A DNA stretch of 64,000 nt, from assembly GCF_036009065.1 (NCBI RefSeq), contig NZ_DASYMN010000102.1, positions 3,202 to 67,201 of the forward strand. Direction: 5' to 3'. This document shows, one piece after another, positions 1 to 64,000 of this stretch. The notes under the pieces were generated by a model, which saw nothing but the letters and a program-made list of their open reading frames with translations, was not told the DNA's origin and did not search any database. The stretch comes from Bradyrhizobium sp. GTDB lineage: Bacteria > Pseudomonadota > Alphaproteobacteria > Rhizobiales > Xanthobacteraceae. The position numbers and the translations under genes were made by a program. The stretch's first letter is position 1. Each line of letters starts with the position of its first letter.

Positions 1-2
1 TG

Positions 3-452
3 TTCGTGCGCGGCGTCGGGCCGATCGGCTATCCCGGCGGCGCGGAGGTGGTCAACATGCAGCCGCCCGCCGCGCTGATAAAAAAAGGCATCACCGCGTT
101 GCCGTGTATCGGCGACGGCCGTCAATCCGGCACCTCGGGATCGCCGTCGATCCTCAACGCTTCGCCCGAAGCCGCCGCGAACGGCGGTCTCGCTGTGCTC
201 AAAACCGGCGACCGCGTCCGCGTCGACCTTACAAAGGGCGAAGCCAACATTCTGATCTCCGCCGAGGAGCTGAAGCAGCGCTTCGCCGACCTGAAAGCGA
301 TGGGCGGGTTTCCGTATCCGAAGAACCAGACGCCGTGGCAGGAGCTGTACCGCGGCAACGTCGGCCAGCAATCCACTGGCGCCTGCCTCGAATTCGCAAC
401 CCGCTACCGCGACATCGCCGGCACCGTCGGCGTGGCGCGGGATAATCACTAG
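3..452 (+). CDS. IlvD/Edd-family dehydratase (sugar-acid dehydratase-like), C-terminal part; 5' end outside window
   Basis: GYPGGAEV and [24 protein letters not shown] motifs of the dihydroxy-acid/sugar-acid dehydratase C-terminal domain; frame open to window start. Confidence 0.88.
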
Positions 453-460
453 GCAACTTC

Positions 461-548
461 GTCATTGCCGGGCTTGACCCGGCAATCCATCCTCTTCGAA
501 GACTCTTGCGAAGATTGATGGATACGCGGGTCAAGCCCGCGTATGACG
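461..548. repeat. REP-like palindromic intergenic repeat (GTCATTGCCGGGCTTGACCCGGCAATCC...GGGTCAAGCCCGCGTATGAC)
   Basis: Two inverted arms, each with an internal hairpin, between stop 452 and start 575. Confidence 0.8.
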
Positions 549-574
549 CATCGAACAATAAACGGAGGAAATAG

Positions 575-1309
575 ATGTCCAACCGCCTGAAAGGCAAACG
601 CGCATTCGTGACTGCGGGCGCGGTGGGGATCGGCCGCGCCTGCGCCACAGCCTTTGCGCGCGAGGGCGCGGAAGTGTTCGCCACCGACATCGACGAGGAA
701 AAACTGGCGCTGCTGAAAAAGGACGGCATCTCCGATGTCGCAAAGCTCGACGTGCGCGACAGCACCGCGGTCGAGGCCATGGCCAAGCGCGTCGGCAAGG
801 TCGACATCCTGCTCAATGCCGCCGGCTTCGTGCATCACGGCACCGTGCTGGAATGCTCCGATGCCGACTGGGATTTTTCCTTCGACCTCAACGTCAAATC
901 GATGCACCGGACCATCCGCGCGTTCCTGCCGGGCATGCTGGAGGCCGGCCGCGGCTCGATCGTCAACATCTCCTCCGCCGCCGGCGTCTTCAAGGCCGCA
1001 CCCAACCGCTACGTCTACGGCGCGACCAAGGCCGCGGTCGCGGCGCTGACCCGGGCGGTCGCCGCCGATTTCATCACCAAGGGCATCCGTTGCAACGCCA
1101 TCTGCCCCGGCACCATCGAGACACCGTCGATGCTGGACCGCGCGGCCGCCACAGGGCCTGGCGGGCGCGAAATGTTCGTCAGCCGGCAGCCGATGGGACG
1201 GCTCGGGACCGCGGACGAGATCGGATCGCTCGCAGTGTACCTCGCGAGCGACGAGAGCGCATTCACCACGGGCGTCGCCCACATCATCGACGGCGGCTGG
1301 ACGCTGTGA
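575..1309 (+). CDS. SDR family oxidoreductase (2-keto-3-deoxy sugar-acid dehydrogenase-like)
   Basis: TAGAVGIG dinucleotide motif, NAAG, catalytic YGATK; GGAGG SD upstream. Confidence 0.88.
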   Translation: MSNRLKGKRAFVTAGAVGIGRACATAFAREGAEVFATDIDEEKLALLKKDGISDVAKLDVRDSTAVEAMAKRVGKVDILLNAAGFVHHGTVLECSDADWDFSFDLNVKSMHRTIRAFLPGMLEAGRGSIVNISSAAGVFKAAPNRYVYGATKAAVAALTRAVAADFITKGIRCNAICPGTIETPSMLDRAAATGPGGREMFVSRQPMGRLGTADEIGSLAVYLASDESAFTTGVAHIIDGGWTL

Positions 1310-1317
1310 TTGAGGCA

Positions 1318-1478
1318 CGTGCCCCGGACGCAGCGCAGCGCGCAGCCCTTGCGAAGCGGTGCGCTGCAGAGCCATAAGCGCGTTTACGCGCGTCTTCGAC
1401 GCGCTATGGCCCAGCTTGCCTAACCGGGGTCCCGGTTCTGCGGAGCGGCATCAGGAATGCCGCACCGCGTCCGGGACA
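1318..1478. repeat. Composite REP element (CGTGCCCCGGACGCAGCGC...GCGTCCGGGAC) with a nested 40-bp palindrome at 1371-1410
   Basis: Terminal inverted arms; same outer family as 32141-32245. Confidence 0.7.
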
Positions 1479-1510
1479 GGAGAATTGAATGCAACAATAA
1501 GGACTTCACC

Positions 1511-2257
1511 ATGAACAAAATCGACCTCAACAACCGCTGCGCCGTCGTCACCGGCGGTGCTCAAGGGTTTGGGCGCGCCATCACCGAGCGTTTCGTGGCG
1601 TCCGGAGCCAAAGTCGCGATCTGGGATCATGACCAGCCATTTGCGGAGAAGACCGCGAAAGAAATCGGCGCCGGCGTGACGGCGTTCAAGGTCGACGTCT
1701 CCGATCTCGCCGCTGTCGAAAAAGCCCGCGACGCCACCCTTGCCACCCTCGGCAAGATCGACATCCTGGTCAACAACGCCGGTATCGCCGGCATCAACAA
1801 GACGGTGTGGGAAACCGACCTCGACGAATGGCGCAAGGTGCTGCGCATCAACCTCGACGGCCCCTTCATCTGCTGCAAGGCGATCGTGCCGTCGATGGTG
1901 AAACAGAATTACGGCCGCATCGTCAACATCGCCTCGATCGCCGGCAAGGAGGGTAACCCCAACGCCGCGCACTACTCGGCCTCCAAGGCCGGACTGATCG
2001 CATTGACGAAATCGCTGGGCAAGGAGCTCGCCGGCCACGAGATCGCCGTCAATGCGGTCACGCCGGCTGCGGCAAAAACCGCGATCTTCGACCAGATGAC
2101 GCAAGAGCATATCAATTTCATGCTCTCCAAGATTCCGAAGGGCCGCTTCGTGCTGGTGGAAGAGCTGGCGGCGATGGTAGCGTGGCTGGCATCGGAGGAT
2201 TGCGCCTTCTCCACCGGCGCGGTGTTCGACATTTCCGGCGGCCGCGCAACGTACTGA
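1511..2257 (+). CDS. SDR family oxidoreductase (FabG-like)
   Basis: TGGAQGFG, NNAG, catalytic YSASK. Confidence 0.88.
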   Translation: MNKIDLNNRCAVVTGGAQGFGRAITERFVASGAKVAIWDHDQPFAEKTAKEIGAGVTAFKVDVSDLAAVEKARDATLATLGKIDILVNNAGIAGINKTVWETDLDEWRKVLRINLDGPFICCKAIVPSMVKQNYGRIVNIASIAGKEGNPNAAHYSASKAGLIALTKSLGKELAGHEIAVNAVTPAAAKTAIFDQMTQEHINFMLSKIPKGRFVLVEELAAMVAWLASEDCAFSTGAVFDISGGRATY

Positions 2258-2517
2258 TCCGGTTCGAAAGCCTGAAGAACCGGGGATTCCCGAGGCTTGA
2301 AGCGGTGCAACGACGAACAGCATGACGAACAGCAGCCGGTCAGCGCCGTCAGAAGCGGATCACTCCAGCGTTCCCGCAAAACAGCGATGCGATCATTCGT
2401 ATGGCGGCCGGCCCGATTTCATCGTTGAATACAGTCACACAGCGCGTTGGCCGGGTCAATTCGTGCTAACCTTGCCGCGGTGCACCTACCCGCCAATTGA
2501 ACTGAACGGACAATCGA

Positions 2518-3201
2518 TTGCCTGACATCAGCATCTACGACGTATCGGTTTGGGTATTGCCGCTGGTCATCGCCATCACCTTTCACGAGGCCGCCCACGG
2601 TTTCGTCGCGCACCGCCTCGGCGACAACACGGCCCTTGAACTCGGCCGCGTCAGTTTCAATCCGCTCAAGCACATCGACCCGTTCGGCACCCTTATATTG
2701 CCGGCTGTGCTGTTGCTGTCGCACTCGCCGTTTCTGTTCGGCTATGCCAAGCCGGTGCCGGTGAATTTTCGCGCCCTGCGCCATCCGCGGCTCGACATGG
2801 TCTGGGTGGCCCTCGCCGGGCCGGCGACGAACATCCTGCTGGCTGCACTGGCGGCATCGGCATTTCATCTCTTGAACCTGGTGCCCGACGGCGCCGCGCG
2901 GTGGGTTGCCGACAATCTCAAAAATGCGCTGGTCATCAATGTCGTCCTGGCGGTTTTCAACATGCTGCCGATCCCGCCGCTGGACGGCGGGCGGGTCGCG
3001 GTCGGATTGCTGCCGAACGTGCTGGCGGTCCCGCTTTCCCGGCTGGAGCCGTACGGAATGCTGATCCTGATTGGAATTCTGATCGTTCTTCCGCTCGCCG
3101 GTACGCAGTTCGGTCTAAATCTTGATGTTATTTCAGCGACACTTCGCACGTCGACCGGCTATGTCCTGAGGCTGTTGCTACTGCTGACCGGCAACACGTG
3201 A
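2518..3201 (+). CDS. Site-2 protease (peptidase M50) family protein
   Basis: HEAAH zinc motif, AGP and NMLPIPPLDG motifs, hydrophobic helices; TTG start. Confidence 0.9.
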   Translation: MPDISIYDVSVWVLPLVIAITFHEAAHGFVAHRLGDNTALELGRVSFNPLKHIDPFGTLILPAVLLLSHSPFLFGYAKPVPVNFRALRHPRLDMVWVALAGPATNILLAALAASAFHLLNLVPDGAARWVADNLKNALVINVVLAVFNMLPIPPLDGGRVAVGLLPNVLAVPLSRLEPYGMLILIGILIVLPLAGTQFGLNLDVISATLRTSTGYVLRLLLLLTGNT

Positions 3202-3264
3202 GTCCCATCATCTCCATGCCGCCCGAAAGAATTTGAGGCCGTTTTGATCAAAGCACCGGATAAA

Positions 3265-3669
3265 ATGATCGCACGCCGCGCCGACACCAAGGCGCGCGCG
3301 GATTTTGCGACCTGGAAAATGATGGCCAAGCTGAATGGCGCCTCGGCGCTTCCTGCCGAAGCCCAGCGATTCCTGGGCAGATACAACACGTTTCTCACCG
3401 AGATGACGGAATCCGAAGCGACCGACGCCACCATCAACCTTGTTTACAAAAGCTATTATGCGGAAATGGGCGGCGTCGGCACGCCGCCGGATGTTCGAGC
3501 CGGCCCGAACGATCCCGTGACCGACAACGTCACGGCCTTCAAACGGCCGCCCGCTTCGTGGCCAAAGCCGGCAAGCGCCGCTGCGCAAGCAAGGCCCCGG
3601 CTCCCGGTCGCGCTGATCTTCGCTTGCCTTGCCGCCGTCTATGTCGGATTTCGATATTTTTGGCGGTGA
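3265..3669 (+). CDS. Hypothetical protein with C-terminal membrane anchor
   Basis: High-GC3 ORF ending in hydrophobic LPVALIFACLAAVYVGFRYFWR. Confidence 0.65.
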   Translation: MIARRADTKARADFATWKMMAKLNGASALPAEAQRFLGRYNTFLTEMTESEATDATINLVYKSYYAEMGGVGTPPDVRAGPNDPVTDNVTAFKRPPASWPKPASAAAQARPRLPVALIFACLAAVYVGFRYFWR

Positions 3670-3674
3670 CGCGA

Positions 3675-4067
3675 ATGATCCGGGAAGGCGGTTGTCTGTG
3701 TGGAGCGGTTCGGTTCAAGGCCGAAGGTGAGCCGGTCAACGTCCGCATCTGCCATTGCCGCTTGTGCCAGAAGGCGATGGGCTCGCCGTTCTTTGCGCGC
3801 GCGCTGTTCGATCAGAAAATGCTGACGGTTGAAGGCGACACCGCCCGCTATGCCTCGTCGGAAGCTCTCGACCGGGTTTTTTGCAAAATCTGCGGCACCC
3901 GGCTGTTTGGCTGGCGAAAAAACGGAACGGTCGCGGGCGTCGCGCTTGCTGTTTTCGACGACCGCAACGCATTCGTGCCAACCGAGCATATCTGGGTCGC
4001 GGAAAAGATCGATTGGGTCAGGCTCGAGGATGGGCTGCCGCAATATCCGGGAACGGTCCCCTCTTAA
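3675..4067 (+). CDS. GFA (glutathione-dependent formaldehyde-activating / CENP-V) family protein
   Basis: GGCLCGAVRF, CHCRLCQK and FCKICGT zinc motifs. Confidence 0.9.
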   Translation: MIREGGCLCGAVRFKAEGEPVNVRICHCRLCQKAMGSPFFARALFDQKMLTVEGDTARYASSEALDRVFCKICGTRLFGWRKNGTVAGVALAVFDDRNAFVPTEHIWVAEKIDWVRLEDGLPQYPGTVPS

Positions 4068-4183
4068 AGCGTGACGCCTCCCAACCTTCAGTTCGGGCAA
4101 TTTGCCGCAATGACTGTACCGGCTGCCTGATGTTGGGCATGATGGCTGCCGGGACAAACATTCATCAGATCATTGGAGAGAAC

Positions 4184-5407
4184 ATGAAACGATCGATCGC
4201 AGCTTTGGTACTGACCACGAGTCTTGTGGTCGCCGGCAGCGCGCTGGCGCAAGGCAAGCTCGACAAGGTGGTAAAAGTCGGAAGCCTCGGCGACCAGTCC
4301 AGCCTTTATGCGGATATCGGCGGGCCGGGCTCGGCCGTTACCGCCCAGATGGCGATCGAGGATTCCGGATTGCTGGCCAAGGGCTGGAAGATCGACCTGA
4401 TCACGGCCGATCACCAGAACAAGCCCGACATCGGCACCAACATCGCCAAGCAATGGATCGACGTCGAGAAGGTCGATGTCGTGGTCGATCTTGCCAGCTC
4501 CGGCGTCGGGCTGGCAGTCGCCAACGTCGCGAAGGAGAAAAACATTGTCAATCTGAATTCCGGCTCGGCATCGTCCGATCTCACCGGCCTGCAGTGTTCG
4601 CCGAACACCGTGCACTGGGTTTACGACACCTACATGCTGGCGAACGGCACCGGCAAGGCGCTGGTCAAATCGGGCGGCGACAGCTGGTTCTTCCTGACCG
4701 CGGATTACGCGTTCGGCATGGCGCTGGAGCGCGACACCGCGGCGGTGGTCAAGGCCAATGGCGGACAGGTGCTCGGCGGCGTTAAGCATCCGCTCAATAA
4801 CTCCGACTTCTCCTCGTTTCTGCTGCAGGCGCAAAGCTCGAAGGCGAAGATCGTCGGCCTCGCCAATGCCGGCGGCGATACCACCAACGCGATCAAGCAG
4901 GCCGCGGAGTTCGGCATCGTTGCTGGCGGGCAGAAGCTTGCCGGAATGCTGATGTTCATCACCGACGTGCACGCGCTCGGGCTGAACGTCTCGCAGGGCC
5001 TGAATTTTACGGAAACGTTCTACTGGGACATGAACGACAAGACCCGGGCCTTCACCAGGCGCTTCAATGAGAAGTACAAGAAGAGCCCGCCGACCATGGT
5101 CCACGCCGGCGTGTATTCCTCGCTGATCCATTACTTCAAGGCGCTCGAAGCGCTCGGCGGCAATCCGCATGACGGCGCAGCGGTGGTCGCCAAGATGAAG
5201 GAAATGCCGACCGACGATCCGTTGTTCGGCGCAGGCTCTATCCGCGCCGACGGCCGCAAGATTCACCCCGCCTATCTGTTTGAGGTAAAGAAGCCCGCGG
5301 AATCGAAATACCCGTGGGATTACTACAAGCTGGTCGCTACCATCCCGGCCGACGAAGCGTTCATCCCGCTGGAGAAGAGTGTCTGCCCGATGGTCAAGAA
5401 GAGCTGA
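4184..5407 (+). CDS. Branched-chain amino acid-type ABC transporter substrate-binding protein (stand-alone)
   Basis: Signal peptide; DHQNKPD, HWVYDTY, TADYAFG motifs; GGAG SD. Confidence 0.9.
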   Translation: MKRSIAALVLTTSLVVAGSALAQGKLDKVVKVGSLGDQSSLYADIGGPGSAVTAQMAIEDSGLLAKGWKIDLITADHQNKPDIGTNIAKQWIDVEKVDVVVDLASSGVGLAVANVAKEKNIVNLNSGSASSDLTGLQCSPNTVHWVYDTYMLANGTGKALVKSGGDSWFFLTADYAFGMALERDTAAVVKANGGQVLGGVKHPLNNSDFSSFLLQAQSSKAKIVGLANAGGDTTNAIKQAAEFGIVAGGQKLAGMLMFITDVHALGLNVSQGLNFTETFYWDMNDKTRAFTRRFNEKYKKSPPTMVHAGVYSSLIHYFKALEALGGNPHDGAAVVAKMKEMPTDDPLFGAGSIRADGRKIHPAYLFEVKKPAESKYPWDYYKLVATIPADEAFIPLEKSVCPMVKKS

Positions 5408-5499
5408 GGCTCGTCCGGCTGTCGTTGAAATCCGTCATGGCCGACGCAAATATGCGTCGGCCATTGCGTTCGAATCGGGCCTCGTTGCCACGGAGCAAC

Positions 5500-5783
5500 A
5501 TGATGGATCAATCGCCGCGGATTGAAGCCGTCTCGGTAGCACAACCCGCCACATTGCGGTTGCGATGGCGGGGAAGACGCGCCGGCGACAGCGTCGATCT
5601 TACCGGCTGGATAGCTACCAGCGGACCGACGCTTGCTCCTCTGCGCGAGGCCCCGGTCTTTGCCAAGGCATCGGTCGGAATTACGGGGCCGCGGTGGTGT
5701 GGGAGGATGGCGACCTGGCTATTGATGCTGCGCATCTGAAGTTGCTGGCCGATGAAGAAAAAACCTCCGTCCACGACGGATGA
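5500..5783 (+). pseudogene. DUF2442-like protein, frameshifted near 5680
   Basis: PRIEAVSV...DLTGWIA...APLREAPVF in one frame continues as NYGAAVVWEDGDLAIDA in another. Confidence 0.55.
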
Positions 5784-5802
5784 ACCGGTTAGGCTGCGCC
5801 GC

Positions 5803-6597
5803 TCAACTCTTTCCCTTGACCCTGAAGATCACCGGCAGGGTGAAATTCAGGCCTTCGTCGGCGACCAGCGGCGGGGGCTGCGGCACCGGGTCGGAGCGTT
5901 TGACCATGGCCAGCGCTGCCTCGTCGAACGCGGTATCGCCCGATCCTTTGACGATGCTGGTCGAGAGCACGCGGCCGGTGCGATCGAGCACGAAGGCGAT
6001 CAGGATCTCGGCGGTCTTTTGCTGGCGCTGCGCGGGGTAACGCTTGTGCTTGTCGAGATGGGCGATCAATTCCTTGGTCCAGGTCGCGCGCATGCGCCGC
6101 GCGCTTTCGCCGGTGCCTGAGGCGGGCGCGACCGAGCGCGGGCCCTCGGGAATGGCTTCGGAGCTTGGCGTTGCCGTGGCTTCGGCCGCGACCGATTCCT
6201 GTGAGGCCTGGGTCTGCACCGCGGCGACCTCCTGCTCTTCCTTCTCCGGCTCCTTGATGTCGTTGGTGGTGACGACGCGGTCCGGTTCTTCGGTCTCGGT
6301 CGGCACCGCCTTGGGCAGATCGGTATCCGTGACCACCGCCTGCTGCTCGGCGAGCGCCGGGGAAGCGACGGAAGCGTCGGTATCCGGACCCGGCGGCAGA
6401 TCGGTCGCCTCCTGCCGCGGCGCCATCATCTCCAGCCCGATCTCGATTGCCGGCGCGCCGAGCGAGTCGTCGGGATCGTCGGTCTGCAAATGCGCGATCG
6501 CAAGCGCGGCGCAGCCGACATGGAGCGCGAGCGCGGCAACGCCTGCGAAAATCCAGAGCCGCCGGGACGGCCTTTGTTCGGTGTCGAGGTCAGGCAT
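5803..6597 (-). CDS. tonB: Energy transducer TonB
   Basis: N-terminal TM helix, Pro/Glu-rich linker, KRYP...GSG...FDEAAL...P.PP C-terminal domain; follows exbBD. Confidence 0.9.
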   Translation of the reverse strand: MPDLDTEQRPSRRLWIFAGVAALALHVGCAALAIAHLQTDDPDDSLGAPAIEIGLEMMAPRQEATDLPPGPDTDASVASPALAEQQAVVTDTDLPKAVPTETEEPDRVVTTNDIKEPEKEEQEVAAVQTQASQESVAAEATATPSSEAIPEGPRSVAPASGTGESARRMRATWTKELIAHLDKHKRYPAQRQQKTAEILIAFVLDRTGRVLSTSIVKGSGDTAFDEAALAMVKRSDPVPQPPPLVADEGLNFTLPVIFRVKGKS

Positions 6598-6612
6598 CTA
6601 GGTCGGCGCCAT

Positions 6613-7089
<477 letters not shown>

Positions 7090-7092
7090 TGG

Positions 7093-8061
7093 CTACTCCG
7101 CCGCCCGCGAATGCGTGCCGGAACTGACATGGGTACGGTCGAGATCGCGCGACAACAGCCGCCCGGCGGCGCCGGAGGCCCGGCTCACCAGTTCGAGATA
7201 GGTTTTGGTCACCCGCGCAAAGTGATTGTAGATGATGACGGCCGGGATCGCCGCGACCAGGCCGATCGCGGTGGCCAGCAGCGCCTCGGCGATGCCCGGC
7301 GCCACCACCGCGAGGTTGGTGGTCTGCGCCTTCGAAATCCCGATAAAGCTGTTCATGATGCCCCAAACCGTGCCGAACAGCCCGACGAAGGGCGAGGTCG
7401 CGCCGATGGTGGCGAGCAATCCCATCCCCAAGCGAATCCGCCGCGCCTCGGCGCGCATGATCTCGGCAAAACTCGACGCCGCGCGTTCCTTGATGCCGGT
7501 GTCGGACGAAATTCCCGCCGACAGCCGCGCCTCGCGCATTGCGGCAGCAAGAAACGATGACAGCACGCCCCGCTTGGCGCCGAGCGCGAATTGCGCCTCG
7601 GCCAGCGAACGGGAGTCGCTGATCTTGCCGAGCGCGGTCCTGAGCTTGCGCCGCGCCACCGCAAGCTCGATCATTTTGGCGATGAAGATCGTCCAGGTCA
7701 GCAGCGATGCGAAGGCAAGACCGATCATCACCGCCTTGACCAGGATGTCCGCCGACAGGAACATCGACCACGGCGACAATTCGCGCAGCGCTGCCGCCTC
7801 GGCTTTCAGCGGTCTGCTGCCGCTGTTGGTGAGAGATGCTGCGGATTCGCTCGCCGAAGGTGCCGGCGCCGGCTGAGCGACCGCGGGAGCTGGCTCCTGC
7901 GCCGCCGGCGCGGCGGGCGCCTGAATGGCGGGTTGGGTGACCGCGGGCATTTGCGCTGCCGGCGCGGGCGCCGTCCGCTGCGCAACCGATGGCGGCGCGA
8001 GCGACAGCATTGCAAGCGCGAGAATCACACCACAGGTCGCTCGAAAAACTGACACATTCAT
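7093..8061 (-). CDS. exbB: ExbB proton channel with Pro/Ala-rich N-terminal extension
   Basis: LATIGATSPFVGLFGTVWGIM and VAPGIAEALLATA motifs. Confidence 0.95.
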   Translation of the reverse strand: MNVSVFRATCGVILALAMLSLAPPSVAQRTAPAPAAQMPAVTQPAIQAPAAPAAQEPAPAVAQPAPAPSASESAASLTNSGSRPLKAEAAALRELSPWSMFLSADILVKAVMIGLAFASLLTWTIFIAKMIELAVARRKLRTALGKISDSRSLAEAQFALGAKRGVLSSFLAAAMREARLSAGISSDTGIKERAASSFAEIMRAEARRIRLGMGLLATIGATSPFVGLFGTVWGIMNSFIGISKAQTTNLAVVAPGIAEALLATAIGLVAAIPAVIIYNHFARVTKTYLELVSRASGAAGRLLSRDLDRTHVSSGTHSRAAE

Positions 8062-8496
8062 GCTTCGGCCCAGGTGCGGGATAGGTTATGATAGATACCG
8101 GTCAATTTGACCGTTTCAGGGTCATCTCGCCCAGGCCGCTCTACAACCGGCTCTTCGATGTCGACATCGAAGAGAACGCTGCGGGCGTGAGCATTCGATA
8201 CCATGCTCTGCACCCTGAAAAAAGCCGCAACACGTAACCCTCGCGTGAACACCTGCAAACCGGAACCTGGACCAGGTATGAGATGACGCGCCGGCGATTT
8301 GGTTCCTTAAGACCTAAATACCCCGCAACCCGGTCGGCACCAACTGCATTGCTCCGCGGCCTTTCTAGAACTCCTAAAATCTGGCGATCGCCGAAAGCCG
8401 CACGGGTCAGCGGCTGGCCGGGCACCATGCTGTTGTCGCCGCCCGGCCGCCGCCCGATAGCTCTTGTCGAGTTCGTGGAAATCGTAATGATCCTCG

Positions 8497-10860
8497 CTAG
8501 AAATTGGCTGTTGCGGACAGGCGAAACACGCGCGGCGACCCGGGGGTGATATTGTTGTTGCCGTCCGCGGTCGCAATGTAGCGGCGATCGAAGACGTTCT
8601 CGATGTTCAATTGTGCGCGCCACATCGCGTTGAAGCGATAATAGACGGCCGCGTCGACGCGGGTGAACTCCGGCAAGATGACCGTATCATCCGATGAAGC
8701 GAAGAAATTGGTGTAATGAATGACGCCGACGCCGGCTCCCCAGGCCGGGTTGAACTGATATCTGTTCCACAGCGCGAAGGTGTTGAAAGGCACCAGCCCG
8801 ACACGGTTGCCCGCGACGATCGTCGGCGAGGTGCTGCCGACGATCCGCGCATCGGTATAGGCATAGCCGCCCGTGATCTGCCAGGCATCCGTGACATACC
8901 CGGTCAGCGACGCCTCGAAGCCGCGCGTTCTTGTTGCGCCGCTCAGGATAAAGAAGCCGGCGTTGTTGGGGTCCGGAAGGCGCTGATTGGTGCGGTTCAG
9001 CTCGTACACGGCGGCGGCAAATTGAAGCCGGGGGAAGATGTCATATTTCAGTCCGACTTCCTTGTTCGCAAACTTTTCCGGCTCGGCAAGGACCAGGCCC
9101 GGAGAAAGCGCGCTGAACTGGTCGCCGGCGCTCGGCAGGTAGGAGACGCTGTAGCTGGTGTAGACGGCGAGATTTTCCATCGGTTTCAGCACCACGCCGG
9201 CGCGCGGGGAAACCAAATTGTCATCGCGGCCGAGGCTGATGCCGGTTCGGCGGTCGCGCGACTCCAGCCCAAAATGATCGAAGCGGACGCCGCCGATCAA
9301 CTGCAGGTACCGGGTAATTTCTATCTGGTCCTGCACATAGACGGCGCCCAGATCGAGTTTGTAAGTGTTGTTGGCGCCGGTCGCGATGTTGCGGAAGCTC
9401 ACCGGCACCAAGGACACCGGATTTCGCGGGTCGACCGTGATGGTGTTTGTCAAATTGTTGAAGAATCCGTCTTGCCGGAAATTCAAGCCATTCTGCCGTC
9501 CGACCTCGCCGCCGAACACGACGGTATGACGAATCGGGCCGGTGCCGAACCTGTAGGTAAGATCGGTCTGGTTGAACAGATTCTGCCGGTCGGTTTCGTT
9601 GTTGTACGCGGTCAGGTTGCTCGAAGTGCCCGCGACATTGACGGCGCCTGCATCGGCGCCGCCGCCGGGAAAGATGTTCTGGTAGAACTTGTCGTATCTG
9701 GCAAACTGGGACGCGTTCCTGATCGTCAGTCCGTTCTCGAAATCGTGCTCGACCACGGCATTTGCTATGTCGACGTCGGCAAGCGCGTAGTTGAGATCCG
9801 GATTGCCGAAGAACGTCGACGGCGACGTATTGTAAGGCATACGGGGGGAAACCCCGCCCGGCAGAATCTGCGAAGGAATGCCGCGGTCGGTGACCCGGCG
9901 GTCGTGCAGGTGCTCGTAGCTCAGTTTGACCACCGTGGTGTCGTTCGGTGCGAAGGTCGCGGTGGGATTGATTGCCCAGCGTTCCAGATTGACGAAATCC
10001 CGGTAGCTTTGGGTGTTCTCGTACATGGCGTTGAGCCGGAATGCCCAGTTCTCGTTGACCGCCTGACCGACGTCCGTCGTGACGCGGCCGCCGGGATAGG
10101 AGTTGCGGCCGACCGTTACCTCGCGAATGGTGGTGCCGTCGGCTTCCTTGAGCACGCGATTCACCACGCCGCCGCCACCGCCCCGACCGAAGATCAGCGC
10201 GTTCGGCCCCTTCAGGACTTCAAGGCGCTGCAGATTATAGAAGTCGCGGAAATACTGAACGTCGTCGCGAATCCCGTTGGTGTAGAAGTCGGCGTTGCTG
10301 CGTTGACCGCGGATGACCAGGTCGTCGCGGTTCGATTCGCCTTGATGGTAGATCACGCCGGGGACGTAGCGGACGGCCTCGCCGATCGACGTGAAGGCCT
10401 GGTCCTTGATGAATTCCTTGGTCAGCACCGAAACCGACGCCGGTATGTTGAGCAGCGCGGTGTTGGTCTTGGTTGCGCTCGACGTGCTCCCGGTGACGTA
10501 GCCGGTCTGTCCTGTCCGGGCGTCCTGCGGATTGACGCTGGGTTGCCGCGGCGCCTGCACCTGCTGCTGCACGGCAGGTCGCGTGGTCCGCGCCGCCCTC
10601 CGCGCACTGACTGGACGATGCTGCCGGGCGCGGCGCACACGCGGAGCGTCCGGAGCACCTACATACACCGGCGGCAGCGATGAGACTCGGGGCTTGGCGT
10701 CTTGCGCGGCCGTCGGCGTCACGCCGAGCGCTGCTGCGACTCCGAAGGCGACGATGCTTGTGGAGACGGATAGCGTCGCCCGCGAACACGCCGCCAAAAC
10801 CTTGCCGGAATAGCCGGCGGCAACCGGCCGCGACGACCTCGTTATTTTTGCTGTGCTCAT
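8497..10860 (-). CDS. TonB-dependent siderophore receptor
   Basis: Plug motifs (SATKT, IRG, EVLKGPNAL.FG), beta-barrel-like pattern, C-terminal aromatic residue (LSATANF). Confidence 0.93.
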   Translation of the reverse strand: MSTAKITRSSRPVAAGYSGKVLAACSRATLSVSTSIVAFGVAAALGVTPTAAQDAKPRVSSLPPVYVGAPDAPRVRRARQHRPVSARRAARTTRPAVQQQVQAPRQPSVNPQDARTGQTGYVTGSTSSATKTNTALLNIPASVSVLTKEFIKDQAFTSIGEAVRYVPGVIYHQGESNRDDLVIRGQRSNADFYTNGIRDDVQYFRDFYNLQRLEVLKGPNALIFGRGGGGGVVNRVLKEADGTTIREVTVGRNSYPGGRVTTDVGQAVNENWAFRLNAMYENTQSYRDFVNLERWAINPTATFAPNDTTVVKLSYEHLHDRRVTDRGIPSQILPGGVSPRMPYNTSPSTFFGNPDLNYALADVDIANAVVEHDFENGLTIRNASQFARYDKFYQNIFPGGGADAGAVNVAGTSSNLTAYNNETDRQNLFNQTDLTYRFGTGPIRHTVVFGGEVGRQNGLNFRQDGFFNNLTNTITVDPRNPVSLVPVSFRNIATGANNTYKLDLGAVYVQDQIEITRYLQLIGGVRFDHFGLESRDRRTGISLGRDDNLVSPRAGVVLKPMENLAVYTSYSVSYLPSAGDQFSALSPGLVLAEPEKFANKEVGLKYDIFPRLQFAAAVYELNRTNQRLPDPNNAGFFILSGATRTRGFEASLTGYVTDAWQITGGYAYTDARIVGSTSPTIVAGNRVGLVPFNTFALWNRYQFNPAWGAGVGVIHYTNFFASSDDTVILPEFTRVDAAVYYRFNAMWRAQLNIENVFDRRYIATADGNNNITPGSPRVFRLSATANF

Positions 10861-10992
10861 GACGCGCCCCTGAATTCAATTCGCTCACACCGTCACTTAG
10901 TGGTGACGCCCCAGGGTTTGGTATCGAGCGCGAAATTTCGGGTCAACGCGAATTGGTCCAATAACGGCGCGGGTTTGTTTGAATCTCTCCAG

Positions 10993-11092
10993 ATCAAAAC
11001 GGTTCTAATATTGATTCTAGAGCATGCGCCTCGTGGCGCAAATGATTGTGCTTTGACGTGATTTTATGGACACAGATTGAAACCATTCTAAG
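10993..11092. promoter_or_regulatory. Cluster of Irr-box (iron control element)-like motifs upstream of the TonB-dependent receptor
   Basis: 11076-11092 ATTGAAACCATTCTAAG matches TTTRGAAYNRTTCYAAA at 14/17; 10993-11009 matches 13/17 on the reverse strand. Confidence 0.55.
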
Positions 11093-11160
11093 CCATTTCA
11101 GGACAATTTCGTGCGCGCAGAATCAATCGCCGCTCAACGGCTTCACGGGAGACGAGCATT

Positions 11161-11292
11161 CGTCATTGCCGGCCGTGACCGGCAATCCATCCTCGTTGAC
11201 CTCGTCATTCCGGGATGCGCCCGCTTGGGCGCAGACCTGGGAAATCCAGCACCATGCACTGTTCTGAATTCCGGATTCGTCCGCGCATGACG
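11161..11292. repeat. Composite REP element
   Basis: GTCATTGCCGGCCGTGACCGGCAATCC left arm, internal GTCATTCCGGGATGCGCCC...ATTCCGGATTCG element, CCGCGCATGACG right end. Confidence 0.65.
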
Positions 11293-11316
11293 CAGAATTG
11301 GTTGCGATGCTCCCCT

Positions 11317-12489
11317 TCAATCGCCGGCTTGCACTTCGCTCACCACATTGGCTGCAGGAATCGAGGCGCTCCAGTTCAGCCCTTCCGCTGCAAACTCCAT
11401 GGCGACCCTGGCGCCCAGCGAGCGCTCGACCATTTCGCCGATGACGACGTGGCCGAAACCTTTGCGCTGGGGTGGCGTGACCTGCGGCCCGCCCTGCTCG
11501 ACCCAGTTCAACAATAGCGGTCCCGCCGCGCCGGCATCGCCGTCGAACGTCCAGGATACGCTTACCTTGCCTGCCGGCACCGATAGCGCCCCGTATTTGA
11601 TGGCGTTGGTCGCCAGCTCATGAATCGCAAGGCCGAGCGCTTGGGCTGCCTCCGCCGTAACCACAATTTCGGGCCCCGCAAGTTCAATGCGCGAACCTTT
11701 AATCTCGGCAAACGCAACCAGTTGCTGGCGCACCAGCTCTGCGAGCGGCGCGCCCTGCCAGTTCTTGGCTACCAGTACGTCGTGCGACGCGGCGAGGCCC
11801 TGCAGCCGCCGTTCGAAACGGCGTTCGAACTCTTCCATGGAGCCTGCGGTGCGCGCGGTGCGGCGGGCGATCGACTGAATCACCATCAACAGGTTTTTCG
11901 AGCGATGCGATATTTCGTGCATCAGGAACTGGATGTGGTCCTCGGCCGCCTTGCGGTCGGTGACATCGGTCACGATGCTCACCATGCGCTGCGCTTTGCC
12001 GTCGGGCCCACGCGCGATCACCTGGCCGCGCCCGCGCAACCAGAGCACGGTGCCGTCTGGGTGAACCGTGCGGTATTCGGACGTAAACGTATCTTGCTTG
12101 TCTGCCAATTGGTGGAACGTGTGCATCAGGTGACGGTCCTCGGGATGCAGCGCTCGTTGATACTCGTCGTTCTCGCCGCCCACCTGACCGCGGCCATCGG
12201 GCAGTGAAATTCCAAACAGCGCCATGCCCTCTTCGGTCCAGAGCCGCGTCCGGTTGACCAGGTCGGTTTCCCAGGTGCCCATCCGGCCAGCCGCCAATGC
12301 CGTGCGGTACCGCGCCTCGCTTTCGCGCAGACTCCGGTTGGCTTCGGACAATTCCGCGGTCTTGCGTTCCAGCGCCTCCTTCGACTCCAGCAGGTCCCGG
12401 TCGGCGCGCTGCCGCGCCAGCAGAATGCTCTGGGCGTTCTGCAGCGCCACCGAACGAAGCAGCTTTTCCTCGTCGTCGTCCGATGGCAT
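11317..12489 (-). CDS. HWE-family sensor histidine kinase with one PAS/PAC domain
   Basis: HEISHRSKNL H-box, IHELATNAIKYGALS N-box, WVEQGGP; ATG overlaps the stop of the upstream gene. Confidence 0.9.
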   Translation of the reverse strand: MPSDDDEEKLLRSVALQNAQSILLARQRADRDLLESKEALERKTAELSEANRSLRESEARYRTALAAGRMGTWETDLVNRTRLWTEEGMALFGISLPDGRGQVGGENDEYQRALHPEDRHLMHTFHQLADKQDTFTSEYRTVHPDGTVLWLRGRGQVIARGPDGKAQRMVSIVTDVTDRKAAEDHIQFLMHEISHRSKNLLMVIQSIARRTARTAGSMEEFERRFERRLQGLAASHDVLVAKNWQGAPLAELVRQQLVAFAEIKGSRIELAGPEIVVTAEAAQALGLAIHELATNAIKYGALSVPAGKVSVSWTFDGDAGAAGPLLLNWVEQGGPQVTPPQRKGFGHVVIGEMVERSLGARVAMEFAAEGLNWSASIPAANVVSEVQAGD

Positions 12490-13553
12490 CAGCGGCCCGC
12501 AATCCTGTCCGCAGCAAGCTGCGTTCCAAGCACGCGCGAGCGGATTTTCGCGAACGCGGTGTCGCGGCTGGTGGAGGTGTCGTCGCTGAACGGCGAGAAG
12601 CCGCAATCGTCCGTGGTGCCCAGTTGCTCGACTGGAATGTACTCCGCGGCCTGCAAGATCCGGCCGCAGACCTGTTCGGCGGTCTCGAGTTGCGGGTCGA
12701 TCGGCGCGACCACGCCGACGAATATTCGTTGATCTGATTTCATGTGCTTGCGGATGATCTTCAGAACCCCCGGACGATCCGGCTCGCCCGCCAGCGCAAT
12801 ATAAAAATTTTTGGCGCGCAGTTCGAACAGGCTCGGCAGCAACTCGGCATAGTTGACATCGCTGCTATGGGTAGAGTCGCGGTCGCCGCCGGGGCAAGTA
12901 TGAATACCGATGCGCCGGCGTTCTTCGGCGGAAAACCGCGACAGCGCCAGGTTGTTCAGATCGATAAAACTGTTGAGCAGGTGTCCGGTGGGATCGAGCT
13001 TGATCGCCAGGCGTGCTTCGGTGAAATCGATCTGAACCTTGTGCGCGCCCTTGGATAGGCAGGCGCGCACCTCGGTCTCGTGCTCGCGCAGCAGATCGTC
13101 GATAAATTCCTCGCGCGTATAGCCGGGGATGCCTTGCGCCGGATACATCAGGCTCAAGGCCGACGGCGAGATCACCGCCTGCTTGACCGGGACATGGGCG
13201 TAACGCTGGGCCACGTCGAGGAAGCGGTCGGCCGATACCTTGTAGCGAAACGGCCCCGAGGTCAGGCGCGGCATATGGCGCGTATGACCCGCGGCGAAGG
13301 GAATCCTAAAACCGTCCGGTGCGGTGTTGCCTAGACCGTCCACGCAGTAGGTCCAGAAATTGTGATATTTGCGCTGCTCGCCGTCGGTGATAACGGGCGA
13401 GCCCGTGGCCTCGAACCGCGCGATGGTGTCGGCAATGGCGTCCTCGTAGAGCGGGTCTAGCCCAGGGTCGGTATGGTTTCCCGCCGCTGCAATCGCCTCG
13501 ATCAGGCGCGGCGGCCGCGGAATACTGCCGATCGGTTCGGTAGGAATGCTCAT
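12489..13553 (-). CDS. Cobalamin-independent methionine synthase catalytic-domain (MetE C-terminal / 'core') family protein
   Basis: PIGSIPRP start, ITDGEQ, zinc ligands GIHTC and TDDCGF; no N-terminal folate-binding half. Confidence 0.82.
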   Translation of the reverse strand: MSIPTEPIGSIPRPPRLIEAIAAAGNHTDPGLDPLYEDAIADTIARFEATGSPVITDGEQRKYHNFWTYCVDGLGNTAPDGFRIPFAAGHTRHMPRLTSGPFRYKVSADRFLDVAQRYAHVPVKQAVISPSALSLMYPAQGIPGYTREEFIDDLLREHETEVRACLSKGAHKVQIDFTEARLAIKLDPTGHLLNSFIDLNNLALSRFSAEERRRIGIHTCPGGDRDSTHSSDVNYAELLPSLFELRAKNFYIALAGEPDRPGVLKIIRKHMKSDQRIFVGVVAPIDPQLETAEQVCGRILQAAEYIPVEQLGTTDDCGFSPFSDDTSTSRDTAFAKIRSRVLGTQLAADRIAGR

Positions 13554-13699
13554 CAGCCCCCCTGCTGGCGCGGACAATGCGATGCCGACCGCAACCCAGC
13601 CTTTTTTAGATTACACCGATTAAGTCAAGATAAGCAGGAAATTTCAGAGTTACCGCGTCGCAGCAGGTTGCGGCGATGAGGCGCGAAAAGCCACGCGAC

Positions 13700-14925
13700 T
13701 TACCAGACCCGCCTCACCATCGCAGGCGTCAGATCCTTGAGCGATGGCGCACCGACCTGCGCCATCGTCGCGCGCATCTCGGCGCGCAGGATGGTGAGCA
13801 CGCGCTCGACGCCGGGCTGGCCGAAGGCGCCCAGTCCCCACAGATGAGGCCGGCCGATGCATACCGCCCTGGCGCCGATCGCCAGCGCCTGACGATGTCG
13901 CTGCCGCGTCGAAAACCGCTGTCGACCAGAACCGGCATGCGGCCGGCGGCCGCAACGATATCCGGCAGCACGTCGATGGTGGCGCCGACGCCGTCCCCAC
14001 CCGACCGCCGTGGTTGGAAACGATGATGGCGTCGATCCCCGCCTCCGTTGCGAGCCTTGTATCCTCATGTGTGAGAATGCCCTTGAGCACGATTTTTGTC
14101 TTCACCGTGTCGCGCAAGCGCTTGATCGACTCCCAGGTGATGTTGGTGACGGCGGTGCCGCCGACGCCGCCGAGCGCGATGCCGGCAAAATTCGGCTTGC
14201 GGCTGAGATAATCGTTGCCGCCATGGCAGCTTCCGCAGTCCCGCGTATCGGTGCGCCGCAGCCGGGTAAAGGTCTCCCACTTCGCTGAGGATCGCACATC
14301 CAGCGTCACCACGATCACCGGCGCGCCCGCGCGCTCGGCACGCCTGGCGAGCGCCTCGCCGATCTCCCAGCGCTGCGTCGTATAAAGCTGAAACCACACC
14401 GGCGCGCCGCGCGCGGCAATCGCATCCTCGATCGATGTGGTCGCCACCGTGGAAAGAATTTGCAAATGGTTGCCGGTCCTCGCCGCCTTGGCGACGGCGA
14501 CCTCCGCATCGGGATGAAAGGCGCGGTTGCTGCCCGTCGGTGCAATCACGATCGGACTGTCGTAGCTGATGCCGAGGATGTCGGCGCTGGTGTCGATCTT
14601 GCTGACATCGGTGAGTCGCCGCGGTCGCAACTCGAATCTCGAAAACCCTGGCGGTTGGCGCGCAACGTCAGTTCATCGTCGACGCCGGTGGCCATGTAGC
14701 CGAAATGCGCCGGCGGAACGTTCTTCTTCATGACCGGCTCGAAGTCGAAGACGTCGAGCGCCTGGGCGGGATCGGCGATCAGCTTGTCGAGTTCGCGCGG
14801 CGCCCAGTCCACCGGATCCTCCGGCCGCTGCCCCTGCGCCAGTGCGCCGTGCGCGATCAGCGGACTCGCCGCCAAAAATTGCAGCAGCGGCGCCGGCTGG
14901 CGATCTGAAGGTTTGGCCGCGACAT
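13700..14925 (-). pseudogene. FMN-dependent alpha-hydroxy-acid oxidase/dehydrogenase with four single-base frameshifts
   Basis: Family motifs spread over frames: SRRR(L)LQFLAASPL, YMATGVDDELT, APTG, LKGILT, SNHGGR, DSGFRRGSD, GRPHLWGL; shifts near 14888, 14640, 14000, 13890. Confidence 0.85.
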
Positions 14926-15036
14926 CGTGAACCTCAGCAATGCGAGGAGAGCGCGTTGCCGAGCCTGCCACACACCGACGCCGGTACAAACCGGTATTTG
15001 ACTGCAGCAGCGCGCGCGAACTTCGCGCAAGACCGT

Positions 15037-15849
15037 TCAGCGGACCGCCGTGATCACGTGCGCCCTGATCCGCCCTTCAACGGGGCCGCTGCCAAACCTG
15101 AGCGCCTGCGCCTCGGCGCAGGCTTGCGTGGCCGCCTCCAGGCCAGATGGATCACGCGCCTCGATTTCATTTCGCAGTGGCGTTCCCTGGCAATAGGCGA
15201 TCGCCGGATCGCGCGGCGATGGAGCCCTGCTGATGGCGCCACGCGTCTCGATCGAGACCGGCGCAAAACCGGCCATGGTCAGCTCTTCGCGGAGCCTTGC
15301 CACATCGTGATAGCCGTGCGGGGTGCGGGTCATGAAGCGCGGCGGGTCATTTGGAAAGATCGTCGCCAGTGTTTCGGTGACGACATCGGCGAATTCGTTT
15401 TCGGCGATCCGGTCCCACACATTGAAGAAAAAGTGGCCCCCCGGTTTCAGCACGCGGCGCGCCTGCCCGTAGCCCAAAACCTTGTCGGGAAAGAACATCG
15501 CGCCGAACTGGCACGCCACCGCATCAAAGGTTTGATCTTCAAACGGCAGCGCCAGCGCATCGGCCTGCCGCCATGTGACCCTGCCCGAGGCCTGTTGTCG
15601 CGCCGCAGCGTGATCCAGCATCGGTTGGTTCAGATCGGTCGCCACGATGCGGGCCTGCGCGGGCAGCGTCGATGCAATCGCCCGGGTGAGAACGCCAGTC
15701 CCCGCAGCGGTTTCCAGCACGTCCTGCGGCTCGACATTAGCGAGCCGCCCGGCGAGGTCGCGCGCATAGGATTCAAAGATCAGGGGAACCAGGAATCGAT
15801 CGTAAATCTCCGGGATCGATCCCGCGAACAGCTTGTCCGCCGCTGCCAT
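15037..15849 (-). CDS. Class I SAM-dependent methyltransferase (UbiE-like)
   Basis: VLETAAGTG motif I, TDLNQPML, ADALALPF, CQFGAMFF. Confidence 0.9.
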   Translation of the reverse strand: MAAADKLFAGSIPEIYDRFLVPLIFESYARDLAGRLANVEPQDVLETAAGTGVLTRAIASTLPAQARIVATDLNQPMLDHAAARQQASGRVTWRQADALALPFEDQTFDAVACQFGAMFFPDKVLGYGQARRVLKPGGHFFFNVWDRIAENEFADVVTETLATIFPNDPPRFMTRTPHGYHDVARLREELTMAGFAPVSIETRGAISRAPSPRDPAIAYCQGTPLRNEIEARDPSGLEAATQACAEAQALRFGSGPVEGRIRAHVITAVR

Positions 15850-16086
15850 CGTGCTGCTCCAGTTCGACTGACACAGAGTACCGGTCTACTTCCGCTGAAG
15901 ATGCCACGAACCATGCCGGCCGTCACCGGGAGCAATATCGCGCAATTCGGCCTACGCGGCGGTCGCGCCACGACCTCCGACACAGGATACGCTCCCCATA
16001 CCTGTTGGCCCGGCTGCGCCTTTTGGCGCTTCCTGCGTTGCCGAGCAGGAGCCGTAACGGAGCGCGGCACTTGTAACGGTCCACGG

Positions 16087-16302
16087 TCACCGCGGCGAGA
16101 TCTGCAGTTCCAGCAGCGCCATCCGTTCGAGCGTTTTCGGATCGGTTTCGCCCTGCTGGGCGGTTCGCAGGATGGTCTCGGCAATCGACTGCACGCTGGC
16201 GGAGGAGACCGGGTGCGGAAGGGTCGCGACGGCGCCGTCCATCGCCGTTTTCATGATGCCTATGGTTTCGGGCGGGAAAGATGCGTTGGCGAAGTCTTTC
16301 AT
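16087..16302 (-). CDS. Small hypothetical protein (71 aa)
   Basis: Compact helical ORF with an upstream GAGG; resembles short rhizobial hypothetical proteins (recollection). Confidence 0.6.
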   Translation of the reverse strand: MKDFANASFPPETIGIMKTAMDGAVATLPHPVSSASVQSIAETILRTAQQGETDPKTLERMALLELQISPR

Positions 16303-16312
16303 GGGGTCAGCC

Positions 16313-16504
16313 TCAATGTTGTTTCGGACGCGGCTCGCGGCGATCTTCCGCTGCCAGCCGTTCCAGCAATGTCTGCAAGCCGGGCATCACCGGGGTGCGC
16401 TCGGCGTTCAGCGAGATGCGAAGTCTGTCGCCGATCTCCCTGCGGATGGCGGCGTTATGGGCGCGGTCGATTTGAACGTCGCCTGGATGAGCGAAAATTG
16501 CCAT
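16313..16504 (-). CDS. Small hypothetical protein (63 aa)
   Basis: Tandem with 16087-16302 (10-bp gap); QIDRAHNAAIRREIGDRL amphipathic pattern. Confidence 0.45.
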   Translation of the reverse strand: MAIFAHPGDVQIDRAHNAAIRREIGDRLRISLNAERTPVMPGLQTLLERLAAEDRREPRPKQH

Positions 16505-16753
16505 GTGCGTTTCGTTTCAATGTTTCGCCGGCAAAATAGCCGGTCCGCGGTCGACGCGTTCGCCGGATGCGCCTTCAACCGCAAAAACTTCAACCGAACG
16601 CCATGCCACCGGCTTGAGATGTCGCTTAAACACGCACTCGGGAATCGATTGACAACGGTCGACGTGGCGAAGCGTTCCTCACAACGCCTGCTATTCGCCC
16701 GCAGGTTCCCCTATGGAACAAGCACCATGGCGCTCCAGTTCAAATGTCATCGC

Positions 16754-17533
16754 TCAAGCGAGCGCGACCGAAACTTTACCGAAGGCGCCGAAGTCGGCTT
16801 CGATCAGGTCGCCCGATTGAATTGGAAGCGGCGCGTGGCACGTGCCTGTTGTCACCACCTCGCCCGCCTTCAGCGTGACGCCGAGCGTTCGCAGCTCATT
16901 GGCCAGCCAGGTCAGCGCGACGCGCGGGTCGCCGAGCACATTGCCCCCGTAGCCGGCAAAACGCTGGCCGCGCAGCGTGACCACCGGCTTTTCCCTGACG
17001 AGGTCGACCGAGCGCCAGTCCGCGGTCGATGGCGCGCCAAGCACGAACAGGTGCGCGCAGGCGTTGTCCGCGATGAGTTGCGCTTCGCCGGCGCTGGCGA
17101 AATCGGCGAAGCGGGAATCCGGCAGTTCGATCGCGGGATGAAGGGTTTCGACTGCGCCCAAGACATCTTCGATCGAATAGGGAGTCGATCGGGGCGGCAG
17201 GCTGCGTCCCATCCGAAACGCAAATTCCGGTTCCCCTACCCGCATGTCGTTGCCGGCCATCGATGCAGTGCCGCCGTTGGCAACCACCCGCTCGGCAAAG
17301 ATACCGCCGGCCAGCGGGCCGGCGACATTGATGTGCCTTTGGCCGGCTTCGCTGGTGGCCGCGATTTTCCAGCCGAACAAGCTTCCGTAGCCCTGCATCG
17401 CGGCCTGAATGGCGTAACCATCGGCGCGATCGCGAGGGCGTTGCGACGGCGAGAGATCGCGTATCTTTGTGCCGGCCTGCCAATGATCGTACAGGGTCCT
17501 TGCCGCACCCGCCGTCTGAGTTTTATCGAGCAT
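16754..17533 (-). CDS. 2-keto-4-pentenoate hydratase / FAH family protein
   Basis: GWKIAATS, EPEFAF, AIELPDSRF, ADNA, GEVVTTGT motifs. Confidence 0.88.
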   Translation of the reverse strand: MLDKTQTAGAARTLYDHWQAGTKIRDLSPSQRPRDRADGYAIQAAMQGYGSLFGWKIAATSEAGQRHINVAGPLAGGIFAERVVANGGTASMAGNDMRVGEPEFAFRMGRSLPPRSTPYSIEDVLGAVETLHPAIELPDSRFADFASAGEAQLIADNACAHLFVLGAPSTADWRSVDLVREKPVVTLRGQRFAGYGGNVLGDPRVALTWLANELRTLGVTLKAGEVVTTGTCHAPLPIQSGDLIEADFGAFGKVSVALA

Positions 17534-17616
17534 GCCTTCAAAACTCCGAATGATTGGCGGGATGCGAAGTTATCTGCGATTATATTCGCTTCGGTCGGAA
17601 AAGCGGAAGTTTTTGA

Positions 17617-18582
17617 ATGAGCAAGGGCGCGCTGGCTTTATTGATCCACGGCGGCAGCGAGAACTGGTCGCCGCCGCGGTGGAGGGAGCGTTTCCGCAGC
17701 GTCTGCGGCGACCGGCGCGTCGCTTTGTTGCCCGGCGATGCGATCGATCCGGTCGACGTCCGCTACGCGGCGGTATGGAAACCGGCGCCGGGCGCGCTTG
17801 CGGCATTCCCCAACCTGCGGGTGATTTTCAATCTCGGCGCCGGCGTCGATGCCTTGGTCGCGGACCGCAGCCTGCCGAAGGTGCCGCTGGTGCGCGTTGC
17901 GATCGGCGATCTGACCAAGCGAATGACCGAATACGTTGTGCTGCACGTGCTGATGCATCACCGGCAGCAATTGTATCTGTTGGACTGCCAGCGGCAAAGG
18001 CGGTGGCAGCCGCGGGCGCAATGGCCGGCCCGCGAAATCCGGGTCGGAATCATGGGGCTTGGAACGCTCGGGCTGGATGCCGCTGCGGTGCTTGCCGGGC
18101 TGGGCTTTCGGGTGGCCGGATGGAGCGCCACCGCCAAGCGAATCGAAGGCATCGACAGCTATCATGGCGGTGACGGTCTTGAGCCGTTTCTGAAGCGCAC
18201 CAGCATTCTGGTCTGCCTGCTGCCGCTGACGCCGCAGACCCGGCATATCATCAACCGGCGCACGCTCTCGATGCTCGATTGCACCGGTCCGCTGGGCGCG
18301 CCGGTGCTGATCAATGCCGGCCGCGGCGGCCTGCAGGACGAGGCCGATATTCTTGCCTGCCTGAACGACGGCACGCTCGGTGCGGCCACGCTCGACGTAT
18401 TCGAAGCCGAACCGCTGCCGGCGGACAGTCCGTTGTGGCAGCACCCCAATGTCATCGTGACGCCGCACAACGCCGCCGATACCGATCCGGAGGAAATATC
18501 GAAATATGTGGCCGCGCAAATCGCGCGGTTCGAGGCCGGCGGCGAGTTGGAGAATGTGGTCGATTTGAGCAGGGGGTATTGA
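17617..18582 (+). CDS. ghrA: Glyoxylate/hydroxypyruvate reductase A (D-2-hydroxyacid dehydrogenase)
   Basis: GAGVD, GIMGLGTLG, LLPLTPQT, NAGRG, DVF..EPL, TPHNA. Confidence 0.85.
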   Translation: MSKGALALLIHGGSENWSPPRWRERFRSVCGDRRVALLPGDAIDPVDVRYAAVWKPAPGALAAFPNLRVIFNLGAGVDALVADRSLPKVPLVRVAIGDLTKRMTEYVVLHVLMHHRQQLYLLDCQRQRRWQPRAQWPAREIRVGIMGLGTLGLDAAAVLAGLGFRVAGWSATAKRIEGIDSYHGGDGLEPFLKRTSILVCLLPLTPQTRHIINRRTLSMLDCTGPLGAPVLINAGRGGLQDEADILACLNDGTLGAATLDVFEAEPLPADSPLWQHPNVIVTPHNAADTDPEEISKYVAAQIARFEAGGELENVVDLSRGY

Positions 18583-18638
18583 GGCGCTGCTTCGAAATCA
18601 GAGATTACCCGTCACGAGGCAACAACGAGCGCAAGACC

Positions 18639-19589
18639 TCAGCGGGGTAACAGCGTTCTGGCAACACGAAAGCCGAACGTATCGACGCGATTGTCCGGAG
18701 GATCCCTTTCGCGCCTGGCCGAGCGAAGGGTGTGAGGCGCGTTGTTGAAGGCAGCGCCGCGCAGAACGCGAAGACTGCAGTCTCCCGTCGTCCTTGCCGT
18801 GCCATCCCCGGGGTTTTCGGCATTTTTTTCGTTCCAGCAATCCTCCGTCCATTCCCAGACGTTGCCATGCACGTTGTAGAGTCCCCACGGATTGGCGCTG
18901 AAACTATCGACCGGAACCGTCGCCTTTCGCCGCCCGCCTTTGGCCGCCGGCATAGACGAAGTTGCCATTGTAGTTGGCTTGGTCGGTTGAAATCGCCGCG
19001 CCCCACCAGAACGGGCCAGTCGATCCTGCCCGGGCGACGTATTCGCGCTCGGCCTCGGACAGCAGCCCATAATTTTTCCCCGTGAGCGACGACATCCAGG
19101 CGGCATAAGCCTTCGCATCGTTCCAGTTGACACAGACGACGGGGTGGCGGTCGTGCTGCAAAAAGCCGGGCGAGCGCCAATTGCGGTCAGCGTTCAGCTT
19201 ACGCTCGGACAGCGATAACAGCCGCCGTCGGTGTTGTGACCTGTCGCTGCAACAAATGCCGCGAACTCGCCGCGCGTCACGGCAAAGCGCCCGACCGCAA
19301 ACGGCTTGGCAATGCTCACCGGCATTTGGTCTTCGCGTCCGGTCGCCACTTCCTCGTCCGGCCGTGCGCCCATCCTGAAGCTGCCGGCGGGGATGACGAC
19401 CATTTCCGGACAGTCGGGACAATCCCTGTAGGATTGGCCTGCGCCGGGCTTGAGGCAACGTCGTTCGCTTGCTCCGATCTCGACTTCGACTCCATCGCAG
19501 CGCTGCGCTGCGGCGGCACCGATCGAAAGCACCCCGATCACCCAGGCAACGGTCAAGCGCGCTAAAGCCAGGTTCGCCTTTTGCTCCAT
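18639..19589 (-). pseudogene. FGE-sulfatase (SUMF1-like) domain protein with two frameshifts
   Basis: DCPDCPEMVVIPAGSFRMG / HPVVCVNWNDA..LLSEAEREY / NPWGLYNVHGNVWEW..RVLRG..GFRVAR lie in three different frames; shifts near 19215 and 18945. Confidence 0.85.
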
Positions 19590-19784
19590 CGCATTTTCTC
19601 CATGGATGCGATCTCGACATGCATGCTACCTCGATTCATGCGAGCTCAACCCGGCTATTTGATCGCAATGTCGCCGGGGCTTGCCCAAAACCTTGTTTCA
19701 CGCCAACACAACGGGATATTAGGAAGTTTCCGTCAGCGTTCGCCGGGAGCGGCATCGCGCGAAAAATTCATTGAGGACAGTCTC

Positions 19785-22220
19785 TTGCAAACATCGCCCC
19801 GAATTCCAGGCCGCTATTATTTCGCGATTTTCGTGCTGGCCTCCGCCACGCTGTCCTACCAGATCCTGATCACCCGCTTCTTCAGCGTCATGCTGTATTA
19901 TCACTTTGCGTTCGCCGCCATCTCGCTGGCGATGCTCGGGCTGACGCGCGGCGCGATGGAGGTGTACGGCAAACCAGCGCGCTACGCGCCCGAACGCGTA
20001 AGCGTGGAATTCGCACACCACGCATCGTGGTTCGCGATGTCGGGCGTTGGCGCGATGATTGGCTTTCTGTGCGTGCCGCTGGTGATGCCCGCGGATTACG
20101 TGCCGGCGGCGCTGGCGATCGCGACCTTCGCCTTCGTCATGCCGTTCACCGAAAGCGGCGTCTGTATCACGCTGCTGCTGACGCGCCTGCCCTATGGCGG
20201 CGGATGGCTTTATGCGGCCGACCTTGCAGGCGCCGCACTCGGATGCCTCGGGGTCATCTTCGTGTTGCTCGCCGTCGATCCGGTGAGCGCCACGCTGTGG
20301 ATCGGAGCCTTTGCCGCCGCCGCGGGCTGGATGGTGGTGCGCAACAGGGACGATCTCCGCACCCTGCGCTTAAGCGGCGCGGTGGCGCTGACGCTGGCTG
20401 CCGCAGCCACGGTACATACCGGACTTGACGTCGCCGGCAAAAGCCATCTCGGCGTGTTCTGGGCCAAGGGCACCGAGCAAAAAGGAACGCTGTTCGAGCG
20501 CTGGAACACCTATTCGCGCGTCAGGGTCACGCCGTACGGCAACAGCACGCCGTTCGGCTGGGGCCTCGCTCGCACGCCGGAAACGAAGATCGAACAGAAA
20601 CATCTCGACATCGACGCGGATGCGGGCACGGTGATCACCCGGTACGACGGCGACCTTGGCAAGCTCTCCTACCTGAAGGACGACGTCATCAATGCCGCCT
20701 ATCTGGTGCAGCCGCCGGCCGACGTCGCGGTCGTCGGCGTGGGCGGCGGACGCGACATTCTTTCCGGACTCTATTTCGGCGCCAAGCGCATCCGAGGCAT
20801 TGAGATCAACCCCGCGATCTTCGAAGTCCTCACCGACAAGTTCGCCGATTTTTCCGGCCATCTCGACCGTGTGCCGGGCGTGTCGTTGGTCAATGCCGAA
20901 GCCCGCAGCTACATCAACCATTCGAAGGACCGCTACGACCTGGTGCAGATTTCGCTGATCGACACCTGGGCCGCAACGGCCGCCGGCGGGCTGACGCTCA
21001 CGGAAAACCGGCTTTACACCGTGGAGGCGTGGGAGGATTTCTACCGGGCGCTGAAGCCCGGCGGGATGCTGTCGGTATCGCGCTGGTTCGATCCGGACGG
21101 CCACCGCGGCGAGTTCTATCGCCTGGTGGCGATCGCTGCGAGCGCGCTGCAGCGCACAGGCGTGCCGGCGGCCGAACTGCCTCGCCATGTCGTCGCCCTG
21201 AACGTCGGCGGCATCGTGACGGTGATTACCCGTCCCGACGCTTTCACCGATGCCCTGTGGCACCGTGCGCGAACCGCGCTGCTGGGCCAAGGCTTCAAGA
21301 TCCTGCTGGGGCCGGATGTCGCCTTCGACACCGTCACGTCGACGTTGCTGTCCGGCAAGGCGGACGCGGCATTCTTCGCGTCCCTGCCGGAAAATATCGC
21401 GCCCTCGACCGACGACAATCCGTTTTTCTTTTATACCGCGCGCTTCGGCGAATTTGTCGCGCAGCCCGCACTGGCTTTCACCTACAACAACGCGGCGATC
21501 AACATGACGCTGCTGCTGATCATGGTGGCGCTTTGCGCGTGCGGCGTTTACATCGCCCTTCCCTTCATCCGTCTCGCGCGGCGGATGCCCTTGTCGGTGC
21601 TGACGCCGCCGGTGGCGTATTTCAGCGCGATCGGCATGGGCTTCATGCTGATCGAAATATCGCAGATGCAGCGGCTGATGGTGTTCCTGGGACATCCCGT
21701 CTACGGACTGAGTGTCGTGCTGTTCACGATTCTGCTGTTCAGCGGGATCGGCAGCGCCACGGTCGGCGCGCGCGCCCCGCGGCGCAGCGCGATCATCACC
21801 AGAATTGCCGCCCTGCTGACAACGCTGGTGGCGGCGGGGCTGCTCACGCCCCCGCTCACCGATTGGGCGCGGTCGGAATCGACCGACATGCGCATTCTGT
21901 TGTCCGTAACTCTGCTGGCGCCGCCTGCGTTCTGCATGGGGATGATGTTCCCGCTCGGCCTGAGTATCTGGCGCCGTCATTCCGAACTGCTTCCGTTCTT
22001 CTGGAGTGCCAATGGAATTACGTCGATGTTCGCATCGGTACTGGGCATGGCTCTGTCCATCGAATTCGGCATCGCCAGGACATACGCGCTGGGCGTCTGC
22101 TTCTATGTCGTCTGTGCGGTCATGATCGTCGCAAGCCGCCAGGCGAGCCGGTTGGGCGTGTCAGGACTCGCGCGCCCGCGTGACGTCGCCGCCGATCCAG
22201 GCGCATCGTCGGCGACGTAG
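19785..22220 (+). CDS. Multi-pass membrane protein fused to a spermidine-synthase-like SAM-binding domain
   Basis: N- and C-terminal TM bundles flank VVGVGGGRD, EINP, AEAR, DLVQISLID; TTG start 8 nt after GAGG. Confidence 0.8.
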   Translation: MQTSPRIPGRYYFAIFVLASATLSYQILITRFFSVMLYYHFAFAAISLAMLGLTRGAMEVYGKPARYAPERVSVEFAHHASWFAMSGVGAMIGFLCVPLVMPADYVPAALAIATFAFVMPFTESGVCITLLLTRLPYGGGWLYAADLAGAALGCLGVIFVLLAVDPVSATLWIGAFAAAAGWMVVRNRDDLRTLRLSGAVALTLAAAATVHTGLDVAGKSHLGVFWAKGTEQKGTLFERWNTYSRVRVTPYGNSTPFGWGLARTPETKIEQKHLDIDADAGTVITRYDGDLGKLSYLKDDVINAAYLVQPPADVAVVGVGGGRDILSGLYFGAKRIRGIEINPAIFEVLTDKFADFSGHLDRVPGVSLVNAEARSYINHSKDRYDLVQISLIDTWAATAAGGLTLTENRLYTVEAWEDFYRALKPGGMLSVSRWFDPDGHRGEFYRLVAIAASALQRTGVPAAELPRHVVALNVGGIVTVITRPDAFTDALWHRARTALLGQGFKILLGPDVAFDTVTSTLLSGKADAAFFASLPENIAPSTDDNPFFFYTARFGEFVAQPALAFTYNNAAINMTLLLIMVALCACGVYIALPFIRLARRMPLSVLTPPVAYFSAIGMGFMLIEISQMQRLMVFLGHPVYGLSVVLFTILLFSGIGSATVGARAPRRSAIITRIAALLTTLVAAGLLTPPLTDWARSESTDMRILLSVTLLAPPAFCMGMMFPLGLSIWRRHSELLPFFWSANGITSMFASVLGMALSIEFGIARTYALGVCFYVVCAVMIVASRQASRLGVSGLARPRDVAADPGASSAT

Positions 22221-22227
22221 ATCGCAC

Positions 22228-22686
22228 CTACTTGACCGCGATATCGGGACTCTCGGCAAATCCCTTGATGCGGTCCTTGATGTCGACGAGCGTCTTGAGA
22301 CTGGTCTCGATCGCAGCGTCGGGAATTTCCCGCAGCACATCGGTCGCGATGGCGTCGCGCAAACTGTCGAGATCGTCCACCAGCTGACGGCCGGCGCCGG
22401 TCAGGAACAGGCGGTTGGTCCTTCGGTCTTTGGGGTCCGGACGCCTCTCCAGCAGACCGTGCTCGACCAGGCGGTCGAGCAGACGGACCAGCGAGATCGG
22501 TTGCAGTTCGAGGACATCGGCGAGATCGACCTGCGACAATCCTTCCTGCTGCCGCAATCGGAACAGTACGATCCACTGCGCGCGGGTGGTGCCGCGGCCT
22601 TTGGCGCGATGGTCGATATAGTTGCGCAGCAGGCGCGAGCTTTCGACCAGTTGCGCGATCAGCTGCCGTTTCAGGTCGAGCGACAT
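22228..22686 (-). CDS. MarR family transcriptional regulator
   Basis: TRAQWIVL, SQVDLAD HTH, DPKDRRT wing; divergent from the RND operon. Confidence 0.9.
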   Translation of the reverse strand: MSLDLKRQLIAQLVESSRLLRNYIDHRAKGRGTTRAQWIVLFRLRQQEGLSQVDLADVLELQPISLVRLLDRLVEHGLLERRPDPKDRRTNRLFLTGAGRQLVDDLDSLRDAIATDVLREIPDAAIETSLKTLVDIKDRIKGFAESPDIAVK

Positions 22687-22754
22687 ATCGGCGGAAGTCC
22701 TTCTGGGCCGTGCGGCCTTCCCCAAGCTTTCCAAATGTTCACAATTTTCAAGTT

Positions 22755-22792
22755 ATAGTGTGTGTACACATTAAGTGCACGCGTATTATATT
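22755..22792. promoter_or_regulatory. Candidate MarR operator / divergent promoter
   Basis: AT-rich stretch with the palindrome TGTGTACACA (22761-22770) between marR and the adaptor gene. Confidence 0.35.
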
Positions 22793-22851
22793 TGCAAGCA
22801 TCAGGAACCGGTCTGCAGAGCCATTTACTTATTTCCGAACCCCGAGTTGAC

Positions 22852-24033
22852 ATGACCAGGTCGCGGACGATGCGTTGGGTTTTGCTGGCCGCCATACTGG
22901 CGGCGGCGGGCGTTTTCGGCTGGCAGCGATTTTACGGCATGGACCAGGCGGCGCAGGCGGAGAACGCCCAGAAATCCGCCGTTACCGCGCGCAATGCCGC
23001 CGTTCCGGTCACTGTTGCCACCGTCGAGAAGACCGATTTTCCGGTGTGGCTGACCGGACTCGGCACCGTGCAGGGTTTCAATACCGTCGTGGTGCGCACC
23101 CGGGTCGACGGCCAGATCCACGCGATTGCCTTCAAGGAAGGCGATCTCGTGAAACAGGGCGACCTGCTTGTCCAGATCGATCCGCGGCCGTTCCAGGCAG
23201 CGCTCGACCAAGCCAAGGCCAAGAAGCAGCAGGACGATGCCAACCTCGCCAACGCCAATCTCGATTTGCAGCGCTTCACCAAACTCGGCGAGTTCGCCAC
23301 CCGGCAACAGACCGACACCCAGCGCTCCACCGTGGCGCAACTCACCGCGCAGATCGCGGCTGACGATGCCGCCATCTTCAATGCGCAAACCCAGCTCGAC
23401 TATGCCACCGTCAAGGCGCCGATCTCCGGCGTCGCCAGCCTGCGTCTGGTCGACGTCGGCAACATCGTCAATGCCTCGACGCAAACCGGCATCGTGACCA
23501 TCGCGCAGATCGAACCGATCGCGGTGATTTTCACGGCGCCCGAAGACCAGTTGCCCACCATCAACGAAGCGCAGGCGGCGCAGCCGTTGAAAGTGACCGC
23601 GCTCACGACCGACGGCAAGAAGCCGCTGTCGGATGGCGTGCTGGCGGTGATCAACAATCAGGTCGACACGTCAAGCGGCACCATCCGTCTCAAGGCGGTG
23701 TTCGACAACAAGAACCACGCGCTGTGGCCGGGCCAGTCGGTGTCGACGCGCCTCCTGGTGACGACGCTGAAGGACGCCACGGTGATACCGGACGACGCGG
23801 TTCAGCACGGAACGGACGGCCTCTACGCCTTCGCCGTCAACCAGGACAACAAGGCTGAACTGCGCAAGATCAAGGTTTCGAAATCGATCGACGGACGTTC
23901 GGTGGTCGATGATGGGCTGAAGCCCGGCGAGCGCGTCATCGTGTCCGGTCAGTACAAGGTGCGGCCCGGCTCCGCGGTCGCGACCAAGGTCGCAGCTTCC
24001 GATGCCGCCCCGGCCAAGGCCGACCAGCCATGA
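22852..24033 (+). CDS. RND efflux periplasmic adaptor subunit (MdtA-like)
   Basis: TM anchor, VRTRVDGQI lipoyl segment, IKAPISG-type motif, LWPGQSV. Confidence 0.92.
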   Translation: MTRSRTMRWVLLAAILAAAGVFGWQRFYGMDQAAQAENAQKSAVTARNAAVPVTVATVEKTDFPVWLTGLGTVQGFNTVVVRTRVDGQIHAIAFKEGDLVKQGDLLVQIDPRPFQAALDQAKAKKQQDDANLANANLDLQRFTKLGEFATRQQTDTQRSTVAQLTAQIAADDAAIFNAQTQLDYATVKAPISGVASLRLVDVGNIVNASTQTGIVTIAQIEPIAVIFTAPEDQLPTINEAQAAQPLKVTALTTDGKKPLSDGVLAVINNQVDTSSGTIRLKAVFDNKNHALWPGQSVSTRLLVTTLKDATVIPDDAVQHGTDGLYAFAVNQDNKAELRKIKVSKSIDGRSVVDDGLKPGERVIVSGQYKVRPGSAVATKVAASDAAPAKADQP

Positions 24034-27000
24034 CCGAACAAACCCGCGAGAGCATCTCCTCGCCCTTCATCCGCTATCCCATTGCAACGTCGTTGCTGAT
24101 GGCGGGGATTCTGTTCGTCGGCCTCGTTGCCTATCCCCTGCTCCCGGTGGCGCCGCTGCCGCAGGTCGACTTCCCGACCATCCAGGTCGCGGCGTCCCTG
24201 CCGGGCGGCAGCCCCGAAACCATGGCGTCGTCGGTGGCGCAACCGCTGGAACGGCAGCTGGCGCAAATCCCCGGCGTGGCGCAGATGACCTCGACGAGCT
24301 CGCTCGGCACCACCGCGGTCACCATCCAGTTCGACCTCAACCGGAACATCGACGGCGCCGCCAACGACGTGCAGGCGGCGATCAATGCCGCCGGCGGTCA
24401 ACTGCCGAAGAATCTCCCCTCGCCGCCGACCTACCGCAAGGTCAATCCTGCGGATTCGCCGATCCTGCTGCTGTCGGCCACATCGGACACGCTGCCGCTG
24501 ACCACGGTGAGCGACGCCGTCGATGCCCAGCTCGCGCAGCAGATCAGCCAGATCTCCGGCGTCGCCCAGGTCAGCATTGGCGGCCAGCAGAAGCCCGCGG
24601 TGCGCGTCCAGATCGACCCGGCAAAACTGGTGGCCAAGGGCCTGCAACTCGAGGATGTCCGCGCCCAGATCGCGATTGCCACGGTCGACAGCCCGAAGGG
24701 CAACATCGACGGCGCCACCAAGAGCTTCACCATCTACGCCAACGACCAGTTGCAGGAATCCAAGGACTGGAACAACGTCATCATCGCCTATCGCAACGGC
24801 GGTCCGTTGCGGATCCGCGATATCGGTCAGGCCGTCACCGGTCCTGAAGATGCCAAACAGGCCGCTTGGGCCAACGGCAAGCGCGGCGTGTTCCTCGTCG
24901 TCTTCAAGCAGCCCGGCGCCAACGTCATCGACACCGTCGACAAGATCAAGGCGCAACTGCCGCGGCTGGTCGCAGCGATCCCGCCCGCGATCAAGGTCGA
25001 TGTCATCAGCGATCGTACCCAGACCATCCGCGCCGCCGTCGAGGACGTGCAGTTCACGCTGCTCCTGACCATCGCATTGGTGGTCATGGTGATCTTCATC
25101 TTCCTGCGCAGTGTATGGGCGACCATTATCCCAAGCGTCACCGTTCCATTGGCCCTGCTCGGCGCCTGTTCTCTGATGTGGGTGTTCGGCTACACGCTCG
25201 ACAATCTGTCGCTGATGGCGCTGACGATTTCGGTCGGCTTCGTGGTCGACGACGCCATCGTCATGCTGGAGAACATCACCCGCTATATCGAGGAAGGCGA
25301 AAAGCCGTTTGCCGCGGCGCTGAAGGGCGCCGGCGAGATCGGGTTCACCATCGTCTCGATCGGCGTATCGCTGGTGGCGGTGCAGATTCCGCTGCTGCTG
25401 ATGGGCGGCATCATCGGACGGCTGTTCCGCGAATTCGCGGTCACGCTGACGATGGCGATTTTTGTGTCGCTCGTGGTGTCGCTGACGCTGACCCCGATGA
25501 TGGCCTCGCGCTTCCTGCGCGCGCACAAGGAAACAAGGCACGGCCGCTTCTATCAGTGGAGCGAGCGCGGCTTTGAGGCGATGCTGCATGCCTATGAGCG
25601 CGGCCTCGACCTCGCCTTGAGATGGCGCCTGACAACGCTCGGTATTTTCTTCGCGACGCTGGCGCTGTCCATCTACCTGTTCGTGATCATTCCGAAGGGT
25701 TTTTTCCCGCAACAGGATACCGGCCTGATCACGGCCACCTCGGAAGCGGCGCAGGACATCTCCTTCGCCGACATGAAACGCCATCAGGAAGAACTCGGCG
25801 CCATCGTGCAGGCCGATCCCGATGTCGCCACCATCGCGATGTCCGTCGGCGGCAGCGGCAGCGCGCTTAACACCGGCCGCATGTACATCACGCTGAAACC
25901 GCGCGACCATCGCAGCGCCAGCGCGCAGCAGATCATCGCACGGCTGCGGCCGAAGCTGGAACAGGTCCAGGGCGCCCGGCTGTTCATGCAGGCCGCCCAG
26001 GACGTGCGGCTCGGCGGCCGCGCCACCCGGACCCAGTTCGAATACACGCTGCAGGATGCCAACCTTGCCGAATTGAACGAGTGGGCGCCGAAAATCCTGG
26101 ACAAGATGAAGACGCTGCCGCAGTTGCGCGACGTCGCGACCGACCAGCAGACGCAGGGAACGACGCTGACGCTGACCATCGATCGCGACACCGCCTCGCG
26201 CTTCGGCATCCAGCCGCAATTGATCGACGACACGCTCTATGACGCGTTCGGCCAGCGCCAGGTCGCCCAGTATTTTACCCAACTCAACAGCTACCACGTG
26301 ATCCTGGAAATCTTGCCCGAACTGCAGGGCAATTTCGATACGCTCAACAAGATCTACATCAAGTCGCCGACCACCGGCGATCAGGTGCCGCTGTCGGCAT
26401 TTGCAAAATGGACCAGCGTGCCGGTGCGGCCGTTGTCGATCAGCCACCAGGGCCAGTTTCCGGCGATCACCATCAGCTTCAACCTCGCGCAGGGCGTGGC
26501 GCTTGGACAGGCGACCGAGGCGATCCAGAGCGCGATGGTCGAACTCGGCGCGCCGTCGACGCTCAATTCGAGCTTCCAGGGCACGGCCCAGGCGTTCCAG
26601 CAGTCGCTCGGCACCGTGCCGCTGCTGATCATGGCCGCCCTGGTCGTCGTGTACCTGATCCTCGGCATTCTCTACGAAAGCTACATCCACCCGCTGACGA
26701 TTCTGTCGACATTGCCCTCGGCCGGGGTCGGCGCGCTCGCGATCCTGATGGCGTTCGGATACGACTTCAGCCTGATCGCGCTGATCGGCATCATCTTGCT
26801 GATCGGCATCGTCAAAAAGAACGGCATCATGATGGTCGATTTTGCAATCTCGGCCGAACGCGACGAGCATCTCACCGCGGAAGCAGCGATCCGCAAGGCC
26901 GCCATATTGCGCTTCCGTCCCATCATGATGACGACGATGGCGGCGATGCTCGGCGGCGTGCCGCTGATGCTGGGCACCGGCACCGGATCGGAAATCCGCC

Positions 27001-27188
27001 AGCCGCTGGGCTATGCGATGGTCGGCGGCCTGATCGTCAGCCAGGCGCTGACGCTGTTCACCACGCCGGTGGTGTATCTCTATCTCGACAGGGTCTCCGA
27101 CTTTTTCTCGGGCTGGGGCCGCTCACATGATGACGACAGCGACGAGCCGGTGACGGAGCGTGGCCGGGTCAGGCAAGCCGCCGAGTGA
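24030..27188 (+). CDS. RND efflux permease (MdtB/MdtC-like)
   Basis: FIRYPIATSLL, LPVAPLPQVDFPT, GFVVDDAIVMLENI, IVKKNGIMMVDF, RFRPIMMTT; ATGA overlap with adaptor. Confidence 0.95.
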   Translation: MTEQTRESISSPFIRYPIATSLLMAGILFVGLVAYPLLPVAPLPQVDFPTIQVAASLPGGSPETMASSVAQPLERQLAQIPGVAQMTSTSSLGTTAVTIQFDLNRNIDGAANDVQAAINAAGGQLPKNLPSPPTYRKVNPADSPILLLSATSDTLPLTTVSDAVDAQLAQQISQISGVAQVSIGGQQKPAVRVQIDPAKLVAKGLQLEDVRAQIAIATVDSPKGNIDGATKSFTIYANDQLQESKDWNNVIIAYRNGGPLRIRDIGQAVTGPEDAKQAAWANGKRGVFLVVFKQPGANVIDTVDKIKAQLPRLVAAIPPAIKVDVISDRTQTIRAAVEDVQFTLLLTIALVVMVIFIFLRSVWATIIPSVTVPLALLGACSLMWVFGYTLDNLSLMALTISVGFVVDDAIVMLENITRYIEEGEKPFAAALKGAGEIGFTIVSIGVSLVAVQIPLLLMGGIIGRLFREFAVTLTMAIFVSLVVSLTLTPMMASRFLRAHKETRHGRFYQWSERGFEAMLHAYERGLDLALRWRLTTLGIFFATLALSIYLFVIIPKGFFPQQDTGLITATSEAAQDISFADMKRHQEELGAIVQADPDVATIAMSVGGSGSALNTGRMYITLKPRDHRSASAQQIIARLRPKLEQVQGARLFMQAAQDVRLGGRATRTQFEYTLQDANLAELNEWAPKILDKMKTLPQLRDVATDQQTQGTTLTLTIDRDTASRFGIQPQLIDDTLYDAFGQRQVAQYFTQLNSYHVILEILPELQGNFDTLNKIYIKSPTTGDQVPLSAFAKWTSVPVRPLSISHQGQFPAITISFNLAQGVALGQATEAIQSAMVELGAPSTLNSSFQGTAQAFQQSLGTVPLLIMAALVVVYLILGILYESYIHPLTILSTLPSAGVGALAILMAFGYDFSLIALIGIILLIGIVKKNGIMMVDFAISAERDEHLTAEAAIRKAAILRFRPIMMTTMAAMLGGVPLMLGTGTGSEIRQPLGYAMVGGLIVSQALTLFTTPVVYLYLDRVSDFFSGWGRSHDDDSDEPVTERGRVRQAAE

Positions 27189-27228
27189 CGACTCGTCATG
27201 CGCGGGCTTGGCCCCCGCGCGCTTCAAT

Positions 27229-28422
27229 TCAGGTTTCCGGGAACAGCCGGGGAAACAGCACGTCGAGGGCGTCAGCCGGAAAGCGGAGGGACACCGCCGT
27301 CTTGGGTGTGTCGGAATCGAGCAGTCCAGCGGCGATGACGTCGGCCAGAACTCGGCGTGCCGTACGGTCGGGCAGGCCGGTGATGCGTGCGATGTCGCCG
27401 CGCTCGAACTCGCCGCGTATCAGTGCCTCTTCCAATAGCCGGAACGCGTCCGCCTTGAGGGACAAACGCTCGACGTGGGTTCTCAGCCTCGGCGCCAGAC
27501 TGCCGATCTCGAAAAGGCTGCCCATGAATTTCACCTGGTCGAGACTTATCTGAAGAAACCACAAAACGAATTCGCCAAGCGCTTTCTGCGAAAGATTGCC
27601 TCGTCCATCGAGATCTCCTTGCCGCGGCATATCGGCAAGATCCATCATGGCCTTGTATTCGCTCGGTCCCTTTAGTCCCCGCGCCAGCCCACGCGAGATC
27701 GACCAGAGACCGTGCGCGCCGATATCCGCCAATTGCGCCATGGCGTGGCTCATCAGGCGGCTGACGCGTCCATTTCCGTCGGGAAACGGATGGATGTAGT
27801 TGAAACGGTGATGGGCGGCGGCCATGGCCATGATGCGGCCTGCCTGTTTGAGCGGTTTGAAGTCATAACGCTGTTCAAAATAGTGCATGAAATCCTGCAC
27901 GCGGCCGCTCGATGGCGGAACGTGGCGGCCCACAGCTACATCGTGTTCGTCGCGGGAGCGCCATGCACCAGGCTCCATGAGAAATTCGCGTTCAGTACCG
28001 CGGATGGTGAGCATCTCCTTTGAGGCGTCGCGATAAAATTCCCGATGAAGCCACTGGATGAATTCTACCGATGCCGGTTCGGGCAATTTTCCTTGCGTAG
28101 CCATGTGGTCGAGCTGACGCTGCACGCGCACATGCGCGGCTGCTTCGATCTGTAAGTTACGGCGTGCCGTGTCCTGATCGAACTTTCCTTCAAGTGCGCG
28201 GGCAATTTCTCTCGGACGCGTGTTATGCCCCTCGATGAGGTTGCTGTAATACGTATTCATGAGCCGCACGAGATCGGCAAGATTGGATGCCGTACGCGGA
28301 TGCAGCCCGGCACCGAGGATTGCCGAAGCCGAAGACAGCTCGGCAATGACGTCGGCAATCGCTTCCGACGTTTCTTCAAGCCGGGCGGGCTCGATCCGTT
28401 GCGGAGTTTCAATTGGCGACAT
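27229..28422 (-). CDS. Fic family protein with C-terminal HTH
   Basis: Canonical HPFPDGNGRVSR motif, SNLIEG; C-terminal DIARITGLPDRTARRVL HTH. Confidence 0.9.
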   Translation of the reverse strand: MSPIETPQRIEPARLEETSEAIADVIAELSSASAILGAGLHPRTASNLADLVRLMNTYYSNLIEGHNTRPREIARALEGKFDQDTARRNLQIEAAAHVRVQRQLDHMATQGKLPEPASVEFIQWLHREFYRDASKEMLTIRGTEREFLMEPGAWRSRDEHDVAVGRHVPPSSGRVQDFMHYFEQRYDFKPLKQAGRIMAMAAAHHRFNYIHPFPDGNGRVSRLMSHAMAQLADIGAHGLWSISRGLARGLKGPSEYKAMMDLADMPRQGDLDGRGNLSQKALGEFVLWFLQISLDQVKFMGSLFEIGSLAPRLRTHVERLSLKADAFRLLEEALIRGEFERGDIARITGLPDRTARRVLADVIAAGLLDSDTPKTAVSLRFPADALDVLFPRLFPET

Positions 28423-28616
28423 TTGGCCGATCTTGATCTGATTTAAGATATTGATCACACATATGAATTATTAAGCAACTGCCAAAATTGGCCGATCCCT
28501 TGGCCGATCTTCCTCTCCCAAAACTTGGCCGAAATTGGTTATATTCAACCCATTGATCGATATAGATTATTTTGCAAAGCTAGCAAAACTTGGCCGATCT
28601 GCTGGCCGATCTTCTG
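28423..28616. repeat. Six direct repeats of TGGCCGA(TC) in the AT-rich fic-ialB intergenic region
   Basis: Copies at about 28424, 28489, 28501, 28526, 28591, 28603; two doublets with 12-bp period. Confidence 0.7.
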
Positions 28617-28631
28617 ATTGATGGCTCGACC

Positions 28632-29219
28632 ATGAAAAACCCCGCAAAACTCGTAGTTCTGGTCGCGGCCATCCTGGCATCAGACGCAACTCCACCCAGC
28701 TACGCCCAGCAAGCCAAATCCAAGGCCCCGCCCAAATCGGCGCAACCGGCGCCGAACGATACTCCGGCGCCTGCACCGGCCGACAACGCGAACGCGGCCA
28801 ACACCCCGCCCCCGCCCGGCTGGGCCGCGCGCTGCGGCAGCGCCAGCCGCGACGCGCCGCTGGAATGCGCCATCGAGCAAAGCGCCTTGATGCCGCGCAC
28901 CGGACAGCTGGTGATCGCCGTGAATATCCGCGTACCGGCCGATACCCGCACGCCGTCGGCCCTGATCCAGTTGCCACTCGGACTTAATCTGCCGAGCGGC
29001 GTCAAACTGCAGGTCGACGATGGCACCGCGACCGAGATGCAGATCGAGACCTGCGAAGCCCGCGGCTGCTACGCCGGAACGGCGATAGCACCCGACCTGC
29101 TCGCGGCCATGAAATCCGGCAAGCAGTTGAAGATATCGTTCCAGAACCTGAACAAGGAAATCCTGACTGTGCCGTTGCCGCTCGCGGATTTCGCGGCGGC
29201 GTATGACAAGATAAAGTAG
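28632..29219 (+). CDS. Invasion-associated locus B (IalB) family protein
   Basis: Signal peptide, W..RC, LPLGLNLPSGVKL, TCEARGCYA. Confidence 0.85.
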   Translation: MKNPAKLVVLVAAILASDATPPSYAQQAKSKAPPKSAQPAPNDTPAPAPADNANAANTPPPPGWAARCGSASRDAPLECAIEQSALMPRTGQLVIAVNIRVPADTRTPSALIQLPLGLNLPSGVKLQVDDGTATEMQIETCEARGCYAGTAIAPDLLAAMKSGKQLKISFQNLNKEILTVPLPLADFAAAYDKIK

Positions 29220-29227
29220 TGTATTTT

Positions 29228-29341
29228 GTAGGGTGGGCAAACCGCCCGGCGCGCGAGCGCGCGTCGGGTGGTGTGCCCACCACTTCCAAATGCACAGGCG
29301 GACAAGTGGCACGGCGCAAGAGCGCCTTTGCCCACCCTACG
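29228..29341. repeat. REP element GTAGGGTGGGCAAA...TTTGCCCACCCTAC
   Basis: 14-bp terminal inverted repeats. Confidence 0.85.
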
Positions 29342-29347
29342 ACTTCT

Positions 29348-29429
29348 GTCATTCCGAAAAGCGCTCGCGACGAAGCAAATCCAGCCTTTCTTTCAGCCCT
29401 CTGGATTGCTTCGCTTCGCTCGCAACGAC
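29348..29429. repeat. REP element GTCATT...GAAGCAAATCCAG...CTGGATTGCTTC...GCAACGAC
   Basis: Inverted arms GAAGCAAATCCAG / CTGGATTGCTTC. Confidence 0.75.
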
Positions 29430-29459
29430 CGCGCGCAAGCCTAACGAAAAGGACAAGCA

Positions 29460-29933
29460 ATGGCCAAAAACACGATTTGCCTGTGGTACGACAAGGACGC
29501 GGAGGCTGCTGCCCGCTTCTATGCCGCAACCTTTCCCGACAGCGCCGTGGGCGCCGTCCGCCGTGCACCCAGTGACTTTCCATCCGGCAAGAAGGGCGAC
29601 GTGCTGACGGTGGAATTCACGGTCGCCGGCGTCCCCTGTCTCGGCCTCAACGGCGGTCCCGCGTTCAAGCATAACGAAGCTTTCTCGTTTCAGATCGCCA
29701 CCGACGATCAGCAGGAGACCGACCGCTACTGGAACGCCATTGTCGGCAATTCAGGCCAGGAGAGTGCGTGCGGCTGGTGCAAGGACAGATGGGGCATCTC
29801 CTGGCAAATCACGCCGCGCGTGCTGACCGAGGCGATGGCGGCCGGCGGCGACGAAGCAAAGCGCGCATTCGAAGCCATGATGGGCATGAAGAAAATCGAC
29901 GTCGCCGCGATCAAGGCGGCGCGGCGCGGCTGA
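29460..29933 (+). CDS. VOC family protein (PhnB / 3-demethylubiquinone-9 3-methyltransferase domain)
   Basis: ICLWYDKDAEAAARFY, LNGGP.FKHNEAFSF, CGWCKDRWGISWQI. Confidence 0.9.
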   Translation: MAKNTICLWYDKDAEAAARFYAATFPDSAVGAVRRAPSDFPSGKKGDVLTVEFTVAGVPCLGLNGGPAFKHNEAFSFQIATDDQQETDRYWNAIVGNSGQESACGWCKDRWGISWQITPRVLTEAMAAGGDEAKRAFEAMMGMKKIDVAAIKAARRG

Positions 29934-29967
29934 TATTCACACTGGATAGCCGGCCTGTCGCGTCCTA

Positions 29968-31518
29968 TCACCAGCCCGGTTGCGACGGCTGCCAGCCCGG
30001 TCGCACCTGCGGATAGTACTGGCCGCCGCGCCGGCGCGTATCGCCGGTTGGGGAATCCCAACTGCGCTGAAAAAAGGAGCCGAAGCCGAAACCGTCATCA
30101 CTCGCGACCTCGACATTGACCGTAGGCTTGCGCGTTATGAATCCACCCTGGGGCTGATTGCTCAGCACCGCGACAAACTCGGTACGATAATTGGTCTCGG
30201 CGCTCAGCGGCTCGTCCGAGATGACGATCGAGGATCGCGGCAATGCGGTCGGCGCGATGCGATCGAGCACATCCTGCGGGATAATGATGCGGTCGAGCGC
30301 ACCCTTGGCGTCGTCGGCATCGTCGATCGTGACCGCGGTCCAGCGCAGGCCGGCGTCCGTGCGCGCCATCGCGGTGAATACATGCGTGCCGATCGGCTTG
30401 TCGGGATTGCGGATCGTGACCGGAACCTCAATGGAGAAATCGAACACCTCGCCGCCCCCGTCCGGCGCCGGCCTGTGCGTGTTACGCCGCACGTAAAGCT
30501 TCTGCGTCGCGCGGCTGATGTAGATCGACGCCGGCTCGAGCGCGAGGCTCGCTTCGCGCGCCACCTTGGCGGTATCGATCTTCCTGGTCTGGGCCGCCTT
30601 GGCAGCGTCCTTTGCGGCGGCGGTTGCGTCGAGCTTCGGTTTCGCGTCGGCCTTGGCGGTGTCGAACTGCGTGCCTAAGTCCGCGTCCTTGGCGGCGGCC
30701 TTCTGCTTGCGGTCCTCGGCTCGCGCCTTGGCCTCGTCCGTCCTGGCCGCGGCGAGCGCCTTTTCGGCGGTGGCGAGTTCGGCGTCGGCGCGGGCCTTGA
30801 GCCCCTGCAGCTTGCGCAGCGACAACGTCAGCGACGCCGTCTCGCGCGGCGCCTTCGCGGCGGTTTTCTTCGCCTCGTCGGCCGCCTTGGCAGCCTCGAC
30901 CGCTTCGCGGGCGAGCGTCTCGGCCTTGGCCGGGGCGGCCGCGATGGCCTCCGCCTTCGGCATGAACAGCGCGGGATGGGAAAACTCGACCGGGGCCGCG
31001 TCGTTCGGCGAAATGATCACCCGCATCCCGATCCGCGTCTTGTCGAACAGCTTCTCCGCCAAGCCGAAGGGCATCCGCACGCAGCCATGCGAGGCCGCAT
31101 ATCCGGGCAGCGGACCGCCGTGCAGCGCGACGCCGTTCCAGGTGATGCGCTGCAGGTGCGGCATATGGGCATCGTCATACATGTTCGAGCGGTGGTCCTC
31201 TTTCCTCTCGACGACGGCGAAGACGCCAGCCGGCGTCTCGCGTCCCTTGGTGCCGGTCGACACCGGCGCGCGCAGAATCCAGCCATCGGCGTCGTAGAAA
31301 GTGACCTGCTGGGTCTTGATCGATACGATCGCCATGATCGGCTCGCCTGCGTCGCGCGGAGCCGTCGCCTCGACGGGGGGCGCGGGGCGCGCCTGTCTCG
31401 GCGCGGCGTCGGCGGTCAGCGCCGTCAGTGCGGCCATCGCCGCGAGCGTCACCATGGCCGGAGGACCCCAGCGCCGCGTCGCCACGCTCGATCGCGCCGT
31501 CGTAAATCGATTTACCAT
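29968..31518 (-). CDS. L,D-transpeptidase (YkuD) family protein with Ala/Lys-rich coiled coil
   Basis: PVSTG..TPAG and HGG....ASHGCVRM catalytic motif; exact start uncertain. Confidence 0.88.
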   Translation of the reverse strand: MVNRFTTARSSVATRRWGPPAMVTLAAMAALTALTADAAPRQARPAPPVEATAPRDAGEPIMAIVSIKTQQVTFYDADGWILRAPVSTGTKGRETPAGVFAVVERKEDHRSNMYDDAHMPHLQRITWNGVALHGGPLPGYAASHGCVRMPFGLAEKLFDKTRIGMRVIISPNDAAPVEFSHPALFMPKAEAIAAAPAKAETLAREAVEAAKAADEAKKTAAKAPRETASLTLSLRKLQGLKARADAELATAEKALAAARTDEAKARAEDRKQKAAAKDADLGTQFDTAKADAKPKLDATAAAKDAAKAAQTRKIDTAKVAREASLALEPASIYISRATQKLYVRRNTHRPAPDGGGEVFDFSIEVPVTIRNPDKPIGTHVFTAMARTDAGLRWTAVTIDDADDAKGALDRIIIPQDVLDRIAPTALPRSSIVISDEPLSAETNYRTEFVAVLSNQPQGGFITRKPTVNVEVASDDGFGFGSFFQRSWDSPTGDTRRRGGQYYPQVRPGWQPSQPGW

Positions 31519-31629
31519 GCCATGTCCCGGTTGAAATGCTCGTCGGCGCTTGCATCGATCAAGTGTCAGATCGGCGATTTTTTGGATTAACTAACCGCCG
31601 CCACCGTCCGTGTTGCGCTAGCAATTCTC

Positions 31630-32030
31630 TCATATACGACAGCTCTCGCAGGAGGAAGGGTTGGTTCGCGCGACACTTCGCGTCGGGGCACGATACCCTC
31701 CGGCGCGCCGGCGTTTCGGCTTGCCGTTATCTTTTTGCAATGGCTTCCGTACAAGCAAAATCGCAGCCCGAAGAATTCCATTCATCCGGGTCTGCCAGCC
31801 CTCGCCGCTGCATTTGAATGCATCCAAATATCCGCGTCCACGCGGAGGCTGATAGCCGCTTTCCTGGTTTCGGACTTCGACCGGCCCCCGGGCCGGATTC
31901 CAATCGAGACCGGGGCACGCGCTATTTGTGCATCGGTCAATTCCGGCGCGTCGTCGTATTCGTCCGGCCGGATGACATGAGCATCAACCTTCTTCAAATC
32001 GCTTCTAATAGCGGGCTTGTTCTTTGTCAT
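31630..32030 (-). pseudogene. brnA: BrnA family antitoxin, frameshifted near 31826
   Basis: EYDDAPELTD...ISLRVDADI in one frame, DAFKCSGEGWQTRMNGILR in the next. Confidence 0.8.
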
Positions 32031-32043
32031 TGCATTTTCTCAT
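32005..32043 (-). pseudogene. C-terminal remnant of BrnT toxin (MRKCNDKEQARY*)
   Basis: Matches the BrnT SMRKANxREQxxY end and overlaps the brnA start; rest of gene absent. Confidence 0.5.
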
Positions 32044-32077
32044 GTACGGCTTTGCAACGCGGGGTCTCTATGGGGAA

Positions 32078-32097
32078 ATTATCGTATATACGATAAT
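32078..32097. promoter_or_regulatory. Perfect 20-bp palindrome ATTATCGTATATACGATAAT; candidate TA operator
   Basis: Exact palindrome 48 bp upstream of the brnA start. Confidence 0.55.
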
Positions 32098-32140
32098 GTG
32101 GTGCCGGTCGAGACGTACTACTGCCGCATCGTTCCCACAT

Positions 32141-32245
32141 GCAGCGCGACGCTCTTGCGGCGCGCTGCTAAGCCGGGGCCGCGTTCTTAGCGGTCCCGGC
32201 TCTGCGGTGCATTGTGAAGAACGCTGCGCCGCGTCCGGCACACGA
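32141..32245. repeat. REP element (GCAGCGC...GCTGC...CCGGGGCC...CCCGGCTCTGCG...GCGTCCGGCAC)
   Basis: Same family as the outer element at 1318-1478. Confidence 0.6.
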
Positions 32246-32480
32246 AATCGCCGTTGCGTAACTCCTCTTCCAATCGTACGAACCAAGTTTACACTGGCTG
32301 TGTAAACTTGCGATGCGGGCCGACCTCTCTACGACTGAATACTACCCGTCCCCTGCTTTACCAAGGCCGTCCCGACTGCACCCAATTCATGAATGCCGAT
32401 AGGATAGGTCAGCCTGAACGTCAGTTCGCCTCAGTGGCCGTGCGAATGACAATCCTGAAATATCCAAGCAAGCAAAGATT

Positions 32481-33026
32481 CTATGCAGCGGCCGATTCGA
32501 GAGCCGCTGCATCGTCTTGAGCTCGTTTCTTTAATCGCTTCGCAAGATGCGTTTCGCCTGCGGCGATGGCTATGTTCGCTTCTTTAATCACACCTGCTGA
32601 AATCGCGACTTCTGCCGAAACCTTCTTGTGGAGCGCCATCCAGGAAGCAACTTCGGCCCAGTCGTAGAGCGGTGTGTCCGAGGTTACACGGGCGACCGGA
32701 GCTGGAAAGTTTTTTGCGCGATCGCCCTTGGCATAATTGGAAATCGCCGCGCGCGTCAGGTCGGCGCGCGACGCAATCTCGGAAAGGTTGACCAGAGGAT
32801 CCGGTTCTATACGATCAATCTTCGCGCCGGCAGCGCAAACATTCTCGACCGCGGAAGCAATCGCCTCGTCAATTGTTATAGCCTCTCGAGCAAAGTCGAT
32901 GATCGTACGGCCCTTCTGAAAAGCCACCAAAGCATCGTCACAGCCCGCGTCATAGAAGCCGTCACCAAAATCATCCGCGGTGGGGTCAACGCCAGATGCG
33001 ACGATGCTGAACTCAAACGTCTTCAT
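32481..33026 (-). CDS. Putative antitoxin / DNA-binding protein with central HTH
   Basis: FYDAGCDDA N-domain, LVNLSEIASRADLTRAAISNY HTH, FPAP...LYDWAEV; ATGA-coupled to a small upstream ORF. Confidence 0.75.
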   Translation of the reverse strand: MKTFEFSIVASGVDPTADDFGDGFYDAGCDDALVAFQKGRTIIDFAREAITIDEAIASAVENVCAAGAKIDRIEPDPLVNLSEIASRADLTRAAISNYAKGDRAKNFPAPVARVTSDTPLYDWAEVASWMALHKKVSAEVAISAGVIKEANIAIAAGETHLAKRLKKRAQDDAAALESAAA

Positions 33027-33262
33027 TCTTGACCTCCTTCCGCTTTGTGGGGACACCTGTCGACGGCCCTGATGATCTGTTTAGCGTGATTGCCAGCATT
33101 GGCCGGCGTACCGTTTACCTGTTGAGCGCATCCATCCCGATCGGCGTGCGGACAAAAATAAGCGTCCGAAATGGCCCATTTTTCGGAAGGTCCAACCTTC
33201 AGCTTCGGCATACTTAACTGCTGCCTCGACCTCTTTCTTTGATGTGTCGGCCTTGTTGCCAT
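33023..33262 (-). pseudogene. HicA-like small toxin partner with two compensating frameshifts
   Basis: Hidden frame reads KKEVEAAVKYAEAEGWTFRKMGHFGRLF; main frame supplies CPH...TPANAGNHAKQIIRAVDRCP. Confidence 0.6.
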
Positions 33263-33394
33263 TGTCAGTATCACCAATTTAGTGTGGTGTTGACACTTGT
33301 CAACGGACCCCTACCAAAAACAGCCTCAATACGTCGTGTTTCGGTAAATAGCTCTTATTTGGTAAATTGCAGCCCTTATAGCTTGCTCGAGCCC

Positions 33395-34114
33395 TCACCC
33401 CGTCCCCAGATACACCTTCTGTACCTGCGGATCGTTGGCGAGATCGGCCGCCGTCCCGGACAGCACGCTCTTCCCCACCTGCAGGACGGTAGCGAAATCC
33501 GAAACTTCGAGCGCGAGTTCGATCGACTGTTCGGCGAGCAGGATGGTGAGGCCCTGCTTGTGCAGCCGGCCAAATGTCTCGTACATCGATTCCACCACCG
33601 TCGGCGCAAGGCCGAGCGAGGGTTCGTCCAGCATCAGCAGTTTGGGGTCGCTCATCAGGGCGCGGCCGACCGCCAGCATCTGCCGCTCGCCGCCGGACAT
33701 GGTGCCGGCGCGCTGGCTGCGCCGCTCGGCGAGCTTTGGAAAGAGTTCATAGACGCGATCGAGCAGCACAGTGATGCGCGCCTTGTCGTGCAGCGGCGTG
33801 GCGCCGAGTCTGAGATTGTTCTCCACGCTTTGCTGCACGAACAGCCGCCAGCCTTCCGGCGACAGCGCGAGACCTTTGCGGACAATCGCGAAGGCGGTCT
33901 GCCCGGCAATCGGCTCGCCGCGAAAAATGATCGATCCGGAATGCACCGGGATCAAGCCGGCGATGGCATTGAGCGTCGTGGTCTTGCCGCCGCCGTTGGA
34001 GCCGAGCAGCGCCACCACGCTTCCCTGCGGCACTTCCAGCGACACGTCGAAGACGCCGATCAGGTCGCCGTAGCGGACCTCCAGATGCTCGATCTTGAGC
34101 AGCGGCGCGGTCAT
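33395..34114 (-). CDS. livF: Branched-chain amino acid ABC transporter ATP-binding protein
   Basis: GSNGGGKTT Walker A, MSGGERQML signature, LDEPS. Confidence 0.92.
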   Translation of the reverse strand: MTAPLLKIEHLEVRYGDLIGVFDVSLEVPQGSVVALLGSNGGGKTTTLNAIAGLIPVHSGSIIFRGEPIAGQTAFAIVRKGLALSPEGWRLFVQQSVENNLRLGATPLHDKARITVLLDRVYELFPKLAERRSQRAGTMSGGERQMLAVGRALMSDPKLLMLDEPSLGLAPTVVESMYETFGRLHKQGLTILLAEQSIELALEVSDFATVLQVGKSVLSGTAADLANDPQVQKVYLGTG

Positions 34115-34878
34115 GGGATGGGTCCGCCCATCAATTCGATCGGCGTGTGGCCCGCGGCGGCCTTAGCGGCGCGGGTGCCAAGATAGGCGGCGATCACGGC
34201 CGGATTGCCGGTGACCTCGCGCGGGCTGCCGCGCGCGATCTCGCGGCCCTGGTGAAACACCACCACGCGCGTCGCCAGCGACATGATGACTTCCATGATG
34301 TGCTCGACAATGACCAGCGTAATGCCGGAGTGATGGATATCGCGGACGAGATCGATCGCGAGTTGCACCTCGCGCTGCGTCAGGCCCGCCATCGCCTCAT
34401 CGAGCAGCAGGATTTTCGGCTCGGTGGCGAGCGCGCGCGCGATTTCGAGCCGCTTGCGGCCGGGCGTGCCGAGCGACCGCGCCGGCGCGTTGGCCAATGC
34501 GTTGAGGCCCACGCGCTCCAGCACCGCGCGGGCCTTGATCTCGGCCTCGGAACGATGCGGCGTACGCAAAAATGCGCCGATCATGACATTCTCGAGCACC
34601 GACATGCCTTCAAAGGTCTGCGGCACCTGAAAGGTGCGCGCGAGTCCGAGATGCGCGCGCGCTTCGGGCGTCAGGTTGGTGATGTCGTGACCCTCCAGCA
34701 AAACCGTGCCGGAGGTCGACAACAGATCGCCGGTCAGACAATTGAACAGCGTGGATTTGCCGGCGCCGTTGGGCCCGATCAGGCCGAGGATGTCGCCCTG
34801 CTCCAGCGTCACCGAGGCTCTATCGACGGCCTTGAAGCTGCCGAAGGCCTTTGTGACGTCGCGCGCCTCAAGGAGCAT
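34111..34878 (-). CDS. livG: Branched-chain amino acid ABC transporter ATP-binding protein
   Basis: GPNGAGKST, RTFQ, LLDEAMAG, VIAAYLG. Confidence 0.92.
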   Translation of the reverse strand: MLLEARDVTKAFGSFKAVDRASVTLEQGDILGLIGPNGAGKSTLFNCLTGDLLSTSGTVLLEGHDITNLTPEARAHLGLARTFQVPQTFEGMSVLENVMIGAFLRTPHRSEAEIKARAVLERVGLNALANAPARSLGTPGRKRLEIARALATEPKILLLDEAMAGLTQREVQLAIDLVRDIHHSGITLVIVEHIMEVIMSLATRVVVFHQGREIARGSPREVTGNPAVIAAYLGTRAAKAAAGHTPIELMGGPIP

Positions 34879-35869
34879 GGGCCGCTCCTTTCTGCGCAAC
34901 GGGCTCGGCCGCCTTGCTGCGCCTGGCCCACAGCCGGTTGATCAAGGTCAGAATGCCGCCGGGCTGGAAACGCGCGATCAAGACGATGATGGCGCCGTAG
35001 ACGACGAACGTCAGTCCCGCGCCCTTGCCGCCGAGCAGATTGTTGGAAATCTCCTCCAGCGGCACCAGGATGGCCGCGCCGATCAGCGGTCCGAACAGCA
35101 GGCCGGCGCCGCCGAGTGCCGCCATGATCAGCATTTTTACCGAGATCAGGATGCCGAGCCCGGACTCCGGATCGACAAAGCCGAACATCATTGCATAGAG
35201 CGCACCGGCGACGCTGGTCAGCCCGGCGCTCAGCATGAAAGCGTAGAGTTTTGTGCGGCTCGCCGGCGCGCCGAGCGAGCGCGCGGCGCGTTCGGAGTCC
35301 TTGATGGCGCGCAGATAAAAGCCCATCCGGCTATTCGCCATCCACCAGGTGATTCCAAGCGTGATCGCGAGCACGATGAGGAACAGATAGTAATAAGGCA
35401 ATGCCGACGTGAAGGAGAGATCTAGTACGGTTCGCGGCACAGTGGGACCGCTGAGGCCCACGGCCGCGCCGAGAAACTCGGTGTTGGTGACGATCAGCCG
35501 CACCAGTTCGGCAACCGCAATGGTCGCCATGCTGAAATAATGCCCGGACAGCCGCAGCGTCGGCACGCCGATCACCGCCGCAATCAGCACGGCGGCGGCG
35601 ACCCCGACGGGAATTCCGACCAGCGGCGGCAGCGCGAAGTGGGAATACGCCGCCATCGAAGCATAGGCGCCGCATCCGAAGAACACCACGTGCCCAACCG
35701 ACACCTGGCCGGCATAGCCGCCGACGATATTCCACGCCGAGGCGGCGATGGCATAGAGCAGAATCAGCGCGCCGAGCCGCTGCTGAAACGGTGTCGAGAA
35801 AAACAGCGGATACGCAATGATCAGCGCCAGTGCCACCGAAGGCCACAGGAAACGCCGCATCGTGCTCAT
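34868..35869 (-). CDS. livM: Branched-chain amino acid ABC transporter permease
   Basis: WNIVGGYAGQVSVGH, LRLSGHYF, AIKDSERAA. Confidence 0.9.
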   Translation of the reverse strand: MSTMRRFLWPSVALALIIAYPLFFSTPFQQRLGALILLYAIAASAWNIVGGYAGQVSVGHVVFFGCGAYASMAAYSHFALPPLVGIPVGVAAAVLIAAVIGVPTLRLSGHYFSMATIAVAELVRLIVTNTEFLGAAVGLSGPTVPRTVLDLSFTSALPYYYLFLIVLAITLGITWWMANSRMGFYLRAIKDSERAARSLGAPASRTKLYAFMLSAGLTSVAGALYAMMFGFVDPESGLGILISVKMLIMAALGGAGLLFGPLIGAAILVPLEEISNNLLGGKGAGLTFVVYGAIIVLIARFQPGGILTLINRLWARRSKAAEPVAQKGAAHAP

Positions 35870-36732
35870 TAGTTCTTGCCCATCAAGCCTTGCGGCCGGA
35901 ACCAGAGGAAACACAGGAACAGCGAATAGACCACGATGTCCTTGTAGACCGCGCCGATCCAGTAGGCCGACACCGACTCGATGACGCCGATCAGCAGTCC
36001 CGCCACCAGCGCGCCGGGCACGCTACCGAAGCCGCCCAGCGACACCGTGACAAAGGCGACGATGCCCAGCGTCTCGCCGACCGTCGGCGCGATATAGAAG
36101 AAGGTTGCGATCAGCGCACCGGCGATGCCGGTGGCCGCCGCGGCAATCGCCCAGGCGATGGCCTGCATGGTGTCCGGGCGGATGCCCATCAGCTGCGCCG
36201 CCGTGGAATCCTCGGCGACCGCAAGCATCTTCGAGCCAAGCGAGGTACGGGTAAGCAACACGTGCAGGCCAAGCGTGACCAGCAACGCGACCACGCCAGC
36301 CAGCAGGCGCGAGGCCTGGATACGGATGCCGAACACATCAAACGTGCCGCCGACGATATTTTCCGGCAGCGTCAAAAAATTGGCCCCAAAGCCCCAGAAC
36401 ACCGAATAGCGCAGCAGCAGCGCGAGGCCGAAGGTGCCGAGGATTTGCGCCAGCATCGGCCCCTTCATCACGCTGCGGATCAGGCCGAAATAGACGACGA
36501 TGCCTAGCGTCGCCAACACCAATGCTGCGACCGGCGCGCCGAGGAAGGGACCTACGCCGAACAGCGTCCACACCACGAACGCCACATACATGCCGAGCAT
36601 GACGAAATCGCCATGGGCGAAATTGACGATGTTCATCATGCCCCAGATCAGCGTGAGGCCGGAGGAAAACAGCGCATAAACCGCGCCGAGCAACAGGCCG
36701 CCGACGATCACCTGAACGAGGATGGAGGACAT
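35869..36732 (-). CDS. livH: Branched-chain amino acid ABC transporter permease
   Basis: GLTLIWGMMNIVNFAHGDF, GGFGSVPGA, FRPQGL. Confidence 0.92.
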   Translation of the reverse strand: MSSILVQVIVGGLLLGAVYALFSSGLTLIWGMMNIVNFAHGDFVMLGMYVAFVVWTLFGVGPFLGAPVAALVLATLGIVVYFGLIRSVMKGPMLAQILGTFGLALLLRYSVFWGFGANFLTLPENIVGGTFDVFGIRIQASRLLAGVVALLVTLGLHVLLTRTSLGSKMLAVAEDSTAAQLMGIRPDTMQAIAWAIAAAATGIAGALIATFFYIAPTVGETLGIVAFVTVSLGGFGSVPGALVAGLLIGVIESVSAYWIGAVYKDIVVYSLFLCFLWFRPQGLMGKN

Positions 36733-36829
36733 GCCGGCTTAAAAATTCTTGCGGGGTTAAATCTCATCGATGGCATCGTTGCCGGTCGAGAAGGCGGGAG
36801 CAATGCCCCGCCTTCGGTCGCTCGATTTA

Positions 36830-38083
36830 TTACCAGCCCTTGTAGGGCATCACCGGCGCCGTCTTGGCCTGGTTCTTCGGCCAGACCGCGACGTAGTTCT
36901 CGCCGTCCTGCAGCTGGATCACCAGTCCCGCCGCCAGGATGTTCTGGCCCTTGTCGTCGAATTTTACCCCTTTGTAGCCCATGATCAGCTGATCGGGTTT
37001 TAGGTCGGTAGCCTTCAATGCCGCCTGGATCTTGTCGGGCTCGGTCGACTTGGCGCGGTCGATCGCATCCATCAGGACAAAGAAACCCTGCATCTGACGC
37101 GCCGCGGTATCGTCCATGTCGTCGCCGCTCTTCTTCTTGTACATCTCGTTGATCAGGAACGACGGCGATCCCGGAGGTCCGATCGCGAAGGAGGAACGGT
37201 TGAACACGCCCTGCGCCAGCTTGCCGACCGCCTTGATGAAGGAGGGATCGGAGAAGCCTGCGTTGTCGGCCACCATCATCGGCGGCTTGTAGTCCAGCGC
37301 CTGCATGGTCTTGGCGTAGAGGATCGCATCGGACTGGTAGCAGACCATGATCACAACATCAGGCTTCTTGTCCTTGAGCTGCAGCACCTGGCTCTGCACG
37401 TCGGTGGTGTTGGCGGAGTACGCAATGTCCTGCGCGATGCTTAAGCCGTTCTCCTTGAACACGCTGGTGATGACGCTCGCAACCGAGGTGCCGTATTCGG
37501 TGTTCTCATGAACGATGGCGATGTTGTCGGTCTTGGCGCCGGCGGCCTTCATGTCCTTGAGGAAGTCGAGATAGATTTTTGCGAAATCGGATGCGACCGG
37601 CGTGGTGCGGAAGAACCATTTGAAACCACGCTCGGTCAGGCTTGCCGCCACCGACTCGCCATTCAGATAAGGAATGCCGTATTTTTCGGCGATCGCACTG
37701 GTCGTCAGCGTGATCCCGGACTGATAGGCGCCGCTGAGCGCAACCACCTTCTCTTCGGTGATCAGCCGCAACGCCTGGTTCTGTCCGGTGGCGGGGCTGC
37801 CCTGGTTGTCGGCGAATACCACCTCGACTTTTGCCCCGCCGAGACCGGCGAGACCGGGACCCTTCGTCACCGGCAGGTTGCCGAGACCGGGATGTCCGTT
37901 GTTGATGATGTCGACGGCGGTTTCGATCGCGGCCTTGGCGTGAACACCGGCGCTGGCGGCATTGCCGCTCAGCGGATAGATCGCGCCGATCTTGACGGTT
38001 TTTTGCTGCGCCAGCGCTGATCCCGTCAGGCAGAAGGAAATCGAGGCGGCGCAAAGCAGCCCGACGACGTGTTTGAATTTCAT
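36830..38083 (-). CDS. Branched-chain amino acid ABC transporter substrate-binding protein
   Basis: Signal peptide, KIGAIYPLSG, GAYQS, LTERGFKWFFRT. Confidence 0.9.
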   Translation of the reverse strand: MKFKHVVGLLCAASISFCLTGSALAQQKTVKIGAIYPLSGNAASAGVHAKAAIETAVDIINNGHPGLGNLPVTKGPGLAGLGGAKVEVVFADNQGSPATGQNQALRLITEEKVVALSGAYQSGITLTTSAIAEKYGIPYLNGESVAASLTERGFKWFFRTTPVASDFAKIYLDFLKDMKAAGAKTDNIAIVHENTEYGTSVASVITSVFKENGLSIAQDIAYSANTTDVQSQVLQLKDKKPDVVIMVCYQSDAILYAKTMQALDYKPPMMVADNAGFSDPSFIKAVGKLAQGVFNRSSFAIGPPGSPSFLINEMYKKKSGDDMDDTAARQMQGFFVLMDAIDRAKSTEPDKIQAALKATDLKPDQLIMGYKGVKFDDKGQNILAAGLVIQLQDGENYVAVWPKNQAKTAPVMPYKGW

Positions 38084-38198
38084 GCTGATAATCTCCGAAA
38101 GCGTTCCCACCCAATGCCGGGCTCTGAGGCCGAGATGCGCCGGGCGCTGGCGCCCGTCGCTCTGTTTTGTTTGGCATGACAAGCATGGCATGCCCGCT

Positions 38199-38921
38199 TC
38201 ACAGGGGCAAGCTGGCCTTGACGCCGATGTAGACGGTGTTGCTCGCATCGCGGTCCTGCAGCGGATTGTCGAAGGTCACGACATGCGCATCGGACGTTGC
38301 AAAGACATTGGCCAGCACCGCCTTGAATGCCGCATCCGGCGGGTCGTTCGACCACAGCGCGAACACGCCGCCGGGATGCAGATGTCCGGCAAGTTTTCGC
38401 AAGCCCTCCGGCCGGTACAGCGCCGCGTGGTTCGGATGCAGCAGGTTTTGCGGCGAGTGGTCGATGTCCACCAGCACCGCATCGAAGCGGCGACCGGGTG
38501 ACTGCGGATCAAGGGCGGATGCCGACATCGCGAAGAAGTCGCCGGCGACGAAGCGGCAGCGCGAATCGGCCATCAGCTGCCTGCCGAGCGGCAGCAGTCC
38601 CCGCTCGTGCCACTCGATCACCTCGGCCAGTGCATCGACCACGATCAGCGACCGCACCCGTCGATCTTCCAGCACGGCCTGCGCAGTGTAACCAAGCCCG
38701 AGCCCGCCAACGACCACATCGAGGTCCGCCCTCTCCAGCGCCGCCAATCCGAGCCGCGCCAGCGCAATTTCCGCAACCGTGAACAGGCTCGACATCAAAA
38801 ATTCGTCGCCGAGTTTTATTTCGTAGACGTCGATTCCGGTCGATAGCTGTCTTCGCCGCCGCAGGCTGAGCGCGCCCATCGGCGTCGGGCGAAAATCCAT
38901 CTCCTCGAAGTACACGCTCAT
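38199..38921 (-). CDS. Spermidine synthase-like SAM-dependent methyltransferase (short form)
   Basis: FLMSS, VVGGLGLGYT, DAVLVDIDHSP. Confidence 0.8.
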   Translation of the reverse strand: MSVYFEEMDFRPTPMGALSLRRRRQLSTGIDVYEIKLGDEFLMSSLFTVAEIALARLGLAALERADLDVVVGGLGLGYTAQAVLEDRRVRSLIVVDALAEVIEWHERGLLPLGRQLMADSRCRFVAGDFFAMSASALDPQSPGRRFDAVLVDIDHSPQNLLHPNHAALYRPEGLRKLAGHLHPGGVFALWSNDPPDAAFKAVLANVFATSDAHVVTFDNPLQDRDASNTVYIGVKASLPL

Positions 38922-39148
38922 GCGCCGACGGCTCCGGATGTCATGCAAACGCCGTCCCAGAACGGCCGCGGGTTCGCCCAAGCGGGCCGCAAGACCTCAG
39001 GCAGCGCGGCAACCCTTGTAACCCCCTCGTCTTGCTTGCCAAAGCCGTTACGTAACGAGTAGAAGGACGCTCAGCCGCGGGATCAAGCAAAGTCCCCTCG
39101 CCAGCGATTTCCGGCGCAGACTTTAAGCTTTTGAGACTGCTCAGCTTT

Positions 39149-39222
39149 TGGGGAATGGTGTAACGGTAGCACAACAGACTCTGACTCTGTTTGTCTAGGT
39201 TCGAATCCTAGTTCCCCAGCCA
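39149..39222 (+). tRNA. tRNA-Gln (anticodon CTG)
   Basis: TGGGGAA/TTCCCCA acceptor stem, ACAGA-CTCTGAC-TCTGT anticodon arm, GTTCGAATC T-loop, encoded CCA. Confidence 0.97.
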
Positions 39223-39258
39223 CGTGAAGATTTATAATATCAATCTTGCAAAGCTGCG

Positions 39259-40689
39259 CTACGTGCGTGGAGAATCCGCCACGGCCACGACGATTCTTCG
39301 ATCCCAAAGCCACTGCAGCATGTTCCGGCCGAGATCGGGCGACATGCGGTCAGACCAGGCCTGCACGATGGAACCGGCGGTCTCGTCAGAGCGTATCTGC
39401 CGCAACAACGGGACCAGTTCGACTTCGCTCAGAAAGGCGACGGGACGATCCAGCGCCGCATGACAGAGCGCCGGCGTGGACGCGATCATGTCGCCCTGCA
39501 TGACCGGCATCGACTCGATCCGCGATAGCTTCGAAAGCTCGATCCTGCACGCCGGTTCTAGCCGTCTCGTTTCCAGCGGCGGCGGAGCGATATCGCGCAC
39601 GGCGGCAGCGGCGCGCTGCTGCCAGAACGGCCCCCCGGTTACGGCGGCGCGCTCCTGATAGAAGGCCGCCGCGCTGGCGGTGTGCTGTGAAACCTTTTCG
39701 GTTTGACGGTCCTTGTAGAATGTGATCGCGTCTGCCGCATGCGCCGGATGTTTTGCCAGCGTGTTGATGACCACGGCCGCCTGCAGTCCCGAGACCACGG
39801 CGCTTTGAATGCCCTGCGCAGACAACGGGTCAAGGGTCAGATTGGCGTCGCCGACCCGCACAAAATCCGGCCCGGCGGCGTGCTCGGCATGCCGGCTCGA
39901 TGCGTCGCACGCGGCGACCTCTCCCGCGATGCGGCCGGCCTCGTCCTCGCGAAACAATCTGAACCGGCGGAGGAGGTCGAAGTAAATGCCTTCGATGTTC
40001 GTCCGCGACCTGCCCGACAGGAGCTTCGGATCGATGAATACGGCGGCGACCGACTTGCCGCTGCCGAGCGGCGCGTACCAGAGCCACATATTGTCACCGG
40101 CCTCCACGCATCCCTCGACCTGCTTGCGGTCCGGCGCGTGCCAGTGCGCGAACAGGCTGAGCAATGGAGCGGAGCTTCGGATTCGCCGGCCGGGCAGCAA
40201 TGCCCGGCTTCCGGCGGCATCGACGAGGAACGTCGCCACGATCTCCTTTCGGCTTCCGTCATGCCGAACCGGGATTTGCCAGCCGCCGCCGTGCAGCCGC
40301 TGGGGGCTCATCGCATGCGCAGGCCGCAGCACCATGACGCCGCCGGCTTCGGCGTTGCGCAGCAGGATGTCATCGAACCGGCAGCGGTCCACATGGAAGC
40401 CGGGAAGCCCGGGCAACGACCGAACAGAAGGCCGCGCGTCCGCCCACCACACCACGATTCGTTCGGGACGCAGGAAGCCGGCACGCTCCAGGCGATCGCG
40501 GACCCCGATGACCTCAAGCAACGGCAGGATGCTGGACGGGAGTGATGCGCCGCTGCGCGCTTCAGGTACCGCATCGCGCTCAAGCAGACAGACCCGATAG
40601 CCGAACGAGGCGAGCCGGCAGGCGGCGGTTGAGCCGGCAGGGCCGCCGCCGATCACGCAAATGTCCGCCGTGATCCTTGCGATTTCCAT
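39259..40689 (-). CDS. FAD-dependent oxidoreductase, LodB/GoxB/QhpG-like, with C-terminal extra domain
   Basis: IGGGPAG, VDRCRFD, FLVDAAG, GDANLTLDPLSAQGI; in an operon with a LodA-like gene. Confidence 0.82.
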   Translation of the reverse strand: MEIARITADICVIGGGPAGSTAACRLASFGYRVCLLERDAVPEARSGASLPSSILPLLEVIGVRDRLERAGFLRPERIVVWWADARPSVRSLPGLPGFHVDRCRFDDILLRNAEAGGVMVLRPAHAMSPQRLHGGGWQIPVRHDGSRKEIVATFLVDAAGSRALLPGRRIRSSAPLLSLFAHWHAPDRKQVEGCVEAGDNMWLWYAPLGSGKSVAAVFIDPKLLSGRSRTNIEGIYFDLLRRFRLFREDEAGRIAGEVAACDASSRHAEHAAGPDFVRVGDANLTLDPLSAQGIQSAVVSGLQAAVVINTLAKHPAHAADAITFYKDRQTEKVSQHTASAAAFYQERAAVTGGPFWQQRAAAAVRDIAPPPLETRRLEPACRIELSKLSRIESMPVMQGDMIASTPALCHAALDRPVAFLSEVELVPLLRQIRSDETAGSIVQAWSDRMSPDLGRNMLQWLWDRRIVVAVADSPRT

Positions 40690-40696
40690 CTGGCAA

Positions 40697-42079
40697 TTAA
40701 GGGTGCGCCTGCGAATTCAGGACCTGGTGAAGCAGCGGAGGCTTCGCTTCCATCAGTCGCGCGTACACGCCGAGACAATAGTGCAGCCAGCCGCGAATGT
40801 AGTCGCAGGCGGGACGGCCACGATGAATGACCTCGTGATGGCAACCGCCACCGCACTGATGGCGCGCCCAACAGGTTCGGCAGGGCTCCTGCCTCTGCAC
40901 GTTCCGGTCCGATAGCCAGCGCTGCTGCTTTTCGCCGTCCACGCCATCGCTGACGTTGCCCATCGCGCCGAGATCGTCGTCGACGAAGCGATGACAGGCG
41001 AACAAGTCTCCCTTGGAGGAAACGCCGAGATAGCCCCCACCCGCGCCGCACGGATAGGCGTCGCGGTTTGGCTTGTGGATGCGGCGGAGCGTGTTGATGA
41101 TATTCAGGAATGGATAGATTTCGTTGTTCATCAGACGCTGCTCGAACGTCTCAGCGCATGCGATCATGCGCGCGAGCATGGCGTCGAACTCGCCCCTGCC
41201 CATCTGGTCGGAACCCGCCGGGGATTTCAGCACCGGCGAGAAGGACACGCCGTCGAAACCAAGGCGCGCGAGTTCGTCCAGCGTTTCCGGCAGGCCGAGG
41301 TTTCGCGGGGTGACGCTCACGCGCGCGATGACCTGCGAGCGGCGATGTGGGCGCAACAGCAGCAGTTTCGACCGTTCGATAATGCGGTCATAGCTGCCCC
41401 GGCCGGACTTGAACGGCCGCAGCGCATCATGGGCCGCGCCGACCCCATCGATGCTGACCGTCACGGTGAACCCGTGGCGGTCGAAGAACGCCGCATCGTC
41501 GGCCGTCAGCAGCGTCGCATTGGTGGTCAGCGCAAACGCGACGTTGATACCCAACGATGCCGCCCTGTCGGCGGCATAGCGCGTTGCTTCCTGCAAGACC
41601 GTCCGGTTGACCAACGGTTCACCGCCCAGATACGCAATCGTGATATTTTCGCCGGGCTCCGCGTCCGCCAGCAGCCGGTCGACGGACGCCTTCGCGACCT
41701 CAATCGGCATGCTGCTGTCGGCGCCGCCGAAATTGCCCTGCTGCGCGTAGCAATAGGTGCAGCCGAGATTGCACTTCTGCGCCACCGCGAGCGACAGCGC
41801 GCGGACCGGGACCGACACAGGCGCCTGCTCGGGAGCCCTCGTCTCGCCAAGTCCGGCGGCCGACATGATGAAGCCGACCCGCTCCGCGTCGCCATACTGC
41901 ATGGCTCGATCGAGCACTTCGGCCATCGCGTCATCGATCTCATGGATAAGTCCGTCGTCGATCGACAACAGCATGGTGCGCGCGTCCGCGCCGAACAGAT
42001 GTGCGTTCGGAACTCGGGGAGCGCTCGCGTAACGGGCGCGGCGGTCCGGTGCCGGCAAGTCAACGCCGATTGCTTCCAT
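40697..42079 (-). CDS. Radical SAM/SPASM domain protein (QhpD/thioether-maturase-like)
   Basis: CNLGCTYC, GGEPL, TTNATLL; SPASM CGAG..GDLFACHRF and CRTCWARHQCGGGC..C; N-terminal RRE-like region. Confidence 0.9.
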   Translation of the reverse strand: MEAIGVDLPAPDRRARYASAPRVPNAHLFGADARTMLLSIDDGLIHEIDDAMAEVLDRAMQYGDAERVGFIMSAAGLGETRAPEQAPVSVPVRALSLAVAQKCNLGCTYCYAQQGNFGGADSSMPIEVAKASVDRLLADAEPGENITIAYLGGEPLVNRTVLQEATRYAADRAASLGINVAFALTTNATLLTADDAAFFDRHGFTVTVSIDGVGAAHDALRPFKSGRGSYDRIIERSKLLLLRPHRRSQVIARVSVTPRNLGLPETLDELARLGFDGVSFSPVLKSPAGSDQMGRGEFDAMLARMIACAETFEQRLMNNEIYPFLNIINTLRRIHKPNRDAYPCGAGGGYLGVSSKGDLFACHRFVDDDLGAMGNVSDGVDGEKQQRWLSDRNVQRQEPCRTCWARHQCGGGCHHEVIHRGRPACDYIRGWLHYCLGVYARLMEAKPPLLHQVLNSQAHP

Positions 42080-42109
42080 TGCGACCCACCGTGGTTCGAG
42101 CGCGTTACC

Positions 42110-43321
42110 CTAGGCTATCAAGTCCTCGATGTCGTCGCCGGGCCCGCGTTCGGTTTCTACCTTCTTGCCAGACACCACCCGCATCACGCCGATCTTGTCC
42201 ACATGGCGGTCCATCCCATTCGGATCGAATTCCAGCGTTGGTCCATTGTCTGACGTGTCCGCATACTGTTTTCGGAAGAACTGGACCAACGTAGACGTCT
42301 CCTCATCAAGGTATGCCTCTTGCGGAAGGTGCTGCGCCCAGTAACCGACACATGCAGCGAAGTCGCCCTGCCACGGCGAGCACAGCCCGCTCGTCAGTTG
42401 CCCCGGCACCGCGCCGGGCCCGGTGTCGGTCAGTGACGCCTTGTATCGAACACGCGCTTCCCGGGGATCGACTTTCGGATCCTGGCTGCTCAGATAGAAG
42501 ACGCTCTTGATATCGATTACTTCCGTTCCCGGACCCGCGGAACCGAATGATGTCTCCATGCCCGGTTGAAATCTTCGCGTTGTCGATTCAAGCGCTCCCT
42601 CGTCCAAGGCTCTCGCGGCCTGGTTGTGAAGATTGCCGGGCGGGAGATTGTCGGGAATTTGAAGTCTTTCCTGGAAAAATTCGATCAGGCTTTCAGGTTC
42701 ATTCGTATCGGGTGAGAAGTCCTGCGGAGCAACCACGATGCAGGCTGGCAGCACGTCCGGCGTCTGGCCGCCGCCGGTCAGTTTCACGGTGACCGATCCA
42801 TCGCTGGCGTTGTCGGTAATTTCCTCGGAATACATACCGGGAATTTCCTGGCCCTTGGTCTTGCGCACCGCTCGCGCTATCGGCGGAATGAACAGGCCGT
42901 CCGAGGTGATCTGTCCCATAGCGACATCTTTTCCTTCATCGAATCCCGGCAGAGAGCCGACCAGCATTCCACCACTCGCGTCATCGGAGGAGGCCTGTGC
43001 CGAGATTACGAAGTCGGTGCTGCTTAAGGGGATGTCTTTCCGATTGGCGATCTTGCGATTGGCGACCCTCGCCGACCACACCGCCTGAATTTTCAGGGCG
43101 CCCATCAATTTCGGGGTGAGTTCGCCCAGCCCGGCGTGATTTTCCCCATAGGCGTAAATCCTGAACTGCACGGCTTGCCGCTTGATCAGACCATTGGATT
43201 TGTAGGTGCCCGGATCTTTGCCAAAAACGTAATGATCATCATTGCGCGACAGCCGTGCAATTCCGATTGCGGGATGAATCTTGAAGACGACAACATTGCT
43301 CAGGTCATACGGAAATGCCAT
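42110..43321 (-). CDS. LodA/GoxA-like CTQ-dependent oxidase, unusually short (403 aa)
   Basis: KIHPAIGIAR, IKRQAVQFRIY, W..RVANRK, D..SDGSV, PG.E, PGQLT..LCSPWQGDF..C...W; GAGGAG SD. Confidence 0.8.
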   Translation of the reverse strand: MAFPYDLSNVVVFKIHPAIGIARLSRNDDHYVFGKDPGTYKSNGLIKRQAVQFRIYAYGENHAGLGELTPKLMGALKIQAVWSARVANRKIANRKDIPLSSTDFVISAQASSDDASGGMLVGSLPGFDEGKDVAMGQITSDGLFIPPIARAVRKTKGQEIPGMYSEEITDNASDGSVTVKLTGGGQTPDVLPACIVVAPQDFSPDTNEPESLIEFFQERLQIPDNLPPGNLHNQAARALDEGALESTTRRFQPGMETSFGSAGPGTEVIDIKSVFYLSSQDPKVDPREARVRYKASLTDTGPGAVPGQLTSGLCSPWQGDFAACVGYWAQHLPQEAYLDEETSTLVQFFRKQYADTSDNGPTLEFDPNGMDRHVDKIGVMRVVSGKKVETERGPGDDIEDLIA

Positions 43322-43378
43322 GTTTGTTTTCTCCTCATCAGCTCTCGCGGCCGAAGCCGCAGGTACGCACCTTCTCCG

Positions 43379-44389
43379 CTATGGAACATACTCGAACGGT
43401 AACCCCAGCTGTTTTCCGGTGTGGGAGTCCGGCGTCGACACCACGCTCTCAGCGAGTTCTCGAAGGGACGACATGGCGCCGACCGCGCCGGTAATCCCTC
43501 CCGGCGAACCGTCGAAAACATTCTGCAACCCGCGAAGCATGTTCGAGTACGCTTTGTTGAATCCATCCACTTTCGTCCGTTCTGCCGAGCCCACCGGATA
43601 GTCTGCCGCCTTCGGGTTATCGGGAATGTCCCAGACGCCTGTCGGATCGAAAATCAGCGGATTGCCTGTATATGAGTACCCGTTTTGCGCGGCCGGATTT
43701 ACGACCAACTCCGCGCCACGATAAATCCCCTCGAACAGGTAAAAGTGAGCGAACTTGCCGTCCACATCGAGCGGAGTTAAAGTTGTTCCCTCTCCATCCT
43801 CGACGACGCGTTTGAGAGCCTTTACGGCCGTTGCTGCATCGGTGATTGCGTAAAGCTGATCCGAAGGAAACGAGTCTTCGTCGACGACCTGACGGCCCGG
43901 GTCTCCGGTGAAGATGGCGTCGCCGAGCTGGTCGATCTTCTCGATAATCGACCGGTAGAATTCTCCGATCGTCGCGAACGAGGCGCTAAAGGGAATAATC
44001 GTTTCGGGTGCTTCGATCTTCATGAAGACATCGTGAACGAGTTCCACGGAAAACTTCTTGAGACCGACCTGCAAGCTGCCTCCTATGTTCATCGGCAGCG
44101 GCCCCGGGTAGACAGGCGCGGCCTTCGGATCGGCAATGAGAGGGCGGCCATCAACCGCATTGAGAACGTTCGCAACGATCGTCATGTGCAGCATCTCTTC
44201 CTTGGCTACCTTAAAGATTGTTCTTTTGATTTCTTTATTGGTGCCCGGCATGATGCTGTACACAGCTGTCAAATAAGGCGGGATCGTTGACAGTTCGAGT
44301 TCAATGGCTTTTTGCAGCGGTTCATGCAGATCGGCGCCGCTCTTGGCGTTGCGCGCAGCTGCTACATAGACGGGATCGATGCGAAGCAT
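43379..44389 (-). CDS. Ferritin-like domain protein (VioB/RebD C-terminal-like)
   Basis: LQKAIELELSTIPPYL, EEMLHM..VANVLNA, TIGEFY, EDGEG, AHFYLF; start could be 44404 or 44425. Confidence 0.82.
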   Translation of the reverse strand: MLRIDPVYVAAARNAKSGADLHEPLQKAIELELSTIPPYLTAVYSIMPGTNKEIKRTIFKVAKEEMLHMTIVANVLNAVDGRPLIADPKAAPVYPGPLPMNIGGSLQVGLKKFSVELVHDVFMKIEAPETIIPFSASFATIGEFYRSIIEKIDQLGDAIFTGDPGRQVVDEDSFPSDQLYAITDAATAVKALKRVVEDGEGTTLTPLDVDGKFAHFYLFEGIYRGAELVVNPAAQNGYSYTGNPLIFDPTGVWDIPDNPKAADYPVGSAERTKVDGFNKAYSNMLRGLQNVFDGSPGGITGAVGAMSSLRELAESVVSTPDSHTGKQLGLPFEYVP

Positions 44390-44882
44390 GATTGCCGTGC
44401 CCATGGCTGGAGGACCGCTCGGCACATATCCACGAGCTATCGCTCGCGATAGGCGGCCCCTCGCGTTTCGGAACGTGGTCTGAGGTCTGCAACTATATTT
44501 TTATGGTGACGATTATAACTTGGCTGTAATTTCTTGCTTTTGAGAATTACCGGAAGGTTCACATAAATCTGCTTTCTCGTCAACCGCAACGCGAACAATA
44601 GCGTTAGCTCTCGTGGTCGAGTCCCGGCCTGAGCGCCCATCCGTCAGTTGTGAATGTATCTAAACTTTCTCAGCACTTTGTGCGCTTGGATCCGAGATCG
44701 ACCGCTTCGTATCTCACTCGCGTTCGCGGGTGCGTACAAATGCCACATCTGAGCACGGGTGCGGCTCGATGCCGACGTCAGCAGCAAACGGGTGGCCACG
44801 CGAAGCGATGCAGTAGCGACGAACCCGCCACCAAGATTGCCGGCCTCCACGTGCGGCGGGCTGTTCATCGCACCGCGCTGCC

Positions 44883-45839
44883 TCACCCCCTCACCGGCGG
44901 CGTGCCGTGCGTATGAAACGACTCGATCGTCTTCAGCCCCCACGCCTGCCCCTTCTTGCGCTCTTCCTCGGTCCAGACGATCGGCTTCCAGTCCGGCGCC
45001 AGGATGAGACGGGCGCCGGCATTGGCGACTTCGACGCGGTTGCCGCCGGGTTCGTAGACGTAGAGGAAGAAGGTCTGCTGGATAGCGTGCTTGTGCGGGC
45101 CGGTCTCGATGTAGACGCCGTTTTCCAGAAAAATGTCGGCGGCGCGCAGGATGTCCTCGCGGCTGTCGAGGGCGTAGGTGACGTGATGGAAACGGCCCGG
45201 CGTTTTGAAGTGATCGCGTGAGTAGGCGAAGTCGTAGCTCTTGTTCGACATCGTCATCCACATTGCGGCTTCCGTGCCGTCGTCGAGCACGATCTGCTCG
45301 GTCAGGCGGCAGCCGAGATAATTCTGGAAGAAGATGCGGTTGGCCTTGATGTCCACGGCGAGGCAATTGAGGTGATCGAGGCGGCGGACGTTGACGCCGC
45401 GCGCAGGAAAACGCTGCGCCTGGTTTTTCAGCGCGGGTTTTAGGTCAGGCGGCGCCTCGTACCATTCGGTCTCATAATACAGCTCGATGATATGGCCGTC
45501 CGGGTCGCGGCAACGGAACGCCGGACCATGGCCGATGTCGCCGTCGGTCCAGCCGATCTCGAACTCCGAGCCTTTGAGCGCCGCGACGCGGCGTTGCAGC
45601 GCCTGCGGACTGCGCGCACGCAGCGCCATGTGCTCCATGCCTGATGTGTTGGACGCGGTCAGCTTGAGCGAATAGCGCTCGTAGTCGTCCCAGCCACGCA
45701 GATAGATCGAGTCTCCCTTGCGGCCGCTGATGGTCATGCCCATCACGTCGACGAAGAATTTGAGGCTCTCGTCCGGTTTCGGCGTCAGCAGCTCCATGTG
45801 GCCGAGATGGGCGAGATCGAAAATCGGCTCCGGCTTCAT
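44883..45839 (-). CDS. Catechol 2,3-dioxygenase (extradiol, VOC superfamily)
   Basis: AHLGHMEL, RLDHLN, FHHVTY, GPHKHAI, YVYEPGGNRVE metal/catalytic motifs. Confidence 0.9.
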   Translation of the reverse strand: MKPEPIFDLAHLGHMELLTPKPDESLKFFVDVMGMTISGRKGDSIYLRGWDDYERYSLKLTASNTSGMEHMALRARSPQALQRRVAALKGSEFEIGWTDGDIGHGPAFRCRDPDGHIIELYYETEWYEAPPDLKPALKNQAQRFPARGVNVRRLDHLNCLAVDIKANRIFFQNYLGCRLTEQIVLDDGTEAAMWMTMSNKSYDFAYSRDHFKTPGRFHHVTYALDSREDILRAADIFLENGVYIETGPHKHAIQQTFFLYVYEPGGNRVEVANAGARLILAPDWKPIVWTEEERKKGQAWGLKTIESFHTHGTPPVRG

Positions 45840-45855
45840 CCGTCCCCCCCTTAAG

Positions 45856-46746
45856 CTACCGCAGCGTCGGCGTCAGATCGCCGAACAATTCGTCTACCGC
45901 CAATTCGCGGGGAATGAGTCCCTGCTGCGCGGTATAGCGAATGATCATCTCCAGCGAGCGGCGCATTTCTTCAACGCTGAACCGCGGCGACGCAGCGGGC
46001 GCACGGGCCGCGCTTTGTTGCAGCAGCCGGAACACCTCCTGCACCACATCCGGATGGCTAGTCGAAAGCGCCTCGCTGACCACCACCATATGGTTGATCG
46101 GCATCACCTGATGCTTTGCAAACCATGATTTTTCTTCCCTCGCCACATCTGGAAACAGCGGCTTCAGATCCGGATGTTCCAATTTCTCGCCGAGCACCGC
46201 GTCGAGTTCGCCCTCCACCAGCATCTGGACGATCTGTTTACCCGGTGGCGCGCGCACCGTAGTGTCACGAAATTCGGCGACATGGGCGTCCTCGAACGTG
46301 ACCCAGTCGATCGAGTCCAGATCGACGCCATGATCATTGGCAAGGATTCCGCGCAGCCACGCGCCAGTCGTGGTCGTGAACGAGCGGATGCCGATGCGCT
46401 TGTTGTTGAGGTCGGCAGGCATCAGAGTTCCCGATTTCGCATTGTAGAGCGCGAACGCATGCTGAAACCGCGCCATCACCACGCTCGGCAGCAGCACCAT
46501 CGGCTTGCCAAAACTCTTCGCCATCAGATAGGTGACGATCGCCATCTCCGCGACATCGAAGGCCTGCTCGCGGACCATCGGCTTAAAACCCTTGTAGGTC
46601 GGTGAATAATCCGCGAAATCCAGCGTTACGGAATCCGACTTGATCGATCCGTTCTTCAGCGCGGCGGTGCCGGGATGATCGCCAAGCAATGTCCTTAGCC
46701 GCATCGGCACCTGCGGCGTGAAATTGCGCAAAGCGGTCTTTGACAT
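45856..46746 (-). CDS. 4,5-dihydroxyphthalate decarboxylase-like protein (periplasmic-binding-protein fold)
   Basis: FDVAEMAIVTYL, GIRSFTTTTGAWLRGIL, PINHMVVV. Confidence 0.75.
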   Translation of the reverse strand: MSKTALRNFTPQVPMRLRTLLGDHPGTAALKNGSIKSDSVTLDFADYSPTYKGFKPMVREQAFDVAEMAIVTYLMAKSFGKPMVLLPSVVMARFQHAFALYNAKSGTLMPADLNNKRIGIRSFTTTTGAWLRGILANDHGVDLDSIDWVTFEDAHVAEFRDTTVRAPPGKQIVQMLVEGELDAVLGEKLEHPDLKPLFPDVAREEKSWFAKHQVMPINHMVVVSEALSTSHPDVVQEVFRLLQQSAARAPAASPRFSVEEMRRSLEMIIRYTAQQGLIPRELAVDELFGDLTPTLR

Positions 46747-46768
46747 GGCATTCCCTTCTTGCAGGACG

Positions 46769-48058
46769 CTACCTCATATTCGCCGGCGCGTGTATATGCC
46801 ACAAGTCGGTGCGCCAATGCAGCGCGATAGTCAGCATCAGCAGCAGCCCGGTGGCCCCATAGAGCGTCGCGGTGGCGACGAATCCGATCTCGCCGATCAG
46901 GTTGCCGGCCGCCAGCAGGCCGAGCGGCAGGCTGTAGATCGCCAGCATGCGCACGCCCATCACCCGGCCGCGGAAATGCTCGCTCGCGGTGCGCATCAGG
47001 ATCACCGCGATCGAGATCATGGCGAGACTCTGCGAGAAGCCGGCCATCATCAGGCACGCGACCGCGGCCGGCATGTTCTGCACATGTGCGAATACCAGCA
47101 GCGTCACATACCACAGGATCGTCGCACCGATCATGAGACGGGCGATGCGGATGCCGCCGACCAGGCTCAAGGCAATCGACCCGATCAGCGAGCCGACTGC
47201 GAAACTAGCGGACAGATATCCAAGCCCGGTCTGGTTGGTGCCGTAGATGTCGCGCGCGATGTACGGCAGCAACCCGTTGGACAACGGATAGGCGGTCAGG
47301 TTGGCGAGGAACGCGATCCAGATCGCAGCCTGCATCCGCGGCGTGGTCCAGACATAGGCGATGCCCTCTTTCAAATCGCGCATCGGCGAACGTCGTATTG
47401 CTTCGCTCGCCACCTCATCGATGGGATGCGGTTTTGAGGGTGCAATCACGCGGAGGGTGAGCAACGTGCTTGCGATATAAAGACTGACGATCGCCACGTA
47501 GGCCGGTCCCATGCCGAGCGCCGCGAACAATCCGGCGCCGCTCAGCGCGCCGGCGATCCGCGCGGTATCCATCGTGGTGCGGGAGATGCTGATCGCGCCG
47601 ATCAATTGATGGTGCGGCATGATGGTGGCGACCAGCGCGCCGCGGACGCCAAGATCGGACGGACGAACGAGACCCATCACCGCCACGATGATAAAGACAT
47701 ATAGCGGGGTCAAATAGCCCGCGAACGCGAGCGTCATCAGCGTAATGGCGAGCACGGCATAGGTCGCGCGCATGATCGCGAGCAGATCGCGGTGGCCGAT
47801 GCGGTCGCCAACCACGCCGAACATCGGCGCGATCAGCGTGCCTATGAAATTGAGCGCCGCGAACAACGTGAGCAGCAGCACCGAGCCGGTCTCGACCAGC
47901 ACGTACCAACCGAGAATCAGCGTCTCCATCTCGAATGCCCATGACGTGAGCAGATCCGCCGGCCACTGAAAACGGTAGTTGCGTATCCGGAAGGGCGCCA
48001 GCGCCGAAGGGCGCGCGAGCTCGCTCAAAACCCAAAGCCGCGATTCATCGCGTTCCAC
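46769..48058 (-). CDS. MFS transporter
   Basis: About 12 hydrophobic helices; GVVGDRIGHR motif A; RGRVMG. Confidence 0.88.
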   Translation of the reverse strand: MERDESRLWVLSELARPSALAPFRIRNYRFQWPADLLTSWAFEMETLILGWYVLVETGSVLLLTLFAALNFIGTLIAPMFGVVGDRIGHRDLLAIMRATYAVLAITLMTLAFAGYLTPLYVFIIVAVMGLVRPSDLGVRGALVATIMPHHQLIGAISISRTTMDTARIAGALSGAGLFAALGMGPAYVAIVSLYIASTLLTLRVIAPSKPHPIDEVASEAIRRSPMRDLKEGIAYVWTTPRMQAAIWIAFLANLTAYPLSNGLLPYIARDIYGTNQTGLGYLSASFAVGSLIGSIALSLVGGIRIARLMIGATILWYVTLLVFAHVQNMPAAVACLMMAGFSQSLAMISIAVILMRTASEHFRGRVMGVRMLAIYSLPLGLLAAGNLIGEIGFVATATLYGATGLLLMLTIALHWRTDLWHIHAPANMR

Positions 48059-48262
48059 CCTTAGCTGTTTCTTGTTGTTCCAAGAACGGATTTGCCCGCG
48101 ATGGAAGTTGTTTCCTGAAAGTGGATACAGCGCTGATATCGCTTATGTCAATTACGATAGGCGGTCACGATCAATCGCGTCGTTACCTGCGGTGCTATCT
48201 ATTCAGGTCGAGATACAGCGCCAGCTGACGTCAGGAACCGCGCTGACCACAGCCTGATGCCC

Positions 48263-49318
48263 TCAGCCAACAAAGATGCGTTCAACTAACCAGTAGGTGC
48301 CGACCAGAGCGACAGCCAGCGAGACGAAGCGCGGGGTCAGCTGCGCGCCGCGTCCGCGTGACAGCCACATCAGCGCTGGCAGGAAGACGGCGACGAAGAG
48401 TAGCTGCCCGATCTCGACACCCAGATTAAAACCCACCAGTCCGCGTACCAGCGCGGCCCCCTTCAGGCCGAGTTCGCCAAGTGCGGAAGCAAACCCCAGG
48501 CCATGCACAAGGCCGAAACCGAAGCTCCAAATCCACCGCCTCCGGTCTGGCTCGGACCCGAAAAGATTTTCCAGCGCGACCCAGACGATCGTCGCCGCGA
48601 TCAGCGGTTCGATGATGCGGTCAGGTATCGTCACGATGCCCAGCGCGCCCACGGTCAGCGTCACGCTGTGAGCCAGGGTGAATGCCGTGACGATGCGCAC
48701 CACCGACCACAGGCCTCGCGCAGTAGCGAGCAGCACCGCCAGGAATAGCAGATGGTCATAGCCGGTGAGGATGTGCTCGACACCGAGCCTGACGAAGTCG
48801 AGCCAGCTCGTCGCGGCCGTGCGGTCGATGTCCACGCTTGCGGTCTTCGACGCCTCCCCGAAGGTCACTTGGCGCTCGCCGCTGGTCGTGCGGAGATTGC
48901 CGAGGGTCTGGTAATGCTCGCCCAGAAAGGCGCTCCAGTCTTCGGCGATGTCGAGGCGGCCATGTGTGGCGTCGCAGGTAAAGTCGATCTCGATCGTTGA
49001 ACGCGTCTCGTTTGCGCCGGCGCCGCCGATGCGCACCCGCCCCGTGCGACAGCGGACGCCGGCGAGGCCGATCGTGACGCTGCTGCGCGCCGCTTCGGCA
49101 ATCGTCTCCGCCGCTGCGCGGTCGCCGTTGGCTGCAGCGATGAGGATGCTCGCCGACGCGGCCGGAAGCTCGGGCAAGGCGACAGAAAGCGCATAGCGCA
49201 CGCGACCGGCTGCGACTTCGATGCGCAGCAATCCCGTCGTGGTCACATGTGCAAGCGCGCCGCCGCAGCAAATGAGCGCCAGCCAGACTGCCGCCCATTG
49301 CATGAGCCTCGCCGTCAC
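48263..49318 (-). CDS. HupE/UreJ family protein with N-terminal periplasmic domain
   Basis: AH after signal peptide; GVEHILTGYDHLLF, FTLAHSVTL, FGLVHGLGFA, FNLGVEIGQ; GTG start with GGAGG overlapping upstream stop. Confidence 0.88.
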   Translation of the reverse strand: MTARLMQWAAVWLALICCGGALAHVTTTGLLRIEVAAGRVRYALSVALPELPAASASILIAAANGDRAAAETIAEAARSSVTIGLAGVRCRTGRVRIGGAGANETRSTIEIDFTCDATHGRLDIAEDWSAFLGEHYQTLGNLRTTSGERQVTFGEASKTASVDIDRTAATSWLDFVRLGVEHILTGYDHLLFLAVLLATARGLWSVVRIVTAFTLAHSVTLTVGALGIVTIPDRIIEPLIAATIVWVALENLFGSEPDRRRWIWSFGFGLVHGLGFASALGELGLKGAALVRGLVGFNLGVEIGQLLFVAVFLPALMWLSRGRGAQLTPRFVSLAVALVGTYWLVERIFVG

Positions 49319-49836
49319 GGCGCTCCTCCCGTCCGCTCCCATTCTTCAGCCACGAAGGCCGGCAGCAGCACGATCTGCAAACTTCCGTCAATCCTCGCAT
49401 AGTGCGACAAGCCCATCAGATTGGTGACGCCGAACGAAATGGCGAACACCGAAGCGTCGGGTCCGCTCAGGGTAATGCGCAGCCGGGGCGGAGCGAGGCC
49501 GAATTGCGCGGCGCCGGCCCGATCGACGTCCGCCTCGGTCAGGACGCGGTCGGGCCCCGAATTGCGCAGCAGCTTGAGCGCGCTGTCGAGGCGCGCCTCG
49601 AAACCCGCGGTGGCTGTCCCCTGCGTCGGGCGCCAGCCGTCCTGCGTGCGCACGAAATGCCAATGGCCGCGCGGGGTGGCGAGATCGACCTCCCGCACCT
49701 CCTCGATCGGGATCGTCATCAGTCCCTTCGGTACGAACGGCTCAAGCCCCGGGCCGCTGCGACCGCCGGTAAACGCCAGCGTCACCAGAAAGGCCGTGGC
49801 GCCGAGCGCAGCAGCGGCCCAGGCCAGCCTGTTCAT
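49315..49836 (-). CDS. DUF4340-like protein
   Basis: N-terminal anchor, FVRTQDGW, FGLAPPRL, FG..N....Y; ATGA-coupled in a Gld-type ABC operon. Confidence 0.65.
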   Translation of the reverse strand: MNRLAWAAAALGATAFLVTLAFTGGRSGPGLEPFVPKGLMTIPIEEVREVDLATPRGHWHFVRTQDGWRPTQGTATAGFEARLDSALKLLRNSGPDRVLTEADVDRAGAAQFGLAPPRLRITLSGPDASVFAISFGVTNLMGLSHYARIDGSLQIVLLPAFVAEEWERTGGAP

Positions 49837-51395
49837 CGGCGCCACCACCACATCGCGCTGCCGGCGAGCGCTATCAGTCCGGGCATTAGCAGGACCGTGA
49901 TGAAGAAAATGCCGCGCATCTGTTCGCCGGTGAGCGATACGGTGGGAAGCACTTCGACAGGCGGTTTCATGGACGGCGCCCTTTCCTCACGCGCGAGCCA
50001 CGCGAGTTCCGCCAGCACGGCGTCGGAATTGGCCAAATAGGGAAAGAAGGAATTGGAGGCGAAATCGGCGTCGCCCGCGACAATGATGCGGAAGGGCGTT
50101 GCCACCGACTCGTTCAACCGTCCCTCCGCGGCGACAGCGATGATCTGCGATGCGCGCGGCCCGGACTTCGCCTTCGATTGGTCCCCGAGACGATTTGCGA
50201 TGACGTAACTGTCGGCACTGCTGCTGGCGAGCGGCATCACCTGCACGCCCGGCGCGGGTAAGACCTCCAGCGGACGCGCGCCGGGATAGAACGAGAGCGC
50301 CAGTCCCCGGGTGGCAGGATGAGGGCCGTAGCGCGCTACGGCGATCATCTGCTCGTCGGTGAAATAGTGCTCCATCGGATCGACGATCACACCGTCGCGC
50401 GCGGCGATGCCGGCGCCGGCAAGCAGGGCCGCGAGGCTGTCGTCGACCGCGTAGTCGGGCTCGATCAAGAACATTGCAGAGCCACCGCGCTCCAGATAGC
50501 CGCGCAGCACGTCGGTCTCGCCAGGGCTGTAGCGGGTCCGCGGATTAGCTTCGACAATCACGGCGCAATCATCCGGGATCGGCTGCCCGGTGGCGAAAGC
50601 GACCTTGCGGGCGACCAGGCCCAGCTTCTCAATGGCGCGTCGCAGACGGCCGAGACCGTGCTGCTCCATCTGCACGACACCGGTGCTGGAGACGTCGTGG
50701 CTATGATTGTGCGCGCCTTCGAAATGCGTGTGAAATTCGAAATTGTCGATGTCGTATTCGCCGTGACCCGCCGCAAAGCAGACCACGACCTGGCGTCTCC
50801 GCAGCAGCCGCAACAAGCCGAGCGCGATCTCGCGATCGTCCGTGGTGATCACTTCAACACGGCGGTCACCGAGGCGTAGCACGGCGGAATTGTAGGTCCG
50901 TACGCCCAGGCTGCTGGCCAGTGCCGGGTTCTGGTCGGCGTCAATCAGCTGCACGCGGAAATTCAGATTCTGTCGCTCCAATTGCCGCAGCATTGCGCCG
51001 AGTGCGCGCGCAGCCAGGTTCTGCTTCTGGTAGAAATAGGCGATCTCGACCTGTTCGCTGAGCCCGCGCACGACCTCGCGCACCTCCACCGACGGAGTGA
51101 AGGCTTTTTCGTGCGTGAGGTCGAGGTGCGCGTCGTGGCGAAACAGCGCCAGATTGGCGAGAATCGCGACCGTCAGGGCGGCGGCGGCAACAAGTGTGGC
51201 GGACGCGACGCGGCTGGCGAAGGCCAGCCTCGCCGGCACTTTCAATCCGGCCACAAAGAGCAGCACAAGCGCGAATACGACTCCGGCAAACCAGCCGAGA
51301 TTGATCCAGTCGAGCGATTGCAGCGACTGCAGGAGAGAGTGAAGAAAGCTGGCGTCCTCGGCCGGCAGGTCCTTGAAACCTTGCTGGTCGGTCAT
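49833..51395 (-). CDS. GldG-like ABC transporter auxiliary component
   Basis: DLT.EKAF, GHGE, YLERGGSAMFLIEP, RIIVAGDADF..N, C-terminal TM helix. Confidence 0.85.
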   Translation of the reverse strand: MTDQQGFKDLPAEDASFLHSLLQSLQSLDWINLGWFAGVVFALVLLFVAGLKVPARLAFASRVASATLVAAAALTVAILANLALFRHDAHLDLTHEKAFTPSVEVREVVRGLSEQVEIAYFYQKQNLAARALGAMLRQLERQNLNFRVQLIDADQNPALASSLGVRTYNSAVLRLGDRRVEVITTDDREIALGLLRLLRRRQVVVCFAAGHGEYDIDNFEFHTHFEGAHNHSHDVSSTGVVQMEQHGLGRLRRAIEKLGLVARKVAFATGQPIPDDCAVIVEANPRTRYSPGETDVLRGYLERGGSAMFLIEPDYAVDDSLAALLAGAGIAARDGVIVDPMEHYFTDEQMIAVARYGPHPATRGLALSFYPGARPLEVLPAPGVQVMPLASSSADSYVIANRLGDQSKAKSGPRASQIIAVAAEGRLNESVATPFRIIVAGDADFASNSFFPYLANSDAVLAELAWLAREERAPSMKPPVEVLPTVSLTGEQMRGIFFITVLLMPGLIALAGSAMWWWRR

Positions 51396-52093
51396 CGCTG
51401 CGCAAGTCCCCAAGTGGTTAGGAAAAGCGCCAGCATGCTCGCGGTGACGAAATAGCCGATGTCCGACAGGAACACCGAACCGCTGACCATCGGTTTGAAG
51501 TGGCCGATCAAAGAGAGGTTGATAGCCAAGCTATCGAATGGGGGCGGCAGAAGATAGGACACCGAATCCGCGAACCAAAGCATCAGGAAGGTGCCGATCG
51601 ACAGCGCCGCGGCGACCACCTGGTTCTCGGTGATGCTCGACATCAGAAGGCCGACCGCGACCAGCAGCGAGGCGTGAAGTACCAGCGCCAGATAGCCCGC
51701 ATAGATCGGCCCCCAGTCCGGCTCGCCGTAGCGGTCGAGGATGACGGCGTAGACCAGCGTCAGCGCGAAAATTCCGATCACCAGCGTCAGCGTAGCGGCG
51801 TATTTCGCCAGCACGACCGAAAGTTCCCGAACCGGCGCGGTGAGCAGCAGTTCGAGCGTCTCCGATCGCCGCTCTTCGGCGAAGGTGCGCATCGTCAGCA
51901 CCGGCACCAGGAGGATCGACAGCACGTACATCTGGTGAAAGATGTATTGGAGGTTCGCGACCTTGGTGACGAATAGCGTCAGGCTGAACGTATAGCCGAG
52001 CACAAGCAGGAATACCGCCGCAACCGTATAGCCGATCGGCGACGTCAGCGTCGCGTTCAGCTCCTTGGCGAAGAGGATGCGCAGCGTTCTCAT
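51392..52093 (-). CDS. ABC-2 permease (GldF-like)
   Basis: KEL...SPIGY, TMRTFAEERRSETLELLLTAP. Confidence 0.88.
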   Translation of the reverse strand: MRTLRILFAKELNATLTSPIGYTVAAVFLLVLGYTFSLTLFVTKVANLQYIFHQMYVLSILLVPVLTMRTFAEERRSETLELLLTAPVRELSVVLAKYAATLTLVIGIFALTLVYAVILDRYGEPDWGPIYAGYLALVLHASLLVAVGLLMSSITENQVVAAALSIGTFLMLWFADSVSYLLPPPFDSLAINLSLIGHFKPMVSGSVFLSDIGYFVTASMLALFLTTWGLAQR

Positions 52094-52845
52094 GTCAGCG
52101 ACAAAAACCAGCCTTCGAGATCCGGGGTGTCGGCCATTGCCCGGACGCCGAGCAACCGACCGTTAAGCAGCACCGCCACCCGGTCGCAGGTCTTCTCCAT
52201 CTCGCTGAGTATATGCGAACTCATGAGCACCGTGTGGCGCCCGGCAAGCGAGCGGATCAGCTCCCTCATTTCGATGATCTGGCGCGGATCAAGCCCGTTG
52301 GTCGGCTCATCGAGGATAAGGATGTCGGGATCGTGGATCAGCGCCTGGGCAAGGGCAGCCCGCTGACGGTAGCCGCGCGACAGGGCGCGCGTAGGCTTGT
52401 CCACGACAGCGCCCAACGCGAGTCGGTCGACGACCCGCTCCACGGCGGTGGCGACCGCCGGTTCAGGCAGCCCGCGAAGCCGCGCCATGAATGCGAGGAA
52501 TTCGCCGACGCGCATCTGCCGATAGAGAGGGGCTGATTCGGGCACATATCCGATACGCCGGCGCACCGCGAGCGAATCGCGCACAGCGTCCAGCCCTGCC
52601 ACCGTGAGCCGCCCCGCGGAAGGCAACAGATAGCCGGCGAGCAGCCGCATGAAAGTGGTCTTGCCGGAGCCGTTCGGCCCCAAGAGGCCGAATACCTCAC
52701 CGCAGCGAATGTCGAGCGAGAGTCGGTCGAGCGCCGTCACCGAGCCGTAGCGTTTGCTTACGTTGACAGCCGAGATGGCCGGAGCGTCCGTCGTTCGGGC
52801 CCGGGCATCGTCCGGCGGCGCCGCGTCGATTGACGAGATGATCAT
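52090..52845 (-). CDS. ABC transporter ATP-binding protein (GldA-like)
   Basis: GPNGSGKTT, LSRGYRQR, LDEPTNGLDP, SSHILSE. Confidence 0.92.
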   Translation of the reverse strand: MIISSIDAAPPDDARARTTDAPAISAVNVSKRYGSVTALDRLSLDIRCGEVFGLLGPNGSGKTTFMRLLAGYLLPSAGRLTVAGLDAVRDSLAVRRRIGYVPESAPLYRQMRVGEFLAFMARLRGLPEPAVATAVERVVDRLALGAVVDKPTRALSRGYRQRAALAQALIHDPDILILDEPTNGLDPRQIIEMRELIRSLAGRHTVLMSSHILSEMEKTCDRVAVLLNGRLLGVRAMADTPDLEGWFLSLT

Positions 52846-52966
52846 GCAGCGCCCCAAAAAAGCAGCACCGGCCCCTGCAAGACAAGCTTCCTGCTACATC
52901 GCCCCGGCGGGCTCGCCTGGAGATCTGGTGCGGGCGCCCCTCGGAGAGCCCGCGCCGGTTCAGCTC

Positions 52967-53833
52967 TCAATCATAGAAATCGGGCGCTTGCTTCGTCGCT
53001 TTGAAGATCTCCGGATCGTGTCCGTAGAAAATCTGCGCATTGTTGGCGTCGCGCACCAGCCGAATGCGCTGGTAGCTGCGATAGGCGTCGCCCGGATTCT
53101 GTGTTCCCGGCATGGGCGGAATGAGATTCTTGTCGAGGTTTTCCTTGAGATAGACAACGTCGCTGGTGAGGATTACCGAGCCGGTCTTGGGCAGCTTCAC
53201 GGTCACGAACTGGCTGCCAGGGGTATGGCCAGGACCACGCATAATGCGCACCGAGCCGTCGTCGAACAAGTCCAGGTCGCCATTGAGGCGGATGATGTTC
53301 ATCTTCTTCGTGTCGGCAAAATCGCCCGGAATGTAATAGACGGAGAAGCCGACATCGGGCCACCAGGCAGCCTTCAGCTCATCTTCCTGGACGACGAGGG
53401 TCGAATTCGGAAACTGACCAACATTTCCGCCGTGATCGAGGTGCAAGTGACCGGCGACCACGTATTTAATGTCATCGGTCTTGAGGCCAATCTTGGCCAG
53501 CTGCGCCGGGATCGCGTCATCCTTCGTCATCTTGAGGCCAAAGCCCTTGGCGAGCGGTCCCCACCATCCCTCGGCGTCGGTTATCGTCTTGTCGTTGTTT
53601 CCGGTGTCGATAATGACGTTGCCCTTGGGATGTTTGAGCACGTAGAAGCTCACCGGCGCCCAGTCGATATTGCCTTGCCCGCCCATCTGCAGGGCGGCCT
53701 TCGGGAACCCCCCCAACGAGCCGGATGTGAAGACATAAAGTTTCGGCCCTTCTTGTGCGGCGGCCGGCGCAGTGGCGCTCGCCGCAAGGCCGAGCGCGAT
53801 AGCTAGACTCACGGCAATATGCTTCGTCGTCAT
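52967..53833 (-). CDS. N-acyl homoserine lactonase-family metallo-beta-lactamase-fold hydrolase with signal peptide
   Basis: IIDTG, HLHLDHGG (HxHxDH), PGHTPG, SD, YGHD; Sec signal ending APAAAQ. Confidence 0.85.
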   Translation of the reverse strand: MTTKHIAVSLAIALGLAASATAPAAAQEGPKLYVFTSGSLGGFPKAALQMGGQGNIDWAPVSFYVLKHPKGNVIIDTGNNDKTITDAEGWWGPLAKGFGLKMTKDDAIPAQLAKIGLKTDDIKYVVAGHLHLDHGGNVGQFPNSTLVVQEDELKAAWWPDVGFSVYYIPGDFADTKKMNIIRLNGDLDLFDDGSVRIMRGPGHTPGSQFVTVKLPKTGSVILTSDVVYLKENLDKNLIPPMPGTQNPGDAYRSYQRIRLVRDANNAQIFYGHDPEIFKATKQAPDFYD

Positions 53834-54484
53834 AGCGTTTTCCTTCCTTCGCCTTCGTTTTTCCGGGCTCTCTGTAGGCACAAAGCCCCGCCCGACGCGG
53901 TCGAGGCCAAGTACCCAAGAATAGATTGAGCGCCCCGGCAAATGCAAGTTGTGAATGGTCTTCTACGTGGAACGGCTTGGCCATCGCCGGCATCACGAAT
54001 TATCCGAGCAGACGCTCAGCGGGCTTAGACGCCCTGGACGCGGCTCGACCAGCACGGCGGCGAATTTCCTTTGAAGCAGCGATATAACTGATTTGGATAT
54101 CTGACCTGCATTTTGGGGCCGGATACATAAAAAGCGCACTTCGTTGGAGAAATACTCTCTCTTGTTGGGACAAGATTTACAGGCGCGGCGGCTACCAACG
54201 CCAGCCTCACATAGCCGGACGGCTTGCTTGCAGACCGGACTCCCGTCCCCGGTTGGTAAACGAGGGATTAAGCCGGGGCCGATGTTCCGTACCGGCAAAC
54301 CGGCCGGAAATGCCGATTTACCCATTAAACGCAGGTGAAATAACCCCCGCGATCGCCGGCCGCCAGAATCCCGCGCGAATATGTCTGGGTTTTGACGGTC
54401 TTCGAAGTCCGCGGCTTAACAATTTCTCCAATAAACCCCTGCATAGTCGGGCAAACAAAGGGCGCGGCGACGCGAATTTCAGAC

Positions 54485-56236
54485 ATGTCAATTTCAACGG
54501 CTTCGGCAACCTTCGGGCGCGTGATTTCGGTCCGCGGTTCCCTTGCGCGAGTCGGCCTGCTGGCGGCGAGCCAGATGAACCACACCGAAGTGCGGGCAAC
54601 CGTCGGCCGTTTCGTCAGCATCCGCTGCTCGAATTCCACGATCGTCGCGATGATCACCGAAGTTTCCTGCGAAAATCTGCCGACCTCCGACATCTACATC
54701 GCCAGCGCCTCGGTCGACCTGCTCGGCGAAATCCTCGGTGGCCCGGTACGGCCCAAATTTCAGCGTGGCGTCACCAACTATCCGACCATCGGCGACACCG
54801 TCGACCTCATCACCAATCAGGAACTGCGAACCGTCTACGCACCGTCGGGGTCGGATCAGATCAACGTCGGGACCTTGCAGCAGGACCAGTCCGTGATTGC
54901 CTATGTCGACGTCGAGGAAATGCTCAGCAAGCATTTTGCCGTGCTCGGCTCGACCGGCGTCGGCAAATCCAGCGGCGTATCGCTGCTGCTGAATGAAATT
55001 TTGCGCGCCCGGCCGAACCTGCGCATCTTCCTGCTCGACGTTCACAACGAATATGGCCGCTGCTTCGGCGACCGTTCCCTCGTTCTCAACCCGCGCAATC
55101 TGAAGCTGCCGTTCTGGCTGTTCAATTTCGAAGAGATCGTGGACGTGCTGTTCGCCGGCCGGCCCGGTGTGCCGGAGGAACTGGATATCCTTGCCGAAGT
55201 CATCCCGATGGCGAAGGGAATCTATACGCAGTACCAGAACGCCGACCGGGTGGGACTGAAGCGGATCGATCCCAAAAGCATCGGCTATACTGCGGATACG
55301 CCGGTTCCATACCGTCTGGTCGATCTGATTTCGCTGATCGACGAACGCATGGGCAAGCTGGAAAACCGCTCGTCGCGCATCATCTATCACAAGCTGATTT
55401 CGCGCATCGAGACGGTGCGCAACGATCCGCGCTACGCCTTCATGTTCGACAACGCCAATGTCGGCGGCGATACCATGGCGGAAGTCATCAGCCACCTGTT
55501 CCGGTTGCCTGCCAACGGCCGGCCGATGACCATCATGCAGCTCGCGGGCTTCCCCGCTGAAGTCGTCGACTCCGTGGTGTCGGTGCTGTGCCGGATGGCG
55601 TTCGATTTCGGGTTGTGGAGCGACGGCGTTTCGCCGCTGCTGTTCGTCTGCGAGGAAGCGCATCGTTACGCCTCGGCGGACCGCAATATCGGTTTCGGGC
55701 CGACCCGCAAGGCGGTATCGCGCATCGCCAAGGAAGGCCGCAAATACGGCGTGTATCTCGGCCTCGTGACGCAGCGTCCTGCGGAACTCGACGCGACCAT
55801 CATTTCACAATGCAACACCCTGTTCGCGATGCGTCTTGCGAACGATCGGGACCAGGCACTGTTGCGCTCGGCGGTTTCGGACGCCGCGGCAAACCTGCTG
55901 TCGTTCGTGCCCTCGCTCGGAACCCGCGAAGTGCTCGCATTCGGTGAAGGCGTGGCGCTGCCGACCAGGTTGCGCTTCAAGGAGGTCCCGGCGCATCAAC
56001 TCCCGCGCAGCGAAGCCGCAATTTCAACCGTGCCGTCGGTCGCCGCCGGTCACGACATGCATTTCGTCAGCGCCGTGCTGGAGCGCTGGCGCGGAGCCAC
56101 CTCGCATCGCGACGTGCCGAACGATCCCGGCATCACCGAGCGGCCGGCTGCACGCACGGTGGAAGCACCGATGCTGCAGCCGTCGATGGGTCTCGACCCC
56201 GACCGCTTCTCGCTTCTCAAAAAGCCGCTGCGCTAA
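54485..56236 (+). CDS. HerA-like (DUF87) ATPase
   Basis: GSTGVGKS Walker A, CEEAHRY Walker B, AKEGRKYG, TQRPAEL, SQCNT. Confidence 0.88.
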   Translation: MSISTASATFGRVISVRGSLARVGLLAASQMNHTEVRATVGRFVSIRCSNSTIVAMITEVSCENLPTSDIYIASASVDLLGEILGGPVRPKFQRGVTNYPTIGDTVDLITNQELRTVYAPSGSDQINVGTLQQDQSVIAYVDVEEMLSKHFAVLGSTGVGKSSGVSLLLNEILRARPNLRIFLLDVHNEYGRCFGDRSLVLNPRNLKLPFWLFNFEEIVDVLFAGRPGVPEELDILAEVIPMAKGIYTQYQNADRVGLKRIDPKSIGYTADTPVPYRLVDLISLIDERMGKLENRSSRIIYHKLISRIETVRNDPRYAFMFDNANVGGDTMAEVISHLFRLPANGRPMTIMQLAGFPAEVVDSVVSVLCRMAFDFGLWSDGVSPLLFVCEEAHRYASADRNIGFGPTRKAVSRIAKEGRKYGVYLGLVTQRPAELDATIISQCNTLFAMRLANDRDQALLRSAVSDAAANLLSFVPSLGTREVLAFGEGVALPTRLRFKEVPAHQLPRSEAAISTVPSVAAGHDMHFVSAVLERWRGATSHRDVPNDPGITERPAARTVEAPMLQPSMGLDPDRFSLLKKPLR

Positions 56237-56352
56237 CCGTCCGAAGCAATCTTCGGCGCCGCGCGACTGTTGCGTGGTCGCGCTTTCCGTTGCGACCATC
56301 ATCGATTATGATCGCGGGCGAGTGCATCCGCCGCTCGAACCGGACCGTTCTG

Positions 56353-56931
56353 ATGTCGCAGCCCACGCCTAAGCGCTTCCCGATACCTGCCCTCGACAAG
56401 CTTCCGGACGATATTCGCGACCGCATTCTGGCGGTGCAGGAAAAATCCGGCTTCGTTCCCAATGTCTTTCTCACGCTGGCGTATCGCCCGGATGAGTTTC
56501 GCGCGTTCTTTGCCTATCATGATGCCTTGATGGACAAGGACGGCGGCCTGACCAAGGCGGAACGCGAAATGATCGTGGTCGCCACCTCCAGCGCCAATCA
56601 ATGCCACTACTGCGTCGTCGCGCACGGCGCCATTCTGCGCATCCGTGCGAAGAACCCGCAGATCGCCGACCAGATCGCCATCAACTACCGCAAGGCGGAC
56701 ATCACGCCGCGGCAGCGAGCGATGCTCGATTTCGCCATGAAGGTGAGCGCCGAGGCAGAGAAAATCTCCGAGCAGGATTTCAGCGATATCGCCCGCCACG
56801 GTTTCAGCGATGACGACATCTGGGATATCGCCGCGATTTCGGCGTTCTTCGCGCTGTCGAACCGGATGGCCAACCTCACCGGGATGCGCCCGAACGACGA
56901 ATTTTACATGATGGGCCGTCTGTCGAAGTAG
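56353..56931 (+). CDS. Peroxidase-related AhpD-family protein
   Basis: GFVPNVF, EREMIVVATS..NQCHYCVVAH. Confidence 0.9.
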   Translation: MSQPTPKRFPIPALDKLPDDIRDRILAVQEKSGFVPNVFLTLAYRPDEFRAFFAYHDALMDKDGGLTKAEREMIVVATSSANQCHYCVVAHGAILRIRAKNPQIADQIAINYRKADITPRQRAMLDFAMKVSAEAEKISEQDFSDIARHGFSDDDIWDIAAISAFFALSNRMANLTGMRPNDEFYMMGRLSK

Positions 56932-57101
56932 GTCATTTTGGTCAGGATGACCCCGAACAAAAATCCGCGGGCTCCTCGGCAGACGCAGCACTAACCTAGC
57001 CGCTCCCAGTCGTTATCGCATTTGTGCCATGCGGACTTTGTTTGTGGGACGTGGCCTCGGAATGCTACAAGGGGTGTCGAATGTCGCGGGATCAGGCAGC
57101 G

Positions 57102-57431
57102 ATGAAAAGCCAGCGGCCAGTGATCGAGGATGACGAGCACCGCGTGCTCAAGTTCCGGCCGCGCACCCAGGCCAAGCCGCCGGGCCGGGAGGCTCGTCAG
57201 AACGACGTCAGGCCGGAACCCAACGACTTATCGCGCTATGAACGAAGCCGGGAAGAACCGGACGAATTTCGCCATCGCATGCTGGCGAATATGGCGGCGT
57301 TCGCCTTCACCGTGGCGCTGACCGCCATCGGTATCTGGCTTGCCATGAGCATCGCGGATCTGCGCAAGACCCAGGATTGCGTGTTGATGGGCCGGCGGGA
57401 TTGCGCGCACATCTCGTCGCCGCGTTCCTGA
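57102..57431 (+). CDS. Hypothetical single-pass membrane protein
   Basis: RHRMLAN TM helix followed by [11 protein letters not shown]. Confidence 0.7.
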
Positions 57432-57616
57432 CGTTTCCGGCGCGGCTGGGGACCCGAAATCGGCCGAAACCGCCATGTTCCGCCGCCATTGAACTCAGGG
57501 CGGCGCTCCGATATACGGGCACTCGACACCGCATGGGGGACGGGGCGTTTCCAGGGCACTGCCCTCTCTTCGCGCGCCATCCCGCCATTTATCTTCAATG
57601 TATCAAAGGCTTAATG

Positions 57617-57919
57617 ATGTCTTCTACATTCGACAAGATCGCCGACATTATCGCGGAAACCTGCGACATTCCACGGGACACGATAACTCCCGAGAGCCAC
57701 GCGATCGACGATTTGGGGATCGACAGTCTGGACTTTCTCGACATCGCCTTCGCGATCGACAAGGCGTTCGGGATCAAGCTGCCGCTGGAGAAGTGGACGC
57801 AGGAGGTCAACGACGGCAAGGCCACGACGGAGCAGTATTTCGTCCTGAAAAACCTCAGCGAGCGCATCGACGAACTGGTCGCCGCCAAGGGCGCGCAGTC
57901 GCCTGACAATGCAACTTGA
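57617..57919 (+). CDS. acpXL: Specialised acyl carrier protein AcpXL
   Basis: [30 protein letters not shown]; heads the VLCFA cluster. Confidence 0.93.
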
Positions 57920-58382
57920 ATACTTTTACCTGATCGACCGTATCGTCGACCTCAACATCGGCGAGAAAACCATCACGGCCGAGGCGCAGGTACCTCAGCA
58001 AAACACCATCTTCGAAGGACACTTTCCGGGCTTTCCGCTGATGCCCGGCGTGTTGCTGATCGAGACCATGGCGCAGACGTCAGGATGGCTGCTGGTCGCC
58101 CTGATGAAGTTCGAACGCATGCCGTTTCTGGCCGTGGTCAAGGAAGCCAAGATGCGGAGCTTCGTTACTCCCGGCGAACTGCTGAAAATCGATGCCCGCG
58201 TGGTCCACGAGGGCTCGGGCTTCACCATTACGGAAGCCAAGATCAGCGTCGGCGGTAAGCCGAGATGCAACGCGACACTCACCTTCCGCCATATTCCCTT
58301 CCCCAATCCCGACCTGCGCGGACACATGGACGCGATGGCCAAACGCATCGGCTTTCCCGAAGAGGCGATGCCGCATGGCTGA
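57909..58382 (+). CDS. fabZ: 3-hydroxyacyl-ACP dehydratase (FabZ-like, VLCFA cluster)
   Basis: [18 protein letters not shown]. Confidence 0.9.
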
Positions 58383-59583
58383 GCCGAAACCGTCGAACTC
58401 GGATGCGGTGGAAGTCTGGATCACCGGCATCGGTATCGCGACCTCGCTCGGCGAAGGGCTCGACGCGCATTGGGATGCGCTGAATGCGCAGCGCGTCAAC
58501 GTCGACGAAAAGCGCTTCGCGCCCTACATCGTGCATCCCTGGGCGCCCATCAAGCTCGACGCCCAGATCCCGAAAAAGGGCGATCAGCGTCAGATGGAGG
58601 CGTGGCAGCGCATCGGCACCTACGCGGCGGGGCTGGCGCTGGATTCGGCCGGAGTCAAAGGCAATCAGGAAATCCTTGGTCGGATGGACATGATCATCGC
58701 GGCCGGCGGCGGCGAGCGCGATGTTCCGGTCGATTTGGCCATTCTCAATGGCTACGTGAAGGGCAATTCCTCGCCTGCGTTTCTCAACGAACGGCTGATG
58801 AACGATTTGCGGCCGACGCTGTTTCTGGCCCAGCTCTCGAACCTGCTCGCCGGTAACATCGCCATCGTCCACGGTGTGTCGGGGTCGTCGCGCACCTTCA
58901 TGGGTGAGGAAGCCGCCAGCATCGACGCGGCGCGGATCGCGATGGCACGCATCGCCTCGGGCCAAAGCGATATCGCGCTGATCGGTGCGTCGCATAATGG
59001 CGAGCGCTCGGATTTGCTCATCCTCTATGAGTTCGGCGACTACAACCTGAAGGACAAATTTGCTCCGGTTTGGGCGCGGACCGAAAACAGCGGCTTTGCG
59101 CTGGGGTCCGCAGGCGCCTTTCTTGTCATCGAATCCAGGGCACACGCGGAAGCGCGCGGTGCAAAGCCTTATGCGCGGCTGACCAACGTGGTTTCCGACC
59201 GGGCGCAGCGAAAGCAGCCCGGAGAGGTAACGAGATCTCTGGAAGGACTGTGGTCCAGGCTTGGCATCCTCGATGACAACGGCGCGCTTATCACGGGCGC
59301 CACGGGCGTCGACCCTGTTACATCAGAGGAAAAAACCTTCCTGAGCCAGCATCCAGGTTATGCGGTGCGCGCCACGGGAACAATGTTCGGCCACACCCTG
59401 GAAACACAGTTTCCGCTGGGCCTTGCGCTTGCGGCGCTTTCAATCTCGCGCGGCAAGCTGTTTCCGCCCAACGATCCGACCGGATTGGAGGTTGAAATGT
59501 CCAAGCCGCCGACCCAGATTGTTGTCGCCGGCGCCGGCCATTGGCGAGGCGAAGGCATGGCATTGGTCGAGGCGATCAGGTAG
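58375..59583 (+). CDS. Beta-ketoacyl-ACP synthase-like chain (FabF2XL, degenerate active site)
   Basis: ITGIG, LSNLLAGNIAI; GEEAA in place of the catalytic Cys segment. Confidence 0.85.
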   Translation: MAEPKPSNSDAVEVWITGIGIATSLGEGLDAHWDALNAQRVNVDEKRFAPYIVHPWAPIKLDAQIPKKGDQRQMEAWQRIGTYAAGLALDSAGVKGNQEILGRMDMIIAAGGGERDVPVDLAILNGYVKGNSSPAFLNERLMNDLRPTLFLAQLSNLLAGNIAIVHGVSGSSRTFMGEEAASIDAARIAMARIASGQSDIALIGASHNGERSDLLILYEFGDYNLKDKFAPVWARTENSGFALGSAGAFLVIESRAHAEARGAKPYARLTNVVSDRAQRKQPGEVTRSLEGLWSRLGILDDNGALITGATGVDPVTSEEKTFLSQHPGYAVRATGTMFGHTLETQFPLGLALAALSISRGKLFPPNDPTGLEVEMSKPPTQIVVAGAGHWRGEGMALVEAIR

Positions 59584-59611
59584 GCGGCGGCGCGGGATCG
59601 ACGGGGAAATC

Positions 59612-60889
59612 ATGGCAGCATCACGCGATAAATTCGGCAGGCCGATCGTTGTCGTCACCGGCATGGGCATCGTGACATCGCTCGGCACCGGCAAGGACGA
59701 TAATTGGGCAAAGTTGACAGCGGGCGAGTCCGGAATTCGAACCATCACGCGTTTCCCGATCGACGGCTTGAAAACAACGATGGCCGGAACGATCGATTTT
59801 GTAACGGTCGAGCCGTCGTCGTCGACCGCGCTAACCGAAAAACTCGCCGACATGGCCACCGAAGAAGCCGTCGCCCAGTCCGGTATCGGCAGCACGGGCG
59901 ATTTTCCCGGCCCGCTGTTTCTCGCGGTCGCGCCGGTCGAGGTCGAGTGGCCGCAACGCATTGAGGTGGGACGCGCGGTCGGCAAGACGGACATCAGCAT
60001 CGACGACGTATTGCGCATCAGCGGCGGTGGCCGGTTCGCACAATATCATCATCGTTTCATGTTCGGCTCGGTCGCGGGTTATCTGGCCGAGGCTTACGGT
60101 ACCAAGGGTTCGCCGATTTCGCTTTCAACCGCATGCGCATCCGGCGCCACTGCCATCCAGCTTGGCGTGGAGGCCATCCGGCGCGGCGAAACTGACGCGG
60201 CGCTTTGTGTGGCTACCGATGGCTCAGTCAATCTGGAGGCGCTGGTCCGGTTTTCGCTGCTGTCGGCGCTGTCGACCCAGAACGATACGCCGCAGGCCGC
60301 GTCCAAACCATTCTCGAAGAATCGTGATGGTTTCGTCATGGCGGAAGGCGCCGGGGCGCTGGTGCTCGAAAGCTATGAGGCGGCGGTCGCGCGCGGCGCG
60401 ACGATTCTCGGCGTCGTTGCCGGCTGCGGGGAACTGACCGATTCGTTCCACCGCACCCGATCGAGCCCGGACGGCAAGCCGATCATCGGCTGCGTCCGCA
60501 ATGTTCTGGCCGACGCCGGCATGACCGCGGAGCAGATCGACTATATCAATGCTCATGGCACGGCAACGCCCGAAAACGACAAGATGGAATACTTAAGTAT
60601 TTCCGCTGTGTTCGGCGAGCGCACGTCGAAAATTCCGGTCTCGTCCAACAAATCGATGGTGGGGCACACGATTTCGGCGGCGGGAGCGGTGGAGGCGGTT
60701 TTTTCCCTGCTGACGCTTGAGCACCAGCGTATTCCGCCGACCATCAACTACGAAATCCCCGACCCCTCAATCCTGTTCGACGTGGTGCCCAACAAGGCCC
60801 GCGACGCGCGCGTTACAGCTGTCATGTCGAACTCGTTCGGTTTCGGCGGCCAGAATGCCTCCTTGGTCCTGACCCGTGAACCAGTCTAA
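59612..60889 (+). CDS. fabF: Beta-ketoacyl-ACP synthase II (FabF1XL)
   Basis: STACASG, INAHGTATPEND, NKSMVGHT..AAG, SNSFGFGGQN. Confidence 0.92.
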   Translation: MAASRDKFGRPIVVVTGMGIVTSLGTGKDDNWAKLTAGESGIRTITRFPIDGLKTTMAGTIDFVTVEPSSSTALTEKLADMATEEAVAQSGIGSTGDFPGPLFLAVAPVEVEWPQRIEVGRAVGKTDISIDDVLRISGGGRFAQYHHRFMFGSVAGYLAEAYGTKGSPISLSTACASGATAIQLGVEAIRRGETDAALCVATDGSVNLEALVRFSLLSALSTQNDTPQAASKPFSKNRDGFVMAEGAGALVLESYEAAVARGATILGVVAGCGELTDSFHRTRSSPDGKPIIGCVRNVLADAGMTAEQIDYINAHGTATPENDKMEYLSISAVFGERTSKIPVSSNKSMVGHTISAAGAVEAVFSLLTLEHQRIPPTINYEIPDPSILFDVVPNKARDARVTAVMSNSFGFGGQNASLVLTREPV

Positions 60890-60910
60890 CAAGCCTGACG
60901 TTTCGCTCTG

Positions 60911-61843
60911 ATGCGTCGCCTTCTGCTCCGCACCAAGGCCGGTATCCGCGACGCCGCCAAACCGCTCGGCGATGCCGCGGTCGGCGCGCTGACCACCGGC
61001 CTGCTTCGCACCACGCGCTACTTCGATCCCATCAAGACGGCGAACCTGTTCGGCCGTGTCTCACGCTTCATCGGCCGCAGGCTCCGGGAGGACAAAATCG
61101 GCCGCGCCAATCTCACCGCCGCCTTTCCAGAAAAATCGCCAGAAGAGATCGAGACCATCCTTGCAGGCGTGTGGGACAACATCGGCCGCGTCGGCGCCGA
61201 ATTCGCGCATCTCGACCATATCTGGGAGCACGATCCGGCGCATCCCGAAGACAGCCGCATCGAGATCGAGCCGCGCACCCACGAGCTGTTCGCGCAGCTA
61301 CGTCTCGACGGCAAGCCGGCGCTGATTTTCGCAAGCCATCTCGGCAACTGGGAACTGCCGGCGCTGGCCGCAGTCGCACACGGGCTTGACGCCGCGATCC
61401 TGTATCGCCGCCCCAACATCGCCTCCGCCGACCGCGCCGTTGAGAAGTTGCGGGCGGTCAACATGGGAACGCTGATTCCAGCAGGCCGCGACGCGCCGTT
61501 CAAGCTCGCCGAAGCGCTGCAGAAGGGCCAGCACGTCGCCATGCTGGTCGATCAATACCTGACCAATGGCGTCGAGGTGACCTTCTTCGGGCGCAAGACC
61601 AAGGCCAATCCCATGATGGCGCGCCTGCTGCGGCAGGTCGAATGCCCGGTTCACGGCGTGCGTATCATCCGCCTCCCCGGCCATCGTTTCCGCGCCGAAC
61701 TGTCCGAAGAGGTGAAGCCGGTTCGCGATGCCGCGGGGCAAATTGATATTCGAGGGACGATGCAGGCGATCACATCGGTGGTCGAGGGCTGGATCCGCGA
61801 GTATCCCGACCAATGGCTATGGCTGCATCGCCGCTGGCGGTAG
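60911..61843 (+). CDS. lpxXL: Lipid A very-long-chain fatty acyltransferase LpxXL
   Basis: HLGNWE acyltransferase motif, DQ, FFG, PDQWLWLHRRW; ends the acpXL cluster. Confidence 0.85.
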   Translation: MRRLLLRTKAGIRDAAKPLGDAAVGALTTGLLRTTRYFDPIKTANLFGRVSRFIGRRLREDKIGRANLTAAFPEKSPEEIETILAGVWDNIGRVGAEFAHLDHIWEHDPAHPEDSRIEIEPRTHELFAQLRLDGKPALIFASHLGNWELPALAAVAHGLDAAILYRRPNIASADRAVEKLRAVNMGTLIPAGRDAPFKLAEALQKGQHVAMLVDQYLTNGVEVTFFGRKTKANPMMARLLRQVECPVHGVRIIRLPGHRFRAELSEEVKPVRDAAGQIDIRGTMQAITSVVEGWIREYPDQWLWLHRRWR

Positions 61844-61847
61844 ATCA

Positions 61848-61954
61848 CCTCATCCTGAGGAGCCGCGCGCTTGCGCGGCGTCTCGAAGGATGGCCGCAAA
61901 CTCCCTCCTCTCATCCTTCGAGACGCGCGCAAGGGCGCGCTCCTCAGGATGAGG
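61848..61954. repeat. REP element CCTCATCCTGAGGAG...CTCCTCAGGATGAGG
   Basis: 15-bp terminal inverted repeat plus TCTCGAAGGATG / CATCCTTCGAGA inner arms; between convergent genes. Confidence 0.88.
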
Positions 61955-63067
61955 CTACCGTCCGATCTTCACTTTGGTCCACAGCCGGTTGATGACGCGC
62001 TGCGTCGCCGGATCGCGCGCGGTGATCACGAACAGCTTTTTCAGCGTGGCCTCGTCCGGATAGATGTTCTTGTCATTGAGAATCTTGGGGTTCACCAGCT
62101 TCTGGCTCGCGAGGTTGCCATTGGCATAGGACAGAAAATTCGAATTTTTGGCCGCGACATCGGACCGATACAGGTAGTTGATCAACTCGTGGGCCTCGTT
62201 GACGTTCTTGGCATCGGCCGGAATTGCGAGATTGTCGAAGAACATCTCCGCGCCTTCCTTCGGAATTGCATAGCCGACCTCGATACCGTTTTTTGCCTCC
62301 TCCGCGCGGCTTCGCGCCTGCATGATGTCGCCGGACCAACCAACCACCAGGCAGATTTCTCCGGTAGCCAGTGCGTTCAGATATTCCGATGAGTGAAACT
62401 TGCGGACAAACGGTCTGATCTTGACCGCAAGGTCAGCGGCCCGCTCAAGATCGGCCTGCTTCGTCGAATCAGGGTTGAGACCAAGATAGCTCAGCGCCGT
62501 CGGCAGAATATCATCGGCGGAATCCAGCATGTGAACGCCGCAATCCTTGAATTTCGCGACATTTTCCGGCTTGAAGATGACCTCCCAGCTGTCGATTCTG
62601 GCGTCAGGGCCGAGAATGTTCTGCACCGTTTTCACGTTGTAACCGATGCCGGTGGTGCCCCACATGTAGTTGGCGCCATAGCTGTTGTCGCGATCGTAAA
62701 CAGCCAGACGCTGGGTGACTTCCGGCCAGGCATTGGCCAAGTTAGGCAGCTTCGACTTGTCGAGCTTCTGGAAGATATTTGCCAAAACCTGCCGCTGCAG
62801 AAAATACGCACTCGGCACGACCACGTCATATCCCGATTTTCCCGCCAGCAGCCGGGTCTCCAGCGTCTCGTTGGCGTCGAACGTGTCGTACACGACCTTG
62901 ATGCCGGTTTCCTTGGTAAAATCCTCCAGCACTCCGGGCGCCATGTAGTTCGACCAGTTATAGAAATTGACCGCGCGCTGCTCTGCCTGCGCCGGCGGCG
63001 ATGTCAGCGCGCCTAGCAAGGCGGCGACAGCTGCTACCACATGGATGGCGTGAATCTGAACGCGCAC
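61955..63067 (-). CDS. potF: Polyamine ABC transporter substrate-binding protein (PotF/PotD)
   Basis: YNWSNY, YDTFDANE, GYDVVVPS, YMWGTTGIGYN, GWSGD, PKEG. Confidence 0.88.
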   Translation of the reverse strand: MRVQIHAIHVVAAVAALLGALTSPPAQAEQRAVNFYNWSNYMAPGVLEDFTKETGIKVVYDTFDANETLETRLLAGKSGYDVVVPSAYFLQRQVLANIFQKLDKSKLPNLANAWPEVTQRLAVYDRDNSYGANYMWGTTGIGYNVKTVQNILGPDARIDSWEVIFKPENVAKFKDCGVHMLDSADDILPTALSYLGLNPDSTKQADLERAADLAVKIRPFVRKFHSSEYLNALATGEICLVVGWSGDIMQARSRAEEAKNGIEVGYAIPKEGAEMFFDNLAIPADAKNVNEAHELINYLYRSDVAAKNSNFLSYANGNLASQKLVNPKILNDKNIYPDEATLKKLFVITARDPATQRVINRLWTKVKIGR

Positions 63068-63082
63068 CGTGGAGGCTCCAAT

Positions 63083-64000
63083 CTACCTGCGATGCACCGC
63101 ATCCGACAACCGCTCCAGCGCGGTGTCCAGCGTCGCGTCTTTCTTGGCGAAACAGAACCGCACCACCGAGGTCACGGCATCTTCTTCGTAAAATGCCGAC
63201 ACCGGAATCGCCGCGACCTTGTAGTCAGTCACGATGCGCTTGCAGAACGCTTCGTCGGTTTCGTTGAGGCCGAGCGGCGACAGATCGACGGTGAGAAAAT
63301 AAGTACCCTGCGATTTCAGGACCGGGAAGCCGATGCTCTCCAGTCCCTTGGTCAGCCGGTCCCTGCTTCGCGCCAGTTCCTTGCGCATCTCGACAAAATA
63401 CTCGGCCGACTTGCCAAGGCCATAGGCGACGGCGGCCTGGAGATTGGGCGCGGTGGTGAAGGTGAGAAACTGATGCACTTTGGCGGCCACGCGCAACAAT
63501 GGCGGCGCGGCGCAGACAAAACCGATCTTCCAGCCCGTCAGCGAAAAAATCTTGCCGGCGGAGCCCACCTTGATGGTGCGATCGCGCATTCCCGGAATCG
63601 TGATCAGTGGAATGTGCTCGCGGCCATCGAAGGTCACGTGCTCCCAGACTTCGTCGCAGATCGCGATGGTATCGAACTCCTGACAGAATCGCGCCAGCAG
63701 CTCGAGGTCTTCGCGCGGATAGACCACCGCGGCGGGATTGAGCGGGTTGTTGAACAGCACCGCCTTGGTCTTGTGATTGAAGACATTGCGCAACATCTCT
63801 TCCGTCAAGCGCCAGTGCGGCGGCTCCAGGCGCACCAGACGCGGGCTGCCGCCGGCCTGGCGTATGATCGGCAGATAGGAATCATACACCGGCTGGAACG
63901 CCACAACCTCGTCGCCCGGTTCGACGACCGCGAGAATGGCCGATGTCAGCGCTTCCGTGCCACCCGACGTGACCATCACCTCGGTCATCGGGTCGAGGTT
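63083..64000 (-). CDS. PLP-dependent aminotransferase class I/II; 5' end outside window
   Basis: TSGGTEAL, NNPLNP, CDEVWEH, GSAGKIFSLTGWKIG (PLP lysine), RFCFAK. Confidence 0.9.
   Translation of the reverse strand, partial: NLDPMTEVMVTSGGTEALTSAILAVVEPGDEVVAFQPVYDSYLPIIRQAGGSPRLVRLEPPHWRLTEEMLRNVFNHKTKAVLFNNPLNPAAVVYPREDLELLARFCQEFDTIAICDEVWEHVTFDGREHIPLITIPGMRDRTIKVGSAGKIFSLTGWKIGFVCAAPPLLRVAAKVHQFLTFTTAPNLQAAVAYGLGKSAEYFVEMRKELARSRDRLTKGLESIGFPVLKSQGTYFLTVDLSPLGLNETDEAFCKRIVTDYKVAAIPVSAFYEEDAVTSVVRFCFAKKDATLDTALERLSDAVHRR

What the first reader, a model, noticed from the sequence alone, without database searches (positions are those of the whole stretch)
11317..13553. MetE-like protein translationally coupled to a sensor-less HWE kinase: possible thiol/methyl-sensing signalling pair
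Seen: the MetE-like TGA overlaps the kinase ATG (TGATG at 12487-12491). The kinase starts with a ~55-aa helix (EEKLLRSVALQNAQSILLARQRADRDL...) directly before PAS/PAC, with no membrane or input domain and no response regulator nearby. The MetE-like protein keeps Zn ligands (HTC, DDCGF) but lacks the folate-binding half. I recall this LLRSVALQNA helix on diverse kinases next to such MetE-like genes (unverified). Inference: the enzyme-fold protein acts as a ligand-binding sensory subunit docking on this helix, perhaps feeding the PhyR/EcfG stress pathway used by HWE kinases.
Basis: partly seen in the sequence, partly recalled or inferred. Interest (0 to 1): 0.66.

Follow-up and report, generated by a model that had tools for sequence, protein, structure and literature searches.

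The report
MetE-like enzyme paired with helix-tagged kinase
A very strongly conserved zinc enzyme of the methionine-synthase fold is almost always encoded directly in front of a sensor kinase that begins with one particular 45-residue helix, across at least eight bacterial phyla. This points to an undescribed enzyme-based input to two-component signalling.

Summary
On the minus strand, a 354-aa single-barrel MetE-like gene (12489-13553) ends in TGATG, which overlaps the ATG of a soluble 390-aa kinase (11317-12489). The kinase is built as a 64-residue helix, then PAS, HWE and ATPase domains.

- In 80 genomes found through the enzyme, 78 have a gene starting with DDEE-LLRSVALQNAQSILLARQRAE at the enzyme's stop codon. 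One has it inverted nearby and one keeps a remnant.
- Of 80 metagenome loci found through the helix alone, 76 have enough upstream sequence to judge. 75 of these have the enzyme upstream and one keeps its last ~22 codons.
- The helix occurs once per genome, including this one, and in only 753 of 1.84 billion representative proteins.

The partner kinases share nothing but this helix. They include HisKA, HisKA_3 and HWE cores, with or without PAS, GAF or REC domains, and one has no sensor domain at all.

The genome also has MetH and three better MetE-like paralogues. Most likely the enzyme-fold protein is a separate cytoplasmic sensory subunit that docks on the helix tag. Docking, direction of control and ligand are all inferred. 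The proposed PhyR/EcfG link is not supported, because HWE cores occur only in the four alphaproteobacterial members. I found no literature on this pairing.

The parts
12489..13553 (-). Gene for the MetE-like single-barrel zinc enzyme (354 aa), paired subfamily
   Evidence: ORF and translation. Meth_synt_2 at 22.9 bits. Closest solved relatives are 1YPX (E 5e-14) and 3RPD; true MetE reaches only E 2e-3. It is 76-89% identical to homologues in 8 phyla.
12487..12491 (-). TGATG junction: the enzyme's stop codon and the kinase's start codon share one base (translational coupling)
   Evidence: Sequence. The same 1-nt overlap occurs in 49 of 78 related loci and a 4-nt overlap in 8 more.
11317..12489 (-). 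Gene for the soluble helix-tagged PAS-HWE histidine kinase (390 aa)
12391..12477 (-). Conserved tag motif, kinase residues 5-33 (DDEEKLLRSVALQNAQSILLARQRADRDL)
   Evidence: R26 is invariant. E7, L11, R12, S13, V14, A15, N18, A19, A25, R28, A29 and E30 are at least 90% conserved in 68 kinases. The motif is unique in this genome (E 1.5e-23; next best 0.73). Codon position 3 shows 0.44 pairwise identity against 0.81 and 0.89 at positions 1 and 2.
12289..12480 (-). Whole N-terminal helix, kinase residues 4-67, running into the PAS domain
   Evidence: AlphaFold2 model, helix H4-67, block-mean pLDDT 90-97 over residues 11-70.
11965..12282 (-). PAS domain, kinase residues about 70-175
   Evidence: Pfam PAS_3 and TIGR00229; model.
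11668..11916 (-). HWE_HK phospho-acceptor (DHp) domain, kinase residues 192-274
   Evidence: Pfam PF07536, 88.7 bits.
11335..11664 (-). ATP-binding (GHKL) domain, kinase residues about 276-385
   Evidence: HATPase_c_2 match below the cut-off; PRK13559 and LOV-HK-like match over residues 167-381; model.
12894..12902 (-). H218-T-C220 zinc-ligand motif of the enzyme, followed by the invariant loop GGDRDSTHS (residues 222-230)
   Evidence: Invariant in 80 homologues. Aligns with the HxC motif of 1YPX and of T. maritima MetE. The loop has pLDDT below 50 in the model.
12603..12605 (-). C317, within TTDDCGFSPF: the third conserved zinc ligand
   Evidence: Invariant. Aligns with the CGF/CGL cysteine of 1YPX, 3RPD and T. 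maritima MetE.
13341..13373 (-). Residues R61-V71 (RKYHNFWTYCV), a loop specific to the kinase-paired subfamily and the proposed docking or ligand-specificity site
   Evidence: 6 of the 22 positions that separate paired from orphan enzymes lie here, and 10 of 22 lie within residues 57-109. Residues 63-66 have pLDDT below 50. The docking role is inference only.

Best explanation
The two genes form an obligate, co-translated two-protein signalling module. The MetE-like protein is a single (beta-alpha)8 barrel. It keeps the zinc-thiolate site and the amino-acid-binding motifs of methionine synthases but has no folate-binding half. It is proposed to act as a separate cytoplasmic sensory subunit. 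It binds the conserved tag of about 45 residues at the tip of the kinase's long N-terminal helix. When a small ligand binds or reacts at the zinc site (a homocysteine-like thiol, an alkyl donor, or zinc or redox state), that change passes down the helix to the kinase core and alters autophosphorylation.

Shown here: near-universal two-way gene linkage, translational coupling, one tag per enzyme per genome, portability of the tag between unrelated kinase cores, selection on the peptide rather than the RNA, and redundancy with other methionine synthases.

Inferred: physical docking, the direction of information flow (enzyme to kinase), and the nature of the ligand.
For: (1) Enzyme to helix. In 80 species genomes found through the enzyme, spanning 8 phyla, 78 have a helix-tagged gene starting within -10 to +30 nt of the enzyme's stop. 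49 of these have the identical TGATG overlap. L047 has it convergent and adjacent. L064 keeps only the first tag codons, MADEERLLAS....

(2) Helix to enzyme. Of 80 metagenome loci found through the helix pattern alone, 72 have the enzyme immediately upstream, 3 have fragmented upstream matches, and 4 have too little upstream sequence to judge. The single exception, L138, still carries the enzyme's last ~22 codons. Three further helix-bearing representatives all have a Meth_synt_2 gene ending at the kinase start.

(3) Stoichiometry. The helix profile hits this genome once. It hits 19 of 20 other genomes once. It hits G411 twice, each copy next to its own enzyme gene.

(4) Rarity. Only 753 of 1.84 billion representative proteins match at E<=1e-3, almost always at residue 1.

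(5) Portability. Partner kinases share only the tag. Counts are HisKA 55, HisKA_3 10, HWE 4, REC 50 and GAF 20. Lengths run from 169 to over 1300 aa. In L024 the kinase is tag, coiled coil, HisKA_3 and ATPase with no PAS or GAF, so the tag is its only candidate input.

(6) Selection is on the peptide. Ten consecutive residues (LLRSVALQNA) are conserved, not only a heptad face.

(7) No third gene is conserved nearby. Even within the genus, homology to L001 is limited to window 11336-13619.

(8) A sister subfamily about 62% identical has no kinase neighbour. It differs at 22 otherwise conserved positions, clustered in the 57-109 loop.

(9) The genome has MetH (427 bits) and three stronger Meth_synt_2 paralogues.
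Against: There is no direct evidence of contact. AlphaFold2 on a natural in-frame read-through fusion (L080) gave only pLDDT 49-65 for the tag and pTM 0.63. No coordinates or PAE were available. The low tag confidence probably reflects the shallow 14-row alignment over that part, because the same tag scores 95-97 in the kinase-only model. That run is therefore uninformative rather than negative.

Apparent natural enzyme-kinase fusions proved to be frameshift artefacts of error-prone assemblies, so there is no Rosetta-stone support.

The active-site motifs are fully conserved, and the orphan subfamily is equally conserved. The protein may therefore be a working enzyme, and the kinase could regulate it rather than the reverse.

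The 80+80 loci are the best-scoring of more than 500 matches in each scan, so the linkage rate among more distant members was not measured.
Confidence: 0.6

Rival explanations
1. The direction is reversed. The kinase's tag tethers and regulates the enzyme, so the enzyme is an output of the PAS/GAF-sensing kinase rather than its input.
For: The active-site motifs (IGS, DGE, QIDFTE, HTC, CGF) are invariant. The orphan sister subfamily, which presumably acts as a free enzyme, shares 163 conserved positions with the paired subfamily. Most partner kinases already carry PAS or GAF sensor domains of their own.
Against: The tag sits at the N-terminal, input end, upstream of the kinase core. One partner kinase (L024) has no other sensor domain. 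Histidine kinases are not known to control enzymes through N-terminal helices (general knowledge). 50 of 71 partners are hybrid kinases with a receiver domain, which implies a downstream phosphorelay output.
Confidence: 0.15
2. The proteins are functionally linked but do not touch. The enzyme makes or removes a metabolite that the kinase senses through its own domains, and the N-terminal helix is only a dimerisation element.
For: Enzyme genes and sensor genes in one operon commonly have this logic. AlphaFold gave no confident docking.
Against: The PAS and GAF content varies and can be absent (L024), while the tag is the only constant. A generic dimerisation helix would not be restricted to one kinase per genome, always next to this enzyme. 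Nor would it conserve ten consecutive residues.
Confidence: 0.12
3. The MetE-like protein is simply a folate-independent 'core' methionine synthase, and its adjacency to a kinase is incidental.
For: Automatic annotations call it a methionine synthase. It has the MetE C-terminal barrel fold.
Against: The linkage is nearly universal in both directions. All NCBIfam methionine-synthase models score far below their cut-offs: 56 against 313, 53 against 576 and 50 against 406. No corrinoid-protein or MesX (DUF1852) neighbour is conserved. The genome already has MetH plus three better paralogues.
Confidence: 0.03
4. One reading: in this genome the module feeds the PhyR/NepR/EcfG general stress pathway, because the kinase is of the HWE type.
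For: The kinase core is HWE_HK (88.7 bits). It has no receiver domain of its own and no response regulator on its contig, as is typical of HWE kinases that use unlinked partners.
Against: HWE cores occur only in the 4 alphaproteobacterial members of 71. The module is therefore not tied to that pathway. No PhyR link was examined or found here.
Confidence: 0.1

Closest known systems
Regulatory [NiFe] hydrogenase HoxBC with the soluble PAS histidine kinase HoxJ (Ralstonia eutropha), as reviewed in PMC6978683
   Same: An enzyme-derived, cofactor-containing cytoplasmic protein serves as the sensor and forms a complex with a soluble PAS kinase. The genes for sensor and kinase are linked.
   Different: The fold and chemistry differ completely: a zinc MetE-like barrel against a NiFe hydrogenase. 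Here the contact is proposed to use a dedicated, portable N-terminal helix tag found on many kinase types. The complex itself is not demonstrated.
H-NOX / HnoK and NosP / NahK stand-alone sensor plus kinase pairs (from general knowledge)
   Same: A small soluble ligand-binding protein is encoded next to a kinase and controls its autophosphorylation in trans.
   Different: Those sensors are haem proteins and their partner kinases have no common N-terminal tag. Here the sensor candidate is a 354-aa enzyme-fold protein with a full active site.
Cobalamin-independent methionine synthase MetE and the single-barrel 'core' synthases MesA-MesD and YxjG/YxjH (PMC7857596; PDB 1YPX, 3RPD)
   Same: The C-terminal catalytic barrel fold is shared (Foldseek probability 1.0; TM 0.74 normalised to 3RPD). 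So are the HxC...C zinc motif and the IGS and DGE motifs. Like the core synthases, it has one barrel and no folate domain.
   Different: Similarity is remote: 22.9 bits to Pfam, and E 2e-3 to T. maritima MetE. The canonical Glu ligand position is Ala. There is an extra invariant loop, GGDRDSTHS. There is no corrinoid or MesX partner. Instead there is a nearly universal kinase partner. PMC7857596 does not mention kinases.
Trigger enzymes and co-sensing transporters (DctA/DcuB-DcuS, BceAB-BceS), as reviewed in PMC6978683
   Same: A protein with a catalytic or transport function doubles as the signal input of a regulator.
   Different: Known kinase co-sensors are membrane transporters that contact transmembrane or PAS regions. 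A soluble MetE-fold partner with a dedicated docking helix has not been described in any paper I could find.

Membership tests
Cobalamin-independent methionine synthase MetE (EC 2.1.1.14) | Two face-to-face barrels of about 750 aa, with an N-terminal Meth_synt_1 folate-binding half | tested here: not met
   354 aa. Only Meth_synt_2 matches, over residues 5-320. The model shows a single barrel.
Cobalamin-independent methionine synthase MetE (EC 2.1.1.14) | Pfam Meth_synt_2 catalytic domain above the gathering score | tested here: met
   22.9 bits against a cut-off of 21, so marginal. In the whole-genome scan it scored 20.2 bits, below the cut-off.
Cobalamin-independent methionine synthase MetE (EC 2.1.1.14) | Zinc ligands His-x-Cys, Glu and Cys | tested here: inconclusive
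   H218, C220 and C317 are invariant and align with the ligands. The Glu position aligns with A253 or A255. Invariant E257, D224, D226 and H229 are nearby candidates.
Cobalamin-independent methionine synthase MetE (EC 2.1.1.14) | Methyl transfer to homocysteine, and rescue of methionine auxotrophy | not testable with these tools
   Needs an enzyme assay or complementation. The genome has MetH and three better paralogues.
Core (folate-independent) methionine synthases MesA-D / YxjG-YxjH | Single catalytic barrel of about 340-390 aa | tested here: met
   354 aa. The best solved relatives are 1YPX and 3RPD.
Core (folate-independent) methionine synthases MesA-D / YxjG-YxjH | Match to a curated family model above its cut-off | tested here: not met
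   PRK06520 56/313, PRK06233 53/576, PRK04326 50/406, PRK09121 32/392.
Core (folate-independent) methionine synthases MesA-D / YxjG-YxjH | Genomic partner that supplies methyl groups: a corrinoid protein, or MesX/DUF1852 (PMC7857596) | tested here: not met
   No gene family other than the kinase recurs in more than 4 of 80 neighbourhoods.
HWE histidine kinase | HWE_HK phospho-acceptor domain followed by a GHKL ATPase domain | tested here: met
   PF07536 at 88.7 bits over residues 192-274. HATPase_c_2 scores 23.4, below its cut-off of 27.4, but the fold is modelled.
PhyR/NepR/EcfG general-stress input kinases | Genetic or phosphotransfer link to PhyR or a stress-pathway receiver | not tested
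   No receiver domain lies on contig C102. PhyR was not searched for. Only 4 of 71 module kinases are HWE type.
Histidine kinase with a stand-alone cytoplasmic accessory sensor (HoxBC-HoxJ, H-NOX-HnoK type) | Sensor and kinase genes are conserved neighbours in one operon | tested here: met
   78 of 80 loci in one direction and 75 of 76 informative loci in the other, mostly with overlapping stop and start codons.
Histidine kinase with a stand-alone cytoplasmic accessory sensor (HoxBC-HoxJ, H-NOX-HnoK type) | Physical complex, and ligand-dependent control of autophosphorylation | not testable with these tools
   The single-chain AlphaFold fusion was uninformative and gave no PAE or coordinates. 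Biochemistry is needed.

The most novel reading that the evidence does not exclude
This is a previously undescribed class of two-component input. A MetE-fold zinc protein serves as a detachable cytoplasmic sensor. It plugs into any histidine-kinase core through a portable N-terminal docking helix of about 45 residues. It reports a thiol, alkylation or zinc-related metabolic state, and the two-gene cassette has spread among soil bacteria of at least eight phyla.
Probability: 0.55. Interest if true: 0.8.

Novelty: new variant of a known kind. Interest (0 to 1): 0.75.

Why it matters
Most cytoplasmic histidine kinases have unknown signals. This finding links a defined, recognisable tag on the kinase, almost without exception, to a defined partner protein with a recognisable ligand site. 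It matters for three reasons.

- It turns more than 500 orphan kinases, mainly from Acidobacteriota, Planctomycetota, Verrucomicrobiota and Proteobacteria, into a single testable system.
- It assigns a likely non-metabolic role to a large set of genes now annotated as methionine synthase.
- It offers a natural, modular docking pair that could be moved onto other kinases for synthetic signalling.

It would also be a second clear case, after HoxBC-HoxJ, of an enzyme fold recruited as a soluble kinase sensor.

Tried and rejected
- **Natural fusions as Rosetta-stone evidence.** L055 and several representatives with an internal tag (P0132, P0153, P0157, P0217 and others) looked like enzyme-kinase fusions. 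Their enzyme parts are riddled with frameshifts, and L163 reads in three frames. I rejected them as assembly artefacts.

- **AlphaFold docking.** I built a legitimate single-chain target from loci where the two genes are in frame, reading through the stop codon (L080, with 13 paired rows, alignment A5). The tag got low confidence, and no PAE or coordinates were returned. A first alignment that included helix-only fragments was discarded, because MAFFT placed them on the enzyme's C-terminal helix.

- **RNA element or translational-coupling explanation of the tag's conservation.** Rejected on third-codon-position variability.

- **A third conserved gene (response regulator, Hpt, corrinoid protein).** None found.

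- **Anti-phage defence system.** No PADLOC match.

- **Foreign-DNA signal from composition.** GC content of the cassette (0.60-0.64) is similar to its flanks.

- **Promoter and terminator scans.** Nothing above chance.

- **Literature.** Seven full-text searches found no description of the pairing.

Full report
**What is in the window**

Both genes are on the minus strand. The MetE-like ORF runs from 13553 to 12489 and encodes 354 aa. The kinase ORF runs from 12489 to 11317 and encodes 390 aa. The reverse complement of 12487-12491 is TGATG, so the stop and start codons share one base.

Pfam finds only a marginal Meth_synt_2 match in the first protein, 22.9 bits against a cut-off of 21. In the second it finds PAS_3, HWE_HK (88.7 bits) and a weak ATPase match. 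NCBIfam's methionine-synthase models all score far below their cut-offs.

An AlphaFold2 model of the kinase gives one continuous helix over residues 4-67, with block-mean pLDDT 90-97 over residues 11-70. PAS, two DHp helices and the ATPase domain follow. The kinase has no hydrophobic segment. None of the genome's 55 receiver domains is on this contig. The only corrections are that the helix is about 64 residues long and that only three of the four MetE zinc ligands are clearly retained.

**Is the pairing conserved? From enzyme to helix**

A scan of one genome per species found more than 518 relatives of the enzyme. The best 80 were fetched. They come from Acidobacteriota, Pseudomonadota (alpha, beta and gamma), Planctomycetota, Verrucomicrobiota, Gemmatimonadota, Actinomycetota, Myxococcota and Thermodesulfobacteriota. 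All are still 76-89% identical to the window protein.

A tblastn search with the first 62 kinase residues found the motif D-D-E-E-x-LLRSVALQNAQSILLARQRAE at the enzyme's stop codon in 78 of the 80 loci.

| Spacing between enzyme stop and kinase start | Loci |
|---|---|
| -1 (TGATG) | 49 |
| -4 | 8 |
| 0 to +9 | 17 |
| other (-10, +18, +30; L055 with no clean stop) | 4 |

The two exceptions are informative:
- In L047 the tagged kinase lies next to the enzyme gene but on the opposite strand.
- In L064 the enzyme gene is followed by MADEERLLAS... and then a stop. This is a remnant of the tag with the kinase lost.

**From helix to enzyme**

A scan of metagenome contigs used only the peptide pattern [LRQ]LRSVA[LI][QER]NA. 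It gave 541 confirmed loci, and the best 80 were fetched.
- 72 have the enzyme gene ending at the helix gene's start.
- 3 have fragmented upstream matches.
- 4 have too little upstream sequence to judge.
- 1 (L138) lacks the enzyme gene but still carries its last ~22 codons...AFANIRCRVLGATLAAKVIGGG*, in front of the tag.

Three further tag-bearing proteins were picked from an independent protein search. Each has a Meth_synt_2 gene ending at its start codon.

**One tag per enzyme**

A profile of the tag hits this 5.7-Mb genome exactly once, at E 1.5e-23. The next best hit is at E 0.73.

In 20 other carrier genomes of 3.9-10.8 Mb, the tag occurs once in 19. It occurs twice in G411, and each copy sits beside its own enzyme gene.

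Among 1.84 billion representative proteins, only 753 match at E<=1e-3. Almost all of the listed matches are at residue 1.

**The tag is the only shared part of the kinases**

Pfam domain counts in 71 partner kinases:

| Domain | Partner kinases with it |
|---|---|
| HATPase_c | 63 |
| HisKA | 55 |
| Response_reg (REC) | 50 |
| GAF | 20 |
| HisKA_3 | 10 |
| HWE_HK | 4 |
| MEKHLA | 6 |

- PAS content varies among them.
- Lengths run from 169 to over 1300 aa.
- Overall identity to the window kinase is mostly 20-30%.
- The first 48 residues have 67% mean column identity, and R26 is invariant.
- The four HWE members are the window, L001, L002 and L048, all alphaproteobacterial. The tag has therefore been combined with a kinase core typical of that lineage.
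- In L024 the kinase is only tag, coiled coil, HisKA_3 and ATPase, with no PAS or GAF domain. There the tag is the only candidate input element.

**Selection acts on the peptide**

Over the 20 core codons in 135 distinct sequences, mean pairwise identity is 0.81 at codon position 1, 0.89 at position 2 and 0.44 at position 3. All synonymous codons are in use. An RNA or coupling signal therefore does not explain the conservation.

Ten consecutive residues (LLRSVALQNA) are conserved, not just a heptad stripe. This fits a helix held on more than one face. That reading is inference.

**The cassette is self-contained and patchily distributed**

No other gene family recurs in more than 4 of the 80 neighbourhoods.

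The tag was found in only 1 of 401 genomes sampled across the window's class. It was found in 2 of 37 genomes of its genus, the window's genome and the genome that carries L001.

Against L001, nucleotide homology covers only window 11336-13619, which is exactly the two genes. A further block is displaced by about 2.5 kb.

In a tree of the enzyme, the paired subfamily is one well-supported clade and the phyla are interleaved within it: 19 label changes against a minimum of 7. The backbone is poorly resolved, however. This is consistent with horizontal movement of the pair but does not prove it. GC content is not distinctive.

**What the enzyme-fold protein is**

By sequence, the nearest solved structures are two uncharacterised single-barrel "B12-independent methionine synthase family" proteins: 1YPX at E 5e-14 and 3RPD. 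True MetE is barely detectable, at E 2e-3. By fold, the model matches 3RPD and then the C-terminal barrels of MetE from several species.

Across 80 homologues, 110 positions are invariant. These include the IGS, DGE and QIDFTE motifs. From my own recollection, these correspond to homocysteine-binding elements of MetE. H218-T-C220 and C317 are also invariant.

The canonical Glu ligand aligns with Ala. An invariant loop, GGDRDSTHS, follows the HxC motif. It is absent from T. maritima MetE and is modelled with pLDDT below 50.

Price et al. (PMC7857596) describe four families of folate-independent "core" synthases that depend on corrinoid proteins or MesX. That paper does not mention kinases. No such partner genes are conserved here.

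The genome also encodes MetH (427 bits) and three better Meth_synt_2 paralogues.

**A kinase-less sister subfamily**

Two carrier genomes hold an extra, lower-scoring copy of the enzyme with no tag gene nearby. A search with one of these copies shows a large subfamily that is itself 77-81% conserved.

It is about 62% identical to the paired subfamily and shares 163 conserved positions, including every active-site motif. It differs at 22 positions that are conserved within each group. Ten of the 22 lie in the 57-109 loop excursion after the DGE strand. Among them are R61, Y63, H64, N65, W67 and R93. Residues 63-66 are low-confidence in the model.

I propose this loop as the docking or specificity site. 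This is an inference, and it suggests specific mutants to test.

**Mechanism**

The most economical reading is a detachable sensor. The enzyme-fold protein binds the tag at the tip of the kinase's long N-terminal helix. Events at its zinc site are then passed down that helix to the DHp and ATPase core.

The closest precedents are the regulatory hydrogenase HoxBC with the PAS kinase HoxJ (PMC6978683) and H-NOX-type sensor and kinase pairs.

- The reverse arrangement, in which the kinase regulates the enzyme, cannot be excluded.
- A contact-free metabolic link also cannot be excluded.
- A contact-free link explains the exclusivity of the tag poorly.
- The PhyR/EcfG idea has no family-wide basis.

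**Limits**

- Docking is untested.
- The AlphaFold fusion run was uninformative.
- The apparent natural fusions are artefacts.
- Only the best-scoring loci of each scan were examined.
- Most carriers are metagenome bins.
I re-derived the linkage independently here and do not count that note as evidence.

Noticed in passing
window 13650-14989 (-): The gene directly upstream, an FMN-dependent alpha-hydroxy-acid (lactate/glycolate) dehydrogenase-like gene, is split over at least three overlapping frames (ORFs 14546-14989, 13650-14630 and 13700-14068). The true C-terminus reads in a different frame from the middle. It is either a pseudogene or an assembly error in this 464-contig genome.
   Followed up: no
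L161 5983-7065 and L162 5995-7059: A large kinase-less sister subfamily of the MetE-like enzyme. It is about 62% identical, has SKPSFATYP in place of RKYHNFWTY, and is itself 77-81% conserved across its 120 best-scoring matches. It has no characterised member and is annotated everywhere as methionine synthase.
   Followed up: partly
L024 3244-4152: A minimal partner kinase of 303 aa: tag, coiled coil, HisKA_3 and ATPase, with no PAS or GAF domain. It would make a good minimal model for biochemistry.
   Followed up: partly
L138 about 1940-2171; L064 5074-5351: Two decayed modules. L138 keeps only the last ~22 codons of the enzyme in front of an intact tagged kinase. L064 keeps the enzyme and only the first ~10 codons of the tag.
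   Followed up: yes
L055 4001-7657; L163 2025-5373; proteins P0132, P0153, P0157, P0217, P0224, P0226, P0250: Long-read metagenome assemblies carry many frameshifts in this locus. These produce called 'fusion' proteins of enzyme and kinase. They should not be taken as Rosetta-stone fusions.
   Followed up: yes
L169 1-2501: The gene upstream of a tagged kinase is called as a 1052-aa product with two ABC_tran domains plus Meth_synt_2. It may be a real fusion or another gene-calling or frameshift artefact.
   Followed up: no
window 6613-10860 (-): Downstream of the kinase lie a TonB-dependent receptor (8497-10860) and ExbB/ExbD-like genes (7093-8061, 6613-7089). This region has a lower GC content (about 0.59). 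It is not conserved next to the module in the congeneric locus L001.
   Followed up: partly

What the first reader, a model, noticed from the sequence alone, without database searches (positions are those of the whole stretch)
39259..44389. Four-gene operon that may be a hybrid LodA/QHNDH quinoprotein system: ferritin-like + mini-LodA + radical SAM/SPASM + flavoprotein
Seen: four co-oriented genes with gaps of 57, 30 and 7 bp. Known: LodA/GoxA oxidases need only a LodB/GoxB flavoprotein to build cysteine tryptophylquinone (CTQ). The unrelated quinohemoprotein amine dehydrogenase (QHNDH) needs a flavoprotein (QhpG) plus a radical SAM/SPASM enzyme (QhpD) that makes Cys-Asp/Glu thioethers. Inference: this operon gives a LodA-like scaffold the QHNDH-style maturation kit, without heme subunit, peptidase or exporter and with no signal peptide, so it would be a cytoplasmic, cross-linked CTQ amine/amino-acid oxidase. 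I know of no characterised LodA system with a radical SAM partner.
Basis: partly seen in the sequence, partly recalled or inferred. Interest (0 to 1): 0.93.

Follow-up and report, generated by a model that had tools for sequence, protein, structure and literature searches.

The report
LodA-like quinoprotein with QHNDH-type maturases
This four-gene operon encodes a half-size relative of the LodA/GoxA quinone enzymes whose cofactor loop, radical SAM enzyme and flavoprotein all resemble those of an unrelated-looking enzyme (quinohemoprotein amine dehydrogenase); this points to an uncharacterised third route to the cysteine tryptophylquinone cofactor and a probable evolutionary link between the two known ones.

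Summary
In detail: four co-oriented minus-strand genes with gaps of 57, 30 and 7 bp. They encode a PF12902 ferritin-like protein, a 403-aa LodA-fold protein, a QhpD-like radical SAM/SPASM enzyme and a QhpG-like flavoprotein.

In 20 loci (about 18 genomes or contigs, at least five phyla), every LodA-like gene of this type is followed by the radical SAM gene and a QhpG-length flavoprotein. None of 76 classical LodA loci has an adjacent radical SAM gene.

The active-site loop reads G-L-C314-S-x-W-Q-x-D320-x3-C324-x3-W328. D320 and C324 align to LodA's catalytic Asp512 and CTQ Cys516. The extra Cys, six residues before the Asp, occurs in all radical-SAM-linked loci and in only one checked classical protein. 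It matches QhpC Cys27, which QhpD cross-links to Asp33.

Profile comparison aligns QhpC with the LodA C-terminal module (probability 87–89%; 0 of 400 shuffles reach the score).

No hidden precursor gene exists, so the LodA-like protein itself is the likely radical SAM substrate. No paper found describes such a system.

Substrate, cofactor chemistry and the ferritin-like protein's role remain untested. The same genome holds a second, larger cassette and two classical LodA/LodB pairs.

The parts
43379..44389 (-). Ferritin-like protein (PF12902), 336 aa, no cysteine. Four-helix-bundle protein with a candidate di-metal site (invariant E32, E64/E65-x2-H68, E126, E200, H215).
   Evidence: Pfam 217.6 bits. 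Alignment A2 gives the invariant residues. AF2 model has pLDDT 88.3. The only significant fold match is the uncharacterised 3HL1, with weak Dps/ferritin similarity. Present in 15 of 20 radical-SAM-linked loci.
42110..43321 (-). Mini-LodA: a 403-aa LodA/GoxA-fold protein. Predicted CTQ quinoprotein and predicted substrate of both maturases.
   Evidence: LodA_N and LodA_C above Pfam gathering scores. AF2 pLDDT 90.5, pTM 0.92. Foldseek: 37 significant hits, all GoxA or LodA. 315 homologs of about 400 aa.
42338..42382 (-). Active-site / cross-link loop C314-S-P-W-Q-G-D320-F-A-A-C324-V-G-Y-W328. Proposed roles: C314 thioether donor, D320 catalytic Asp and thioether acceptor, C324 and W328 forming CTQ.
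   Evidence: C314, S315, W317, Q318, D320, C324 and W328 are invariant in 34 diverse family members. D320 = LodA Asp512 and C324 = LodA Cys516. hhalign register to QhpC: C27=C314, D33=D320, C37=C324, W43=W328. Cys at D-6 is present in all radical-SAM-linked loci and in no classical locus.
42554..42565 (-). Invariant P253-G254-x-E256 block, collinear with QhpC D-P-G-W-E16 and LodA P-G-I-E.
   Evidence: Invariant columns in A1. Aligned to QhpC in the full-length hhalign. LodA PGIE is seen.
40697..42079 (-). QhpD-like radical SAM/SPASM enzyme, 460 aa. Predicted Cys-to-Asp thioether synthase acting on the mini-LodA.
   Evidence: NCBIfam best hits QhpD 308 bits, PapB 262. PDB best hit CteB 5WGG, 173 bits. 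CX3CX2C (C103/107/110) and seven SPASM Cys are invariant in 15/15 cassette enzymes and 6/6 QhpD. About 30% identity to true QhpD from residue 25. Nearest relatives in the tree are QhpD.
39259..40689 (-). QhpG-like FAD monooxygenase, 476 aa (catalytic domain plus C-terminal winged-helix domain, about 39259-39600). Predicted peptidyl-Trp dihydroxylase acting on W328.
   Evidence: NF049967 QhpG 286.7 bits, above cut-off 240, model positions 1-423/423. Aligns to 7CTQ residues 8-429. Clusters with true QhpG at 99% SH-aLRT against 48 LodB-type proteins. LodB-type controls from the same genome stop at QhpG model position ~340.

Best explanation
The operon encodes an uncharacterised class of cysteine tryptophylquinone (CTQ)-type quinoprotein. 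The scaffold is a compact LodA/GoxA-fold protein, but the cofactor loop is of the QhpC type and is matured the way the gamma subunit of quinohemoprotein amine dehydrogenase is matured.

Proposed sequence of events:
1. The QhpD-like radical SAM/SPASM enzyme forms an intramolecular thioether from Cys314 to the beta-carbon of Asp320, as QhpD does for Cys27-Asp33 of QhpC. It acts on the LodA-like protein itself, since there is no separate precursor peptide.
2. The QhpG-like flavoprotein, probably in a ternary complex with the radical SAM enzyme and the substrate, dihydroxylates Trp328.
3. The Cys324-Trp328 bond forms and is oxidised to CTQ. Asp320 then serves as the active-site base for oxidation of a primary amine or amino acid.

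The ferritin-like di-metal protein is an accessory shared with many LodA-type systems. It may supply or accept electrons, help the final oxidation, or process the imine/aldehyde/H2O2 product.

Shown here: gene content, fold, family assignments, conserved synteny, motif invariance, co-occurrence of Cys(D-6) with the radical SAM gene, and statistical similarity to QhpC.
Inferred: every chemical step, the substrate, and the cellular location.
For: Synteny: in 20 radical-SAM-linked loci (L001-L012, L091, L094-L096, L101, L102, L105, L106; about 18 non-redundant genomes or contigs from Cyanobacteriota, Alpha- and Gammaproteobacteria, Verrucomicrobiota and Acidobacteriota) the LodA-like gene is followed by the radical SAM gene and a 440-476-aa flavoprotein. 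None of 76 classical loci has an adjacent radical SAM gene.

Motif: the C314...W328 loop is invariant, and D320/C324 align to LodA Asp512/Cys516. Cys at D-6 is present in 16/16 radical-SAM-linked loci and 0/73 classical loci with a detectable motif, and in 120/120 members of the large family. Blind prediction was confirmed for P0271.

QhpC similarity: hhalign QhpC vs mini-LodA scores 45.5, P 2e-6, probability 89%, with 0/400 shuffles reaching it. A LodA-only HMM retrieves QhpC ORFs. QhpC cross-links Cys27-Asp33, Cys41-Asp49 and CTQ Cys37-Trp43 are taken from PMC8172795 and PMC7876137.

Maturases: QhpG-type with winged-helix domain; a radical SAM enzyme with all cluster cysteines, closest to QhpD/PapB/CteB.

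No precursor: there is no conserved small ORF in or around the cassette, the ferritin-like protein has no Cys, and the mini-LodA has only two conserved Cys.
Against: Nothing has been tested biochemically. The radical SAM enzyme scores below the QhpD equivalog cut-off (308 vs 453 bits), so the chemistry could differ. Cys at D-6 is not sufficient: P0282 (GLCVPWQ) has no radical SAM neighbour. pLDDT drops to about 71 in residues 321-330. How a radical SAM enzyme reaches a loop in a 400-aa folded protein is unknown.
Confidence: 0.7

Rival explanations
1. The radical SAM enzyme does modify the LodA-like protein, but not as a Cys314-Asp320 thioether. It might link Cys314 to another acceptor, help form the Cys324-Trp328 bond, or install a different radical modification, so the final cofactor is not canonical CTQ.
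For: The enzyme is below the QhpD equivalog cut-off and nearly as similar to PapB, nif11-type and SCIFF maturases. The cassette enzymes have two conserved Cys that QhpD lacks (C308, C435). The C324-W328 spacing differs from all characterised CTQ sites.
Against: The C-x5-D-x3-C register is exactly that of QhpC, and both residues are invariant. In QHNDH, QhpD does not make the Cys-Trp bond (PMC7876137).
Confidence: 0.17
2. The radical SAM enzyme matures an unannotated small precursor peptide (a RiPP or QhpC-like subunit) encoded nearby, and the LodA-like protein is only a neighbour.
For: QhpD-family and PapB-family enzymes normally act on small leader-bearing peptides, and the enzyme keeps an N-terminal domain alignable to QhpD's from residue 25. 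In one locus (L095) the CTQ motif sits on a separate 255-aa ORF.
Against: Intergenic gaps are 57/30/7 bp here and 9/2/-4 bp in L003. All conserved small ORFs are shadow frames inside the four genes. No PF08992 hit was found in the genome. The strict co-occurrence of the radical SAM gene with the extra Cys in the LodA-like protein is unexplained by this model.
Confidence: 0.05
3. The cassette is a decayed or non-functional remnant, or the gene co-localisation is an accident of horizontal transfer with no functional coupling.
For: The ferritin-like and LodA-like genes have lower GC3 (0.66-0.67) than the maturase genes and neighbours (0.78-0.84), and a tRNA-Gln gene lies directly downstream.
Against: All four ORFs are intact, and all catalytic and cluster residues are invariant. 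Order and tight spacing are conserved across at least five phyla down to 34% identity.
Confidence: 0.03

Closest known systems
Quinohemoprotein amine dehydrogenase (QHNDH) maturation module: QhpC gamma subunit, QhpD radical SAM/SPASM enzyme, QhpG flavoprotein
   Same: The radical SAM enzyme's best family hit is QhpD. The flavoprotein passes the QhpG model cut-off, includes the winged-helix domain, and is on the QhpG side of the tree. The cofactor loop matches QhpC in the register C27/D33/C37/W43. The order of events is presumably thioether first, then Trp dihydroxylation, in a ternary complex.
   Different: The substrate is a 403-aa LodA-fold protein, not an ~80-aa leader-bearing peptide. At most one thioether is possible in this clade (two conserved Cys in total) against three in QhpC. 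The operon has no diheme alpha subunit, beta-propeller subunit, QhpE peptidase or QhpF exporter. The radical SAM enzyme is below the QhpD equivalog cut-off. A ferritin-like partner is present.
LodA/GoxA CTQ-dependent amino-acid oxidases with LodB/GoxB flavoprotein maturases (PDB 3WEU, 6BYW)
   Same: Same fold and Pfam domains. The catalytic Asp and CTQ Cys align, and there is an invariant downstream Trp in a W-P-x-Q/R-x-P-D/N-like context. The oxidase gene is followed by a flavoprotein gene. PF12902 ferritin-like neighbours are also seen with fungal and some bacterial lodA-like genes (PMC4417212).
   Different: About half the size (403 vs 680-816 aa). Scores only ~27 bits on the LodA/GoxA equivalog models. 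Has an extra invariant Cys six residues before the Asp. A radical SAM gene is inserted between the oxidase and flavoprotein genes. The flavoprotein is QhpG-type with a winged-helix domain, so it is predicted to add both oxygens to an unmodified Trp rather than acting on a self-made 7-hydroxy-Trp.
PapB/CteB-type ranthipeptide (Cys to Asp/Glu thioether) radical SAM maturases
   Same: Second-best family hit is PapB (262 bits) and the best solved relative is CteB. Same three-cluster SPASM architecture. The predicted chemistry is S to C-beta of Asp.
   Different: Those enzymes act on short RiPP precursors with leaders. Here no peptide gene exists and the target is an enzyme's active-site loop.
Radical SAM/SPASM enzymes that modify full-size proteins (anaerobic sulfatase maturase; protein thioether cross-links in methanogens, PMC13692751)
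   Same: Precedent for SPASM enzymes acting on large protein substrates rather than peptides.
   Different: Different chemistry (formylglycine) or different protein targets. None is linked to quinone cofactor biogenesis in a LodA fold.

Membership tests
LodA/GoxA family (CTQ-dependent oxidases) | LodA_N and LodA_C domains and the LodA/GoxA fold | tested here: met
   PF17990 50.9 bits and PF18417 31.5 bits, both above gathering scores. Foldseek: all 37 significant PDB hits are GoxA or LodA, probability 1.00, TM up to 0.64 normalised to the query.
LodA/GoxA family (CTQ-dependent oxidases) | Catalytic Asp-x3-Cys(CTQ) aligned with LodA Asp512/Cys516 | tested here: met
   phmmer alignment to 3WEU/2YMW. 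Both residues are invariant in 34 sequences.
LodA/GoxA family (CTQ-dependent oxidases) | Conserved CTQ Trp downstream of the Cys (LodA W581) | tested here: inconclusive
   W328 is the only invariant Trp after C324 and lines up with the W-W-P-x-Q-R-P-D Trp of classical LodA-like proteins. No direct alignment to LodA W581 was obtained.
LodA/GoxA family (CTQ-dependent oxidases) | Passes the NCBIfam LodA or GoxA equivalog model | tested here: not met
   GoxA 27.6 bits (cut-off 750) and LodA 26.5 bits (cut-off 600). It is a distant subfamily, not a LodA or GoxA orthologue.
LodA/GoxA family (CTQ-dependent oxidases) | LodB/GoxB-type flavoprotein as sole maturase | tested here: not met
   The flavoprotein is QhpG-type, and a radical SAM gene is always interposed.
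LodA/GoxA family (CTQ-dependent oxidases) | Contains CTQ and oxidises an amino acid with H2O2 release | not testable with these tools
   Needs protein chemistry.
QHNDH system (qhpABCDEFG) | QhpG peptidyl-Trp dihydroxylase | tested here: met
   NF049967 286.7 bits against cut-off 240, full model length. Aligns to 7CTQ 8-429. 99% SH-aLRT branch groups it with true QhpG.
QHNDH system (qhpABCDEFG) | QhpD equivalog | tested here: not met
   TIGR03906 308 bits against cut-off 453. True QhpD score 663-744 bits. About 30% identity. It is a sister family, not an orthologue.
QHNDH system (qhpABCDEFG) | Small QhpC gamma subunit (PF08992) with leader peptide | tested here: not met
   No PF08992 hit in the genome (the control genomes were also silent, so this is a weak negative). 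hmmscan of the LodA segments does not reach PF08992. Only profile-profile similarity is found.
QHNDH system (qhpABCDEFG) | Diheme alpha subunit, beta subunit, QhpE peptidase and QhpF exporter in the operon | tested here: not met
   The operon has only four genes. Its neighbours are a tRNA-Gln gene, a VOC-family protein, an MFS transporter and an ABC substrate-binding protein. None of these partners is conserved in related loci.
Radical SAM/SPASM thioether (ranthionine) synthases | CX3CX2C motif plus seven-Cys SPASM domain | tested here: met
   C103/107/110 and C344/362/400/403/409/413/425 are invariant in 15/15 cassette enzymes.
Radical SAM/SPASM thioether (ranthionine) synthases | Forms a Cys S to Asp/Glu carbon bond | not testable with these tools
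   Inferred from the closest families (QhpD, PapB, CteB) and the C-x5-D motif.
PF12902 ferritin-like family | Matches the Pfam model and has a four-helix-bundle fold | tested here: met
   217.6 bits. AF2 model pLDDT 88 with fold match to 3HL1.

The most novel reading that the evidence does not exclude
QhpC, the tiny cross-linked gamma subunit of quinohemoprotein amine dehydrogenase, is not an independent invention. It is a stripped-down descendant (or ancestor) of the C-terminal CTQ module of LodA-family proteins. The radical-SAM-linked LodA-like proteins found here, including forms in which the CTQ segment is a separate small ORF, would be the surviving intermediates. On this reading all CTQ enzymes share one origin, and the QhpD/QhpG maturation route was originally a route for LodA-fold proteins.
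Probability: 0.45. Interest if true: 0.9.

Novelty: new variant of a known kind. Interest (0 to 1): 0.82.

Why it matters
CTQ is currently described as arising by two separate routes in two unrelated protein contexts: LodA/GoxA with a flavoprotein alone, and QHNDH with a radical SAM enzyme, a flavoprotein, a protease and an exporter (review PMC11951088).

This cassette combines them. It would be the first LodA-fold enzyme needing a radical SAM maturase, and a rare case of a SPASM enzyme cross-linking the active-site base of a full-size enzyme. It also provides sequence evidence that the two CTQ sites are homologous.

The system is compact: four genes, no export, no heme. That makes it an attractive model for dissecting thioether-then-hydroxylation cofactor biogenesis. 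It opens a family of roughly a thousand unannotated or 'hypothetical' proteins to functional study (315 mini-type and 690 large-type homologs). It also sharpens annotation: NCBI's QhpG model fires on these flavoproteins although no QHNDH is present.

Tried and rejected
1. Hidden precursor peptide. I searched 12 loci ±1.5 kb for conserved ORFs of 25-130 aa. All conserved ones are shadow frames inside the four genes. Rejected.
2. Direct Pfam detection of a QhpC-like domain in the LodA segments: nothing found. Only profile-profile and custom-HMM comparisons see the similarity.
3. The search for related loci with the single protein found no genome hits. The alignment-based scan worked.
4. 'The ferritin-like partner is specific to the radical SAM variant.' My first tblastn screen suggested this, but both classical pairs in this genome have long PF12902 proteins. 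An HMM screen gives 12/16 against 4/74. Downgraded to 'enriched, not specific'.
5. 'Cys at D-6 is sufficient to predict a radical SAM gene.' Rejected by P0282.
6. 'Small size defines the radical-SAM-linked group.' Rejected by the 781-aa C351 protein and its 690 homologs.
7. The promoter/terminator scan was uninformative.
9. Alignment of a classical LodA-like protein to PDB LodA stopped at the Cys, so it could not anchor the Trp.

Full report
**Observation.**
The ORF listing confirms four co-oriented minus-strand ORFs at 43379-44389, 42110-43321, 40697-42079 and 39259-40689, with gaps of 57, 30 and 7 bp. A tRNA-Gln gene (39149-39222, + strand) lies directly downstream, and a ~490-bp intergenic region lies upstream.

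Family assignments:

| Gene | Best hits |
|---|---|
| Gene 1 | PF12902 Ferritin-like, 217.6 bits |
| Gene 2 | LodA_N 50.9 and LodA_C 31.5 bits, both above gathering scores; only ~27 bits on the LodA/GoxA equivalog models |
| Gene 3 | Radical SAM/SPASM; QhpD TIGR03906 308 bits (cut-off 453), then PapB 262 bits |
| Gene 4 | QhpG NF049967 286.7 bits (cut-off 240), whole 423-position model; LodB 129 and GoxB 105 bits (cut-offs 400) |

**The LodA-like protein.**
A search of 5.8 billion proteins found 315 homologs, nearly all about 400 aa. They come from cyanobacteria, alpha- and gammaproteobacteria, Verrucomicrobiota and Acidobacteriota.

An AlphaFold2 model built from a 34-sequence alignment is confident (pLDDT 90.5, pTM 0.92). 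Its only significant matches among solved structures are the 37 chains of GoxA and LodA.

phmmer aligns residues 302-325 to LodA 494-517. This places D320 on the catalytic Asp512 and C324 on the CTQ residue Cys516. Residue roles are from PMC4417212.

The loop G-L-C314-S-x-W317-Q-x-D320-x3-C324-x3/4-W328 is invariant across the alignment. So are P253-G254-x-E256 and a C-terminal V-E-T-E-R…D-I tail. W328 is the only invariant Trp after C324. It lines up with the W-W-P-x-Q-R-P-D Trp of classical LodA-like proteins.

**Synteny.**
I examined 20 radical-SAM-linked loci: L001-L012, L091, L094-L096, L101, L102, L105 and L106. L001/L002, L004/L008 and L101/L102 are duplicate pairs. The organisms include Acaryochloris marina, Leucothrix mucor, Opitutus, Thermoanaerobaculia, Aphanothece, Ca. 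Albibeggiatoa, Stappia, Verrucomicrobiales, Bradyrhizobium sp. NAS96.2 and several metagenome contigs.

In every one, the LodA-like gene is followed by the radical SAM gene and then a 440-476-aa flavoprotein.

Of 76 classical LodA-like loci, none has an adjacent radical SAM gene. These comprise 72 from the genome scan, two from this genome and two from metagenomes. Their flavoproteins stop at about 360 aa. One locus (L042) has a weak 58-bit radical SAM hit about 1 kb beyond the flavoprotein gene.

**The maturases.**
- *Flavoprotein, structure.* It aligns to the QhpG crystal structure 7CTQ over residues 8-429. This includes the C-terminal winged-helix domain (QhpG 349-429; PMC7876137) that helps form the substrate pocket. 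Halogenase structures match only to about residue 360.
- *Flavoprotein, same-genome controls.* LodB-type proteins from this genome reach only model position ~340 and score below the QhpG cut-off.
- *Flavoprotein, tree.* A branch with 99% SH-aLRT unites all 15 cassette flavoproteins with two verified QhpG (465 and 445 bits), against 48 LodB-type proteins.
- *Radical SAM enzyme.* It has the CX3CX2C motif and all seven SPASM cysteines, invariant in 15/15 cassette enzymes and 6/6 QhpD. It is about 30% identical to true QhpD from residue 25 onward. Its best solved relative is the thioether synthase CteB. In a small tree, the cassette enzymes and QhpD are each other's nearest relatives.

**The substrate question.**
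No conserved small ORF exists within or ±1.5 kb around the cassette in 12 loci. All conserved candidates are shadow frames inside the four genes. Gaps in L003 are 9, 2 and -4 bp.

The ferritin-like protein has no cysteine. The mini-LodA has only two conserved cysteines, C314 and C324.

An HMM of the CTQ segment located the motif in every locus. The residue six positions before the catalytic Asp is Cys in 16/16 radical-SAM-linked loci. It is never Cys in 73 classical loci, which have Ala, rarely Gly or Ser. It is also Cys in 120/120 members of the large family.

Among the 150 best representatives of a 1.84-billion-protein library, 29 have this Cys and 99 do not. Two larger Cys-bearing proteins served as blind tests:
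- P0271 has the full ferritin-LodA-rSAM-flavoprotein cassette, next to a classical LodA+LodB pair on the same contig.
- P0282 (GLCVPWQ) has no radical SAM gene.

The Cys is therefore necessary but not strictly sufficient.

**Relation to QhpC.**
I extracted real qhpC genes from QHNDH loci of related genomes. After the 28-residue leader they read …A-L-C27-Q-P-M-E-A-D33-L-Y-G-C37-A-D-P-C41-W42-W43-P-A-Q-V-A-D49…

This numbering matches the literature: thioethers C7-E16, C27-D33 and C41-D49, and CTQ from C37-W43 (PMC8172795, PMC7876137).

Profile-profile comparison (hhalign) of 123 QhpC sequences gave these results:

| Target | Score | P | Probability | Shuffle controls |
|---|---|---|---|---|
| Mini-LodA C-terminal segment | 30.7 | 6e-5 | 65% | 300 column shuffles: mean 12.7, max 21.1 |
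| Full-length mini-LodA alignment, 58 columns | 45.5 | 2e-6 | 89% | 200 column shuffles max 23.6; 200 within-block shuffles max 29.9 |
| 45 classical full-length LodA-like proteins | 44.1 | 4e-6 | 87% | not run |

- In the first comparison the register is C27=C314, D33=D320, C37=C324, W43=W328.
- The full-length comparison adds a second collinear block. The QhpC leader helix and T-L-D-P-G-W-E16 align to the N-Q-x-A-R helix and F-x-P-G-x-E256.
- Classical proteins align in the same way, extending into the QhpC C-terminus.
- A LodA-only HMM retrieves QhpC ORFs at E 1e-5 to 3e-4 among 4,502 ORFs.

So the CTQ core P-x-x-x-D-x3-C…W-W-P-x-Q-x-x-D is common to QhpC and the whole LodA family. The radical-SAM-linked clade additionally shares the Cys that QhpD cross-links to the catalytic Asp. 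Divergent clades (C-T-C…R-P-D) also carry a second Cys near the position of QhpC Cys41. This may allow a second thioether, but that is inference only.

**Mechanism proposed.** All steps are inferred by homology.
1. The radical SAM enzyme links Cys314 Sγ to Asp320 Cβ in the nascent or partly folded LodA-like protein.
2. The QhpG-like flavoprotein dihydroxylates Trp328. It probably works in a ternary complex, as shown for QhpCDG.
3. The Cys324-Trp328 bond forms and is oxidised to give CTQ.

The enzyme then presumably oxidises a primary amine or amino acid. No protein in the cassette has a recognisable signal peptide on inspection, and the LodA_N domain starts at residue 16. A cytoplasmic location is therefore plausible but untested.

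**The ferritin-like partner.**
It is confidently modelled (pLDDT 88.3). It matches only the uncharacterised Caulobacter protein 3HL1, with weak similarity to Dps and ferritins. A candidate di-metal site (E32, E65-x2-H68, E126, E200, H215) is invariant.

It accompanies 15 of the 20 radical-SAM-linked loci and 4/74 classical loci in the HMM screen. The classical loci include both classical pairs of this genome. It was also noted beside fungal lodA-like genes (PMC4417212).

In the Bradyrhizobium-type loci it is replaced by a 362-371-aa protein with a signal-like N-terminus and two CxxCH motifs. Its role is open: electron transfer, final oxidation, or product handling.

**Wider context in this genome.**
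The assembly (5.68 Mb) carries a second cassette on contig C351. It consists of a long ferritin-like protein, a 781-aa LodA-like protein with L-C-S-P-W-Q-N-D-F-R-E-C-S-C-Y-Y-W-A-S-A-R-P-D, a radical SAM enzyme (51% identical) and a QhpG-like flavoprotein scoring 314 bits.

That large type has 690 homologs, almost all annotated 'hypothetical protein'. The genome also has two classical ferritin-LodA-LodB triplets. It therefore holds four LodA-type systems of two maturation kinds.

**Literature and novelty.**
Full-text searches found no paper that associates LodA-like proteins with a radical SAM enzyme or that compares the QhpC and LodA sequences. The 2015 survey of 168 LodA-like genes does not mention radical SAM. 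A 2025 review treats the two CTQ routes as distinct. The library covers open-access papers only, so absence is not proof.

Earlier notes from this scan describe the same cassette type in other genomes. They agree with this reading, but they are unverified AI notes and not independent evidence.

I rate it a new variant of a known kind (CTQ quinoproteins). Confidence is 0.7 for the general mechanism and somewhat lower for the specific C314-D320 bond.

**Limits.**
- No model coordinates were available for distance checks.
- The classical comparison set is dominated by Actinomycetota.
- The trees are small and lack proper outgroups.

Noticed in passing
own genome contig C351 (L091:2483-9501): Second, larger cassette in the same genome: a long PF12902 protein (~540-640 aa), a 781-aa LodA-like protein with no Pfam hit but the motif LCSPWQNDFRECSCYYWASARPD, a QhpD-like radical SAM enzyme (51% identical to the window's) and a QhpG-like flavoprotein (314 bits). 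Its family has 690 homologs, almost all labelled hypothetical, and 120/120 carry the motif.
   Followed up: partly
own genome contigs C250 (L092:2430-6961) and C414 (L093:2037-6727): Two classical LodA-like (509 and 593 aa) plus LodB-length flavoprotein pairs. Each is preceded by a ~600-aa PF12902 ferritin-like protein and has no radical SAM gene, so the ferritin-like partner is a general LodA accessory in this organism.
   Followed up: partly
L004:6875-7990 and L094:4902-5990: In Bradyrhizobium-type cassettes the ferritin-like gene is replaced by a 362-371-aa protein (72% identical between the two loci, no Pfam hit). It has a signal-peptide-like N-terminus and two CxxCH heme-c motifs, and lies 10 bp upstream of the mini-LodA. 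This hints at a quinohemoprotein-like variant.
   Followed up: partly
L095:616-7534: One contig carries a mini-LodA, then a 693-aa LodA_N-like protein, then a separate 255-aa ORF bearing the CTQ motif (SLCSPWQNDYRECGCYYWAASRPD), followed by one radical SAM gene and one QhpG-like gene. This is either a true split into large and small subunits or a frameshift. Earlier scan notes report split forms in other genomes.
   Followed up: partly
L101:507-9614: A classical LodA (875 aa) + LodB (362 aa) pair lies immediately upstream of a ferritin + LodA-like (490 aa) + radical SAM + 463-aa flavoprotein cassette on the same strand. The two maturation types coexist side by side.
   Followed up: no
P0282 (JGI contig, no DNA held): Exception to the rule: a 596-aa LodA-like protein with Cys at D-6 (GLCVPWQSDF) sits in a cupin + LodA + LodB-length flavoprotein context with no radical SAM gene. 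It resembles its Ala-bearing relative P0294.
   Followed up: yes
window 42110-44389 vs 39259-42079: There is a composition step inside the operon. The ferritin-like and LodA-like genes have GC3 0.66-0.67, while the radical SAM and flavoprotein genes (0.79) and neighbouring genes (0.74-0.84) match the genome. A tRNA-Gln gene (39149-39222, + strand) lies 36 bp beyond the operon's last stop codon.
   Followed up: partly
L105:2716-12424 and L106:2660-12310: Large-type cassettes are flanked upstream by a Lumazine_bd_2 protein and downstream by a ~1100-aa SAM-domain / guanylate-cyclase / AAA_16 (STAND-like) protein whose start overlaps the flavoprotein gene's end. This suggests a regulatory or signalling link.
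   Followed up: no
classical loci L013-L083 (e.g. L013:6890-9013): Streptomyces-type LodA-like proteins read …C-x17-22-T-F-W-P-A-Q-V-P-N-H…, nearly the same as QhpC C-W-W-P-A-Q-V-P-D-T. The LodA/QhpC motif similarity is therefore not confined to the radical-SAM-linked clade.
   Followed up: yes
window 39259-40689 and public annotation: NCBI's QhpG equivalog model (cut-off 240 bits) fires on these cassette flavoproteins (286-314 bits) although no QHNDH is present. True QhpG score 445-465 bits. Automated annotation will therefore call them QhpG.
   Followed up: yes

What the first reader, a model, noticed from the sequence alone, without database searches (positions are those of the whole stretch)
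40697..42079. Radical SAM/SPASM maturase with no precursor peptide nearby
Seen: CxxxCxxC, a full SPASM cysteine set and an N-terminal ~80-aa RRE-like region. No short Cys-containing ORF lies in the 7-57 bp gaps or the upstream region. The ferritin-like protein has no Cys; the LodA-like protein has three (C194, C314, C324). Inference: the substrate is a ~44-kDa protein rather than a RiPP peptide, which is rare for this enzyme class.
Basis: partly seen in the sequence, partly recalled or inferred. Interest (0 to 1): 0.68.

Follow-up and report, generated by a model that had tools for sequence, protein, structure and literature searches.

The report
Radical SAM maturase of LodA-like quinoprotein
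This iron-sulfur "radical SAM" enzyme has no small peptide substrate; it most likely staples the active-site loop of the 44-kDa quinone-cofactor enzyme encoded just upstream, in a widespread four-gene cassette that I could not find described in the searched literature and that mixes the two known routes to the cysteine tryptophylquinone (CTQ) cofactor.

Summary
Window 40697-42079(-) encodes a 460-aa radical SAM/SPASM enzyme with an invariant CxxxCxxC, seven invariant SPASM cysteines and a confidently modelled N-terminal RRE-like domain. No precursor ORF lies nearby.

It is not QhpD, a ranthipeptide or SCIFF maturase, or an anaerobic sulfatase maturase (anSME); it is below every NCBIfam cut-off. 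It belongs to a separate family nearest QhpD. At least 482 species genomes hold a relative. In the 80 best loci, from about ten phyla, the order is almost always ferritin-like, LodA-like, rSAM, QhpG-type flavoprotein.

No small ORF is conserved across these loci. The LodA-like partner carries a QhpC-like loop, LC314-x5-D320-x3-C324-x3-W328. The extra Cys is present in 72/72 rSAM-linked LodA-likes and in 0/14 classical ones without the rSAM. The neighbouring flavoproteins tested are full-length QhpG (with winged-helix domain), not LodB.

Best reading: the rSAM makes a Cys314-Asp320 thioether in the LodA-like protein, before Trp328 hydroxylation and Cys324-Trp328 CTQ formation. I put the substrate assignment at about 0.85 and the chemistry at about 0.55. 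All of this is inferred from comparative genomics; nothing was tested biochemically. No searched paper describes the cassette.

The parts
40697..42079 (-). Radical SAM/SPASM enzyme (P0001, 460 aa), the QhpD-like maturase
   Evidence: The best NCBIfam hit is QhpD at 308 bits, below its 453 cut-off. The best solved structure is CteB 5WGG.
41816..42079 (-). N-terminal RRE-like domain (residues 1-88; three strands and two helices at 26-75)
   Evidence: AF2 pLDDT is about 95. The Foldseek alignment to CteB runs full length. H27 is invariant, which supports the ATG at 42079 over the shorter start on record (P0012, 423 aa).
41750..41773 (-). CxxxCxxC radical SAM cluster motif (C103, C107, C110)
   Evidence: Invariant in alignments A1 and A4.
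40805..41050 (-). SPASM auxiliary-cluster cysteines (C344, C362, C400, C403, C409, C413, C425)
   Evidence: Invariant. They align to the SPASM region of CteB.
42110..43321 (-). Short LodA-like quinoprotein (P0002, 403 aa, 43.6 kDa), the proposed substrate
   Evidence: Pfam LodA_N at 50.9 bits and LodA_C at 31.5 bits, both above cut-off. A LodA-like gene lies upstream of the rSAM in nearly all related loci.
42338..42382 (-). Cofactor loop C314-SPWQG-D320-FAA-C324-VGY-W328: proposed thioether pair C314/D320 and CTQ pair C324/W328
   Evidence: C324 aligns to LodA C516. W328 aligns to the LodA W581 motif. C314 is specific to rSAM-linked proteins, 72/72 against 0/14. hhalign against QhpC picks out this loop alone.
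39259..40689 (-). QhpG-type flavin monooxygenase (P0003, 476 aa) with a C-terminal winged-helix region
   Evidence: NF049967 QhpG scores 286.7 bits, above the 240 cut-off, and matches end to end. LodB scores only 129 against a cut-off of 400.
43379..44425 (-). Ferritin-like protein (PF12902, no Cys), the conserved first gene of the cassette
   Evidence: Pfam score 217.5 bits. Present in most loci and fused to the LodA-like C-terminus in several.

Best explanation
The gene encodes a QhpD-like radical SAM/SPASM thioether synthase. Its substrate is not a RiPP peptide but the LodA-like quinoprotein encoded immediately upstream.

Proposed sequence of events, all inferred:
1. The N-terminal RRE-like domain docks on a leader-like segment inside the LodA-like protein. 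In long and split forms this is P-x-N-L-S/T-A-Q-L. In P0002 it is roughly residues 226-236, PPGNLHNQAAR.
2. The radical SAM core abstracts a hydrogen from the beta-carbon of Asp320. Cys314, held on an auxiliary cluster, then forms a Cys-S-C(beta)-Asp thioether that staples the cofactor loop.
3. The QhpG-type flavoprotein, probably in a ternary complex with the other two, dihydroxylates Trp328.
4. Cys324 adds to the oxidised indole to give cysteine tryptophylquinone (CTQ).

What is shown: the domain anatomy, the family placement, the conserved synteny, the absence of a conserved peptide gene, and the residue correlations. What is inferred: substrate identity (about 0.85), and the thioether chemistry and residue pair (about 0.55).
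For: Family placement.
- NCBIfam ranks QhpD first (308 bits), then PapB (262), nif11 (230), SCIFF (224) and anSME (106); all are below cut-off.
- Profile scores are cleanly bimodal in both directions. The QhpD HMM gives true QhpD 660-760 bits and this protein about 305. The family's own profile gives its members 728-738 bits and QhpD about 302-310.
- The tree separates 80 LodA-linked rSAMs from 6 QhpD with SH-aLRT 100.

Synteny.
- Of the 80 best loci (from at least 482 hits), nearly all read ferritin-like, LodA-like, rSAM, flavoprotein.
- A second, paralogous cassette with a 781-aa LodA-like protein lies on contig C351 of the same genome.

No peptide gene.

Residue evidence.
- The Cys two residues before [P]W[QH] is present in 72/72 rSAM-linked LodA-likes and in 0/14 classical ones (Ala in 11, Gly in 3). 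LodA has MACPWQ and GoxA has MGIPWQ.
- The loop matches QhpC, LC27QPMEAD33LYGC37xDPC41WW43PAQxxD49, in its Cys, Asp, Cys and Trp positions. hhalign finds this stretch alone, P = 0.019 and 0.035.
- In long and split forms a third Cys and an RPD Asp co-occur in 62/62 and mirror QhpC C41-D49. Both are absent in 10 of 11 short forms.

Flavoprotein partner. The five rSAM-adjacent flavoproteins tested are full-length QhpG above cut-off. The three from classical cassettes are about 360 aa, LodB/GoxB-like, and lack the winged-helix domain. QhpG is known to work in a QhpC-QhpD-QhpG ternary complex (PMC7876137).

Co-diversification. rSAM clades follow the partner's architecture: rSAMs linked to short forms make one clade (support 100) drawn from at least four phyla.

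Fold. The model is CteB-like, including the RRE domain.
Against: - There is no biochemical or mass-spectrometric evidence for any crosslink.
- The AF2 model of the LodA-like protein is poor (pLDDT 52; the loop is below 50), so the geometry of C314/D320 and C324/W328 could not be checked.
- The QhpC similarity is short and statistically weak (P about 0.02-0.08; hhalign probability below 3%).
- The Cys-rSAM correlation and the CxC/RPD co-occurrence may each reflect a single evolutionary event, because the rSAM-linked LodA-likes are probably one clade.
- Asp320 is also the conserved catalytic Asp of all tryptophylquinone enzymes, so its presence is not specific to this family.
- The Cys27-Asp33 pairing in QhpC comes from my memory of the QHNDH crystal structures. 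The paper I read confirms only Cys41-Asp49, Cys37/Trp43, and the equivalence of Asp33 to the conserved Asp.
- Two loci, L013 and L078, have the rSAM and flavoprotein without an adjacent LodA-like gene.
Confidence: 0.6

Rival explanations
1. The rSAM does act on the LodA-like protein, but with other chemistry. It could form the Cys324-Trp328 bond of CTQ directly, make a C-C or ether crosslink, or convert Cys314 (in C-S-P-W-Q, which resembles the sulfatase motif C-x-P-x-R) to formylglycine as anSME does.
For: SPASM enzymes carry out many kinds of reaction. C-x-P is shared with the sulfatase motif (one search gives the sequence). anSME is the second-best structural match. All the synteny evidence fits this reading as well as the main one.
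Against: The nearest families are all Cys-thioether formers: QhpD, PapB and CteB. anSME scores only 106 bits. The sulfatase Arg is replaced by Gln. In LodA, GoxA and QHNDH the Cys-Trp bond forms without an rSAM (PMC7876137). Classical LodA-likes make CTQ without this enzyme, so the rSAM should serve whatever is extra in this clade, and that is the additional Cys.
Confidence: 0.2
2. The rSAM acts on another cassette protein (ferritin-like or flavoprotein) or on a small molecule, for example to build or load a cofactor for the ferritin-like partner.
For: The ferritin-like gene is as tightly conserved in the cassette as the LodA-like gene and is sometimes fused to it. Some SPASM enzymes act on small molecules.
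Against: The ferritin-like protein here has no Cys. Classical cassettes of the order ferritin-like, LodA, LodB exist without any rSAM, two of them in this same genome (L126, L127), so the ferritin-like partner does not need it. An RRE-like domain argues for a polypeptide substrate.
Confidence: 0.08
3. It is a conventional RiPP maturase whose small Cys-rich precursor is encoded elsewhere in the genome or was missed.
For: It has an RRE-like N-terminal domain and is close to the ranthipeptide and SCIFF maturases. The assembly is 94.5% complete in 464 contigs, so a gene could be missing.
Against: No small ORF is conserved in 80 loci across about ten phyla. There is no QhpC-like gene in the genome, and the positive control worked. 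The gene sits between the LodA-like and flavoprotein genes in nearly all loci whose flanks are held. PapB and SCIFF scores are below cut-off.
Confidence: 0.04
4. It is an anaerobic sulfatase-maturating enzyme acting on a sulfatase.
For: anSME is a SPASM enzyme that takes a protein substrate, and it appears among the structural matches.
Against: TIGR03942 scores 106 bits against a cut-off of 349. anSME lacks the N-terminal domain and aligns over only 385-397 columns. No sulfatase-like gene turned up among the genes examined in or next to the cassette.
Confidence: 0.01

Closest known systems
QhpD / QhpC / QhpG maturation module of quinohemoprotein amine dehydrogenase (QHNDH)
   Same: - It pairs a radical SAM/SPASM enzyme (QhpD is the best HMM hit) with a full-length QhpG-type flavin monooxygenase that includes the winged-helix domain.
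- The substrate loop has the same order of Cys, Asp, Cys and Trp as QhpC C27, D33, C37 and W43. Long forms also have equivalents of C41 and D49.
- A leader-like P-x-N-x-x-A-[EQ]-L segment stands at the start of the split cofactor subunit.
   Different: - The rSAM scores 308 bits, below the 453 cut-off, and forms a separate clade.
- The window's genome has no QhpC gene, and none of the cassette genes is a QhpA, QhpB, QhpE or QhpF type.
- The substrate is a LodA-fold protein of 250-800 aa rather than a roughly 80-residue peptide subunit with a leader that is cleaved off.
- The equivalent of the QhpC C7-E16 pair is absent.
- A ferritin-like partner is always present.
LodA / GoxA CTQ oxidases with the LodB / GoxB flavoprotein maturases
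   Same: - The substrate protein carries Pfam LodA_N and LodA_C domains.
- The CTQ Cys (LodA C516), the catalytic Asp (D512) and the W-[PA]-x-x-x-P Trp motif (LodA W581) are all conserved.
- A flavoprotein gene lies downstream.
   Different: - The protein is half-size (403 aa against about 700-800) or split.
- The Cys-to-Trp spacing is 4-5 residues instead of 65.
- There is an extra invariant Cys two residues before PWQ.
- The partner flavoprotein is QhpG-type, not LodB-type.
- A radical SAM gene is inserted between them.
- The 2015 survey of the LodA family does not mention any such enzyme (PMC4417212).
CteB (SCIFF thioether maturase, PDB 5WGG) and the PapB ranthipeptide maturases
   Same: They share the overall architecture of an RRE domain, a radical SAM core and a SPASM domain. 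CteB is the best solved-structure match: 172.7 bits by sequence, TM 0.74-0.77 over the full length.
   Different: There is no small Cys-rich precursor gene. HMM scores are below cut-off (PapB 262 < 340, SCIFF 224 < 425). The N-terminal domain shows no sequence similarity to known RRE families.
Anaerobic sulfatase-maturating enzyme (anSME / AtsB)
   Same: It is a precedent for a SPASM radical SAM enzyme that acts on a Cys in a full-size enzyme, next to a C-x-P motif.
   Different: Sequence similarity is far lower (106 bits). anSME has no RRE domain, carries out different chemistry (formylglycine formation), and there is no sulfatase here.

Membership tests
Radical SAM / SPASM superfamily | CxxxCxxC motif that ligates the SAM-binding 4Fe-4S cluster | tested here: met
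   C103/C107/C110 are invariant. PF04055 scores 58.4 bits against a cut-off of 29.5.
Radical SAM / SPASM superfamily | C-terminal seven-Cys SPASM domain for two auxiliary clusters | tested here: met
   C344, C362, C400, C403, C409, C413 and C425 are invariant. They align to the SPASM region of CteB and the fold matches. The Pfam SPASM HMM alone is sub-threshold, 17.1 against 21.5.
QhpD (TIGR03906 equivalog) | Score above the curated cut-off (453 bits) | tested here: not met
   It scores 308 bits. True QhpD proteins score 660-760. The two form separate clades with support 100.
QhpD (TIGR03906 equivalog) | Works on the QhpC gamma-subunit encoded in a qhp operon | tested here: not met
   PF08992 is absent from the window's genome but found in 4 of 4 control genomes that hold QhpD.
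QhpD (TIGR03906 equivalog) | Partnered with a QhpG flavin monooxygenase | tested here: met
   The adjacent P0003 scores 286.7 bits on NF049967, above the 240 cut-off, and matches full length. The same holds in the other cassettes tested.
QhpD (TIGR03906 equivalog) | [quoted passage not shown] | not testable with these tools
   This needs in vitro reconstitution and mass spectrometry. The only evidence here is the motif analogy.
RiPP maturases with an RRE (PapB ranthipeptide, SCIFF/CteB) | Adjacent small Cys-rich precursor peptide gene | tested here: not met
   No such ORF lies in the 7-57 bp gaps. No small ORF family is conserved across 80 loci.
RiPP maturases with an RRE (PapB ranthipeptide, SCIFF/CteB) | HMM score above the equivalog cut-off | tested here: not met
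   PapB 261.8 < 340; SCIFF 224 < 425; nif11 229.7 < 518.7.
RiPP maturases with an RRE (PapB ranthipeptide, SCIFF/CteB) | N-terminal RRE (winged-helix, PqqD-like) domain | tested here: inconclusive
   The predicted topology is three strands and two helices at high pLDDT, and the model aligns with CteB over its full length. There is no sequence hit to any Pfam family, and the domain was not searched on its own.
Anaerobic sulfatase-maturating enzyme (TIGR03942) | Score above cut-off (349 bits) and a sulfatase partner | tested here: not met
   It scores 106 bits. No sulfatase was found among the neighbouring genes examined.
LodA/GoxA CTQ quinoproteins (for the proposed substrate P0002) | LodA_N and LodA_C domains, with the CTQ Cys and Trp aligned | tested here: met
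   PF17990 scores 50.9 and PF18417 scores 31.5, both above cut-off. C324 corresponds to LodA C516. W328 lies in the motif that holds LodA W581.
LodA/GoxA CTQ quinoproteins (for the proposed substrate P0002) | NCBIfam LodA or GoxA equivalog score; LodB/GoxB-type maturase | tested here: not met
   LodA scores 26.5 against a cut-off of 600, and GoxA 27.6 against 750. The partner flavoprotein is QhpG-type: LodB scores 129 against 400.

The most novel reading that the evidence does not exclude
This cassette family may be the evolutionary bridge between the two CTQ enzyme classes. On this reading, the QHNDH gamma-subunit QhpC is a miniaturised, detached cofactor loop of a LodA-like protein, and three stages of that process survive today:
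- fused short and long forms;
- split forms, in which a cofactor subunit of about 28 kDa begins with a QhpC-leader-like MKxLxPxNxxA[QE]L segment and lies directly upstream of the rSAM;
- QhpC itself.

If so, this rSAM would be the first thioether-forming SPASM enzyme that uses an RRE to recognise an internal 'leader' of a full-size enzyme and staples its catalytic Asp.
Probability: 0.35. Interest if true: 0.82.

Novelty: new variant of a known kind. Interest (0 to 1): 0.7.

Why it matters
Radical SAM/SPASM enzymes with an RRE domain are usually read as markers of peptide natural products. This family shows the same machinery dedicated to building an enzyme active site, so genome-mining pipelines that flag it as an orphan RiPP cluster would be wrong.

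Current reviews treat CTQ biogenesis as two separate routes: QhpD/QhpG acting on a small subunit, and LodB/GoxB acting on a large oxidase. A widespread hybrid, found in at least 482 species genomes across Acidobacteriota, Actinomycetota, Myxococcota, Cyanobacteriota, Verrucomicrobiota, Planctomycetota, Pseudomonadota and others, gives a direct handle on two questions: how these routes are related, and what the thioether staples contribute.

It also defines a large family of uncharacterised quinoproteins, always paired with a ferritin-like protein, whose substrate and physiological role are unknown.

Tried and rejected
- AF2 of the short LodA-like protein, using an 11-sequence alignment, gave pLDDT 52 with the cofactor loop below 50. 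It was unusable for checking residue proximity, so I did not fold-search it.
- Pfam on the isolated N-terminal 89-96 residues found nothing even at E = 10.
- phmmer of the long paralogue P0007 against the PDB found nothing. A profile of C-terminal subunits reached LodA only at E about 0.09, and only over the motif.
- My first regex for the classical LodA motif required a nearby Cys and therefore missed every classical protein. I rewrote it.
- The tree has no outgroup, because the window genome's other SPASM gene was not picked up on the strand I scanned. It therefore shows separation from QhpD, not a sister relationship.
- Phylum-wide presence/absence profiling in 401 genomes was uninformative. 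Only the window's genome carries the cassette, and four same-genus genomes lack it.
- Literature searches for LodA-like with radical SAM, for LodA with QhpD, and for tryptophylquinone with radical SAM and ferritin-like found no description of the cassette.
- I considered and rejected three readings: anSME, a trans-encoded RiPP precursor, and the ferritin-like protein as substrate. They are listed under the rival explanations.
Full report
**1. The observation**

Window 40697-42079 on the minus strand is an intact 460-codon ORF.
- It has the radical SAM motif C103-x3-C107-x2-C110 and seven further cysteines in SPASM spacing: C344, C362, C400, C403, C409, C413, C425.
- All ten are invariant in alignments of 15 and 54 family members that share 49-90% identity with it.
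- Pfam reports Radical_SAM at 58 bits. The SPASM model is just under threshold, 17.1 against 21.5.
- An AlphaFold2 model built on the 54-sequence alignment is confident (mean pLDDT 88, pTM 0.89). Residues 26-75 form three strands and two helices at pLDDT about 95.
- Foldseek's best match is CteB (5WGG), the SCIFF thioether maturase, aligned over 453 columns, so CteB's N-terminal RRE domain is included (TM 0.74-0.77). anSME lacks that domain and aligns over only 385-397 columns.
- The isolated N-terminus matches no Pfam family even at E = 10, so 'RRE-like' rests on fold alone.
- The gene model on record starts at an internal Met (P0012, 423 aa). Residues 17-35 are conserved and H27 is invariant, so the ATG at 42079 is the better start.

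The gene is third in a four-gene minus-strand operon:
- ferritin-like (PF12902), 43379-44425;
- a 403-aa LodA-like protein, 42110-43321;
- the rSAM;
- a 476-aa flavoprotein, 39259-40689.

The gaps are 57, 30 and 7 bp. A tRNA-Gln on the other strand (39149-39222) closes the unit.

The ferritin-like protein has no cysteine. The LodA-like protein weighs 43.6 kDa and has Cys at exactly 194, 314 and 324. No ORF fits in the gaps. The few small ORFs upstream are off-frame overlaps with no convincing homologue in related loci.

**2. Which rSAM family it belongs to**

- Against NCBIfam the order is QhpD 308 bits (cut-off 453), PapB 262 (340), nif11 230 (519), SCIFF 224 (425) and anSME 106 (349). It passes none.
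- In 301 genomes of the same class, true QhpD proteins score 660-760 bits on the QhpD model. The two copies in the window's genome score about 305, and nothing falls in between.
- The reverse test agrees. A profile of this family scores its own members at 728-738 bits and QhpD at 302-310.
- A maximum-likelihood tree separates 80 members from 6 QhpD with SH-aLRT 100. It has no outgroup, so it shows distinctness and not a sister relationship.
- By sequence, the closest solved structure is CteB (172.7 bits); anSME scores 37.6.

This is a separate, well-conserved family whose nearest relatives are all Cys-thioether-forming enzymes.

**3. Context across genomes**

The 80 best come from Acidobacteriota, Actinomycetota, Myxococcota, Cyanobacteriota, Verrucomicrobiota, Planctomycetota, Chloroflexota, Pseudomonadota and others.

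In nearly all of them the order is ferritin-like, LodA-like, rSAM, flavoprotein. The exceptions:
- contigs that begin at the rSAM;
- one clade where the flavoprotein gene has moved to the front;
- L013, where the LodA-like gene is missing and the ferritin-like ORF is truncated;
- L078, a rearranged locus.

The LodA-like partner comes in four architectures:
- short, about 400 aa, as in this window;
- long, about 770 aa;
- split, the commonest (about 50 of 74 loci), with an N-terminal subunit of about 460 aa and a cofactor subunit of about 250-290 aa, many joined by 4-bp overlaps;
- split with the cofactor piece fused to the ferritin-like domain.

In every architecture the piece that carries the Cys/Trp motif lies upstream of the rSAM, directly adjacent in most loci.

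The window's genome holds a second cassette, with a long LodA-like protein, on contig C351. It also holds two classical cassettes of the order ferritin-like, LodA, LodB with no rSAM, on contigs C250 and C414.

**4. Is there a precursor peptide?**

I collected every ORF of 25-130 aa within the cassettes and 1.5 kb to either side in the 80 loci, kept those that overlap the four genes by less than 30%, and clustered them. The largest family spans 5 loci, all from closely related genomes. Most of these families look like off-frame translations.

PF08992 (QhpC) finds nothing in the window's genome, which is 94.5% complete. It finds QhpC beside QhpD in 4 of 4 control genomes. A conserved cis-encoded precursor is therefore excluded, and a QhpC-type trans precursor is very unlikely.

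**5. Why the LodA-like protein is the likely substrate**

*The loop residues.* LodA (3WEU) aligns to P0002 over ...GDLTKRMACPWQADFFNC516T... This makes C324 the CTQ cysteine and D320 the conserved active-site Asp (LodA D512). LodA W581 sits in YWW581PPQSP. This is the same W-[PA]-x-x-x-P motif as GYW328AQHLP here and YYWAASRPD in long forms, so W328 is the CTQ tryptophan. The Cys-to-Trp spacing is 4-5 residues, against 65 in LodA and 6 in QhpC.

*The extra cysteine.* This is the decisive comparison. At the position two residues before [P]W[QH], all 72 rSAM-linked LodA-likes have Cys. All 14 classical LodA-likes without an adjacent family rSAM have Ala (11) or Gly (3). The 14 include the two in this same genome and four that do have a ferritin-like partner. 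LodA has MACPWQ, with its Cys one residue later, and GoxA has MGIPWQ. The one feature of the substrate that tracks the rSAM is thus a cysteine six residues before the catalytic Asp.

*The match to QhpC.* QhpC sequences taken from true qhp operons read LC27QPMEAD33LYGC37xDPC41WW43PAQxxD49. The published thioether C41-D49 and the CTQ pair C37/W43 are confirmed in PMC7876137. The C27-D33 and C7-E16 pairs come from my memory of the QHNDH structures.
- Long and split forms read LCSPWQNDYREC-x-CYYWAASRPD. They have equivalents of C27, D33, C37, C41, W43 and D49 in the same order.
- Short forms keep C27, D33, C37 and W43 only.
- The third Cys and the RPD Asp are both present in 62/62 long and split forms and both absent in 10 of 11 short forms. 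That split coincides with one clade, so it counts as roughly one event.
- hhalign of QhpC against either LodA-like alignment returns this loop as its only hit (P = 0.019 and 0.035). That is suggestive, not significant.

*The flavoprotein.* Those beside the rSAM are about 470 aa and match the QhpG model end to end at 286-321 bits, above the cut-off of 240. This was tested on five proteins: the window's, its paralogue's and three others. Three flavoproteins from classical cassettes are about 360 aa, LodB/GoxB-like, and match QhpG only up to about position 340, so they lack the winged-helix domain. QhpG is known to act on crosslinked QhpC inside a QhpC-QhpD-QhpG ternary complex and to stimulate QhpD (PMC7876137).

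*Co-diversification.* On the rSAM tree, the ten rSAMs that sit beside short LodA-likes form one clade with support 100, although their hosts span at least four phyla. The window's paralogue falls among rSAMs linked to long forms. The enzyme diversifies with its neighbour, not with its host.

**6. A possible recognition element**

In split forms the cofactor subunit begins within a few residues of a conserved segment, for example MKKLDPKNLSAQLHYRAAGNPP. The pattern [LIVMT]-x-P-x-N-x-x-A-[QERK] occurs there in 51 of 65 sequences scanned.

The 28-residue QhpC leader, which QhpD needs for binding (PMC7876137), begins MKHLKPLNKKAEL. hhalign aligns the two N-termini residue 1 to residue 1, at 44% identity over 18 columns (P = 0.08). 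This is weak on its own, but it is colinear with the loop match.

In P0002 the corresponding stretch is about residues 226-236 (PPGNLHNQAAR) and is more degenerate. It is a hypothesis for what the RRE-like domain binds.

**7. Mechanism proposed**

These steps are inferred by analogy with QhpD and QhpG:
1. The RRE-like domain docks on the leader-like segment.
2. The rSAM forms a thioether from C314 sulfur to the beta-carbon of D320. Long forms would also get one between the third Cys and the RPD Asp.
3. The QhpG-type enzyme dihydroxylates W328.
4. C324 adds to the oxidised indole, giving CTQ.

My estimates are about 0.85 that the LodA-like protein is the substrate and about 0.55 for this specific bond.

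Rivals:
- other chemistry on the same protein, including formylglycine at the C-S-P-W-Q site, which resembles the sulfatase motif C-x-P-x-R (0.2);
- another cassette protein or a small molecule as substrate (0.08);
- a trans-encoded RiPP precursor (0.04);
- anSME (0.01).

**8. Novelty**

- The 2015 survey of the LodA family noted ferritin-like neighbours in fungi and a small intervening gene in Bradyrhizobium, but no radical SAM enzyme (PMC4417212).
- No searched paper combines LodA-like with radical SAM. Only two papers mention both LodA and QhpD, and they treat the two routes as distinct.
- Public records name these proteins only 'radical SAM protein' or 'uncharacterized protein'.
- Earlier notes of this scan reached similar readings for this operon and for related operons in other genomes. 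I rechecked their main claims here, and they are not independent evidence.

I class this as a new variant of a known kind: QhpD-type maturation moved onto a LodA-fold enzyme.

**9. Limits**

- No biochemistry was done.
- The LodA-like AF2 model was too poor to test geometry.
- The similarities to QhpC are short.
- The residue correlations are phylogenetically clustered.
- Only the 80 best of at least 482 loci were inspected.

Noticed in passing
window 39149-39222 (+): A tRNA-Gln(CTG) lies 37 nt beyond the flavoprotein stop codon. The cassette is absent from four same-genus genomes and from about 400 sampled genomes of the same phylum, which suggests a horizontally acquired module next to a tRNA gene.
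   Followed up: partly
own genome G000: C351 (L006 3483-10501), C250 (L126), C414 (L127): The genome carries four LodA-like cassettes. Two have the rSAM and a QhpG-type flavoprotein: the short form in this window and a 781-aa long form on C351. Two are classical ferritin-like, LodA, LodB cassettes without an rSAM.
   Followed up: yes
L039 4759-6666, L075 4869-6929, L061 4980-6962, L068 4775-6817, also L041, L051, L082, L085: In these loci (Ruegeria and other, mostly uncultured, bacteria) the motif-bearing C-terminal piece of the LodA-like protein is fused to the ferritin-like domain. This Rosetta-stone fusion implies that the two proteins work together physically.
   Followed up: partly
L014, L017-L024, L033-L038, L044, L047, L055, L062-L065, L070, L079, L081, L084 and others: The commonest architecture splits the LodA-like protein into an N-terminal subunit of about 460 aa and a cofactor subunit of about 250-290 aa, many with 4-bp gene overlaps. 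The small subunit starts with an MKxLxPxNxxAQL segment that resembles the QhpC leader.
   Followed up: partly
L116, L118, L126 (classical LodA-likes) versus QhpC in L087-L097: The QhpC sequence CWWPAQVPD resembles the WWPAQRP(L/D) motif of classical LodA-likes, which holds the CTQ Trp. QhpC may be a detached, miniaturised LodA cofactor loop.
   Followed up: partly
L013 5910-9148; L078 5145-8314: These are two exceptions. L013 has the rSAM and flavoprotein behind a truncated 154-aa ferritin-like ORF and no LodA-like gene. L078 has the flavoprotein and rSAM followed by unrelated oxidase-like genes, with the ferritin-like gene about 5.6 kb away.
   Followed up: no
window 42079 versus about 41970: The gene model on record (P0012, 423 aa) starts at an internal Met and removes the first strand of the RRE-like domain. 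Conservation of residues 17-35 supports the longer 460-aa reading.
   Followed up: yes
window 44883-48058 (-) and 34868-38248 (-): The flanking genes are an extradiol-dioxygenase-type Glyoxalase-fold protein, an unknown 296-aa protein and an MFS transporter upstream, and a branched-chain amino-acid ABC transporter set downstream. I did not see them beside the cassette in the related loci I looked at, though I did not search for them.
   Followed up: partly
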